A stretch of 64,000 nucleotides of DNA from Mustelus asterias. Its lineage: Eukaryota. Position numbers and translations under genes: made by a program. How positions within the stretch are numbered: position 1 is the stretch's first letter; each line of letters opens with the position of its first letter. Below are positions 1 through 64,000 of this stretch, piece after piece. Location: positions 3,720,001-3,784,000 of the forward strand of contig NC_135810.1 of NCBI RefSeq assembly GCF_964213995.1. Direction: 5' to 3'. The notes beneath the pieces are model-generated. The model made no database searches. It was not told where the DNA came from and saw only the letters and a list, made by a program, of their open reading frames with translations.

Positions 1-892
1 CGTGCCACCTATGACTGTGTGGCCAAATTCCCCTCCAACTCGATTTTCAGGTTTGCTGATAACACCACTGTAGTGGGTCAGACCTCAAACAATGACGACA
101 GAGTACGGGAATGAGAGAGAGAATTTGGTGAACTGGTGCGGCAACAATAATCTCTCCCTCAATGTCAACAAAATGAAGGAGATTGTCATTTACATCAGGA
201 AGCGTAGTGGAGGACAAGCCCCTGTCTACATCAATGGGGACAAAGTAGAAATGGTCGAGAGCTTCAGGTTTGTAGGTGTCCAGATCACCAACAACCTGTT
301 CTGGTCGCCCCCATGCCGACACTATAGTTAAGAAAGTCCACTGATGCCTCTACTTTCTCAGAAGACTAAGGAAATTTGGCATGTCCGCTTCGACTCTCAC
401 CAACTTTTACAAATGCACCATAGGAAGCATTCTTTCTGGTTGTATCACAACTTGGTATGGCTCCTGCTCTGCTCAAGACCACAAGGAACTACAAAAGGTC
501 ATGAATGTAGCCCAATCCATCACGCAAACCAGGCTCCCATCCATTGACTCTGTCTACACTTCCTGCTGCCTCGGCAAAGCAGCCAGCATAATTAAGGACC
601 TCACGCATCCCGAACATTCTCTCTTCCACCTTCTTCCTTCGGGAAAAAGATACAAAAGTCTGAGGTCACGTACCAACCGACTCAAGAACAGCTTCTTCCC
701 TGCTGCTGTCAGACTGCTGAATGGACCTACCTCGCATTAAGTTGATCTTTCTCTACACCCTAGCTGTGACTATAACACTACATTCTGCACTTTCTCCTTT
801 CCTTCTCTATGAAAGGTATGCTTTGTCTGTATAGCATGCAAAAAACAATACTTTTCACTGTCTACTAATACATGTGACAATAATAAATCAAA
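1..892 (+). mobile_element. Rex1/Babar-type LINE, 3' part (degenerate RT C-terminus plus 3' UTR), cut by the window edge
   Basis: Frameshifted RT-like peptides FADNTTVVG, LVNWCGNNNLSLNVNK and RTNRLKNSFFPAAVRLLN; ends in tgtgacaataataaatcaa. Homologous copies at 13494-13872 and 61847-62407. Confidence 0.8.
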
Positions 893-1074
893 TTATTTTT
901 CCCAGAGAGCTGTGGACATTTAGTACAGTCAAGACCAAGTTTTGAGCAGTAGAGAGGCAGGGATATGGGACACAGCAAGAAATTGGAGTTGGCACAACAC
1001 TTCGTCCAAAGACTCGTTAACTGGGTAAACTCGAGGGGCTTTATGACCTTGTCCCATTGTTATTTCTTATGTTC

Positions 1075-1345
1075 ATAAACTGAGGCTCTGTCTGCTCCCT
1101 CTGGCATACAGAAAAGATCCCACAGCACAATTTGAAGAACAGCAGGGGAGTGCTCCCTGATGTGGCGGCCAACATTTTTCTCTCAACTAACAACAAAAAC
1201 AGATTTATCTGGTCATTTAATTCACTGCTGTTTGTATGAGCTTGTTGGTGCATCTTGACTGCCACTTTTTCCATGATACCACAGTGACTGGACCTCAACA
1301 GCATTCAATAGACTATCAAGTGCTTTGGGCCAACCTGAGGTCATG
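1075..1345 (+). mobile_element. Old Deu-domain (SacSINE1/AmnSINE-like) SINE fragment
   Basis: taaactgaggc...aaaagatccca...gaagaacagcaggggagt...gctttggg...ctgaggtcatgaaaggc matches the DeuSINE body and tail as I recall them. Related pieces at 5070-5100, 8405-8590, 47865-47940 and 61280-61800. Confidence 0.55.
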
Positions 1346-1449
1346 AAAGGCAGCTCCTCCAAAACAGCAATAATTTCCTCAGTACAACTGTCTATCTTAT
1401 TACGCGTAATAAATTGCACTGAACTGCCAAAAACAATTCTTTTTTATTC

Positions 1450-1790
1450 CACAGGACGTGGGTGTCGCTGGCTATTGCAGCATTTATTGCCCATCCCTCA
1501 TTGCCTCAGGAATGTGGTGAGCTACCTTCTTGAACTGCTGCAGTCCCTGTGGTGTAGGTACACCCACAGTGCTGTTAGGGAGGGAATTGGGTTTTGACCC
1601 AGCAACAGTGAAGGAACAGCGATATATTCCCAAGTCAAAATGGTCTGGAGGGATACTTGTAGGTGTTCCTATGTGTGTGCTGCCCTTGTCCTTCCAGGGT
1701 GGTAGAGGTCAGGAGAGTTTGGAAGGTACTGTTGAAGGAACCTTGGTGAGTTACTGCAGTGTATGTTGCAGTTACAGTTTGGGGCATTTG
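1450..1790 (-). mobile_element. Degenerate LINE (CR1/L2 group) 3' fragment
   Basis: cagcatttattgcccatccct...ttgaactgctgcagtcc...acagtgaaggaac is a common shark LINE 3'-end motif (recalled). Confidence 0.5.
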
Positions 1791-2350
1791 GTACCGTATT
1801 CTCTTGCAATCTTTATTTCCCGTAACCTGAAAGTTGTGCTCTATGATCTGCTATCAGGGATCTGCATACTCAGGAATCTAACAACTATCCCATTTGCTGT
1901 CATCTGCTTACTGGAGTTAATAATTTTATTCTACACTATCCAATTCTCTTTGAGATTACACACATCACCACCCGCAAACACACAGCTGAAGCTTAAAGAT
2001 TAAAGCCACTTTTACATTGACTTTCAAATGGTGATATGAAGCATTAGAAGCAGCACTAAAATTACAATACATTTATAAAAATACATTGGCAACATCTGTA
2101 ATTAGCCACTGGGAAAAATAGCGACTGATCTAGTTCAGTTAAATTAATCTGTTAATATGGCAAGCTAAATTCAGCACATTCCACTGCCCGTCACCTCGCC
2201 AACTTCAAGCTTAAAATCTCAATGAGACCTTCACAATCTGCTCTGGCCAACAATTTCCAAAATAAATCTGCTGTCTTCTGACAAGTGCACCACTTCTTGA
2301 CGGCACACTGCTGCCTCACAGTGCCAGGAACTCGGGTTCAATTCCCAGAC

Positions 2351-2806
2351 CCAAAAGAGAAAATGCTGGAAAATCTCAGCAGGTCTGGCAGCATCCGTAA
2401 GAGAAAGGAGCTGACGTTTCGAGTCCAGGCGACCCTTTGTCAAAGCTAAAAGGCGTAGAAAGTGGGAGATATTTATACTGCAGGGTGAGGAAATGAAAGA
2501 TGAGTCATAGCAACAGAAACAGGGAAACCAGTTAATAGCTGTCCACAGAGAGAATAAAGGATGTGAATGGCCAAACGACAGATAAAATGAAGATGTTGGG
2601 GGAAGAGTGGGAAGAAGAATGAAGAAAGACAATAAAGAAATAAAAGGTAGAGAACAGTAAAAAAATTAAATAAAATAGAATGAAAACAAAGGGGTGGAGG
2701 TGGGGTAGAGCAGATCATCTAAAGTTGTTGAATTCAATGTTGAGACCGGAAGGCTATAAAGTGCCATGCTGGAAGAGGAGATGCTGTTCCTCCAGTTTGC
2801 GTTGAG
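2351..2806 (-). mobile_element. Penelope-like element 3' end (endonuclease C-terminus plus terminal repeat)
   Basis: Minus strand reads QRKLEEQHLLFQHGTL*PSGLNIEFNNFR*, the typical end of a PLE GIY-YIG domain. It is followed by a pyrimidine-rich UTR and a hammerhead-like terminus. Confidence 0.8.
2409..2447 (-). ncRNA. Minimal type I hammerhead ribozyme motif, U3-A8 core variant
   Basis: Minus-strand RNA: AGCU UUGACAA A GGGUC gccug GACUC GAA AC GU C AGCU. This gives stem I, core, 5-bp stem II, GAAA, palindromic stem III and a GUC cleavage triplet. Confidence 0.65.
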
Positions 2807-3524
2807 ATTCCTGGCTTGGGTCACTGTCTGTGCAGATCTGCACGTTCTCTCTGTGTCTGTGTGGGTTTCCTCCAGTTCCGTCCCACAGTCCAAAAGACAT
2901 GCTGGTTAGGTGCATTAGCCATGCTGAATTGTCCCTCAGTGTACCCAAACAGGCGCCGAAGTGTGACAACTGGGGGATTTTTACAGTAACTTCATTGCAG
3001 TGTGAATGTAAGCCTACTTGTGACCCTAATAAATAAACTTTTAAAACAAGTCTCATAAGCTGGGTTTTCCCTCCACCGCCAAACAAAACCAAGGAACATT
3101 TAATTCAATTAAAAACAAGAGGCAATTCTCAAAATTAATTGATGTAATTCTGATTTATAAACTACTTGAATGTACAAGCCACATCATTTTGATCAGTCCT
3201 TTGAATTGTGCTGTGGGATCTCAATAGAATTACCCACTAATTAAACCAAACCACTCCAATCTCAGATAGTGTGAACAATGTCGCAATGACAAATAACTTG
3301 GACTGTCACTGGTACATTCCAGGCTGCAACGAAACGTAAGATAGAGAAATAAAGCCACTAATGGCTCCAGAAAACTCAAATCACAAGCCACAATCAGTCC
3401 CCTGTATTCGTCCCCCACAGGATCAGGTTTGCCAACTCTGGATGGACTTATTCCTGAAGGCTTATTTACAGGACCTCCCAGCTCCAACCACCATGTCGAC
3501 TCAAAGAACCTTTTGTCCCATCTT

Positions 3525-3777
3525 CATAGAATCCCTGCAGTTCAGAAGGAGGCCGTTCAGCCCATCAAGTCTGTACTGACCACAATCCCAACCAGGCCCT
3601 ATTCCTGTAACCCCACACATTTACCCTGCTAATCCCCATGACATGAGGGTCAATTTAGCATGGCCAATCCACCCAACTTGCACATCTTTGGACTGGGAGG
3701 AAACCGGAGCATCCGGAGGAAACCCATGCAGACACGGGGAGAATGTGCAAACTCCACACTGACAGTCACCCAAGCCA
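3525..3777 (-). mobile_element. HE1-type V-SINE, 5'-truncated, CR1-like tail
   Basis: catagaaatccct...ggccgttcagcccatc tail and ggaggaaaccggagca body, shared with about 10 copies in the window. Confidence 0.85.
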
Positions 3778-4041
3778 ATGGAGAAAATGGAACAATGATC
3801 AAGAGACACAACTCTTCCTGGAGGCATTAATATTCACTGGATGATCTCTGCTGCCTGAAGTACCTTGGCACAGAGAACAAAGCTGGCATTTTCCAGGTCT
3901 CTATGGATCAGTCAAGCCCTAAGAGTGATGAAGAGTCTTCAAGGTCATTTATAAGCAAATCACACAGGCAGAGTCTGGCTGGCCTTTGGGGGGGGGGGGG
4001 GGGGGGGGGCAACTGTGATAAAATACAATTGTGGCATTTAG

Positions 4042-4205
4042 TCATAGAACATAGAACAGTACAGCACAGAACAGGCCCTTCGGCCCACGATGTTGTGCCG
4101 AGCTTTATCTGAAACCAAGATCAAGCTATCCCACTCCCTATCATCCTGGTGTGCTCCATGTGCCTATCCAATAACCGCTTAAATGTTCCTAAAGTGTCTG
4201 ACTCC
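4042..4205 (-). mobile_element. Young CR1 LINE 3' tail fragment
   Basis: (catagaa)n tail; about 95 bp identical to 20138-20233. Confidence 0.75.
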
Positions 4206-4853
4206 TGTTTGAAATACAGAGAAGGGGCAGAGTCTGATAAACAAATCAGACTGAAACTCTCTGAAGGTTGCGTTGTCAAGATCATCAAGATTGAAGTTTC
4301 AAAATAAATGTTATGTGTTCTCTCGTGTATACAATGAACTACTGCTCTAAATTCTATGCCTTCAATTGCTTGCTTTTGTTGTTTTGAAAATAGACATGGA
4401 TACAGAACTATATTTCTAAACTACAATATTATAGTACGATCAACAACACTCAATCTTAACAAAAACAAAGTTGGGTTTCAGGATAAACTTTTTTGCATGT
4501 GTTAAAACAGTGCCGTTTTCCCCCGGTTCAGTAAACAAAGATCACAAAATAGTAACATCAATGCCATTCGACTGCAGTAAGGACGTCTCAATTAATTATC
4601 CCGTATTACTGGATATTGGAGAACGATGCTCGCCATAAGAATACCTTGATTCCGAGATTCAAACTTCATTTTCCACTTCAAAAACAAATTTGAAATCTGG
4701 CACTTTAAATTTATATTATCCAAAATGATTTTTACCCTACAGAAAGTATATGTATCAATGTATCAACAGACTATTAGGTAAATAACAGCAAAGGCTGTAA
4801 ACGGAATGACGCATAGCTCAACAAACGTCATCGAGAACTGCCAAACCAGACAA

Positions 4854-4980
4854 GGGGTGAGTTTTTCCAGCCAAAATTGCCCCGAAGCCAGAAAATCCCA
4901 CCTGTGGTCAACAGACCTTTCCATGGTCTGCCCCTCGCCCACTACAATTCCTGTGGCGGGCAGAACAGGAAAATTCACTC
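4854..4980. mobile_element. Short MITE, possibly PIF/Harbinger-derived
   Basis: Imperfect terminal inverted repeats ggggtgagtttttcc / ggaaaattcactc, flanked by caa/taa. Reverse-complement homologue at 11829-11955. Confidence 0.55.
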
Positions 4981-5180
4981 TAAGATGTTAAACACTAACC
5001 TAGATGTCACACACCCACGTAAACATAAGAAGCCATTTACCTGTTCAAAAACAATTTACATTTATAAATTGCCTTTCATGACCTCAGCACATCCCAAAGC
5101 GAGGAATAACCATTGATGTAATGTAAGAAACATGACACCAAATTTGTGCACGGCATTGCGATAATCCGTTTGTTCTTTAA

Positions 5181-5493
5181 TCATAGAATCCCTACTGTGC
5201 AGAAGGAGACCATTTGGCCCATCGAGCTTGCACCGACAATAATCCCACCCAGGCCCTATCCCCATAACCCCACATATTTACCCTGCTAATCCCCCTGACA
5301 CCAAGGGACAATTTAAAATGGCCAATCAACCTAACCTGAACACCTTTGGAATGTGGGAAGAAAGCAGAACACCCGGAGGAAACCCACGCAGGCACAGGGA
5401 GAACGTGCAAACTCCATGCCGACAGTGACCTGAGGCTGGAATTGAACCCGGTGCCCAGGCTGTGAGGCAGCTGTGCTAACCACTGTGCCGCCG
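5181..5493 (-). mobile_element. HE1-type V-SINE, near full length
   Basis: Minus-strand head ggcggcacagtggttagcac (A box) and gggttcaattcc (B box), V domain and CR1-like tail. Confidence 0.9.
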
Positions 5494-5496
5494 AAT

Positions 5497-6062
5497 AGAT
5501 ATTGGCCCAGAACACTGGAGGAGAGTCTCCTCTCCCTAGCCAACAGACCCAGCGCTCATCACTCAAAACCAGCTCCACTGGGCAGGACATGTTGTTCACA
5601 TGCCTGACACCAAACTCCCGAAGGAAGTGCACTACCCAGAACTCAGCTGCAACAGGAGACGACCAGCCAGAATGATTTGGGGATGCCTTCAAAGCATCCC
5701 TGAAAAATTCAAAACTATCTGTCAGATCACTGGGAGACCCTGGCTTGTGACTAACCAAAATAGAGGATGTTCACTGGGGAAGGCTCTGAATATAGAATCT
5801 CTACTGTGCAGAAGGAGGCCATTCGGCCCATCACATCTGCACAGACTACTATCTCACCCAGCCCCTATCCCCTTAGCCCCACGTATTTTACCCCACTGGT
5901 CTCCCTGACACACTAAGGGGCAATTTAGCACGGCCAATCAACCTGACCCACACATCTTTGGACTGTGGGAGGACACCGGAGCACCCGGAGAAAACACACG
6001 CAGACACAGTATACTGAGAGGCTTGGCCAGGAAAGCGCAGAAGACAAGTCAAGGTGTCGGAA
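5497..6062 (+). mobile_element. RTE-clade LINE 3' fragment interrupted by a SINE
   Basis: Translates QLHWAGHVVHMPDTKLPKEVHYPEL, matching the RTE motif LRWxGHVxRM...PK. Confidence 0.65.
5791..6010 (-). mobile_element. HE1-type V-SINE, 5'-truncated
   Basis: Same tail and body as the 5181-5493 copy. Confidence 0.85.
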
Positions 6063-6063
6063 G

Positions 6064-6362
6064 AAGTTTAAGTTTATTTATTAGCGTCACAAGAAAGCTT
6101 ACATTAACACTGCAATGAAGTCACTGTGAAAATCCCCAAGTCGCCATACTCCAGCACCTGTTCAGATACCCAGAGGGATAATTTCGCATGGCCAATGCAC
6201 CTAACTAGCATGTCTTTCGGACTGTGGGAGGAAACTGGAGCACCTGGAGGAAACCCACGCAGACACAAGGAGAACGTGCAGACTCCACACAGACAGTGAC
6301 CCAAGCCGGGAATCAAACCCTGGTCCCTGGCACTGTCCCTGCTAACCACTGTGCCACCGTGC
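6064..6362 (-). mobile_element. V-SINE with alternative tail
   Basis: Reverse complement of the 6655-6941 type, including the aacttcattgcagtgttaatgtaag tail. Confidence 0.85.
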
Positions 6363-6654
6363 ACAAGTCCTCCAAACAACCTGTCAAACCCTGCCCTGCC
6401 CACAGCAGAGTCTGCAGGTAAAAGTACTGGGCATGTCAACCACCTCGAAGCGGAGGGGACGCACAGTCGTCCTTGACCTCGAGGGGCTGCCCAAGAGGCA
6501 GACTGCTTCCAGGAGCCCAAGATCAGGTACGGTGGTGCTGCACGGACTGGCCGAGCAGGCTCAGCTGTGTGGTCAACTCCTGCTCCTTTATAGACAGAGC
6601 CTTGTGTCAGGCTGGATGGAGTGTGTGTTCCAGGCTCTGGAGCCCCTGTGTCTG

Positions 6655-6941
6655 GGGCAGCACGGTGGCACAGTGGTTAGCACTGCTGCCTCACAGCACC
6701 AGGGACCCAGATTCGATTCCCAGCTTGGGTCACTCTCTGTGCAGAGTCTGCACGTTCTCCCCATGTCTGTGTGGGTTTCCTCCCACAGTCTGAAAGACCC
6801 GCTGGTTAGGTGTATTGGCCGTGCTAAATTCTCCCACAGTGTACCTGAACAGGTGCCGGAGTGTGGCAACTAGGGGATTTTCACAGTAACTTCATTGCAG
6901 TGTTAATGTAAGCCGACTTGTGACACCAATAAATGAACTTA
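6655..6941 (+). mobile_element. V-SINE with alternative tail, full length
   Basis: gggcagcacggtggcacagtggttagcac head, B box, V domain and tail ending tgtgacaccaataaatgaac. Confidence 0.9.
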
Positions 6942-7129
6942 ACTCAGAGCTGATTGTGTGTCACTGCCGCCCCCCCCCCCCCCCCCGGCGGCAGTCTGAA
7001 GGGTGAGTCAACAAAGAAATTGAATCAATGCAAAACAGTCACTAACATAGAGTCATTGTTGGAGTCAATAATCAGAAGGTCAGCTCCCTGATCCGGGCCT
7101 GGTTACTCCATCCTGTTAAAGTCAGTGCC

Positions 7130-7400
7130 GTCTCCCCGGGCAACCAGTCCCAGATATAAAGCCGCTTCTTTTATTTCCCTTTCTAACTGCGCCAATCCGC
7201 CCTGCCGCCTGCCCCGCTATTACAGTTTTTAATGTTGTTTAAAACCGTTCACCTTCAGTATCTGGATTGCCCGCCCCATCGCACAACCCCCTCTGCGAGC
7301 CGCCATCTTCCCGTGACCTCTCATCCCGGGCAGAGGGGGCGTGGCCGAGCCAGCAGCCAATCCGCACTCATGGAACTCAAGCCAAGTGACGCAATAGCCA
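7130..7400 (-). promoter_or_regulatory. CpG-rich housekeeping-type promoter / first-exon region
   Basis: Unique GC-rich island among repeats, with YY1 motif gccgccatctt (7299-7309), GC box gggggcgtggcc, two gccaatccgc boxes and a CRE-like gtgacgca. Confidence 0.6.
7253..7306 (-). CDS. PCCA: Probable first coding exon of propionyl-CoA carboxylase alpha (mitochondrial presequence start), MAARRGGCAMGRAIQILK
   Basis: Strong Kozak gggaagATGG, phase-0 donor AAG|gtgaac and an Arg-rich peptide without acidic residues. PCCA lies downstream of ZIC2 on the same strand in human, and its exon 1 ends ...AALRTLK (recalled). No further exons were found in the window. Confidence 0.55.
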
Positions 7401-7413
7401 GGTAGGATGGACA

Positions 7414-8099
7414 ACTGACCAGGTCAACACACTAACCAGGACAACACCTTCAACAGGTCAACACCTTCATCAGGTTAACACACTCACCAGCTCAACACCT
7501 TCATCAGGTTAACACACTCACCAGCTCAACACCTTCATCAGGTTAACACACTCACCAGCTCAACACCTTCATCAGGTTAACACACTCACCAGGTCAACAC
7601 TTTCACCAGGTTAACACACTGTCCAGCTCAACACCTTCACCTGGTCAACACCTTCCCCAGGTCAACACAGAGACCAGTTTAACACACTGACGAGCTCAAC
7701 ATGTTCACCAGGTTACCACACTGACCAGGTCAACCCCTTCACCAGGTCAACACACTGACCAGGACAACACATTCACCACGAATCCCCTTCACCAGGTCAA
7801 CACATCGACCAGGTCAATACACTCACCAGGTTAAACCACTGACCAAGTCAACACCTTCATCAGGTCAACACACTGACATGGTCAACACCTTCACCAGGTC
7901 AACACACTGACCAGGACAACACATTCACCACGTCAACCCCTTCACCAGGTCAACACATCGACCAGGTCAATACACTCACCAGGTTAAACCACTGACCAAG
8001 TCAACACCTTCATCAGGTCAACACACTGACATGGTCAACACCTTCACCAGGTCAACACACTGACCAGGTGAACACTGACCAGGACAACACCTTCACCAG
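7414..8099. repeat. 17-bp minisatellite (~40 units) with higher-order structure
   Basis: Units caggtcaacacactgac / caggtcaacaccttcac. A 153-bp (9-unit) block is duplicated (marker cacatcgac at 7801 and 7954). Confidence 0.95.
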
Positions 8100-8282
8100 C
8101 ATTGGGCATCATTCTCCAAGGACAACCTCTTTTGGTCAATTTCATTCTTTTGGTTAAATGGCTTCCAGTCTGCTCCCAGCTTTTCCCAATTCTACTGGTA
8201 ACACCGCTCACTGCCACCTGCCCCATGGCAGGGTCTGCAGATTGCGAAGTGGACCCACCAGCCGTGTCAGAATCCCTCGAAC

Positions 8283-8360
8283 CAGAATTGAAACATTAAC
8301 TCAGTCTCTCTCTCTCTCCACAGACCTCTTGAGTTTTGTTCCTGCACTTTCTGTTTTTCT
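8283..8360 (+). mobile_element. Degenerate Penelope-like terminal fragment
   Basis: gaaacattaactc...tctccacagacct..tgagtttt..cctgcactttctgttttt aligns with the reverse complement of 2352-2420. The ribozyme 5' core is lost. Confidence 0.45.
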
Positions 8361-8784
8361 GATGGTAATACTCATATCTCTGAGTCACACAATTCACCTT
8401 CATGGCTGATGCTCACAGTGTAGTAAATGAGGGAGTGCTGCACTGTCAGGAGTGCCCTTTTTCAGATGAGACATTAAACTGAGGTCCTCTTCCGCCTGCT
8501 CAGAGGCCAGAGTTACCAGGATTCTCTCAGAATGGTTCAAAATCAAAAAGTGTGTTGAACAGGAGGTGTCCTCTCACCATATTTATTCAACATCTGAACA
8601 AAAATGGCCGTGAGAGAGACATCTAATGGATATAAAAGTGGGATACCAATTGGCGGGCAGCGAGTTTTGAATCTGCAATGTGCTGCTGACATTATTCTGC
8701 TTGCTAACTCGGTTGAGGAGCTATAGGAGTTGGTGAAATTGCCGAGATTAATGTCGACAAGACAAGGTGAAGGGAATGGGCGGG

Positions 8785-11527
8785 TGTTATGCTGTGGATG
8801 TTATGGCATTATCAGGAGATTCCAGACTTTGTAAGGAACAAAAGGTATTTATTGATAAGAGAAACTTTGGTAAAGAGATTTATTGATAAGAGAAACTATC
8901 GCGTAGGGCTGGGAGTCTGAATGGGGAGGCATTTGTAAAATGCGTACAGGAAGGTTCTTTGGAACAATATGTAGATAGCCCGACTAGAGAGGGGGCTATA
9001 CTGGACCTAGTACTGGGGAATGAGCCCGGTCAGGTCTTCAAAGTTTTGGTAGGGGAACATGTGGCAAATAGTGACCACAATTCTGTTAGCTTTAGGATAG
9101 TGATGGAAAAGGATAAGTGGTGTCCCAAGGGTGAGGTGTTGGATTGGGGCAAGGCTAACTTTAATGGGATTAGGCAGAAATTGGCAGCTGTTGATTGGGA
9201 GAGGCTGTTTGAGGGTAAATCCACATCTGGCATGTGGGAGTCTTTTAAGGAACAGTTGTTCGGGCTGCAGGATAGGCATGTGCCTGTAAAAAAGAAGGAT
9301 AGGAAGGGTAGGATTCGAGAACCGTGGATAACCAGGGAAATTGAGAGATTGGTCAAAAAGAAAAGAGTGGCGTACGTTAGGTTCAGGCAGCTAAAAACGG
9401 AGGGAGCTCTGGAGGAATACAAAGAAAGTAAGAAAGAACTCAAACGAGGAATTAGAAGGGCAAAAAGGGGTCACGAAATGTCCTTGGCAGACAGGATTAA
9501 GGAGAATCCCAAGGCATTTTATTCATACGTTAGGAACAAAAGGGTTGTCAGGGAAAAAATCGGACCTCTCAGGGACAAAAGTGGGGAATTATGCTTAGAG
9601 CCCAAAGAAGTAGGGGAGATCCTAAATGAATACATGGCGTCGGTATTCACAAAGGAGAGGGATGTGTTGACTGGGAGTGTCTCGGAGGGGAGTGTTGAAC
9701 CGTTAGAGAAAATCTCCATTACAAGGGAGGAAGTGTGAGGTGTTTTAGGTAATATAAAGACTGACAAATCCCCAGGGCCTGATGGAATCTATCCCAGGCT
9801 GCTCCGGGAGACGAGAGATGAAATCGCTGGGCCTCTGACGCAAATCTTTGTCTCGTCACTGGACACAGGTGAGGTCCCAGAGGATTGGAGGATAGCTAAT
9901 GTGGTCCCGTTATTTAAGAAGGGTAGGAAGGATAACCCAGGAAATTATAGGCCGGTGAGCTTGACGCCCGTGGTAGGGAAGTTGTTGGAGAGGATTCTTA
10001 GAGATAGGATGTATGCGCATTTAGAAAGGAATAAACTCATTAATGATAGTCAGCATGGTTTTGTGAGAGGGAGGTCATGCCTCACTAACCTGGTGGAGTT
10101 TTTTGAAGAAGTGACTAGAATGGTTGACGAGGGAAGGGCCGTGGATGTTGTCTATATGGACTTTAGTAAAGCGTTTGACAAAGTCCCTCATGGTAGGTTG
10201 GTGCAAAAGATTGGATCTCATGGGATAAAGGGGGAAGTGGCTAGATGGGTGGAGAACTGGCTTGGTCACAGAAGACAGAGGGTGGTAGTGGAAGGGTCTT
10301 TTTCCGGCTGGATGCCTGTGACTAGTGGTGTTCCGCAGGGCTCTGTATTGGGACCTCTGCTGTTTGTGATTTATATAAACGATCTGGAAGAAGGTGTAAT
10401 TGGGGTGATCAGTAAGTTTGCGGACGACACGAAAATGGCTGGACTTGCAGATAGTGAGGAACATTGTCAGAGGCTAGAGAAGGATATAGATAGGCTGGAA
10501 ATTTGGGCAAAGAAATGGCAGATGGAGTTCAATCCAGATAAATGCGAAGTGATGCATTTTGGTAGAACTAACGTAGGGGGGAGCTGTACGATAAATGGCA
10601 GAACCATAAAGGGTGTAGATACGCAGAGGGACCTGGGTGTGCAAGTCCACAGATCCTTGAAGGTGACGTCACAGGTGGAGAAGGTAGTGAATAAGGCATA
10701 TGGCATGCTTGCCTTTATAGGACGGGGCATAGAGTATAAAAGTTGGGGTCTGATGTTGCAGTTGTATAGAACGTTGGTTTGGCCGCATTTGGAATACTGC
10801 GCCCAGTTCTGGTTGCCACACTACCGGAAGGACGTGGAGGCTTTAGAGAGAGTGCAGAGGAGGTTTACCAGGATGTTGCCAGGTATGGAAGGGCTTAGTT
10901 ATGAGGAGAGATTGGGTAAACTGGGGTTGTTCTCACTGGAAAGACGGAGGATGAGGGGTGACCTAATAGAGGTGTATAAAATTATGAATCCTCTCTCAGG
11001 CATAGATAGGGTGAACAGTGGGAAGCTTTTTCCCAGATTGGTGGTGACGTTCACGAGGGGTCATAGGTTCAAGGTGAGGGGGGGGGAGGTTTAACACGGA
11101 TATCAGAAGGACATATTTTACACAGAGGGTGGTGGGGGCCTGGAATGCGCTGCCGGGCAAGGTGGTGGAGGCGGACACACTGGGAACGTTTAAGACTTAT
11201 CTAGATAGCCACATAAACGGAGTGGGAATGAAGGGATACAAAAGAATGCTTTAGTTTGGACCAGGGAGCGGCACGGGCTTGGAGGGCCGAAGGGCCTGTT
11301 CCTGTGCTGTATTGTTCTTTTTTTGTTTGGTACAGGAAGTTTGCAGTTCTGGGCTGCCCTAGAGCAGCAGCTTCATTCCTTACATGCTTACTACATGGCT
11401 GCTCGATGATTCTGCCTGAGAGAGGATTCCACCCTCTGCTGTGATCGCTCACTCTCAGTTCCCCATTGGTCTGTCAAGTCAGGTCTGCAGTACTGTCTTA
11501 AAGAGTCAGACACCACACACACAAACA
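8785..11527 (-). mobile_element. Probable solo LTR (~310 bp) interrupted by the CR1 element
   Basis: TGTT...AACA termini, flanks gcggg/ccggg (5-bp TSD with one mismatch), minus-strand AATAAA and CCAAT. It interrupts the RTE reading frame. Confidence 0.45.
8900..11320 (+). mobile_element. Young 5'-truncated CR1 (HER1-like) LINE; ORF2 pseudogene
   Basis: ORFs 8959-9738 and 9901-11094 are one frame broken by TGA at 9736. Motifs PTREGAILDL, SDHN, PGNYRPVSLT, GVPQGSVLGP and KFADD are present, with a frameshift in the G run near 11080 and tail tgctgtattgttcttt. Confidence 0.95.
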
Positions 11528-11828
11528 CCGGGAAGATCTGCAAGATTCTGATTAGCTTGAACAGATTGATGCATTCCTCTTAGGTTACTCATCACAGAAG
11601 ACGCAGAGCCTACCAAAGAAATTTGGGCAAGACTTAACAAGGGTCATGATATTGTAAGCTCCCTTAAAAGAGTAAGGAATAACCACAGCATCTCGATTAC
11701 AATGAAAATTCATCTTGAAAGCCCTTGTGTGGCCCATGGCAATGTGTAGCTGTGAATGTTGGACCATCAATAAGAGTGACAAGGTTTGAATAGGTATATT
11801 TGAGATGAAAGGACTTGGACAGATATAA

Positions 11829-11955
11829 GGGCCAGAATTCTCCCACCCCGCCTGCCAATGGAATTCTAGCGGGTGGGGGGCAGACCATGTAAAGGTCCAT
11901 TAAAGTCAGGTGGGAATCTCCGGTTTGCAGACGAGCGCGGCCAGCGAATCCCACA
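11829..11955. mobile_element. Short MITE, same family as 4854-4980
   Basis: ggggcagaccatgtaaaggtc matches the reverse complement of gacctttccatggtctgcccc. It interrupts the RTE remnant. Confidence 0.55.
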
Positions 11956-12589
11956 CAAAGTGTGTCATGGACGGACAAGCGGACAAAGGAGTGGGTGCTC
12001 GGGAAAGCTGGTGTTAAGGAGAATTTGTTCGATGTATTGATGTTGAGGAAACTCATACATTTTGGACATGTGATGGGAAAAGGAGAGGAATGTTTGGAAA
12101 GAGAGGCACTACAAGGCAAAACACCTGGAAAACATGCACAAGGAAGACCCAAAATGGCACAGATGGATAATATCACAACATGGACTGGCCTCTCAATGGG
12201 ACAGGCAGTGAGGACAGCAGAGAACAGAAATTGGTGGAAAAATGTTCTTCCTGATGCAGTGAATCCTCGGAATGAGGTGAATGAAAGACAAGACAGAACG
12301 TGGTGTTGGTATGAAAAGGTTCTGTTCTGTTTCTCCAAGGAGATGCCATGGTTAACCTGTATTTGGGACTTTACTGTCACTGAGCAAACTGCTCCTCACC
12401 CACTGTTCAGTACAGTTCCAAGTTAAATGTCCTAACTGCCTGGGAACTGATGTAAATCAGCAGGCCATGTGCTTGTTGTATCTTCTATTAAACATTCTGA
12501 GAAGTCTTTCAGAGAGTCAGACGGTTGATCATACAGCATTGAGGAAGTATTCACTATCATTCCATTATTCAATATGACAAGTGGAGACT

Positions 12590-13200
12590 TTTTTTGCAAA
12601 AGAGCAATTGGGACTAGCTTAGAGGTTTAAAAAAAAGAGCGGCATGGACAAGTTGGGCCAAAGGGCCTGTTTCTATGCTGTAAACCTCTATGACTCTGTG
12701 ACTCTATGACTCTAAGAGGTACTGTGACCTTTACAGAAATGCCTGGAATGGATTCTCAAAAATCAGTCACTAAAATACCATACAGCACAACACTGATGAT
12801 AAAATGAAATTGGATAGATTATTGCAGACAGGTTTTCAAAGAAGAACAAAAAACAGCACAGGATCAGGCCCTTTGGCCCTCCAAGCCCATGCCGATCATG
12901 ATGCCCTAACTAAACTAAAAAAACCTTCTGCCCTTACTTGTTCAGTGTCCCTCTCTTCCCTCCCTATCCATGTACCCATCCAGATATCTCTTAAATGTTG
13001 CTAATGTGCCTGCTTCCACCACCTCCTCTGGCAGCGCATTTCAAGCACCCACCACTCCCTTAAACTTCTCCCCTGGTCTAGTCGGCACATAAGCGTCACA
13101 GGCTTGGAGGGCCGAAGGGCCTGTTCCTGTGCTGTATTGTTCTTTGTTCTTCGTTCCCCCCTCACCTTGAACCTGTGCCTCGTTGCAATTGATACATTCT
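12590..13200. mobile_element. Cluster of CR1 3'-tail fragments (plus 12590-12715; minus 12842-13200 with a nested plus piece at ~13072-13152)
   Basis: gggccgaagggcctgtt..tgtgctgta tail motif in both orientations, ending in (actctatg)n or (ttgttct)n. Confidence 0.65.
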
Positions 13201-13267
13201 TCCTTTCTTCAAGATGAGTGCGTGTGATTGAGTTTCTGTGAAAGGGTAGACTCAATCACAGATAATA

Positions 13268-13445
13268 TTTGATTTGATTTGACTTATTATTGTCACTTGT
13301 AGTGGTATACAATGAAAAGTATTGTTTCTTGTGTGCTATACCGACAAAGCATACCGTACATAGAGTGCATAGGGGAGAAGGAAAGGAGAGGATGCAGAAT
13401 GTAGTTTTATAGCCACAGCTAGGGTGTACAGAAAGATCAACTTAC
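13268..13445 (-). mobile_element. Rex1/Babar LINE 3' UTR
   Basis: Reverse complement of 738-892, starting with a (gattt)n tail. Confidence 0.8.
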
Positions 13446-13493
13446 TATGTCAGTGACATTCTTTACCCTGCAGACATTATCAGAAAGAAACCA

Positions 13494-13872
13494 TATGCAA
13501 ACCAGCCTCCCATCCATTGACTCTGTCTACACTTCCGGCTGCCTCGGCAAAGCAGCCAGCATAATTAAGGACTCCACGCAGCCCAAACATTCTCTCTTCC
13601 ACCTTCTTCCGTCGGGAAAAAGATATTAAAATCTGAGGTCACATACCAACCGACTCAAGAACAGCTTCTTCCCTGTTGCTGTCAGACTTTTGAATGGTCT
13701 TACCTTGCATTAAGTTGATCTTTCTCTACACCCCGGCTATGACTGTAACACTACATTCTGCACTCTCTTGTTTCTTTCTCTATGAATGGCACATTTTGTC
13801 TGTATAGCGTGCAGGAAACAATACTTTTCACTGTATGTTAATTCATGTGACAATAAATCAAATCAAACCAAA
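13494..13872 (+). mobile_element. Rex1/Babar LINE 3' end
   Basis: Highly similar to 524-892; (aaatc)n tail. Confidence 0.85.
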
Positions 13873-14089
13873 TACCTGAAGGCTGCTATTAATTCTTCCA
13901 CTAAGTCCAATCCTGTAAATGTACTTGCAAGGTGAAGCCTCTTGAGATATATTGAGAGTCCCATTTCCTCGCAATTTCTCCATGCATTTTTAAATGTTTC
14001 CTTGTAATATCCATTCCCTTTTAAAAGCTATTATAGATTTTGTTTCCAATAATGTTACAAATAATGTGTTCCTCTTTAAATGATAGTAG

Positions 14090-16065
14090 AGAAGGACATA
14101 AGCATGAAGAAAACTCGGTTATTAAATTGGAGGAAAACTAATTTTATGGGGAAGAGAACAGAAATTGGGAAAGTAAAATGGAGAACAATATTGGCAAACA
14201 GCATGGTAGAACAATAATGGGAAACATTTAAAGTAGTGTTCAGCAGAGTGCCAGAAAATTATATTCTGCTGAAAGGAAAGAGCAAACTAAGCATTGGTGA
14301 GACTCCATGGATAAATAAAGGCGTAAGGGAACAACTGAGGTTAGCAGATAGCTATTGTAATTCCTATATTTAGTAAGGGGAACAGAACATGTCCCAGACT
14401 GCTTAACATCTGTGGTAGAAAAAATAATGGAATCCCTACTAAGGGAGAAAATAGAAAAATATCTAGAAATAAAAAGGATAATAATGAATAGTCAACATGG
14501 ATTTTCAAAGGGAAAACCTTGTTTGACCAACCTTTTTGAACTTATTAAGGCGATAACAGAGTGAGCAGACAATGCTAATGCAGTAGATATCATTTATTTG
14601 GGTTTTCATAAAGACTAACAAGCAAGGCCAGAAAGGGCGGCATGGTGGCACAGTGGTCAGCACTGCTGCCTCAAAGCGCCAGGAACCTAGTTCGATTCCA
14701 GCCTTGGGTGACTGTGTGGAGTTTGCACGTTATCCCCATGTCTCCGTGGGTTTCCTCTGGGTTCTCCGGTTCCTCCCACAGTCCAAAGATGTGCAGATTA
14801 GGTGGTTTGGCCATGCTAAATTGTCCCTTAGTGTCCAAAGCTGTGTAGGTTAGGGATTAGTGGGGTAAATGTGTGGAGTTACGGGAATTGGATGGGTGGG
14901 TGGTCCTAAAGTAAGATGTTCTGTCTGAGGATCGGTGCAGCCTCGATGGACCGAATGGCCTCCTTTTCCACTGTAGGGATTCTAGAATTCTGTGAATGTA
15001 ATCATGGAAAAAGTGATCAAATGGACTGCTGGTTGGCTTCAAGACAGAAAGCAGAGAGTAGGAATAAAAGGTAGTTATTCAAAGTGTCAGAAAGCTGGAT
15101 GTATTGTTCCAGAGGATCAGTGCTGGGACCAATGCTGTTCACAATATTACATTAATGACTGGGCCTTTGGAATCATAACCATCATTTTAAATCTATGTTT
15201 GCAGTTTTGAGGGGAATAGCCAATATCGAGGAGTACAGCAACAAATCTCAAGAGGACTTTAAGAAACTTGCAAATTAGGCAAATAATTGGCAAAGAAGGT
15301 TCAACACAGATAAATGTGAAGTTATTATTTGGAAACTGGGAATCTAAGTGGAGTAGAAGAACAAAGGGATCTTGCAGCGTAAATACACAAATCATTAAAA
15401 GTTGCACCACAGGTTAGCAATGTCATAACAAAAAATATAACCAAACGCCAGGCTTTATTTCTAGACAGGTTATGCTAAACCTGTAGTGAATCTTGGCGAG
15501 ACCATCCTTGGAGTACTGCATGCTCACCATACTCTGAAAAGGATATGAAGACACTGACAAGGGTGCAGAGACGATTTCCAAGCATGATGCAGGAAATACT
15601 TGGGTATACGTATCAGGAAAGGATGAAGAGACTGGCTTTCATTTCTTTGAGAAAAGAAGACTAAAGAGTGACCTAATAAAGATCTTTGAAATTACAAAAT
15701 ATTTCACTGAGGTGGATACAGGGCGAATGTTGCCACTTGTTGGTAAGAGCAAACGCGAGGCTATCAACATAACATAGTCACCAAGACCAAGGTGGGAATT
15801 CAACTGGGAATTCAAAAGAAATGTCTTTATTAAAAGTGATGGGTTGTGAAACTTGCTACCACAGGGAGTAGTTCAAGTGAACAGTATAGAAACATTTTAA
15901 GGGGAGGTTAGACAAGCATATGAGAGAGAAGGGGATAGAGGGTAACGATGGTAGATTTAAATGAGGAGCAAAAGAGAGGAGGCTCGAGTGAAGCATAAAG
16001 ACCAGCATAGATTGGTTGGGCTGAATAGCCTGTTTCTTATATCCTATGTAATGTACTCCTATGTA
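14090..16065 (+). mobile_element. Old degenerate CR1 LINE with internal deletions, split by an HE1 SINE
   Basis: Remnants of NWRKTNF, SQHGF, AVDIIYLGFHK, WLQDRKQRVGIKG and a CR1 tail. Confidence 0.75.
14635..14988 (+). mobile_element. HE1-type V-SINE, full length
   Basis: Complete head, V domain and tail gaccgaatggcctcctt..cactgtagggattcta. Confidence 0.9.
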
Positions 16066-16117
16066 ATCCATTTTTTGTATTGTGTGTAAAAAGAATTCCT
16101 AATTACTTGCTCTATGC

Positions 16118-16227
16118 ATCTGGTTCATTAATGTCCTTTAGAGAAGGAAATCTGCCATCCTTACCTGGTCTGGCCTACATGTGACTCCAGAGCCACAGCA
16201 ATGTGGTTGACTCTCAACTGCCCTCTG
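16118..16227 (+). mobile_element. Internal fragment of another shark SINE family
   Basis: tctggttcattaatgtcctttag.gaaggaaatctgcc.tccttacctggtctggcctacatgtgactccaga is a recalled abundant shark repeat. Confidence 0.5.
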
Positions 16228-17511
16228 CCCTAAATTTAATCAGACATCTATCTGATCATTCTACTAACCTACTAATTTCTCCTTTAATGATTTATAGTCA
16301 TATTCACAGTTAATCATACTATTATACCCATGTCTGGTTCACTTACATAGATCATGAAGAGCAGTAGACCTAGCACTGACCCTGGGAAAGGAATACATCC
16401 TTCCTTTCCAAAAACAAGCATCCTAATAACCAGCGCTCTCTGTTTTCTGAGATTTAACTATCCAGTTTGCCTTTAATACCATGTGCCTCATATTTGTCAA
16501 CAAGCTTCCCCATGTGCACCTTATAAGACATCTTTTGAAAATCCTTATAAACAACACCTACTCATTTCCTTTATCGGCCTACTCCATAATTTCCTCAAAT
16601 AACTGCTAAATGTTTCAGATGTGCCTTTCCTTTTACAGACCTACGCTGACTGCCCTAATTAAGCCTTGTCTTTCTAGGTGACTATCAAGATGAAACAAGA
16701 GCAGTGGGTTACATTCATCTTGAAGAATGCTGATCAAAATGTTTATTCATAGTCTGATCCCAGATTTTACCTTTTTGCAGTTTTATCAACTAGTCCTCCC
16801 ACTCTTAAAGCCATGTATATTTGAGCATCTTTTCTGAGGGTGTTGACTTACTGCTGAGCGACACGTGTCTCTGATACCTTTCTCAAATAGCTAGCAATCG
16901 TTGTGAGCCTTTTAGTCAATCTTAGCAGGCTAGTTAACCACAACAGGTAGCACAGCCAAACCAATCTTGTCCTCATCTGATGTGTTTTTTTGTGCTTATC
17001 AGAAGGAACACTCAAGAGCAATCATGAGCAGGAACAAGACACTGCACGTGTTCTACCAACCAAGGGACAATAGTGCCAAATATAACAAAGCTAGTTGTCA
17101 CCATAACTGAGAACAGCAAATATCACAAATATTCATTATACTCCTACAAATTACATGACATATTTTAAAACAAATTGCAATCTTCAATCCATATGAAAGT
17201 TCAGCTTACTTTTTCATATGATTTATTATTCATAAAATCTCTACAGTGCAGAAGGAGGCCATTCGGCCCATCGAGTCTGCACCAACCACAATCCCACCCA
17301 GGCTCTATCCCCTGCATTTTACCCTAGCTAGTCCCCCTGACACTAAGGGGCAATTTAGCATGGCCAATCCACCTAACCTACACATCTTTGGACTGTGGGA
17401 AGAAACTGGAGCACCCACAGGAAACCCACGCAGACACGGAGAGAACGTGCAAACTCCACACAGACAGTGACCCAAGGCCAGAATCGAACCCGGGTCCCTG
17501 GAGCTGTGAGG

Positions 17512-17657
17512 TAAATTGAATTTGTGTCTTTATATGCTCTGTTTGTGAACAGAACTCCCACTCACCTGATGAAGGAGCAGCGCTCTGAAAGCTTGTGGCT
17601 TGTGCTACCAAATAAACCTGTTGGACTTTAACCTGGTGTTGTGAGACTTCTTACTGT
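17512..17657 (+). mobile_element. Penelope-like terminal repeat (pLTR) fragment with target-site duplication
   Basis: Flanked by gctgtgagg (17503-17511) and gctgcgagg (17658-17666). Contains a hammerhead core and AATAAA; its 3' part matches the arms at 40712-40789. Confidence 0.7.
17562..17598 (+). ncRNA. Minimal type I hammerhead ribozyme motif
   Basis: UCAC CUGAUGA A GGAGC agc GCUCU GAA AG CU U GUGG: canonical core, 5-bp stem II, palindromic stem III, NUH = CUU, stem I UCAC/GUGG. Confidence 0.65.
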
Positions 17658-18028
17658 GCTGCGAGGCAGCAGTGTTAACCACTGTGCCACCATGCCACCC
17701 TTAGAAATGGAATCATAGATTAATGAAACATAAAGCACAGAAGGTGCCTTTCACCCCCTGGTGCCCGTGCTAGCTCCTCAAAGAACAATCACACATAGTC
17801 TCACATCCTGCTTTTTGTCTGTAAGTTCCTCATCCTCAAGTGTCTGTCCAACTTCCTTTTAAAATTATTTATGGAATCAGTTTCTACCATATTTTCAGGT
17901 GGAAAGTTCCTGACAACTCTCTCAGTGAAAATATTCTCAAGAGCTACTCTCTGGAATCATTTACCAATGATTTTGAATCCATGATCTTTTGTTAGATCCA
18001 ATTGCCGGAGGGAATATTTTTTCTCAAT

Positions 18029-18881
18029 TGCGATGGAATCCATATTTTCAAAGCTTGTATTTATTTTGAGACAGACTCTATCAAAAAGGGAAACTGGAAA
18101 GAAAAGCTGAGAAAGGAAACTGACCCTTCCAGTTTCTACGAAAACTGAGACTGAAACTGAGATTGGAAACTAAAACTTCAGGGGAGACTGAAAGTGGTTG
18201 AAACCATATAAAAGAGTCCAGAGCTGTCAGATCTCAGATGGTGATTTCAGTGGTGTAGGACAGGCAAACTGAAGAAAGTGGAGGATAGACCAGGAAGCTG
18301 AGAATAAACAAAGATACCATTGCTGCAGCTGTTTCTGTTACTTGAAGGAAACATTGATAGACCTACACCATCCAGACCATCATAAGCAGAGTTCAGGCAG
18401 CTCTGTGGACATCTGCCATTTTTGATTAAGATCGTGCCCATGGAGATCAGGTTACTTCTGCACTGTGGTCAACTGGAGATCAGACTACATCCTAGCAGAA
18501 AAGAAGTTGAAATTGTTCATGAGAAAGACAGAGTTTTGAAGAACTTTGTGACTGAGGTTGGTGACATTATGCTGAATGGACTGCTGAGTCAATTCATAAG
18601 CTCTTCATTGTTTCTGCCATTTAAGGTGTAACTTATACTTCATAATCAGCTGCAATTTATCTGTTAATTGAGTTTAACTTATATTTGTTCTATGTTTCAG
18701 AGTATAGGTGTTTGCCTAAAATAGTACTCTGTGTTTGTTTTGTTTGACTCTTGTATTGTTAAAAAAAACATTGTTTTAAACTGTGAAGTCTTGTGGCTTC
18801 ATTCCTTTAGTAAATTGCTAGGATTTCAGATTCCTTCCTTTTATTTAAAACTAGTTACTGGTCTCGACCAAGATTGTAGCA
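18029..18881 (+). mobile_element. Probable solo LTR inserted in CR1
   Basis: TG...CA ends, internal tataaaa near 18208 and a T-rich 3' part. CR1 sequence continues on both sides; no clear TSD. Confidence 0.4.
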
Positions 18882-20126
18882 CTGACTACCTTATCAAAAT
18901 CTTCCATCATTTTGAAAACATCTGTTAAGACACCTCTCAATCTCCTGTGCTCCAAGGAGAATGGTACTAACTTTTCCAAGCTCTCTTCGTAAATGAAGTC
19001 CTCACCCCTGGTAATATCCTGGATTACCTCCTCTGTACCGTCTCTGAAGTCTTTACATTTTTTCTCAAGTGTAATGCCCAGAATTGCCTACAATATTCCA
19101 ACTACACGTAACCAGTGATTTATAACGTTCTAGCATGATCCATTTGTTATTTTATTCTATTCTTCTATTTTTAAGCACAAGTAACACATTTGTTTTAATA
19201 GTTTCCTTATCAAGTTGCCTAACCACCTTTAAGGGTTTGTTTATATGGGCACCAGGTCTCTCTGCTCATTAGCACTTTTCAAAACCATGCCATTTATAGT
19301 ATACTGTCTTTCTATATTTAGTCCTCTCAACATGCATCATTTCACACTTCTCTACATTGAAGCAGTGCAATAATTCTGCCCATTTTACCATCCTGTCTAA
19401 GTCATCCTGAACCCTCTAGCTATCCTCATCAATATCTACAACATTTTAAAGTTTTGTACCATGTACAAACTTTATAATGCTTTTCCCTAAACCCAAGACT
19501 AGGTCACTTATAAAAATCAAACACCTCCATTCTTTGTTCTTGTCAGTGGACCAATCCATATCTCCAATTTTCCCTTAATACCATCTTCTCAATAAGCTCG
19601 TAGTAGCTTCCACTCTGTTGATAGCTTTACAAAAGTCTAGATAAATGCATGGTTCTCCCCAGGTTTTTCAAAGACAATCTTAAAGTCTCTATGAAGATCT
19701 GCTCTATTAACATCAACATATAGGAAGCTGATGACTAATTCTGATCAAAATACAATCCATCATTGAAAATGGGGCCAAAATCATCCAATCAACAAGGCAG
19801 CTACTGAGAGAAAGCTGAGGGAGATGGAAAGAGAAGGCAGTTCCTCAAGCCAACAATCTGCAACCATCTCTACCAGTCAATATTTCTCCTGGTGGGAAAG
19901 TTTGCAAGGCAGAAATGTGACTCATAAAGCCATCTGCAAACTCATAACCAACACTCACATCACACTTCTACCCAGCTGTCCACAAGAAAGAATCATCCTT
20001 GACACTAGGAATTGCTGATGATGCATATGAAACATCAACTGAAATATTGTACCTTGCTCAACTTTCTCTGCTACCACATCAAAGAATCCAATGAAGTTAG
20101 CAAGATATGATTTTTCTTTAACAAAT

Positions 20127-20233
20127 TCATAGATAGAACATAGAACAGTACAGCACAGAACAGGCCCTTCGGCCCACGATGTTGTGCCGAGCTTTATCTG
20201 AAACCAAGATCAAGCTATCCCACTCCCTATCAT
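20127..20233 (-). mobile_element. Young CR1 3' tail fragment
   Basis: Identical to 4050-4145. Confidence 0.75.
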
Positions 20234-20744
20234 CAAATTCATGCCGGCATTCCTTGAATAATCTATACCTTTCCAAATGAAATTCCCCACCGAGTCGCCT
20301 GTAGTTTCCTGGTTTATCTCTTTTCTTGAATAATGATATGACATTAGCAACCTTCCAGTCCATAGGCATTACTTCTGTATCTAATGAGAATTGAAAGTTG
20401 TTGAGATTGCAATATAGATTATTGCAAAGAGTGCCCTGTAATATAATGTAAACTTCATGCAGAAACCATGATCCTTAATGTTCACACTTGTGTTTAGTAA
20501 TATCACCTGAAATCCCAGAATAAACATACTTTTGTCGTTCTGCCCAGAATTCCACGTCCATTTATCCAACTAAAAGTCTTGCATTTAGAGTGTGTATTTA
20601 CGAAAATGTCTATCACACACTAAAGTGTCACACAAAAAAATCTTTCATTAATTAAGTATCTTGTTTACAAAACGTACTGATTAACACAAATTTTCTGATT
20701 AGGTCAACTATCATAAGAAGAAAAAAATCAATCACATCGGATGA

Positions 20745-20960
20745 CATAGATAGATTGCACAGCACAGGCCATTCAGCCCAACTGGTGCATACTTGTGTTT
20801 ATGCTCCAGATGGGACTCCTGCCACCCCTCTTCACCCTCACCCACCATGAGAATCCTCCTCTATTCCTTCCTCGTGTATCTTCTAGTTTCCTCCTTCATG
20901 TACCTGTGCTATTCCCCCTCAACTACTCCTTGCTGTGACGACTCCCACGTTCGTTCTTAA
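20745..20960 (-). mobile_element. Old CR1 3' tail fragment
   Basis: aggccattcagcccaactgg...tgtttatgctcca; reverse-similar to 15850-16035. Confidence 0.55.
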
Positions 20961-23900
20961 CTAAACAAACCATTCTTCACTGAACAATATTTATCTCAAA
21001 TGTTACCGAACGGGTAGTAGAACTACCACTGAACAACCTGCAAGCATCAAGGAACTACCAATTTCTTCTTGTAGTCATATTGGCTTTCGAGCTATTGATG
21101 AGATACAACAACAAAAATAGATTTACCACAAGGCAAACACATAGCAAATGAAATAAGTTGGAAAGAGAGGACATTCCACGTGTAACTTTCCCTCATCACT
21201 GGACTGGATTGTAGCCATAAAGGGAAAGTAATTTAAAAATGGAAAAAAGAGTGGGAATAACAAAGCAGCGATTCAAGCTTGTTTTTTTAAATTTAATCCC
21301 CTTTAATTCTGTCCCCCTTCTTTCTCCGTGTTGACCTACGGTTCCCGGGTAGCAGTCGGTGTCTGTTCCAAATAGCTTTCCTTCACATTTAAGCCTAAAT
21401 ATTCAGAGTCAGCCAGGTGAAAGTTTATGGTATTTTACACGACATTAGAAAGCGATTAAAAAGTAGATTTATGGCAGATCAAGTTTCGTTTTACGAAGTA
21501 CCGAATGCCGCGCTAAATAATATTGCAAAAGGGTTTGGATTACAATTTAGGTATTAAATCATATTGTTTCTGTATTACAAAATGTTTCTATAGTGTAAAT
21601 CACAAATACATCAGGTTTGGCGAAGGATGTATTCCTTCGAAAGCTGAACTCCTATGTTGCTTTCTAAATGTAATCTTCACCTCTGATTATTTTCTAAAAT
21701 TAAAAAAATAAACTATAAAAGTGTTGTGAGAATGAATTGATGTGAGAGTTAGAATTAGAACATTTGCTTTCTGCTACCGATGAAATAGCCGCACTTCTTT
21801 GCAATAAGAAAAAGGTTGGGAGGAATTAGCATTGCAACTTCGATTCAGGCCATATAACGAAAAACACACAATGTATATTTTTAAAGATTACAATTGCTAT
21901 AGGAGAAAAAAGTTTAAATATACCACTTATTATAAAACAGGATGTTTCTCTTTGAGAAATCGGATGTAGCACTACTTTGAGCCTATGTTGTGTTTCTAAG
22001 TTACTCAATTATATTTACAAATGCAGTGTCATATGTCTTGATCATGGACATGCAAAGAGGGGGAAAAGAGGTTAGAAGGACTTATTGAGATCTCTTACTA
22101 AGATCGACACAAAAACACTTTATTTGATGAACTGAGAAAAGCGTTCCTTCTCACTCAGTCCAGTCTATCTTTGGAACGGACGTTTATTTCCCCCCCCCCA
22201 ACATCTTGAAACCAGGATACAGTTACAGTAAGCACTCAGCTCGAGAATGTCGAAGACATTTCTCGAAATACCAGATTCACATCCCAGCTTGTCAGCAAAT
22301 GCCAAGAATGAGGCAGGACACCGTTAGATAGAACCGCCACTATAGGTGGCGGGACTTCAATCCCTGCGCATATTTTTATATATTAAAAAAATCTCCCAAG
22401 AACAAACAATTTAAAAAGTGCAATTTGCTGGACCAATGTTTAAAATTGTGACCTCCATTTCACAAGCTAATTTCGGCTGAATTTGTGAAACGACCTAACG
22501 CGCACTGAATAATGTCATTTCAAAAGACAGGATATTTATTGATTTGAAAATTGTACAGATTGTCGTCCTTAGGCTGCTTGAATGATATTTTTGGCTTAGC
22601 TCCAGTAGGGGCTGAGAAGCGAACATTAACCGGGTAAATGTTACCAGGGTGGGGATAGGTCCTAATAATAACATTGATTTCGTTTGTGTTTTTTGGGGAC
22701 TGCAATATATCACTCGCTAATCGGAGATTATATCCTTGCTGTTACAAAGCGAAATGGTTAGAAACAGCGATATGACCAGAAATGTTCGAGCAACTTGATG
22801 AACTTGTTAAAATATCACGCTTTCCTAAAAATAAATATAAGACTGGTCGTCAAAACCACAGCGAAGAAAGAATATTGTGGATTAAATGTTGATTCTAAAA
22901 ACGGTGACAAGAAGCACGGCACAGGTTAAGGACACGAAACAGTGAGTGGAGTGTGACTGGACCTCGCCGTTCCCCGAGTGTCATTGGATCATAGTCCCTT
23001 GTCCCGTCAGTGTTAGTACATTTCATTTCAAATTGAATAGAAATGAACTCGTTCTAAAAAAAACCCACACGAAAATAACTGCCATGATTTAGCCATCCAA
23101 CGAAAGAATATAATAGTGAATGATTTAACGCACATGTATTTTTTAAAGGCGCAAAACCTTCACTTGACAGTTACTTGGCGAACAGAGCAGCCTTTTCAGA
23201 AAATTCGTTTGATCCTTAAAATAAATACAAAATTCAAAATAAATATATTAGGTGGAAACTGAAACTCCGGCGCGGGTTACAATAATAATCCTCCACACTC
23301 AAAAATGTGGTGCACGCCAGTTGTCTATTATTTACTGAGCCACTGGAAACTATATAAGCGGTCAGTGTCCATTCAGAACTCTGTGTCCGGCTCATAATGT
23401 TAAAATCTCGGAAATGAGGAAGATTTTTTTGATCGACCATTATGAGCAAAGGTAAGAATCCAGGTAGTTTTTTTTTTAAATTTTGCAATAGATTTGATTT
23501 CATACAATTGCAGACACGAACAAGCGGTGTCTGCACATTGTCCAATGCTAACAATATAAGGGATTATGTTTGCTGGTGTGCAGCCGTCATTCGGGTTGGA
23601 TTCCAGCTCTCCAGTGAAGAACTATAGTTCGAACCTAAGCAGCGATCCCAACAATTCGGCCAAGCGGGTTATTATTAAACGCTGGAGCAACACAATGGAT
23701 AGCCTCAGTATTTCAAGGTCAAATTAATCCCGAAGTTTGAGGGGTGCGGAAGAAGCAAGGGAAAAGGCTCCAATTTCAGCTAATTACTAATTTGTAATCT
23801 GTACAAGCGTGTGATGGTTCCCAATAAATGTTCCTTCGGTGTGGTTAAAATGTAAGCTCGTCACAAAATGTATTACCTCTTACAAAATGTGCTCTGTGCG

Positions 23901-26900
23901 GTTATTCTGTCGTATTCACACAGCGTACATTCTTTAGATCTGTATTAACCACCCCCCCCCCTCCCCGCAACAAAACTATTGTGAAAGTGCACATGACAAT
24001 CAAAGGGTTAAATTAGAGGCAACACGCTGGGGAATGTGACACCTTGTGAAATGTCCAGAATGGGGAACAACGTTACACAATTTCAAAACACGATTTTGTA
24101 TAATATATGTGTGTACGTTTTGTGTGATTTGCGGCACCGATGCGTTAGAGCTGAACATGGACCTGTTGCACAAATCGTTACTTTCAGAGTAACGTGTCCC
24201 CCCACACCAGGGCAGCAGATTACCAAGTGCTGCGGTACAGGAATTGCCAAGACTTGTACTGAATGTGCACAGCAGTGGAAATAGTGCATCCGTGCATCTG
24301 ACGCTTTTGGGTTGTGTGTCTAGGAGTCTGGTGACAAAATCTGAAGTTTAACATAAGTGGTCTATCATTTGGTGTTCCTAAGAAAATACAAATACGGGGG
24401 CGCTGGTGGAGGGGGTCAAAAATCTGAAACATCCGCGCCAAGAGATTGTTTAATTTGATAATACTTTTGGATAAAAGTAAAGCTCCACCAAACATCCAAA
24501 TTCCTCCGAATCGGTATTCACCTCCACCGATATAGCTTCTGCATTCACTTTCTATCACGGATCAATATCATAACAGCGTGTGTCAGAAATGAGCAGATAT
24601 CTGGGCACGGTATGGGGCAAGTCCTCTGACCCTTACTGTCGTTCTTAAATCATCGTCATCACCAGATTCGCCATCAGCGTTATCCAGAACACCTTCAATC
24701 TTCAGAATTATCTCCCCACATCTTCATTCCCACCCCCCCCCCCCGCCCCCACCCCCTCTCTCTGTGTAGTTGGACTGACAGAAGGAATAGTGGGCCACCT
24801 TCCCCTCCTTTTGAAGACAAAACCGAGTATTTTTCTTAAGTCAACACTGAATAATATTTTTCCCCAGTCGAGCCTCTGTCACATTTTAATTACTGAGTGG
24901 CGATTGTGTAATAGACCAGTCAAAGAGATTAATCTATCTTCCAATGAAATAATTTGTACCCTAACGAACACAAGCTTGTGATCATTTTAATTGGAGAAAC
25001 TTAAGTAACCAAATTACTCCTACTCACCCACTTTGATCGACATAAATGCAATGTTAAACCATTAATATAAACAGGATGTACTATTGCTAATCCCCTAATA
25101 AATGCGCTGATTAGTTTATTATTAATTTAACTCAGGAGGTAAAAACGCGCAGCGCTGGAAAATAGGAATACTGAAGAGTGTTCCTCAAACGCTGCACACG
25201 CACTAGAGTGTGGTTCGATTTTTAAAGATTGTTAGAATGTCATAACTTTGCCCTCAATCTTGCCAATTGTGACCAGTAATGTGCTCGACTTTGAAATCAC
25301 TTTCCAATTTGGTTGTGACTGGTTTTATGCTTTAGGACTTTTGGTATTTGTAAATTGCGTTTTCCCCATTTATCAAGTACCATGGCCCTGTGTGCATCTA
25401 GTTTTACGAAACAATAGATGTGCAATAAGCCTGTGTCCCGTGTCTTGCCGCCTCCGCTTTGTCCAGAGCGCTGATACACGGAGATTCCATTTCCCTGACC
25501 GCTCAAGAGGCACTTCCACAGTTTCGCCGCCACCCCCACCCTCTTCCCAACAATACGAAACGATGTTTTCACCGACAGTACAGACTTTCCTTACTCTTAA
25601 ACTTCAATATCCTTATAGGACACAAAAGAGAGCGGCGCAGTGGACAGCACAACTTCATTCACGGTTCAGCAAACAACGCTTTCAGTTGCGTTAACCGGCC
25701 CTTCAAAACACATGACAGTGTTTAGGGGTCTTTTCTGAAAATGTATTCTTGAAGGTAGAACTCGTTTGGAATTGATACCTTTGGAGCGCCCTATTTCTTG
25801 CCTGCAACACTCTCTCACTAATTTATGGCAGAATGCAGTGCTTTCAATCACAGAACATAAACACATCCACTCCAACCCACAGCATCAGTTGTGGCCCTTA
25901 CTGTAACGTTATCGTGCTATTGTTAAGCATTAATAGCAGGGTCAATTGAATTATCTCTTAAAATTGTCTTATAACTTTGAATGGTACCATAAAATCTGCC
26001 GATTCGAGCGCTACAATTGAATGTTTATTGGGGCAGCTTTATAATTTATGAGCTGCCATTTCGAGTGACAGGGACTTGCTATATCCCCCTGTAATTATCA
26101 ATACAGCAGTCACTGTGCCCTCAGGTGGGTCTCTATCTGTAATTTATAGACCATTTAACGGTCTCTTTATAAGATTATATCATAACGTTGTTCCAGGGTT
26201 ATCATCACTGCTGACTTTGCGGTGTTATGATACACATTTCAGCTGGAAAACGCTGTATCAGTGGACACTGTCCGCTGTCCATTTACACTAAAACCTTACT
26301 CATGAACATATATACACCATAGGCGCGTGTATATATTTAATAATAACAGTAACGGCATCGATAGACGCAGACCATTGTAATAGATATCATGACATTTATA
26401 ACCCTATTCATGTTGGTTGCTGGTGTTTTGAACTGTGAGGCTGGAAATATCAGGTTAACAGCCCCTTCTGAAATTGTCTTTTAAACCTCAGTTTGCCTTT
26501 TGTCAAGGTTCCAAAACATATTTCGCCAATAAACACGAGGGCAGACACGCCGGACCGCTCTCATTTGTAAATGTTTAATGGAATCAGAAGTCTGGATACT
26601 TACATTTTTCCAGCACTTCAAGATCCCCTTGGCGTGTTTTCAAAATATTTATTGGGTGGCGGTGGGAGGATGGCGAGACGCGAGAAGTTTTATCTTACAA
26701 TGGGGGTGGAATTCGCTTTTTGAGTCACCCCCACTGGAGCTGGATCGGTAGCGGAAACGCAACAAGGGTGGAAAAAGGGGGGATCTGCACTGACTGCGGG
26801 AGGAGAGTGTTTAATGTTGTTTCATGGGAAGTTCCAGATTGTAAACAATGACCCAGAATAGGGTCCGAGTGACGCAAAGTCAAGTTCAAGTTCTTTGTAC

Positions 26901-28204
26901 TTTTTTTTTCTAAAATAAAAGGCGTTGCTTTGCCCGGATTTGAGGCTCAGTTAACACCAGCACCAAGTTTCTTATTTTATTCCCAAATCTACCGTGTCGC
27001 GATTTACTGCCTTGGTTGTTTTTTAAAAGTTATTATTCAGTCTTGTTAAAACTGTACCGAAGCCGGTTTTAGCTAACTCAGCCTGGTAGATAGTTCCGAG
27101 TGCATTGCACACTCACAGAGTCAAGTTTATCCTTCTCTCCTGTGTCTATTTTTGAATTGACGGTGGAACAGTGTGCATGGCTTTAAAACTTAACTTCGTT
27201 TCAGCTGACAAGACTGGCTTGGTCACGAACCCTAATGGCGTAAAGCAGCCGCAAGAGTGTCGTGTTTCATTATGAGCTATTCGCCAAGAAGTAACAAGAA
27301 TACTTTCGCGTGTATGTTTTATACATATATATCTGCCGCAACCTTCTACCGTCGCAATGGGTTTGTCGATTGCCCGTTTGATTTTTCTCTCTGTTCGAGC
27401 AGGTTTGGACATAATCTCCCCACCCCTCCCCCTTCGTATTTTCGATTTCAGAACAAGTATCAGATTCAGTTCTCAACCCGATTTTTTTAGGGAATTCATA
27501 ACCGCCCCCGTCCCGGTACCTTGGACTCAAATATTGTCTCGCAGCCATTCAAAAACGCAGAAGAAAACACCTCACACATGTCTGCTGTGTGACTGCGCGC
27601 GGTAATGAATTCCACCTCTACTTCCAGAGAATTGGGGACATTTTTTGAGTTTTACTAATCCCATACGCAGTAACTAATTAACATCGATTACTCGCCTCCC
27701 CCCTCCCCACCGCCCCCCCCACATCGATGAATCCACCTTGGTAGGTTTAACATCACTAAGCTGTTTCATTAACTTCGCCGCTCTACCTTCAGCTCAGAAA
27801 AGTCACCCAACCCAAAACATCTGATGTATCCGTTCCGAAACGTCTCAGGCGAACCATCTGCCAATCACTGCTGTGAAAGATGTGCCCGGATATTTACTCT
27901 GCCGGTCACCTCACCAAGGAAGCAATGGTGAAAAATCAAATCTGTTTCAAATATCGTATAAAGGTGTACTTATTGACTTTGCTTCTCAGTGTGTTCAGGA
28001 CCCTTCAGGAAAACCACTAGACTATTTTCATGCTGTTCTCTCTTCGCAACCCCCGCCCACCTCCCCCATTCCTACACCACCCACAAACAAAACCACTAAA
28101 TTATTGTTAAGAGAATTTGACCCAGATAAATCCAACCGCTATGACAGCAAGGAATTGTTTGGGACTTAAATAATAACCATCTCTCAAGTCCACTTACAAC
28201 ATAT

Positions 28205-28217
28205 TTTATTATTTATT
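28205..28217 (-). terminator. Tandem polyadenylation signals for Zic2
   Basis: Two minus-strand AATAAA (28212-28217, 28205-28210) ending a ~1 kb AU-rich 3' UTR. Confidence 0.55.
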
Positions 28218-29189
28218 TGCATCTTGTTAATGATCTCAGGACATGGCACACGAAAGGAGAAAAAACGTTTGTTTTTTTAAATCTAGAAATTAAAACAAAA
28301 ACAATCTGACCAATCTCATGTTTAACTCACAATTGTACATATTTATAGTTAAGAAACATTCTTTATAAATATTGTTTCATGTGTAGCAAGTTAATACCAT
28401 AATTTAATTACAAATGGGATAAATATGGTAATTTACAGAATGAGTATTGTTACAAAAATTAACGGCACAACCTTTTTTTTTCCACAATCTTCCAATGGTG
28501 TTTCACAATCCAAACCGGCAAAGCACAAAACATCACAAGTTTAAAAACCCAGCTAACAAGGAAAGAAAATACATTCACAAGCAATTATTTGCGTTTTTTT
28601 AAATGTGTGTGTACGTGTGTGTGTTTGTGAACTGCAAGTTGACTTTGGCACAGTTTCCACTCTATTTATGATTGCATGAAGATTCTACAATCGGTCGTCC
28701 TGGAAATAGGTGACATAAATTTCAGCATTTAAAACACAACGACAAAGGTAATCATTCTCTCTGCCCTTTTCACGGTTCCATTTATTTATTTTTTGTTGTG
28801 TGTGTGCACGGTCCAGAAATGTCACCTCAGGATAAGATGTCCACAGCCACCGCAGAATGAACGCTTCATGCACTCGAGGGTCCCAGGTGCGTTGGTTCTC
28901 CCATGTTCCAGGTTGCAAAAAGTAGCGAAAAGATTTGTTCAGTAAGACATAAATAATGCTAATTTTCACTCCTGCGAAATCTCCGGAACTCGATATTGCT
29001 TGTACGGTGCTACTGTTTATCCCTTCACAGATTGTTGTTTAGAGAAAGTTTGTTTTATTTTGTTTTAAATTTTTGTTTCTGATCTGAAGTTAGCCCAGTC
29101 GCCGATCTCCCAGGTTTGGGGCCAATTTGTAGTCTTTTGATGCTTTGTTTATTTTTTTTATTTCTTCTTCATTCTTTTGACTTCTTTTT

Positions 29190-29375
29190 TTAAACGTACC
29201 ACTCGTTGAAGTTGGAAGAAATGCCGGCGTTAGTGTGCACCGCGGACGAAGCGGGGGATAAATTATTGCTGTTCTGGGGGTCGTTGGACGGCGAAACCAG
29301 GACGGGGGGAGTCGACGATTCGTAGCCAGAGCTGGCAGCCGGCGAGGACTCGGAACCTTGTGTGGATTCGTGGAC
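29190..29375 (-). CDS. ZIC2: Zic2 exon 3 (last His of ZF5 and Ser-rich C-terminus)
   Basis: Acceptor cacacag|GTC; [30 protein letters not shown]...SSNFNEWYV then TAA; 186 nt, phase 0. Confidence 0.96.
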
Positions 29376-29453
29376 CTGTGTGGTGGGGGAGGAGAAAGAA
29401 AAATCAGAGAAAAGATGGGGATGGGTTGGGGGGGGAGAGAAAAATCCCAATTA

Positions 29454-29762
<309 letters not shown>

Positions 29763-31802
29763 TCAGTCAAGCAAAAGCACAAATCCTTCAATCTTCCGCC
29801 GCTCGATTATGACCAGATTCCACACTCCTCAAAACACCTGGATTCAAACACTTTAAAAACACACCGGCCAGTTCACCATGGTGTTTACAACCCGTCTTGA
29901 CATTGTTAACCACAAATCCTCTCCCCCCACCAAAACAAAATACATGAACACACACAAAATATATTTCAAAATGAGCCACACTGAATATAAAGTGGACGGA
30001 AATGCGCTTGACAAAATTGATTTAGGTTGGAGTGATTAATGTGAATGCGCCAAGTACTTGCTTTCTTAAGTCCTGTGTTGTTCGGGGGTCCCTTTCTCTG
30101 AATGGAAGTGGTCGCATTAAAAAGATTCGCAGCTGCCTCCCTCAGTCGATGGCAACACACGGAAAGGAAATAGTCCATCGCGTTTACACAATGGCCGAAT
30201 GTAATTAAAGAGCTCGCTTAGACTTGCAGAATTGAAGTGTATTAAATTAATTGATCCACGCGGTTTCTAGAAATAAAATAGCCGAACAATGATGAAGCCA
30301 CACAAGCCCCAATTTAGCGCCATCGATAGCCACGCAGAGGGATTTTTTTTTAACAGTCCCCGGATAATTACAAATGAACTGATTTACAGGAATGCACTCT
30401 CTTGTTTTTTTAAAAAAAAAAGTCAATTGTATCGGAAACACTGGAAATGTCCCATCCCAACTTTGCATTTACTGAGCGGCGGAACTAGGTGAAAATGACA
30501 CAAGGATCCCGCTGAATGCGGGGAGGGGGGAGACAATGTAACATTACCACCATTAGCATTTAAATTGTTTCCGAAAAGATATGTAAACCGCCTCGAAATC
30601 TGAAGGATACCTACTCCGAGCAAATAAATTTCGCAGTTGAAAACCTTGTTAAAGACTCGTCTGGCACCTATGACTAATCATACACTTGAATGAACAATGG
30701 CTTTCATCCTGTTACCACGCTCAGAGAAGCAAATAGTTATTGTGTGTCTGTGTGTGTGTGTTTTATATTTTTAAAAATCTTATTAATTAATTACCGCTTT
30801 TGTTTTTTTTTAATTCCCTTTGAAGAACCAGCGCTAAGAGAGAACACAAACACGATGGTAAATAATGAATGTTGCACGCGTGGACCTCAAAGCTTCATTT
30901 CTCAAACTTGCTGCCACGTTTTACACACTGGAGCCTCTGTCCTTACATTGCATCTTGACCCATATTCAAAGTTTATGCTCCAAAGAAAGGCGAGCGCTGA
31001 TGACATAATTCTACACACACACAGGAGGAATATTATGCAATAACAGCATAAATTGTAAGGCACAGCTGTTGTGGTTGAATAACGCTCTCTGCTATCTAAC
31101 TGTGTGTGTGTGTGTGTGTTTATCTTTTAAAACTTGTAGCCCCAGGCAAACATCGCAACGCGATTTCCAAATATTTTAAGGTATTCCACACGCCAAACAT
31201 TTCAATTCGATCGCCCATCGCAAGGCCAGGGATGAGCAGAGTTTGTGAGATGTGTATTGTTTCTGAAATCGCCACCAACAGCAATTATTATTATTGTTTT
31301 TAACCATTTAACCTGATTCAATTTCCTAAGGATTAAAGAGCATTCTGAAAACGGACCGAGTATTAAAATGTGTCAAATAATTTACAGATTATTCATTCGC
31401 CGTGTACCCCACGTTCTTTTAGCAAGTATTTAAATTATACCCGGCCTTGTTCCGAGACCAAGAAGCAGCGGCGAGTGGAGATTTCTCAAACGGTTCATTT
31501 ACAACGTGTCTGGGGGGAAAGTTTAATTTTTCATTGTCAGGGTAATCTTATTTTCAGTGTCTTTATATATATATTTTTTTCATTGAGATGAGAGCGGAAA
31601 CATAAATACGATTGAGGGTGAGATGTGTAAGGAATTGAGCTGTGTGGACAGAGGGAGGCATTCGGCGCTCTGTAAGAACCGGTCAACACAAACCGCGGAT
31701 CCGCAGGGTCTAGCGGGATGGTTGGGGGGAGAGGGAAGAGGGAAGGGGGGGGGGGGGGGGATGGTGGAGAAAGTCTCAGGAAATGTTGTCTATTTTTTTT
31801 AC

Positions 31803-32805
31803 CTGTATGGGTGCGTTTGTGGATCTTTAAGTTCTCCGACCTGGCGAAAACTTTCCCGCATCCCGGGAAGGGGCAGGGGAAAGGTTTCTCCCCCGTGTGG
31901 ACCCTGATGTGATTCACCAGTTTGTACTTGGCTTTGAAGGGTTTTCCCTCCCGGCCGCACTCCTCCCAGAAGCAGATATGGTTTGTCTGCTCGGGTCCGC
32001 CGACATGTTCCACTGTAACGTGGGTGACTAGCTCATGCATGGTGCTGAAGGTTTTGTTACAGGACTTTTTGGGGTTCTGCATCTGCTCCGGGTCGACCCA
32101 CTTGCAGATGAGTTCCTGTTTGATGGGCTGCCTCATGTATCTGAAGAAGGCTCCGGGACCATGGTGAGCTGCCATGTTCATGCTCATGTTCATATTCATG
32201 TGGCCATAGTTGTGGTGGTGATGGAGTTGTGCCGCCGAGTAAGGGTCAGTCCTCGGACACTGGTCGGAGCGCCCGAACATTTCCCCGGGCAGTCCCAGCC
32301 GCATCTGGCCGTTCAGGACGTGCGCGTTTGGGGAAGTGTGGGTCCCTCCTTGCTCATGGATGCCCGGGAATAGGAGGTGTCCCGGCGTGTCCGAGTGAGG
32401 GTGGTGGAGGGCTCCCGGGTTGCCCCCGAAGATGCCGTGCTGCCCGGAGCCGGGGCTTGAGTCTCCGAAGCCGCGGCTGCGGAACAGAAAGTCCCGGGTG
32501 GAGTTGAAAGCGGCGCCCGAGTAAGAGCTGACATGGGCGGCGTGGGGGGCCAGGGCGGCCGCGTAGCCCGGGCCAGCCGCCGCCTGCGAGCTGAAAGCCG
32601 AGCTCTGGCCGGGAGACGAGAGGTCGTGGTGGACGCTGCCGTTCAGTTTGAAAGCCCCCATGTGCGGCGGGTCGGCGAAGCTGTTTTGGGACAAGCCCAG
32701 GTCCCGCTCCGATAGCTCTGCGCTCGAGTGGTGGTGATGGTGATGGTGCCGCCCGAAGGTGCCCACCCCCAGGGTGGGAAACTGGGGTCCCGCGTCCAGC
32801 AACAT
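31803..32805 (-). CDS. ZIC2: Zic2 exon 1 (N-terminus, ZOC, ZF-NC, ZF1-ZF3)
   Basis: Starts [10 protein letters not shown]; ZOC motif [13 protein letters not shown]; Zic2-type [12 protein letters not shown] and [11 protein letters not shown]; donor ACAG|gtaaaa, phase 1. Spliced product 450 aa. Confidence 0.95.
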
Positions 32806-32859
32806 GCTTCTCAAAGCAGGGGAGAGGACAAACAGATCTCCCCCCACCCCCACGCAGAG

Positions 32860-33005
32860 CAACACACACACACAGACTCAGACACAGAGAGACACACACA
32901 GACTCAGGCAGAGAGAGAGACACACACACAGGGACTCAGACACAGAGACAGATACACACTCACACACAGACTCAGGCAGAGAGAGACACAAACACACACA
33001 CACAG
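32860..33005. repeat. Compound (CA)/(GA) microsatellite in the Zic2 5' leader
   Basis: Repeated acacacacagactcag(g/a)caga(ga)n modules. Confidence 0.85.
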
Positions 33006-33099
33006 ACGGGGAACAGCAGCAACTTCAGAGACGCCCTCTTCTTCCCCCTCTTGTTGTTGTTTCTTGCTGGTTCCTGCAGAAGCCACAACGCACCAGTCA

Positions 33100-33780
33100 T
33101 GAATTCAAGAACTCAACTCCAACGATCCGCCTCGCTCTCTCAGTAGCTTCGACTCTTCCTGGGCAACTCAACACACGGCTGACAAATTGGTCGAGCTAAG
33201 TTACGGCTGTAACTTTCTTTTTAGCCCCCTGAAAACAGTTTTGATTGCAATCACGTAGAAGTTTCTTCCCCCCCCCCCCCCCCACCCTCTCTCTCTGTGG
33301 CAGCGTGAATTCCCACGGAGCAACCGTCTTCTTTGAAGCTTCTTCTTCTTCTCTCTCTCTCTCCCTCTCTCTGTGTCTGCCTCTCTCTCTGTCGTGTTGT
33401 TTTTCTCTCTCTCGCACGATGCAGTGTAGCCAGCGATAGCGGTAATCAGAAAGGCAGTGAAATGAGAACAGATAAGAGCATCCTTAGGATGGATGTGTGG
33501 GGAGGGAGGAGGGAGAGGAGGAGGAGGGGGTTGGTGGGGAGGGGGGGTGGGGGTTGTTGGGGGGGGGGGGGGACCTTAAGCTGGTCCCGCTCCTGTCATA
33601 TGATGCAGAGTGCGATGTCTGAATGGACTGACGGCGCCTCTCTCAACACCCCTTTTAAACAGGACAGTGGGCACTTTGCAATGGCTTGTCATTGGACAAC
33701 TCCGCCTCATCCATCCCAGGTAGCCTGCTTCAAACCCATCGCCATTTTTCATTAATTACGCCTACTTTGATTTTTTTCCC
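33100..33780 (-). promoter_or_regulatory. Zic2 promoter-proximal region
   Basis: Immediately upstream of the Zic2 leader; minus-strand CCAAT at 33186-33190, CT tracts, G/C runs and CpG retention. Confidence 0.5.
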
Positions 33781-36700
33781 CCTCCCCACTCCCCCCCCCC
33801 CCCAATCCCCTTCAGTTCGGCCATTTCTGACACACTCCTTTTCTCACGAATATCTCCATGTAGGTAGCAACAACCCCTTTTCATCAACCAGCGATCCGAC
33901 TCAGTCGAAATCCCTTATAACGGATTTGTGATCATATGTGCCAGTGAAGCGGGGGTGGTGGGAGGGAGGGGGGGTTCACAATACAATACCCATTTTCTAC
34001 CCCCCCCCCCCCCGACAACCACCACCCCTGTCGAATTACGCTTTTCTTTTCTCTAAAAAAAACACACAAACATTGCAAGCATGTAACCTGATGTAAATCA
34101 GAGAACTTTTTTTCTAAGAAACTTGGAATATCTCAAACCTTGGGTTAAAATCGTTTGACATCAGCGAAACAGACAAGTCCAGTTCTGCTCAGATATTTAG
34201 CTGTGAGAAAACCCTCCACCAGCCTTTTGCTTAGAAGGGTTTTACTCCCCAAGTGAAGGGGGGAGGGGGGTGGTTAGGAGTTAATCCGATTTGCAGACCA
34301 TATTTTGCATTAAAAGCTGCCTGTTTTTTTTCTGCTTATATTCGATTGTTTGAGGCAAAACCGATTGGAAGGTAGTCTTAAATGAGGAGGGATTAGGGAT
34401 AACACTATATATCAATAAATATATTTACTTCCTTATTGTTGCGAACGATCAGGGCCCCTATATTTCACTTGTTACCCTTTTACATTTTTGGTGAGGAGGG
34501 GAGGGGAGCGGGGGTAGTGGGGGGGGGCGGAGGGGGGGGGGGATCTTGTCTCGCTTTGGCCACAACCTGGGCAGGTCTGGAAAGAGAAAACCCACCAAAC
34601 GTCACAGAAACAAGCCCCCGCTCCACTAAATCACCCGGAGTTAATCACAAGATCTGTTTTTTATGCTACTGTGTACTGATTTTCAGAAATGTCATCACCT
34701 CCTGATGATCTGTGATGGACAGAATGTGTAGAATTCCAATCCAGCCGGAAGTTTTTATTGGTGGGGGGGAGGATGCAGAATAAATAAAACAATTATCCCC
34801 CCCCCCCCCGCTCCCCACCTTTTACGTGAAATAATTTAGAAAGTCTGATTTGTGCGAGTTGTGTGTATGGTACATTCATGTAACAATTTTCTTGCTTTTT
34901 CAGCCATCATCTGTTTGGTGTTTTAATTCTCTAATTCCTGTCTAAAGGGGGGTGGGGGGGTGGGGGGCACACAGCATCGTGCTGGCTGCTATTCATTCAC
35001 TTATCCAGGGCTACTCTGCTGGAAATTCGAGAGCTGATCCAAGTTCAAAGTCACGTTTGCCGACTTCTCCACAGAGCGGTATTATTTCTCTGCAGAGCCT
35101 CTCTCTCTCTCTCTCTCTAGCCCCCCACCTCCCCCACCCCCACCCCTTCCAAAAAAAACCCCTCTGTCTTTAGTCACCGGGGTTGGGAGACAGAGGCATA
35201 GAGAGAGAGAGAGAGAGGGAGAGAAATACAAAAATTCAATTGCATTTCAGCACCATTGCACTAGAAATGCAGCCGGGATCGGGAGGGAGGTGGACGGTGA
35301 GGAAGGCCAGCGGCTGGCAATCTATTCATTGAATGGTGCTTCAACAGGTTTGCAAAGAGGTAAGCAACGGACTTACTCCATGAGAGACGGTGCTCTGAGG
35401 CCGGGGAGAATGTCTTTATCGAGTTATCCAAATCCAGAAATCCGTACTCTTTATGGCGACAGCGCTTCTTTTGTTAGCCGGCAGGCTTGTTTTAATATCT
35501 GCCAACAATGACACCTCTACAATATCCCCTCTCATCTATATCAGTCTGGTCACATATTTTAATCTATTCTTGAATAAAGTTAGTCAAAGCACAGCGGATA
35601 AATCAACGCCATGTTACTTAACAAGTTTATGCGAAAGATTATTTTTGTGGGTGTTGGTCGTTGGGGGGGGGGAGCTATTCAGAGAGAACTTTTACAGTCA
35701 GACACTAGGCAATATCACCGTGCGGGCTGTGGGATAGGGCGGTGCATTCGCTCGAAAGGCTGCAATCTTTTTAGTTTTAAAAATCGCTTGAACTCGTCAG
35801 AAACCTTCCTCCTTCAAGATATATTTTTGCGAGCATTCAGAAGCAAACAACTGGCTGGGAAAACAAAATCAGCACTGCTTCTAATACAATCCTTTGAGTA
35901 AACAACGTCTAGAAATCAGTTAAAAGGCCAGATTACCGGTCATGTGTTTAAGTTGTTATTTTATAACTAGAAGAATGAATTGTACGTTACCTACCAAAGC
36001 ACTGTTATGGTTTCTTTATAAAGAAACAATGCTTTAGTCTTCACAAATCGCGTGAAGGCAACAAAGGTATATGTGCAAAATGCCCATGAACAGTATAACC
36101 CTTGTTAGTACACTAGCGTTCAATAAACATGACTGCATTTTGAGTACTGTACACGGTACAGCTATTCGCCATCGCCATTGCCTCCATGTAAAATGATTCA
36201 ATGTCATTTAATCCGCTGAGCTACTTTTATGATTTGTTTTGGGAGTTGTATTTTGTTCGGATTGCATTGGCTTGAGGGGCTGCTGGTTAAACTCACGTTT
36301 TGCAATAGGGAAACTTCCTAGCTACCTGTGTCAATAAAACCTTGAATCCAATTGAATTAATCAAATAACTATTACGGTACAAGTTACTGTTTTTGCCCTG
36401 TTCTTACTTTGACTACGACCTAAGATTGAGGATAAAGCACGTAGGTGCCCGTCCCTTTAAACCAAATCAATGACAAACGCTGATTCGGTGCAATCAGAAT
36501 GTATGGAATATGGTGCTTCCCCAGACTAAATGCAACTCTCTCCCATCACTGCCACGTAAATTAATTTATTGACCATTCCGATCTGAGAATCTAGATTCAT
36601 GACACAAAGTCGCAAAATATCGCCTGCAAAATATTAACTATCCTGTTCATTTGACACAAAGAGATAAGGTGTATTTTTGCAGTGTGAGATGGAACAACCG

Positions 36701-39700
36701 CTGAACAAACGTGGTGTTGTTAATTTATCCCATACTTCAAAGCGGATAGAATTACAGTGTGTATGGTTCTGTTAGTCTGTGGGAGGGTTCCGAGAACACA
36801 GCTGAATGAATTCACTCACATGTTTTCTGAAATACTGTCCCACACGTTAATGCTAATGCCTAGGAATGGTGGAAGCCGTGGAATCTGAACCCAATCCAAT
36901 CTTATATTCAGCTAAAGGCTGAGAGGTGCCCGTGTGAATCTTCCGCATTTAAGAAGTGGACAGAACAATCCCACTTCTGCTCTTCAAGACTGCTTTTGAT
37001 ACTGTACAGTTTGCAGAGTTACGGCCTGTTGCTAACTGTCAGGCCGCACCCATCCGTTGATATACACATGTACATTGCATTGACAATGAGTGGGTATGAA
37101 CGCTTGCTGGCTCTTTGGCAAAGCGCTTCCAAAAACATTTTTACGATGGCATGTTAGAAGGACAAATGAAAGTGACATGTGTTATCAGTTTACGAGTTGG
37201 CGACCTGTGATGGTTATTCCATAAATTATATCTCCAGTTAACCCCTGTAAAGTCTGTCGCGTTTTTTAAAACACATTACTAGTGTAATTTATTTCGGTTT
37301 TAGTCTGTGGGTGTCCTGTTCCTTCGTGTTTATCGCATGAGAAGTATGGCCAATGCGTTAAAGGTAAGGTAAGGCAGGCGGGCAAGCCGGGGTACTATCT
37401 TTCTCTTACAACTGCAGCTGTTAAGTAGTTGTTATCAATAGTTCATTCTTTACGAATAAAGGAGAACGCAGAGGAAAAAAGTTGTCAAACTGGGGGGCGG
37501 GGTGGGGGGGGGGCGAGATGGAAAAAAATGTGGCAGGATGAGTGTCAGAAATTAAATAATGGGTTTGTAAAATACATTTAATCATCTGTAACATTGCCCT
37601 TATGACACTCAGGGCAAATTAACAATGTATGGCGTTTTTATTATAAATACATAGTGGACCAAAATGGGAACAATTGCACTGCAACATTTATCAAATACAA
37701 ACGAGAAAGGGTCAATGTTTCAATTTGTCAATGTTTTGCAACAAGCTATATATCACAACGAAACGCATTACTGTTAAGATTTTTTAAAGATAAAGTCATA
37801 TGCACGAAAATATGTCATTGGAAGGAAAGATGGTATGTCTTATGATCTTGTATACATCCCCTGCCAAGTATTTGCAGTGAATATTATGTTTGGAGAATCT
37901 TGAGCCTTCAGTATGCAGTAGGAGATCCAACACCGTTTTGTTTTCGTCAGTTTCTTGTAAACCTCAAGGAATAATCAGCATATAAACAAAGCAGAATACA
38001 TCCGATATCTGATGAATAGTGCATTAAGGATGCAAATTGGGTTTTTTTAACAAAAAACTGGATGTTGTGTATCATGAACGTAGAATACAGAATGAAGAAC
38101 ATCATTGCTTTAAATTATATGCTATGCAAACGCCGAAGAGAATGTGAAGTTCCCAAATTTCCTCAGTATTTTACCAGCAGAAGCTGGTCTGTTTGGTTGT
38201 GCGACCATCGAAAAAGACACAGACACAATACCCCTGCTCGCTCTCTTTCATATTGACTTGAATAAGTAGAAACGCATTATAAACAAACAGTGGTAAAGCG
38301 CCAGGAAGTGTTGAATTCAGTTTACTGATAGTCTATTAATTACCCCGTCCATTGAGAAGAAACATGTATCTGTTCAATAATTAAGGGCGTGCATTCAAGC
38401 GTGTGAGAATTTTATGTGAATCCAGCCTCACAAGGCATGAGGTAATGGAGCGGCGGATTGCTATGAGGGCTTGTATGATGTGGCCATTGACAGACAACAT
38501 TGGCTTTGTAGGCGAGGCGTTGTGGTTTACCGCCAAGAAGTGCAGGAATGGGAAATAAAGACAAATAATAAACACATGGCACAATATTTTCAGAAGGCCT
38601 TTCGCCTATCGGCAACCATGTCCCTGCTAACCGTGCAGGGCAGCGTTAATAGTCCTTTTCCTGAAATTGATAGTAGCGAGTCATCATACCTACCTGTTTT
38701 AGTAGATAATATATTTGTGTGTTTCCTTGGATTTGGACTCCCCTTTCACATTCATGGATGGCATATGTTGCATTCTTTGGCGTTCTCTGTACTATCCAAC
38801 ACTTCATTTCCAAAGGCTCCCTGTTCCCTTTTAAACATTCTGTCTCCGATACCTGGTTACTTGACGACTTAACACTATTGAAGGTTCAGATTGTACAGAC
38901 AATGTAACACAGGCTCCTGTTTCCTTAATTTGAACCCCATGTTTTACATCATTTAATTTACCCAAGCCACATTAATAACTTTACAGTCCCACTACATCCG
39001 TTCACGGCATTACTTGTGCTCCTAAAATTCGCATCGTCGGTGCTTCTTTTGGACAATGGCACTAACCTGCTTGGTATTTTGACACATTTCGAGCAATTGT
39101 TGGTATCCCACCAGATAGGATGAGAAGCTAAAATTAGAAATTTGAACTGGAAATACAATTATGCTTTGGAAGTGTAATAAGAGATAATAAAACCCCGGGA
39201 AATCGGAAGCAATTTCCTTAAAAATAACCAAGCCTGGAAAAACAGAAACAGGAAGCCAGTTCATTATAATTATAATGCAATCACAGTGTTTAATGAGTAT
39301 TTAGCTTGGTGCTTTACATTGAACGGACAGGCGCAACACCGGGGCTAATGCAGCACACAAGAAATAAATTAGTGCCAGATATTTGCTATTTCTGAATTGT
39401 GCTCCTTACTGATTGCATTGTGAACACAATCCTAATTTACAAGTAACTGCAGGGTTTGGCCAAAAGAAGGGAACTTTCTTCAGAGCGTTGGTTGAGACCT
39501 ATTGGAAGCATCCAGTTTACATTCAATGGAAATCTATTAAAATCAGTGCAATCAGTTGGAGCAGTCGGGATTTGGAGAGTCGGGATTTCATTTCTATGTG
39601 ACATTTTGTAACGATCTTTAAAACAAAACAAGTGGGGATAAATAAATCGATCACAGAAGTAAGTATATATTAAGACATATTAATCGATGACAGATACACA

Positions 39701-40711
39701 TCATGCTGCGTTTATCAAGGACAGCGCCAAGGAAACGCATGTTCCATCAAAGCCCATTTACAGTGCAATTGACATGCACCGGCTGTTCAAATCATAAATC
39801 TTCATTCTGCTTTTTAATCAACAAACTTTTTTAACTGCAAAGCCGAAACTGGAGAATGAAGTTTATTCCTTTGCAAGTAGCAAGCACTTGTAGCTGGGGA
39901 ACTTCCTAGGAAGTGATCTTGAGCTCCTTTAGAAGATGACTACTTGTAAAGGGACTGGTGAAATGATCTATTTTTGTATCTGAATTTCATATTGCAGTGA
40001 GAAAGATTTCGTGTGTGCAATATTCCTACAATGGGTCTCATAGAATGACGTAATTTGATTTAGTGCGAAGTTTAAGGAACAATATGAAGCATCCCAGTTG
40101 GCATATGCTGTGTATTTTAAACGTTTTTAAAAGCGTATCAGTCAGTATTCTTAATTAAGACCATTAAATAAAGATTGGACAATGCACCATAATAAACTAT
40201 ACACTTCTGCTACATTCCCACAAAATGAGTTGTGTGTTAGAAACCGCGCAGTGTTTTCTTGCATGTGCTAAAGGTGTGGCAATCTCTTCTGTTTAGGTGG
40301 ATTATTACAGGAAGGAATCAAACTGCTTCACAACAACATGTCAAAGGCGCCTGCTCGTAGTTCGTCCGGTATTTGTTGTATTGTTTACTAAATAATGCAT
40401 CCCAAAACTTGAGAATTGTGTAAATTATTTTGTTATCGCCAATAACGCCAACTCGCATTCCTTGTAGTTTGGCAGGAGTCCTGCTCGAGCCAAACAAATA
40501 TTCGTAAAGGACGTCTGAAGGACATGCACCTCGCCGGGCAAGGTGGAATGGTGCGGTTAGAATGGAAACTCATGGAAACATATAACACCGGTAGAAAATT
40601 AACAAAACACTGGCAAAAAGAAAACGCCGAAGTAGCCTAAAGCATTGTGAAACCAAGATGCAAACACATGAACGCAGGACTTTAATATAAAATGTCTTAC
40701 ATACTGTACAG

Positions 40712-40828
40712 CATAGTAAGAAGTCTTACAACACCAGGTTAAAGTCCAACGTTGGACTTTAAGCTGGTGTTGTTAGACTTCTTACTGTGTTTACCCCAGT
40801 CCAACGCCGGCATCTCCACATCATGACA
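40712..40828. mobile_element. Penelope-derived palindromic insertion
   Basis: Arms 40712-40750 / 40751-40789 with 3 mismatches. The right arm matches 17620-17658; tacagcata is duplicated at 40707 and 40829. Confidence 0.75.
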
Positions 40829-42929
40829 TACAGCATAAACAGGGTAACAGCCAAATTATCAATAAGAGGACTCCACAATTACAATGCATAGCTTTATAAG
40901 TATGAACTATTCAATAACATTGGCTAGTTGGATGTCCAGAGTGGAATCACAAGAACATAAAGAATGTTTCAAACTTTAAATCAATAAAGCGACTAGCCAG
41001 AAATTTCTATAATATTGGGGTCCAAGAAGATTACATCAGTGTTGCTTCTGATGAGAAACTCGAGCAAAAAATCCGGCACCCAAGCCCTCCCGACATCGTG
41101 TCCTTTCTCTCTGCAGTGTTTTTAATAAAAGCAAAGTCTCTTAATTTTATAGAAACATTTAAGAAGGGTTTGAAGTGGTGGTGGTAGCATGAAATGTCTA
41201 CACGTGTTAAGTAAATGGGGCATGAACACTTATCCATAAACACATCACTTCATTGGTTTAACTTCGTCACATATCAGATTATTTTTTCATTTGTTTGTTT
41301 TAGTCTATTTTTTTTCGCAATCCGAAGACAAGTATTTGGGTAAGAATTTATCAGGTAGGTTCATGTGCAATAAGTATCTATCACAAATAGAAAGGCACAT
41401 TGAACAAGAGAACAGTCATAATGGTCATATATATATTCACATTTAGTACACATTTATTGATGCTATAATTAATATTTAATCTCATTTATCAATTTCATAG
41501 TGCTGAACTCTAGAAGCTCACGTTAAATATTTGCCTTTGAAAACCAAAGATTTCTACTCGTGTTATAACTATCTTTTTTTTCTATGTCGAGATAGTGTAG
41601 CTTAACACAAACTCAGGCCTTTTATTAAAGAAACAGATTTGCTGCCATTAATTTTGCGTTGCGACTTTTCGGAACGATCCACGTTTTCGTTAGATAGCGA
41701 CCTGCCTGACATCCTTTCACCTGAGGAGTGAGCGGTAAATGTTACTTCATTCCATCTGATCGTGTCAAATTTCACACACACATTCGGCACCCAACTATTC
41801 ACCGTCTATGCATTTACATGTTATCATGTATGATTAACAGTAAATACAAATCGGAAAAAAGTGACACAACGTGTACTCCAACCCCCTGGGAAGGAGTTAC
41901 AATGAAAGGTACCGACTACAGCACAAACATTATGAGGCAGAGCATTTTATGATTTCGTTATGTTAAGCCAGGTTGGAACATTGGCACACATGCATGTAAG
42001 CCAACAAGAAACTCATGTAACATAGGTTTTGGGATGTCAAGTGTTCTGGTCTTCCACCTTATCCTACCCATCATAAAGAAGACCCTGTCCCGTCACACAG
42101 ATACACTTCCAACCAAGTCCACTTCAGTCAATAGGTTTACAACTGCAAAACATCCCTGATATTTGGGCGTATCGGCCAATTTAAATATTTCCCTGCCTTT
42201 ATTTGTGTAATTTGAATATAGAATATAGATCTAAAATATTGAATATAAAATAGCAAATCGAATTTTGAGGAATCCGTCAATTTATAGACTTTATTTATAA
42301 CTACTTCCTCTAACGCTTTGTACCAATATTCCCGACCCCTTGGTTTTATTTGTGAATGCCTACACGATTTACAAGCATATAGTGTTTCAATTAGTGCCCG
42401 TATTAAAATAATTGAACATATCTAATCCTGCAAATTGGCTATTGCTAATTATGTTCAGATTGTAACAACAAACTCCATCTATATATTAACAACATTGCTT
42501 TGATCATCGTAAAACGGGGTTTAAAATGGAAATAATGCTGTAAAACGCTAACGTAAAACACAACTACGCTTATATTTGCGTGAGGATTGTAGAATCGGTT
42601 TGCAAGTTATTTTTGGAGCCAGTTATTATTATTATTTCATTCGATTGGCAAACCATGTTTCTCACTCAAGCGAATTGTTTATATTCGCAACTAACATTCC
42701 CAGAGAAAATACTTCAATTCTTCCAGGGTGTGGATGGGGTGAGGGAGAGAGAGAGGGAGAGAGGGACCATTGCAATTCTTTAGTGGCCAGTTATCGAGGT
42801 TTCATGCCATATGAGGGGGAGTGTGCGTGTGTGTGAGAGGGGGGGGGGGGGGGGGGAATAGAGAGAAAAAAAACAAGTGCTTATTTTCCTGAAATTCCGG
42901 AGTCAAAACTTGAGCAAGAGCAACATTGT

Positions 42930-43150
42930 GGGAATGGCAGGCGGGAGGTGGGAGGATCCCGCTGCGCCGCTCCGCTGCGAACGGGCGAATTGTCTGAACG
43001 GCGCATCTGCCAATCAGCCCAAAGTCGCCAATCCCGGCCTTGCCATCTCTGAACTATATCGCCCCACTGTGCAGTCTAATCGCTCTATGCTCTCCAATCG
43101 CTTGAGGACAAGAGTGAGAAAGGCAGAGTTAAAAGTGCTCAAAAAAGTGC
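42930..43150 (+). promoter_or_regulatory. Zic5 promoter
   Basis: CpG-rich, three CCAAT boxes (~43010, ~43029, ~43094), 200-400 bp upstream of the ATG. Confidence 0.6.
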
Positions 43151-43330
43151 TTGAACTGCACTCAATAGTGTATTTGCAAGCTTCGTTTTTTTGTGTGTGT
43201 GTGGGGGGTGGGGGGGGCGGGTGGGGGGGTGGGGGTGGGATGGGAGGGAGGGGGGATTTGAAGAGAGAGTGTGTTTTTTTTAAAAAAAGCTGTACCACCA
43301 ACTAGTGTGGATGGACAGGCTTATGTAGTT

Positions 43331-44342
43331 ATGGAAGCCGCGTTAAGCAAGCGGAACCCAGCACTGAGATTAGCGGATCTGGCAGCGAACAAATACCATT
43401 CCCATCAGAATATGTCAGGCTTCCCGGGGCTGGTGAGCCATCCACACCTCCACCCCGGGGAGATGAGCGGCGACCCCAGTGTGGCTCTCACCCCCTTTGG
43501 GCCCGAGCACATGGCTCAGTCTAGTGGTGTCCTCAAACTGAGTCCATCCCAGCACATGGCTGGCCACCCCGAGACGCAGACGGCGGCGATTTTCGGCTCC
43601 GCACAGAACTCGGGCAGTTACCCAGCGGGTCACCCCCACTCGGGCTACGCGAGCGGCAGGGACTATATCCTCAGGAGAGATCTCTCAGCGTCCGTGATGC
43701 ACGGGCTACCCGAGCAGCACCCATCGTCTGCCTCCCACCATCACCATCACCATCACGGCATGTTTCTGTCCACCACCGCCAGCTGCGGGCATCCGGAGGT
43801 ATTCCCGGGACTCCACGAGCAGTCGGCACCGGGATCCCACCATACTTTAAACGGACAGATGCGCCTGGGCTTGCCGGGGGATCTCTACAGGCCGGAACAT
43901 TTCAACCACAGAGCTGAACATTACCCCGCTTCTTCCCTACACTCTTACAACTCCATGAATTTGAACGTTAACCTGGCAGCAGCTCATCACGGCGCCGGGG
44001 CATTCTTTAGATACATGAGGCAACCCATCAAGCAGGAACTCATCTGCAAGTGGATTGACCAAGAAGAGACTTCAAAGAAACCTTGTTCGAAAACTTTTAG
44101 CACCATGCACGAGTTGGTGAACCATGTCACGGTGGAACATGTCGGTGGACCCGAGCAGAGCGTCCACATTTGTTACTGGGAGGATTGTCCCAGAGAGGGG
44201 AAACCGTTCAAGGCGAAATACAAACTGGTGAATCACATTCGAGTTCACACAGGGGAGAAACCCTTTCCGTGTCCCTTTCCGGCCTGCGGGAAGGTATTCG
44301 CTCGCTCGGAAAACTTAAAGATACACAAAAGGACTCACACAG
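43331..44342 (+). CDS. ZIC5: Zic5 exon 1 (N-terminus, ZF-NC, ZF1-ZF3)
   Basis: [37 protein letters not shown] and Zic fingers; donor ACAG|gttggt, phase 1; head-to-head with Zic2. Confidence 0.94.
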
Positions 44343-47300
44343 GTTGGTGTTTCTAAAGCACTTTTGCGCTTTTGTTTTCCCCTCGCCCGAGTACATCTCG
44401 TGGCTACATCCATCTCCGGGCGAAGCTCTGATAAGTTAAAAAGAAAAGTTAGCACTTACCCCCCCCTACACACACACCCTTCAATCGAGAATCTTAACCA
44501 TTATCATCATAGAATCACAGAACCCCTTCACATCATAAGCAGGCCCGTATCTGATACACTCGCCTATAATTGGACACAAATTCTGAGAATGTGGAATCAG
44601 AGCAACGATGTTCCGTCTGTAAGGTTCTGGAGATTTCCGATGTCGGGAGACAGGCCGGGAACATTTGCAAACGGGTTTAAAACAGGGGGCCTCCCTTTGT
44701 CTCCCGCCCGGGGAATCTTGAGAGAACATGTCACTAATTTTAAATGTCGGCACCGGAGCTTTGACTGGAGGTGTTACTGGGTTTTAAAGAAGCGAATTCC
44801 GCCCCCCCCCCCCTCCTCTCCTGTCCACCCCTCAATTAAAGTCCGATATTTCAAATCAAGAAAAAATAAGTACATTGAGAATGAGCAGAGTAAAGTGAAA
44901 GCCCAGATTGGCACAGAGAGATTTCAGTGCAGTTTTGTGAACGGTTTAGTACGGGGAGGGAGTGGAACTTGGAAATCGGAAAAAGCGAGTTGGTTTTGCT
45001 GCTGAAATGCGCTATTTCAGAGTTTTTGGGAGGAACTATCCCGAGACAGTGTCAGCCAGCACCGTTTGTGAGAGTTATCAGCAGTAACTATCCAGGAACA
45101 ATCCCTGCCCCCAGGGCTGTGCCCCATCTAACTTGTACAAAGTTTATTGCGTATCCTCGCGTATGGCTTTTAGTTTCTTGCGAAATCAGGAAAGCTGGTC
45201 AGAATTTATTGTTGCAGACAGATATGATTCCTTGGAGAATGTTTATTGACGTATGCTTTGCTTAAGTGTTTGCCCTGATTTATAGTGTGCTGTCACAGGG
45301 TCTAAACAGATAGTGTTACACTTATTCCTTTAATGTCTTCTTAATTTGTTGTTTAAATGTTAAAGCAAATGGTCCATGACTGCCCTGATTACAGATTTTA
45401 TCTAAAGAATATGTTGCACGAGTTTTTTTTAAAAGAACATCAGGGTGTGGGGTTGGGAGCGAACCTGGAACACGTATTCCAGCTATATTGGGAAGGACCC
45501 AATAGGAGGGATAGATTCGGTTGCCCGGATCCTGTCCATCTCTTCTCAACAGAAGTGTGGAAAGTAAGGGACCTGTTTAAAACTTCCATTTTATTCAGTT
45601 TGTAGTCTTATATCCTCCCAACACTGTATCCTAAAGATAAATCACAACGGAACGCACTGGAGCACTCACTCACTAGCTTTTCAGGCCTCTTAATGGTTCC
45701 GAACTAGGGTTAGAAAATGGTCACCTTTTGAGTAGTGTCCATTTGGACCTAGAGAAAAAAAATAACAGGAGTTCGGGGAGGGTTAACTGCTCACATTCTG
45801 ATATTTTTAAATGGGCCATAGATTAAAAATAACACAAAAAATGGTAATTAGCGTCACACGGGGAAGCAGAATTACTTTCTTCACTTCAGTGGAGCAGCGA
45901 GGTAAAATTGCCAATCAACTTAATGTCTGTCCAACAAATGAAACCCGATGTTGCTGAGATTCAGAGTGGGTGCAGTGCAGAGCTCGCCGCCAAAAACATA
46001 ACTTTTCAGATAGATGTAACGGTGACCCCCAGGCAAAAACACACACAATATGGCGATGTGCGCCAAGTGTGTTTGTAAAGTCAATTACCATAATTATTTG
46101 CTCCTTTTTTTAAAAAAAGAAAAGAAAGTACACTCTGCCTGTCCGAATGGGTGTGTGCTGTCTGCCTTTCAGTGTCAGGGTTTGAGGATTGATAAGTTTG
46201 GAAACTCTCAAGTGTTCGGAAACAAAGGCTGTGGTTACCCTGAGGGTTTGCTAAGAGTTCGCTCTGTGTTTGATACACTTGATAAACGAAGGCATTGATA
46301 TGCTGAATGACACGTCCTTATGAGAGGAAATTCCACTCTGTACCTGACCCACACATTAGAAATGTGGCCTAAAACAGTGCATCTGAAGGAGGAAAATGCA
46401 TGGGAAGCGCAGGGAAATCCGAGTAGCAGTCAGGTTCATGATGACAGGGGCAGCTTTAAATGGAGTCAGTTTACACTCATTGCCATGAAGAGGGGGTTAT
46501 GTTTGAGGGCGAATCTGTTTTTAGCATGGAGTGCTTTCTGGACCCCCAAGCTCAACGCAAAAATGCAACACGGCAGTCAAAGGTTGTCAGTGTCTTTCTC
46601 CTAACGTCACAGCTTGGGGGCCAGAAACTCCTCTCTAACCGCCAGTCCAAACACCAGACGCTTTGGAAGTGCTAGTTTATGAGCAGCCCCTGGGAGCCAG
46701 GCACTGCATCGGGCTGCCGCAGTCCACACAGCTAAATATAAATGTTTACAATGTAAAACAGAACCGGGACGGTGTAACAGTGGAAGACGCCTGTGGCCTC
46801 TGCATTTGGCCAGCCCCATTTCAATCCCCGCGTAAGAATATTAACACCAATTAGATCAAAGACAAGGACATTTTGCAAAGATTCCGCCAAGTGTTTGTCG
46901 GACACTAAGATGTTCAAGGCAAGTGAACCTCAATCATGTTAGCGAGAGGGGTCCAAAAATGCATTTCCAATGATGCAAAATGCCTCTGCTTACAAAGATG
47001 GCCACCAAACCTGGAGTTATTGTCCTCGTTCAAGTTAACTCCAAACAAACAAGACAGAGCGTGATATGAATCCGATTTCCATTTGAACCCCAATCTGAGA
47101 ATAAATATGTAGGCGAGATTTCTGCTCGATTACTTAGTGCAGAGTTGGCCTGTAATGTTGATGCTACTCTTGGTGACCGGGACATTTCAATGGAACACAT
47201 TTTAATATTGTAGATAGGAATACATTTGCCTAAGTATCAGGTCACTAGGCGCTGGACTACAGAATAAACAATGAAAGAAACAGTGTAAAGGACACACAAA

Positions 47301-47864
47301 AAAAAATGAGGCTGGGGATTGATCTCGAAGCTCGCCAGACTGGTTCAATTCGACTTGTTACAGATTTTTAATTCTGACCAGGCAAATATCAAACACCAAT
47401 ATTCTGTCCGCAGCTACCTTCCCCAAGTGCCTCGGAATATCGGCGTGTGAGTGGGGAATAGAAATATTCAAATGTAACAGTGTAAGAAGTTTGACTACAA
47501 GTTGTCTTAAAACTTCTGGCCAAGGAAGCTTGCCAGAAGCCTCAGCAGCAATTTTCCCTTTTCCAAGTTAAATGTTAAAACATGTTGGCGGAGTTTAAAG
47601 TTTCCCAATGCTTCAGAAGAAGAATGAGGAATTTGACTTTCGTTTTGCAACGGACTCACACAAGGAAATCTTAGAAAAGCGAAACACCTCTTCCCGGAGC
47701 GCGTTCATGTCAAACTAAAGAGTGAATTAAATACTTTGCTGTTAAAACTATGAGTTGCCTCCCAGACAAAAGTTGGTGGGTTTGAGAATCCCGCCAGCTG
47801 GTCACCACTGTAAGGCTTTCATTTTATGTTGCAAGTATACTTAAACAAGAACACTTGCATTTAG

Positions 47865-47940
47865 ATAGCGCCTTTCGTGCCCTCCGCCCATCCCAAAGCA
47901 CACTGCAGCCAATGGAAAACCACTGCTGGAATGTAGGAAT
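47865..47940 (-). mobile_element. Ancient DeuSINE-like tail fragment in the Zic5 intron
   Basis: acttgcatttagatagcgcctttc...catcccaaagcac..tgcagccaatg; reverse-similar to 1300-1355 and similar to 5070-5100. Confidence 0.45.
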
Positions 47941-48058
47941 TTACTTTTGAATACAAGACTCAAATGGTTACAATGAACCGCGGGCATTGTTTGAAAAACC
48001 TTATTATATAAAAGCACTCGACTGTGTTCCCTTACATTGTTTTCTTTACTATTTTCAG

Positions 48059-48492
48059 GAGAGAAACCTTTCAAATGCGAGTTTGATGGTTGTGACAGGA
48101 AATTTGCCAATAGCAGCGACAGAAAGAAACATTCTCACGTCCACACCAGCGACAAACCGTACAACTGTAAAGTGAGGGGCTGCGACAAATCTTACACTCA
48201 TCCCAGTTCCCTTCGCAAACACATGAAGGTGCATTGTAAATCTCCGCCGCCCCCCCTCAGCTCGGGATACGAGCTCTCAAACACGCCCTTGGGGATGGTG
48301 TCCCCGGCCTCGGAACCAGCCAGAGGCCGCACTGCCAGCGTCTCCTCGCAAGTCACCAACCTCAACGAGTGGTACGTCTGCCAGGGTAGCGGGGCTGCCA
48401 ACAGCCTGCACACCCCGTCAAGCAATGGCACCTCATCCGACACCGAGGATGAGGAGGCTTACAGGGACCCGGACCCCAGGACAATGCTCTGA
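48059..48492 (+). CDS. ZIC5: Zic5 exon 2 (ZF4-ZF5 and C-terminus)
   Basis: Acceptor ttttcag|GA; [24 protein letters not shown] (Zic4/5 type) and NLNEWYVCQ...[17 protein letters not shown] (Zic5 tail). Spliced product 481 aa. Confidence 0.95.
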
Positions 48493-49999
48493 CAGAGGAG
48501 AGTTGAAGAGGCGTTCATTTGGGCACCTTGAGAATGGTCCAGAGAAGGTCTGTAGCAATGGCGGCCATCAGATAGAACCAGCTAAGATGTGGCCCGTGGC
48601 CATCTTAAACCAACTAGCTTCATACCTCGAAGGAGAACAACTTAAGGGCTATGGACCTGACCCTGTATGCAGTTTTCTGGTCGATGCTCCGATTCTCTGT
48701 GGCAGCCAAGGTTGGGATCATTGAGGATAAAAGAAAGTCACGATTTGATTTGTTTTAAGACTTGTAAATATTGGTGTTATGAAATCAAAACGTGACTTAA
48801 AGGAACAAAACATATGGTCTGACCTACTTCGGCCCAGCAATAGTACATTTCTCTCGACCGGACAACATCTCCGCTTTCTGGAACTAGTAGACTACACACC
48901 GCCAGTTCCCCCCGCAGAGATGCAAGTGGGGGTTAGGACAGTGTTGAAGTGTTACAACTCGACGGTCTGAGGGAAGGGATATCCCACACTTCTGTGACAT
49001 GATGAAGGACAACAAAGATACCAGCTCCAGAGGAGGGGGGGAGGGGGGGGGGGCGAGATCGCCATATTTCTGTGTCCAGATGAAATGACTCAGTACTATC
49101 GGGTTCTTTTAATAACACACAAACATATTGGAGCTCATGTCCATCCGCCCCAAATGTTACACTGTTACCAAAAAGAGTTGAATTAGGATTTTCCTAAACC
49201 AGTTATATATCAGTAACGCTGAAAAGCGCAAGGACTCTATTTGACCCTGTGAAATCTGTACTGACAATACATCAACCTTTACTGGGAATCTGTAGAGCCC
49301 AACCTTTTGTGTGTTTTTCTATCCATTATGGTATCGACAAAAAAATTCATATTTTACTCATAATTATTCAGGCCTTCGTACAAACAGACTAAAGAGCACT
49401 AATATGTCCTTAGAGGCCAGAAGACGCAAAAATGACAGGTCTGTCCCTGTAGAGTTTGTATATAATTGTTGTGGGCTGCGAGTCGTTGATATAATCGTTA
49501 GCTACCTTAAGATTTTCGTCCGTAAATGCTCTTCAATTTGTAAACTATAATTTATTTGCTGATGTGTAATATCTTTCTGCAATAGTACAGATACACCAAA
49601 GAATTATATTATTACGTTTGGTGGCGTATCGTGTGGTGATGATGAATTTGTGGTCTGTCCGAACATTTATTTTCCGCTTACTTGAATGAAACGTGAAATG
49701 TGAAGATGAAGATATGTGATTGTTTTATTCTTCCTGGTGCTGCAGTGAATCGTTGTAACTCCAGTATTGGTGCATATGTTATTATTATCATGCATGTTGC
49801 AGTCATTTTTTATGAACAGACAAACCCCCCCCCCCCCGCCCCCCAGACATCTCTGATTGGAATCTGCAAACCCCCCACACAAAATGCAACGGAGAGATAG
49901 AGGTCCCTCTAAAACCATGAATGGTCCACCTGTACATCGGTTAGAATCGTGTTTCAGTGAAGGAGATTTAAACGCGTGACAATGTATTTTAAAATTGTG

Positions 50000-50005
50000 A
50001 ATAAA
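50000..50005 (+). terminator. Candidate Zic5 polyadenylation signal
   Basis: AATAAA ~1.5 kb after the stop, followed by a GU-rich element (ttgtgtgtt) ~35 nt downstream. Confidence 0.45.
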
Positions 50006-53000
50006 CAGATATTGTTTTCCCTCAGCGTTAATAACAGCATTGTGTGTTAAATGGACGGTAAATCCTAGTGTTGCGGATATGGAAATCCTTACCTCGATGG
50101 TGGGGAATCAACTCATTGGCTAATGGTCTGAAGCTTAGAGTTCTTGGTGTAACTTTTATTTCTACGCTGCATGACAACATTTGCCCCAGTGCAACTATTC
50201 ACCTGCTTATCGCAAACAGGATGTACAGAAGGACTACAGTAAACATTCGAGATGCTAGCTGGCTACAGTTGGCAAATGGGAGATGAAACAATTCCTAATA
50301 TTGTCTGTAATTAGCATTTCTGCATGGCGTCTAAAAAAGGCAATGCTTGCCCCTTGCAACCATTGGGTCCCAGGTAAGCAGCAAGGTATACCGGTGCCAT
50401 CCCTCGCTGTCTATTTCCCTTTCACAGACCCAGTCACTTGTACATGTGGATATTTCATTGTGGCTACGTTTATCCTATTGGCAGTCACACTGTAGCGTTA
50501 CGTTATACAAACACCGCATGAATCTCCAGTAGATAAAGAAAAACAATCCAGAAATAGTCCAGGGCAAGAGGAAATGGGGAAAGTCCATTTGTGTTCGTAC
50601 ATTCCCCGAAATTCCACCATTACACATTCCGTTTCCCCATCCATGCCTGCCTCACAACTGCGGAAGGTAGCCCGAGATTCCAGTTGGATCATTGTGACTT
50701 CAGATGTGATGTTGGTGGCGCATTCTCTTTCTAATTGGGATTGAAAAACAACTTGACCCATCAGTTAAAAAGGAACATCACTCAGAGTCGCCTTTTAAGG
50801 CAGAGAGATGTCTCATACTGTGCATCCAAAGGTTGAGATCTATAGAAGGTTGTACGAACTCGGGACACGCAACCTTTTCCAGTTTTAATGCATATTCTTC
50901 TGATACATCGCCGATAAAATGAAGCAACAGGAACTACATTCCTGTTGGCCAAAGTGTCAAAGAGCAGATGGAAATGTGGGCACAAGCACAGGCCCGGGAC
51001 GCCAGAAAGCAATCCGAAGAATGAGTGATATGCCTCCTAAATGAAATAGGTTGTTTCTGTGAGATTCACAATTAAAAGCATATGAAGCAGAAGAAGACTC
51101 ATGTAAATGAAGGCGCCAATCAATGGGGAAACCTATAGCTCTCTAATGAAGTTTCTGGTGAAAGGAAGGCTTGTACAAAAGCATCTAGACATGAATCATT
51201 CATGGCAGATATAAAAGATAAAAGATATCCGACAATAAGCAGATCGTTGTAAAGAATGTAAAAAAAAAACACGCTTCCCCTCTATACTTGCTGCATGAAA
51301 CTCCACAATCTCGCTCTCCTCCCTATAGAGTTAAAATGTGGCCAGTGCCTGTCCTGCGCCACTTCAAAGTCATTTACTCCAGAGCGGAAGACTTGGCGCT
51401 TGGACACTCTTCATGCTGCGTTAGGATTTCTATGGCAATTGGCAAACCCCATCTCCACATTTGAATATATTTACAATAAAGCTCACTTTAGCTTTAAGCA
51501 GCGCCTGATTTAAGCGGTGATAGTGTCCACCCTTCACCCACCCAGTCCCGCACCCACCCCAACATGGTGTCAGTGTTCACCTTGCACTGTTAGAAAAATA
51601 CTTTTTTTTTCTCTGGAGGGCTACCTCAACAAACTTGCCATTTGTTCATGTATCGAGTCTCTAACTCTCAGCTACAAGTAGTCAAAAGGGTGTCCATTCT
51701 ACACACACACTTATTAACCAGTGTATTGATGTAAACATGCCCTTTGTCAGAGATACGAATATGTCTAATAAATAGAGTGGATAACACCAAGCAAATAATT
51801 TCGCTCCATCTTTTCAACGAGTGAGCAAGTTCTTTTTTTCTTTAAGCAGGGTGTTGTGAGACTGGGCCAGGAACAGGGCTGAAGACAACATAGTATGTTG
51901 TCAAAACAAGAGATTGCTGCCTCTCCAATCCCGTAAAATATGTGTGCGTGGGTGCTTGGTTTGGTGAGCATTTGCAGTTTACACGTGGGCAGAATCAGAT
52001 GCCGAAATTGCAAACAAAACACACAAAAAAGTGGGCTCACGTTTTAAGAGATGAGTCGCAAGCTTCCTCCCCCCCTCCTGGGACAACCCATATCTGTAGT
52101 TGGTCGCTGATCAGTTTGGAGAAGCCAAACACAAGAGGTGCCGAGGAAGCGCAACCCAAGACAACAACAAAAAAAAGCAACAAAAAAGCGCAAGAGTCTA
52201 ATCAGGCAGGCGAAAGTTCAAAGGCAAACCGCTTTGAAATTCAAACTACTGCTTTTACGGTATATCAACATGGCGCGTTAAGATTGCTATGGCAATGAGT
52301 AAGCCCAGAGCAGGCTGCATTCAAAGCAGGTCTACCTCGATTCGCGACAGTCTATTAAGATACAGTTGCATTGACCTTTCGTTTCATGCTATGTTAGTTG
52401 AGTCAATTTCCACTGCATCAGAACCGTCCATATTTAGTTTTGCCCCTTTCTGAGCGACTCTCCCCCACCCCACCCCCTCTCCTTTACCTTACCTTACCTC
52501 TCCTCCCTCCCACCTCCTCTCCAAATATCAGCCAGCTACTTTACTTGCTTTTTTTTTGGATGGGTCTTGAAGTATTTACTCGGATCTTTTATCTCCCCCC
52601 CCCTCCTTTTTTTTGGGAGGCTTACCAACTATTGTCTGCAATATGTTATCGCTCTCTGTTTATCTAATACAAGTACTCTGTGAATGGTGAAAAATAAACA
52701 GGATGGAAAATAACTAAACAGATGATTCCTTCGAGTGAAAAACCCGGGGACTAAATAAAAGAGCGAAGCAGTCACCGATGAATGGAAAACCCTTTGAAGT
52801 GGAACTTATTATCTGAGGAATACTTTCCCGTCGTCCTAACGACACAGCTGAATTGAAAAGCGCTCCCTTTTGTCAGCGATTTGTTCTCCTTTACCAGAAA
52901 GCCCACTGGAATTACTTACATGAACTGCCTTAACATACAGACTGGAAATCAGTAACTTTGCAAGTCAGACTTTCAGACGCCACTCTGTTGAATCTGAGGG

Positions 53001-56000
53001 GAGGGTGTCGGTTGTTTCGGTGGGGGTTGGGGGGGGGGGGGTGGGGGGAGAGGGTGATGTGTGTGTTTTTGTGTGTGTGGAATAAACAGATAGTAAACAG
53101 ATCGTTTAAAGGGCTGATTTATATACCTGCGTTGTCTGTTGTGTGTGTTGGTTAGAATCTCGATTTCAACTCAACTTCATCTATGTTCTTAGAAAGCACC
53201 GCTTTAGACACCTGAATGACAGATATACTGGCCACATGTTCCCCGGCTCACACGCCGCCTCGCCACTAAATTATCAAACATAGCTGCCTGACGTTTTTTC
53301 TCTCCTCTTTCCCCAAACCATACCCTGTTTTCCCCAAATTTATTCATAACAGATGCACAAGATAAATAGGCAATTTCAGAATCAAGCGGCGAAGAGGAGA
53401 GTGTACTTGGAAAGTTGTAAATATCTTTTATACCTTCTCCCCCTGCAAGTAATGACTTGTTTCGAAATATTTGTATTTGATCTGAGATTCTATACTGTAA
53501 AATAATTAGATTTCACCATATTAACAAGGGTAATTGTGTGCACATACTGTGTACAACCCATTGTTAATATTTTTCCATATTTCCTTGCTTATTTCACTTT
53601 AATACAAATATATTACAATGACCAACTGTCTACAGCTGAACCTTTCTTTGTAGAAACGGAAATATCAAAAGGAACTCCATAAGCTGGAGTACAGATGTTA
53701 TATTTTGGAACTTAAATTACCTTTAGATAGTTTCTGAAGGTAGATTGTCTCTGACTAAAGTCTATATATATTATGTGTGTGTGTATTTATATATATATAT
53801 ATAATTACATTTAGCACATTTTGTACTCTCTCTTCAGAGGGGCTGTCTTTTAGTTTGGACACAGTGAAAAGTAATGTGCTTGCTGAGAACCAAGCACCAG
53901 TCACAGCGTTACAAACAGAGTGCATTAAATATTGAATGACATTAGGGAAAAAAAGAGCTTGTCAAGGGGCAGTCAGCCTGAAAGTCTTTCTTTGACTTTT
54001 TTCTGCGCTGCCCTGTCCGACTATTTAAGCTGGTGTTAATTAAGGCTGCTTACGATTCAGCTCCATCTCAGCTTTGTCTATGTTCCTCACCACACTTGTC
54101 AAACGACATCGTTAGTCCAAGCAGCTTCTTTTTTTCTGTTGTACATACATTTAGTTTAGTGAAAGTGCACTTCCTGTAGTACTGGAGATAGCTTTGTAAC
54201 CGCACCCTGCAAACAGGGATTCAGCAAGCTCAGAAACCTCCCCCTAAAAACATTGATTTACATGTTGAAAGATCAATGTATTCGCATTAGACCAAACGTG
54301 TCATTGGTGCATCTAACTGGAACTTTTGGCTTGGTTTACGGGCGATTTAGAATGACCACCATCAACACAGAGCATGCTCTTGAGAGCAACCTTTGGTTCA
54401 TTCTGAGAATCCATGTGATTAGCACATTGTTTGAGCTTTATACCAAACATTAGTTACATATTTACCAAGAGGACTAGGATCTATCCTCTCCAAAATCTGC
54501 TTCAGGCCAATCTGCCCAATTCGTTTACTGCGCCATAGCCTTTCAATCACATTGTACACTTCATGTTTAAATGCGGTAAAGAATAATGGTTAAGAATAAA
54601 ACCCCCCCAAAAGCAGTCCTCCTCACACTGGTTACAAAGAGCTGTCTCCGGGGAGCTGGAAGCTTCCTGCTAACTGCCACAGTCAGCATCAACAAATATC
54701 CATGGAACAGGTCGGAGAAATTACAGAAATGAAAATTGCCTCCAAATATCTGCTTATTCACTTTGATATTGAAAGTGAAGAGTGTTTTCGGCGACTCTGT
54801 CTCTAATTTGGGTGATGTGTATAGGTAGAAACTGACCCCCGCCTCTCAAAATCTTGTAAAGGAAATAATCCCCAGTCAGGGACGGTTCCTCCCCCCCGCC
54901 TACTTTCTGAAACTCCCAGGCCTCACTGATAGAAACCGAAATCAGAAACTTACTCCAGACTCAGGAAATTAAGGCTTCAGAGCCTTAGCAGTTTCAACCG
55001 TTTGGGCTAATTTACACACCATTCGCCAATATTTCCCACTCAAGGTTGAAAGGGTGGGGAATTTGACAGAGGTGAATATTTTGTCGGAGCGAGTTGGGAA
55101 AATTGAACACTTTTTTTTGGCACGTCTTCAAAAATCTTACCTGCAAGAGGATTGAATGGGGTGGACGGTGTGGGGAGCGGGGCGGGCGGGGCGGGGGGGG
55201 GGGGGGGGGTAGGGGGTGGAAACAATGCTTAGTCCTAGAATACTAGGAGTGCTTCTGAAAGGTGAAAGGGTCCACGTGGTTCAGTAACTGGGTTGGGTTT
55301 AACAAGGACACTAAATTATTCTGCAATCCATCCCAAGCAACAAAGGCATCGCCAGCATAGCACACCCTCTCTCTGTCACAAGGTGACTGAGACAGAATCA
55401 CGATGCAGTCCCTTAGAAATATGGGGGATGAGGTTGTCAGTACTCTGAGAGACTCCTTCACTTCTACCTAAACATGTTTAGCAACATGTAGGATTGGTGC
55501 ATGGATTTCACTTCGGGGGAGTATCTGTCAAATGTTACTGCAGTTTGTTTTGAAGACAAAATAGATCAGGTTGTGTGAACGGGGATTGAGAAGAGAGGGA
55601 AGTTGCGCTTTAGCATGGAATGTGAGTCTGGAGTAAAGGAGATACTTTTGCACAAGAATCCAGCTAGCTTCGTTACACACCCAGGGACTGGCTGGACCAG
55701 TCCCCTTGATGTCTGAACAAAAGGAAAGGCTCGTAAAACAATCCTAATGGAAAGCGACAGACAGGTCGGATGTCCCCTAAACTAGCCATCAATAAAGGCG
55801 CGAGCAGGCACTGCCCAACTTGGAGGGACCCGCTTTCAGCCCAAGTACATCCTGGTCAGCTCACAACTTAACAACAGGTTTCTAAATCACCTTTAGCAAG
55901 GTAGTTAGTCAGCCCTTTGTGACTTGAGAAAAAAAATCCACATTATCATTAACTCGGGAAACTTTTGCCAAAACTTTCCAACTTCGATTAGCCTAAAACC

Positions 56001-58139
56001 CCGCGTTTGTTTTACAGTAGGTAGGATTTGGGGAGGTTTTTTTTCCCCCCCGTTGCTGCCGTCTCAAACATGGTCCACGGCCCCATTCTCCTTGCTGACT
56101 CAAGTGTGAGATTTCAGAGTGGAAATACTTCTTGTTAATGGACACACATTCACAAGTTTAGGCATTGTGCCAAAATCTACCAAGCACCCTACCTGGCCGC
56201 ACTGCTTACATCTCTTGAATAGGTGGAGAGAGGGGGAGAGAGAGAGGGAGAGAGAAAAAAAAACTGGCATCGTGTTGTTCTGGGAAACAGATAAAGCCGT
56301 GCTCAGGAGCCAAGGTTTAATTTGAATGGTCAAGATTCCTCTCTCTCGGAAGTTGCAGAGTTTGGGGACTCTGGCAGATTGTAAGTACATTGCCTCTCCA
56401 GGTCTTTTGCTAAGCCGGCGAGAAGGAGGCCGGTTTGCGTGCGAAATGCTGGTTCAGGGTCTTTTGTCACAGATGGTGGAATTGTTGAAAGTGCATTCTA
56501 AGCTTTTCTTGAAGAAATTTTCTATGCTGGGGAGGGTAGCGGAGGGGGAGGGGGGGAAAAACAAGGGGCTGGTGTCCTGTTGAATTAGGACCGCTTGAAT
56601 TGCGGTAAATTTGGGGAGCGATTGATTCCCTCCCAGAAGTCAGGTTCGGGCAGCTGTGACTTCACCTATTAGCCCCGATGTCTTTTGGAAGAGATTGTTG
56701 GAGTTAAGCATCCGACAATGTGCGCTCTGGGGCGTCTCTCTCCTGACCTTTACCCGTTTTTAATAGTTTCATAGGAACTTCATTAAATCAATTACTTAGT
56801 GAGCACATCATCATTTATTTGTAATTAGCACTGAAGAGCTTGATTTTTTTTAGATTGCCCAGCGGGATTGATTGGGTACCACAAGCAGGTTTGTTTTCCC
56901 CTGGACTCGTGGTGTTATCTGAGCGAAACAATAAAAGTGTAAACTCACGTCTTAATGTAACATCAAGTCGGGACAAAACAAACCAACTGAAAGCGACAAT
57001 ATTTGTCTTCATTTAGAAGTTCTTTGTTGCCTGTGACTCATTGAGCGTGTTCGTGTGTGGCTTTTCTTGTACAATACAGTAAGTATGTCTACTTCGCTGT
57101 ACACTACCCCATTACTTCTGTACCCGACACGGACAGGTGAAGGAAAGTGAGAGACAGTGCAGGACTGATCTTGTGTGTGTTTCAGAAAGCAAGGGAAGCA
57201 GGAGGTAGTGAACGCATGAGGTCGCAGCTAGGGCGAGAGGCAGAGTGAGGGGTGGTGTGTGGGGTAAGTGTGTGAGGGGGTTTGTGCTTGGGGAGGTGTT
57301 AGGGGAAACAGATAATGTCGAGTTATTGCCGAATGAGAGAGGAGAGAATCAGCTCGAGAGCTGGCGAGGTAAAGTTTCAGAGTGTACCAAAAATAGGCGT
57401 GAAGCCGGCTCAATTTTAAACCGACACGCCGACTGAGAAAGGGATGAAATGGGTTGTAATACCAGGTTTACATTGAAAAAATCATCACTGCCCCCCGCCA
57501 CTGGGGTCCAGAGACTCAATGATAAAGATTCTCTGTGAATTTATTCTCAGCGAGTGAAACTGTACAATTCAACAACATCCCAGTCCGGGCTGAGTTAGTT
57601 GATGTCGGATGAGGGTCTTGGAGGGGGCTGCTAGCATCGATCTTAGACTTCGCAATGGCGGAGAAGAACCTCCCCAAGGCTTCCCAAGCCTTACTACGAT
57701 TAGTTAACTGGAAGTGCCTCTCAGCCTCAGCTGTGATGCCACTCGTTGAGGAATAGGCTGCTATGGACTCCTTGCCTAGGACTCTGGTCCCCGGTACAAA
57801 CTGCACGCCCAACAAAAGGGTCTTGCCCTCAGTGGACAGGAGGAAACTGTCAAAAAAAATAGTAGCAGCAACGAGAGAGCGAGGGATGAATAACCGCGAA
57901 GGCAAGAAACTACAAGGAAATGACAGAGAAGCAAGCAGAGACATTGGGTGAATGAATTATTTAACGTGGCGCAGAGACCAAAGCGACCAGGAAACCCTCA
58001 AATCCCAAGCTCAGAATTAGAAAAATTGGATAGAGAGTAACTGGTTTCATTGTAGGTCAAAGAAAGTGAATAATCCTTCAAAGGCGTCCAGTACTGAACA
58101 ATATTCAGGTCTGCAGCTCATGAGGATAAAACAGGTTTG

Positions 58140-60380
58140 AATCATAAGAAACAGAGAAAGCTACATGATCCCTCAAACCTATTCCAACATTCAATAAGAT
58201 CCAGGCTGAATATCAAATCAACTCCACTTTCTTACCCTTTCCTCATATTTTAGAATCTCTCTCTCTCTCTCTAGAGTATATTCATCTATCAATCTCTATC
58301 TGGAGTACATTCATCTATCAATTTCTGTCCAGACTATATTCATCGATCAATCTCTATCTAGAGTATATTCATCTATCGATTTCTGTCTAGAGCATATTCA
58401 TCTATAGATAGATATATCTCTATCTAGAGTATATTAATCTATCAATCTCTACCTAGGGTATATCCATTTATTAATCTCTATCTAGAGTATATTCATCTAT
58501 CAATCTCTATCTAGAGTATATTCATCTATCGATTTCTCCCTAGAATATATTCATCTGTCAATCTCTATCTAGAGTATATTTATCTATCAATCTCTATCTA
58601 GAGTATATTAATCTACCAATCTCTATCTAGAGTATATTCATCTATCGATGTCTGTCTAGAGTGTATTCACCTATCAATCTCTATCCAGAGTATATTCATC
58701 TACCAATCTCTATCTAGTTTATTCATCTATCAATCTCTATCTAGAGTATATTCATCTATCGATTTCTCCCTAGAATATATTCATCTGTCAATCTCTATCT
58801 AGAGTATATTTATCTATCAATCTCTATCTAGAGTATATTAATCTACCAATCTCTATCTAGAGTATATTCATCTATCGATGTCTGTCTAGAGTGTATTCAC
58901 CTATCAATCTCTATCCAGAGTATATTCATCTACCAATCTCTATCTAGTTTATTCATCTACCAATCTCTATCTAGAGTATATTCACCTATCCATCTCTATC
59001 TAGAGTATACTCATCTATCAATCTCTATCTAGAGTATATTCATTTATCAAACTCTATCTAGAGTATATTCATCTAGCGATTTCTGTCTAGAGTATATTCA
59101 TCTATCAATCTCTATCGAGAGCATATTCATCTATCAAACTCTATCTAGAGTATATTCATCCATCAATCTCTATCTAGAGTATATTCATCTACCAACCTCT
59201 ATCGAGAGTATATTCATCTATCAATTTCTGTCTCGAGTATATTCATCTACCAATCTCTATCCAGAGTATATTCATCCATCAATCTCTATCTAGAGTATAT
59301 TCATCTATCAATCTCTATCTAGAGTATATTCATCTATCAATCTCCATCTAGAGTGTATTCATCTATCGATTTCTGCCTAGAATATATTCATCTATCAATC
59401 TCTATCTGGAGTATATATATCTCAATCTCTATCTAGAGTATATTCATCTATCAATCTCTATCTAGAGGATATTTATCTGTCAATCTCTATCTAGAGTATA
59501 TTCATAGATCGATTTCTGTCTAGAGTATATTCATCTATCAATCTCTATCTAGAGTATATTCATCTATTAATTTCTATCTAGAGTATATTCATCCATTAAT
59601 CTCTATCTAGAGTATATTCATCTGTCAATCTCTATCTAGAGTATATTCACCTATCAATCGCTATCTAGAGTATATTCATCTATCAATCTCTATCTAGAGT
59701 ATATTCATCTATCAATCTCTATCTAGAGTATATTCATCTATCAATCTCTATCTAGAGTATATTCATCTATCAATCTCTATCTAGAGTATATTCATCTATC
59801 AATCTCTATCTAGAGTATATTCATCTATCAATCTCTATCTAGAGTATATTCATCTATCAATCTCTATCTAGAGTATATTCATCTATCAATCTCTATCTAG
59901 AGTATATTCATCTATCAATCTCTATCTAGAGTATATTCATCTATCAATCTCTATCTAGGGTATATTCATCTATTAATTTCTATCTAGAGTATATTCATCC
60001 ATTAATCTCTATCTAGAGTATATTCATCTGTCAATCTCTATCTAGAGTATATTCACCTATCAATCGCTATCTAGAGTATATTCATCTATCAATCTCTATC
60101 TAGAGTATATTCATCTATCAATCTCTATCTAGAGTATATTCATCTATCAATCTCTATCTAGAGTATATTCATCTATCAATCTCTATCTAGAGTATATTCA
60201 TCTATCAATCTCTATCTAGAGTATATTCATCTATCAATCTCTATCTAGAGTATATTCATCTATCAATCTCTATCTAGGGTATATTCAATCACTGAATACA
60301 TGCAGCTCTCTGGGGTGGAGAATGCCAAAGATTTGCAACCCTCTGAGCACAGAAGATCCTCCTAATCCCAGTCCTAAATT
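58140..60380 (-). mobile_element. CR1 3' fragment hosting an expanded minisatellite
   Basis: cataagaa tail and ccaacattcaataagatccaggctga on the left; ctctggggtggagaatgccaaagatt..caaccctctgag on the right. Confidence 0.6.
58265..60287. repeat. 29-bp minisatellite, about 70 copies
   Basis: Unit tctatcaatctctatctagagtatattca; long perfect runs at 59660-59955 and 60070-60275. Confidence 0.98.
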
Positions 60381-60628
60381 GCTGGGATGCAGCTGAACAT
60401 GGCTCCTGTCGATTCCTCCACCTGTCAAAACTCTGACTGGGGACATGGGCTGGGTGGAGGTGCACATTCACCTCTTATATTTGCCCTTTTCCATCCTGTA
60501 GCAGAACTGGTATGTGGTGGGGGGGGGGGGGGGGCGGTACACATCCCCTCAAACTAGATAGATACTCCACCAGTTCCACCTCTTTCTGCACTCTAGCTGG
60601 TGTGCCTATATAGTGTGGACACACCTGT

Positions 60629-60987
60629 CGGCAGCATGGTGGCACAGCAGTTAGCAATGCTGCCTCACAGTGCCAGGGACCCGGGTTCAATTCTGGCCTC
60701 GGGTGACTGTCTGTGTGGTGCTTGCACATTCTCCCCATGTCTGCTTGGGTATCCTTCGGGTGCTCCAGTTTCCTCCCATGGTCCAAAGATGTGCAGGGTA
60801 GGTGGATTGGCCATGTTGAATTGCCCCTTAGTGTCCCAAGATGCATAGATTAGGGGGATTAGTGGGGTAAATGCATGGAGTTATGCGAATAGGGCAGTGG
60901 ATTGCCTGGATAAGATGTTCTGTCGGAGAGTCGGTGCAGACTTGATGGGCCAAATGGCCTCCTTCTGCACTGAGGTGATTCTATGAA
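60629..60987 (+). mobile_element. HE1-type V-SINE, full length
   Basis: Same long-tail subtype as 14635-14988. Confidence 0.9.
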
Positions 60988-61279
60988 ATGGGGAAATGGG
61001 GGTTGAATGATGGCTTCCCAATGGCAACACTTTTTTTTCTTCAAAATGAAAATATCACCTTCCCACTAGACCCCCTTCCCTGTCCCAGATGGAGGCCTTA
61101 TTGGTCTGGAGTACGGGGATTGGGTACTTGCCTCCTTAACATAAATATCCCCAACCTAGAATCAATGGCACAAGCCAGACTGCTGACAGGAAGTCCATGC
61201 TAATCACCTATCTGTGTCACCAAATGTCCACAATGTCATGGTACAATTCTTTTTGCTGTGATGCTCTTAAATGGTAACT

Positions 61280-61800
61280 TTAATGGGCAGTGCTTCCACC
61301 TCGACAGCAGAAGGTTGTGTGAGTTCAAATTGCACCCCAAATACTTCATCACAAAGAATGAGCCTTCACGCTCAATGTGGCATTATAGAATTATAGAAAC
61401 CTACAGCACAGAAGGAGACCATTTGGCCCATTGAGTATGCACCGACCACAATCCCATCCAGGCCCTATCCCCATAACCCAATGCATTTAACCTAGCTAGT
61501 ATCCCTGACACAAAGGGGCAATTTAGCATGGCCAATGCACCTAACCCACACATCTTTGGACTGTGGGAGGAAACCGGAGCACCCGAAGGAAACCCACGTA
61601 GACACGGGGTGAACGTGCAAACTCCAAGCAGATAGTGACCCAAACTGGGAATCGAACGCAGATCCCTGGTACTGTGAGGCAGTAGTGCTAACTCTGTGCC
61701 ACCATACCCTCGTGTCTTATCAGATCATGCTCGGTGAGAATTTAAACAAAAGTCCTGTCTGGCCTCTCAGGTTGAGTTGTGTAAAGAGCTCAGCCATTTA
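61280..61800 (+). mobile_element. Old DeuSINE-like element split by an HE1 SINE
   Basis: Head cagaaggttgtgtgagttcaa before 61385; ttaaac...cctgtctggcctctcaggt..gtaaaga after 61710. Confidence 0.4.
61385..61710 (-). mobile_element. HE1-type V-SINE, full length
   Basis: Complete tail-body-head sequence on the minus strand. Confidence 0.9.
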
Positions 61801-61846
61801 CAACTAAGATTTCAATTTATGTGCTCTGTTTGTTTTGAGCAGAATT

Positions 61847-62407
61847 TTGATTAGATTTATTATTGTCACATGTATTAGGATACAGTGAAAAATATTGTTT
61901 TTTGCATGCTATACAGACAAAGCTTTCCATTCATAGAGAAGGAAACTGAGAGAGTCATAGCTAGGGTGTAGAGAAAGATCAACTTAGTGCAAGGTAGGTC
62001 CATTCAAAAGTTCGATGGCAGCAGGGAAGAAGCTGTTCTTGAGTCGGTTGGTATGTGTCCTCAGACTTTTGTATCTTTTTCCCGACGGAAGAAGGTGGAA
62101 GAGAGAATGTCTGGGGTGCGTGGGGTATTTGATTATGCCGGCAGCTTTTCCGAGGCAGTGGGGAGTGTAGACAGAGTCAATGGATGGGAGGCTGGTCTGC
62201 GTGATGGATTGGGCTACATTCACGGCCCTTTGTAGTTTCTTGCGATCTTGGGCAGAGCAGGAGCCATACCAAGCTGTGATACAATCAGAAAGGATGCTCT
62301 CTATGGTACATCCATAAAAGTTGGTGAGAGTTGTAGCTGACATGCCAAATTTCCTTTGTCTTCTGAAAAAGTAGAAGCGTTGGTGGGTTTTCTTAACTAT
62401 AGTGTCG
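61847..62407 (-). mobile_element. Rex1/Babar LINE 3' end
   Basis: ORF 61984-62556 C-terminal part is near-identical to the 381-740 peptide. Confidence 0.85.
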
Positions 62408-62590
62408 GTTTCTTCCCACAGTCCAAAGATGTGTGGGTTAGGTTTATTGGCCATGGTAAATTGCCCCATACTGGCAGGGGTATCAGTAGGGTAAATACGT
62501 GGGGTTGGGAGATAGGGCCTGGGTGGATTGTGGTCGGTGCAGACTCGATTGGCCAAATGGCCTCCTTCTGCACTGTAGGGATTCTACGAT
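62408..62590 (+). mobile_element. HE1-type V-SINE 3' half abutting the LINE
   Basis: tttcttcccacagtccaaagatgtg through cactgtagggattcta. Confidence 0.8.
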
Positions 62591-62939
62591 TTAAAATTTT
62601 TTATTAACACTCTGCAATCATTGTGTTTTGGGAGCAAATTTCATTAACACACACCTGCCCGCTGTAAACAGTGGAGAGACTGTGTAGAGGAGAAAACAAG
62701 AGTTAAAATGGCAATGGTGATTTAGCGAACTGCAACTCAACAGACAGGTCTTCACCCTCCTCTCAGCCTGACTGTCTGAGGTTGTTGGTCATTTTAAAAC
62801 TGGGTGGCCTGCCTCAATGGTATAATTTTGAACATTTCTGTAAAGACACCGTCCAGACAATCACCCAGAATGGAGAATCCAGATTGATTTGATTTACCTG
62901 TATAGAGATTGGCATAAAGGGTTTCCATGGCATCAGTTA

Positions 62940-63440
62940 CATAGAATTGATTAGCTGAGTGTAGAATTTTACAGTACAGCAACAGGCAATTTTGCCTAAC
63001 TGGTGTATATATTATATCTATAAATCTTTATCTATACATTGATAAAAGGTAAAACATATGCATACACTAATTGAATGTCATAGAAACTTTAAGGGGAAGC
63101 TAAGAAACACACAAGGGAGAAAGGAACAGAAAGATATGCAGATTGAGTGAGATGACGAGAGGTGGGAGAAACCTTGAGTGGAGCAGAAACAACAGCATGG
63201 ACCAAATGGGCTGAATGGCCTGTTTCTATGCTGAAAAATCCACATAAAGCTGTGTACTCCGTGTGGTACTGAGTTCCACATTCTCATCACTGTCTGGGTA
63301 AAGAGGTTCCTCCTGAATTCCCTATTAGATTTATTAGTGACTATCGCATATTCATGGTCCCTCCACGAGTGCAGACATTTGCTCTACATCTGCCCTATCA
63401 AGTCCTTTCTGATCTAAAGGAACTTGAGCAGGTCACTCTT
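62940..63440. mobile_element. Degenerate CR1 3' fragments in both orientations
   Basis: tttaaggggaagcta..., gggctgaatggcctgtttctatgctg and gagttccacattctcatcactgtctgggtaaaga motifs. Confidence 0.5.
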
Positions 63441-64000
63441 CATTCTTTAACTTTGCTCGAGTTCCTTTGCTTCTCTCATGCCCTATCTGGCGATGCAGTA
63501 TTTATGCCTGAGAGATTATTAGATGCTTCAAATTGATTTGCTTGAAATCTCTTACAGTAATTGGCAAATATTACATTAACCTTCATGCAACTATGGTTTG
63601 TCAAAGGATTGGAAAGACAATGGGAGGGGAAAACTGAAGCCATATCACCAGTTTACCACCCAGAGTGTGTGTAGTGTGAAGAGAGGGTGTATCCATCCAA
63701 TGGAGATAAAGTGGGGATAATTTAACTTTTAGCACCAAGCTGTAAACAAGTGTCGGCACCTCAGCCCGTCCAGACCTTCTATCATCAGTAGAAATAGTGG
63801 AAATATTGATAAACTCAATGCCTAGCCACCAGTGGAAAGTTATCTCAAAGAACTCTTACGGGAGGTTCTTTGGCTCTCCATGCATATGTTGTCCATTGAA
63901 AGCTTAAAACAAATGTCAGTTTGGCTACTCCATTGTATTCTATTAATATGGAAGATGGGAAGGAAAGATGGGCGAAAGGAGAGTTAGGCAGTATTTAAAA

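What the first reader, a model, noticed from the sequence alone, without database searches (positions are those of the whole stretch)
2409..2447. Hammerhead ribozyme with a compensatory U3-A8 core, in sense orientation inside the putative PCCA intron 1
Seen: the minus strand folds as stem I AGCU/AGCU, core UUGACAA, one extra A, stem II GGGUC/GACUC, GAAA, loopless palindromic stem III (ACGU) and a GUC triplet, with the predicted cut between 2413 and 2412. Established: the canonical core is CUGANGA, C3 pairs with G8 in the active fold, and Penelope-like elements carry minimal, probably dimer-dependent hammerheads. Here both positions are changed together (C3U, G8A), which keeps the pair. Inference: this PLE lineage fixed a covarying, probably active core that a CUGANGA search would miss, and it lies on the transcribed strand of the probable host gene.
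Basis: partly seen in the sequence, partly recalled or inferred. Interest (0 to 1): 0.7.

Follow-up and report, generated by a model that had tools for sequence, protein, structure and literature searches.

The report
Shark Penelope hammerhead, known U-A core
This hammerhead-shaped RNA motif is one of about 4,000 or more copies carried at the end of a Penelope-like jumping gene; its swapped U-A core pair is the family norm and is already published, and this lone copy in an intron of a gene predicted to be PCCA is likely a passenger that does not cut the host RNA.

Summary
The motif is real and sits where described. It lies in the terminal repeat (pLTR) of a 456-base, 5'-truncated Penelope-like element (2351-2806, minus strand) that landed inside a SINE with an 8-base target duplication, in predicted intron 1 of PCCA, sense strand. 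U3-A8 is the family norm: 3,941 of 4,133 exact matches, against 38 C3-G8. A sister subfamily keeps C3-G8, so this is a fixed paired change, not CpG decay. But natural U3-A8 cores were published in 2011, and in Penelope elements in 2014. This copy probably does not cut: helix III needs a partner copy, none lies on the same strand in the 97 kb examined, and five sense and four antisense hammerhead remnants sit in these introns. Family-wide, 54 of 100 sampled copies begin at the motif's first bases, 30 bases behind a conserved TATA box, and 1 of 100 at the cut site; no cleavage footprint was found (55 against 40 and 40 in controls). The scan has noted this kind of motif many times on other DNA. 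Verdict: new member of a known kind, low interest.

The parts
2409..2447 (-). Minimal type I hammerhead motif with U3-A8 core; first 39 bases of the PLE pseudo-LTR
2437..2443 (-). Core UUGACAA (U3 at 2443, A8 at 2438)
   Evidence: family counts
2421..2435 (-). Helix II, 5 pairs and a 5-base loop
   Evidence: pair probability 0.99 alone, 0.04-0.8 in context
2412..2417 (-). Loopless palindromic ACGU (helix III only between two copies), GUC triplet, predicted cut 2413/2412
   Evidence: ACGU duplex only -1.7 kcal/mol
2472..2477 (-). TATAAA box, 30 bases before the first base of the hammerhead; predicted PLE promoter
   Evidence: at exactly -30 in 54 of 157 U3-A8 subfamily motifs and once elsewhere; same spacing in the sister subfamily
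2351..2806 (-). 5'-truncated Penelope-like element copy: endonuclease C-terminus, 3' UTR, TATA, pLTR without the 35-base tail
2715..2806 (-). Broken last codons of the PLE ORF (one internal stop), matching the end of the RT + GIY-YIG protein of longer copies
2341..2348 (+). Left copy of the inferred 8-base target-site duplication
2807..2814 (+). Right copy of the inferred target-site duplication; the two copies differ only at the CpG
2306..2345 (+). 5' part of the interrupted SINE-type repeat (label recalled, from no call)
2807..3048 (+). 3' part of the same interrupted repeat
7253..7306 (-). Predicted PCCA coding exon 1 (18 codons, phase-0 GT donor); exon 2 lies left of the window
   Evidence: gene identity

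Best explanation
The motif is the minimal hammerhead at the start of the terminal repeat of an abundant Penelope-like retrotransposon whose master lineage likely fixed a compensatory C3-G8 to U3-A8 swap, and this truncated copy in the predicted PCCA intron 1 is likely an inert passenger. Shown: family membership, copy counts, the C3-G8 sister subfamily, the RT + GIY-YIG parent, the insertion anatomy. Inferred mechanism in the parent element: RNA polymerase II starts 30 bases behind a TATA box at the first base of the hammerhead; reverse transcription starts at one of two internal sites about 100 or 135 bases downstream and runs to the RNA's 5' end, giving the many pLTR-only and mirror-image copies; the hammerhead would cut only slowly and conditionally, when two copies pair through ACGU or the element's protein helps it fold, so nearly all copies were made from uncut RNA. 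The 3-8 pair was likely kept because that conditional cut, or the fold, still mattered to the master element. In the host intron the copy has no partner and is predicted to be folded otherwise most of the time.
For: Counts: U3-A8 3,941 (by subtraction), C3-A8 87, U3-G8 67, C3-G8 38 of 4,133; C3-G8 is 12 times the 3.2 expected from independent changes and those copies carry sister-subfamily flanks. Sister set with GUU: 1,881 matches; first 100 listed are 69 C3-G8, 21 C3-A8, 4 U3-G8, 6 U3-A8, the 6 all with the U3-A8 subfamily's loop (counted by hand). Sample anchored outside the motif: 74 of 83 copies spanning the core are U3-A8, 0 C3-G8. Majority sequences differ at 16 of 136 places, including 3 and 8, with all other conserved core bases and helix II unchanged. 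Parent: 732-residue frame with RVT_1 (E 6e-7) and GIY-YIG (E 0.006, under cut-off); L289 begins at the motif's first base, L290 has two pLTRs 3.6 kb apart. 5' starts: 54 of 100 at -35 to -32, 1 at the cut. 3' ends: 42 and 48 of 100 in two clusters about 35 bases apart, as for the two start sites in PMC11167929. Inertness: no second same-strand family copy; 5 sense and 4 antisense hammerhead remnants in 97 kb; stem I probability 0.01-0.18 in context; 23 of 100 copies are as intact as this one. PMC4209133: a single minimal motif showed no cleavage.
Against: The swap is one evolutionary event between two subfamilies, so thousands of copies are not independent proof of selection; which state is ancestral was not tested with a tree. 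No RNA of this organism was available, so the start site, the exons and the absence of cutting are inferred from DNA. In PMC11167929 a single PLE hammerhead cut when the element's protein was added, so a lone intronic copy could be cut in cells that express the protein. This copy keeps an intact core, stems and TATA box. The 100-copy sample comes from one 12-Mb stretch of one contig, and arms of mirror-image insertions are not independent.
Confidence: 0.85

Rival explanations
1. The U3-A8 core is dead or nearly so: the subfamily lost cleavage and spread anyway, and the paired look is a hitch-hiked double change (G8A by CpG decay in a master copy, C3U by chance), with the rest kept for promoter or protein-binding reasons.
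For: No cleavage footprint: 55 pattern matches at the cut against 40 and 40 at control positions (P 0.25); 0 of 30 inspected are junctions with host DNA; 97 of 100 sampled copies include sequence 5' of the cut. G8A arises easily by CpG decay (21 of 100 sister copies). PMC11167929: hammerhead mutants insert normally in vitro. PMC8557442: PLE clades without hammerheads reach high copy numbers.
Against: Both partners changed while every other conserved core base and helix II stayed. The same swap recurs in Schistosoma PLEs (PMC4209133) and in other natural hammerheads, and is reported active in vitro (PMC3088659, citing Przybilski and Hammann 2007, which I could not read). Cut RNA may simply not be copied, so lack of a footprint does not show lack of cutting.
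Confidence: 0.25
2. This copy is an active or co-opted intronic ribozyme that cuts PCCA pre-mRNA and affects its splicing or level.
For: Sense strand of predicted intron 1; intact core and stems; the acceptor-like AG of the family is changed in this copy, as expected if the insertion were tolerated in a transcribed intron; protein-assisted cutting of a single motif is reported (PMC11167929).
Against: No helix III as a monomer, no same-strand partner, low stem I probability, and no lack of sense-strand hammerheads in these introns. Intactness is common (23 of 100). The copy is 88-95% identical to 42 other long copies, so it is an ordinary dispersed insertion.
Confidence: 0.05
3. Long copies such as this one were copied from circular RNA made by hammerhead cutting and re-ligation, so the intact motif inside them is a ligation junction and the ribozyme is central to transposition.
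For: Proposed in PMC4209133. 18 of 100 sampled copies run through the motif into the 3' UTR, which a circle would allow.
Against: Read-through RNA from partial tandems (L290) explains the same copies. Most copies stop at the motif's first base, which a circle lacks.
Confidence: 0.1

Closest known systems
Minimal hammerheads (min-HHR) in pLTRs of metazoan PLEs, U3-A8 variant of Schistosoma mansoni Cercyon elements (Cervera and De la Pena 2014, PMC4209133; parts 1-3 of 4 of the text read, one of two supplement files searched)
   Same: U3-A8 instead of C3-G8; extra base between 9 and 10.1; G10.1-C11.1; palindromic 15.2-16.2 without loop; short helix I; mostly single dispersed copies from truncated PLEs.
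   Different: Here in a vertebrate (shark-like, recalled from repeat content) genome, with a C3-G8 sister subfamily for comparison; helix II is 5 pairs; no shark species name was found in the supplement file searched.
Natural U3-A8 hammerheads (Perreault et al. 2011, PMC3088659; passages read)
   Same: Same compensatory core change, reported in several natural examples and stated to be active in vitro.
   Different: The passages read do not concern loopless, dimer-dependent PLE motifs.
PAc, Poseidon PLE of Anolis (Frangieh et al. 2024, PMC11167929; parts 1-2 of 4 read)
   Same: pLTR hammerhead; two reverse-transcription start sites giving an optional 30-40 base tail; uncut RNA is the main template; no RNA-seq ends at the cut site.
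   Different: PAc has C3-G8 and its ORF starts inside the hammerhead; here the core is U3-A8, there is no start codon in the core, and the protein has a Cys-rich linker as described for Neptune.
Animal non-LTR retrozymes (bioRxiv 10.64898/2026.07.22.740005; part 1 of 5 and passages read)
   Same: Type I hammerhead related to PLE pLTRs, present in a chondrichthyan genome.
   Different: Retrozymes are tandem, non-coding units; this copy is solitary and carries the end of the PLE ORF.

Membership tests
Metazoan PLE minimal hammerhead (min-HHR) | Core YUGANRA ... GAAA ... UH with a Watson-Crick 3-8 pair | tested here: met
   U3-A8, all other core bases canonical
Metazoan PLE minimal hammerhead (min-HHR) | Extra base between 9 and 10.1, G10.1-C11.1 pair, palindromic 15.2-16.2, helix I of 4-5 pairs | tested here: met
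   against the features listed in PMC4209133
Metazoan PLE minimal hammerhead (min-HHR) | Located in the pLTR of a PLE | tested here: met
   same motif at both ends of L290 and at the 5' end of L289
Metazoan PLE minimal hammerhead (min-HHR) | Self-cleavage as a dimer or with protein | not testable with these tools
   needs biochemistry; the genomic footprint test was negative
EN+ Penelope-like element | One ORF with RT and C-terminal GIY-YIG endonuclease | tested here: met
   RVT_1 E 6e-7 (over cut-off); GIY-YIG E 0.006 and 0.0005 (under cut-off) in 2 of 5 frames scanned
EN+ Penelope-like element | pLTRs, partial tandems, inverted 5'-truncated partners, optional 30-40 base tail | tested here: met
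   features as in PMC8557442 passages
Neptune clade of PLEs | Cys-rich zinc-finger-like linker between RT and EN, and placement in an RT tree | tested here: inconclusive
   A C-x4-C-x2-C linker is seen in the L277 frame; no tree was built
Non-LTR retrozyme | Tandem non-coding units, each with a hammerhead | tested here: not met
   solitary copy with ORF end
Conserved intronic host hammerheads (RECK/HH9 type; features recalled) | Full helix III, single-copy and conserved beyond its flanks across species | tested here: not met
   no helix III in a monomer; member of a family of thousands; orthologous presence in relatives not resolved

The most novel reading that the evidence does not exclude
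In this PLE subfamily the hammerhead is the first 39 bases of a TATA-driven capped RNA, and the U3-A8 swap slowed or gated its cutting so far that the subfamily left no cleavage footprint, while C3-G8 subfamilies in the same genome are reported by earlier unchecked notes to leave one. The genome would then hold a natural side-by-side test of whether core chemistry sets how much PLE RNA is cut in the germ line, and whether less cutting helped this subfamily outnumber its sister.
Probability: 0.2. Interest if true: 0.55.

Novelty: new member of a known kind. Interest (0 to 1): 0.2.

Why it matters
As it stands it is one more example of a published variant, useful as a reminder that CUGANGA-only searches miss thousands of vertebrate PLE hammerheads. 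The role of PLE hammerheads is an open question (PMC8557442, PMC11167929). The paired subfamilies, which differ at positions 3 and 8, and the sharp start of copies at the motif's first base give material to test it. Nothing found suggests an effect on PCCA.

Tried and rejected
Rfam scan of window 1-10000: 3 matches at E <= 10, none a hammerhead. Folding z-scores: not informative. CpG decay as the source of the family core: rejected. Cleavage footprint in the U3-A8 subfamily: not found; the 30 of 55 loci inspected were 20 mirror-image junctions sharing the AGCU palindrome, 4 other inverted junctions and 6 small indels; the controls also contain such junctions. RNA: no RNA holder listed; the first read-laying attempt gave no result. 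Laying contigs on 1850-3400 could not show whether relatives carry this insertion, because contigs end inside the SINE; it listed no difference at 2443 or 2438 in four runs of three organisms, but the 90% likeness filter favours that result and 5 rows were not shown. A first exon-2 search with a too narrow rule missed it. Papers not held: Przybilski and Hammann 2007, Hammann et al. 2012. Literature searches; I saw no paper on shark U3-A8 PLE hammerheads in these listings, but most subscription papers, one supplement file of PMC4209133 and the bioRxiv supplements were not visible. search by place near and by sequence in earlier findings: nothing.

Full report
Observation. Folding energy alone does not mark it (z = -1.0) and Rfam has no hammerhead match in window 1-10000. 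Its reality comes from the repeat family it belongs to.

What it is part of. A search of the window's own genome (3.68 Gb) with 2345-2800 gave 5,518 candidates, 40 scored, at 79-94% identity. The minus strand of 2806-2715 encodes the broken end of an ORF that, in longer copies, is a frame of up to 732 residues with a reverse transcriptase (RVT_1, E 6e-7) and a weak C-terminal GIY-YIG match (E 0.006; 0.0005 in another copy; both under the cut-off). Locus L289 begins exactly at the motif's first base and runs into the ORF; L290 has the motif twice, 3.6 kb apart. So the motif opens the pseudo-LTR of an endonuclease-bearing Penelope-like element. A Cys-rich linker suggests the Neptune group, but no tree was built. 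The window's copy spans 2351-2806, is 88-95% identical to 42 other long copies, and splits a SINE-type repeat; the eight bases on each side (2341-2348, 2807-2814) match the commonest empty-site form (36 of 107 SINE copies) except at its CpG, which reads as a target-site duplication.

Is U3-A8 the family form? Yes. A pattern that leaves positions 3 and 8 free has 4,133 exact matches and 0 in the reversed control: 38 C3-G8, 87 C3-A8 (18 of these are identical copies on a few small contigs), 67 U3-G8, hence 3,941 U3-A8. Independent changes would give 3.2 C3-G8; the 38 mostly carry another loop and other flanks, so they belong to a sister subfamily. With a GUU triplet that sister set has 1,881 matches, and the first 100 listed are 69 C3-G8, 21 C3-A8, 4 U3-G8 and 6 U3-A8, the last all with the U3-A8 subfamily's loop (counted by hand). 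CpG decay therefore makes A8 often in dead C3-G8 copies but does not make U3-A8. In 100 copies picked by a 33-base anchor outside the motif (the first 100 of 9,292 matches, all on one contig), 74 of the 83 that span the core are U3-A8 and none C3-G8. The two majority sequences (56 and 9 copies) differ at 16 of 136 places, among them 3, 8, 17 and 1.1 (A-U to G-U), with helix II and the other conserved core bases unchanged. This is a fixed paired change, but it is one event, and its direction was not tested.

How the parent likely works. Of the 100 copies, 54 begin at the first four bases of the motif, 18 run far upstream, and 1 begins at the cut. A TATA box lies exactly 30 bases before the motif in 54 of 157 U3-A8 subfamily motifs examined and once elsewhere (many of the rest lack upstream element sequence); in the sister subfamily it lies at -30 in 5 of 40 and at -29 and -26 once each, although the spacer differs. 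The window copy has it at 2477-2472. I infer that transcription starts at the motif's first base. The 3' ends fall in two clusters about 35 bases apart (42 and 48 of 100), matching the two internal reverse-transcription start sites and the optional tail shown for the anole element (PMC11167929, parts 1-2 of 4 read). That paper also found that the hammerhead cuts only with protein, that uncut RNA is the main template, and no RNA-seq ends at the cut.

Is there a record of cutting? Earlier notes on this genome report copies starting at the cut in other subfamilies (unchecked). For this subfamily a pattern for starts at the cut gave 55 matches against 40 and 40 at positions -4 and +4 (P 0.25). Of 30 of the 55 inspected, 20 are mirror-image junctions that share the AGCU palindrome with an arm starting at the motif's first base, 4 are other inverted junctions, 6 are small indels, and none is a junction with host DNA. 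So there is no footprint here. That does not show the core is dead, since cut RNA may not be copied. The sister subfamily was not tested.

The host gene. A minus-strand exon 76 kb left of the window matches human PCCA 101-139; exons 3, 4 and 6 were located with recalled motifs; a 78-base exon-2 candidate was the only one passing the splice filter, 1,174-1,251 bases left of the window, and an exon-1 candidate lies at 7306-7253. The motif is thus in predicted intron 1, sense strand. Nothing marks this as special. In the 97 kb from exon 1 downstream there are five sense and four antisense hammerhead remnants of PLE type, and no second same-strand copy with ACGU. Helix III cannot close without a loop, the ACGU duplex is worth -1.7 kcal/mol, and stem I has probability 0.01-0.18 in three longer contexts. 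23 of 100 copies are as intact. In PMC4209133 a single minimal motif did not cut and dimers cut weakly. Against this reading: the copy is intact, protein-assisted cutting of a single motif is reported, and no RNA of this organism could be examined.

Novelty. U3-A8 covariation in nature was reported in 2011 (PMC3088659, passages) and in PLE hammerheads of Schistosoma in 2014, about 1,300 hits (PMC4209133). The scan itself has noted shark U3-A8 PLE hammerheads in other genomes and 120 hammerhead notes in this genome. I saw no paper on the shark family in four searches, with the limits given under Tried and rejected. The labels shark, SINE, CR1 and ZIC are recalled and come from no call.

Verdict. 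Observation confirmed; interpretation partly supported; new member of a known kind; interest 0.2. The part worth following is the family-level comparison of U3-A8 and C3-G8 subfamilies, not this intronic copy.

Noticed in passing
window 31540-32877 (-), 43262-44353 and 47995-48489 (+): Divergent pair of zinc-finger genes that look like ZIC2 and ZIC5 (names recalled), inside a CpG-rich domain from about 20 to 57 kb; fits the known ZIC5-ZIC2-PCCA order.
   Followed up: no
window 17566 (+), and six places 24-88 kb left of the window: A second PLE-type hammerhead family with a canonical CUGAUGA core and an AGCU palindrome, in both orientations.
   Followed up: partly
window 2396: The family majority has a pyrimidine tract ending in CAG just after the hammerhead, like a splice acceptor; in this sense-strand intronic copy the AG is changed to GG. 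May be chance or selection against cryptic splicing.
   Followed up: no
window 7306-8070 (-): Predicted PCCA exon 1 is short (18 codons); a GC box and inverted CCAAT-like words lie just upstream, followed by a degenerate tandem repeat of about 600 bases.
   Followed up: no
G000 contigs C85, C102, C103, C141, C155, C940, C1004, C1355: 18 identical C3-A8 (mismatched core) copies, probably multiplied as part of a larger duplicated unit rather than by transposition.
   Followed up: no
L289:4093-4135 and L290:4413-8138: Near full-length elements: L289 starts at the hammerhead's first base behind an inverted tail; L290 is a partial tandem with two pLTRs.
   Followed up: partly
window 8890-11091 (+): Two long frames of a LINE-type reverse transcriptase (CR1-like, label recalled) just upstream of the PCCA promoter.
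   Followed up: no
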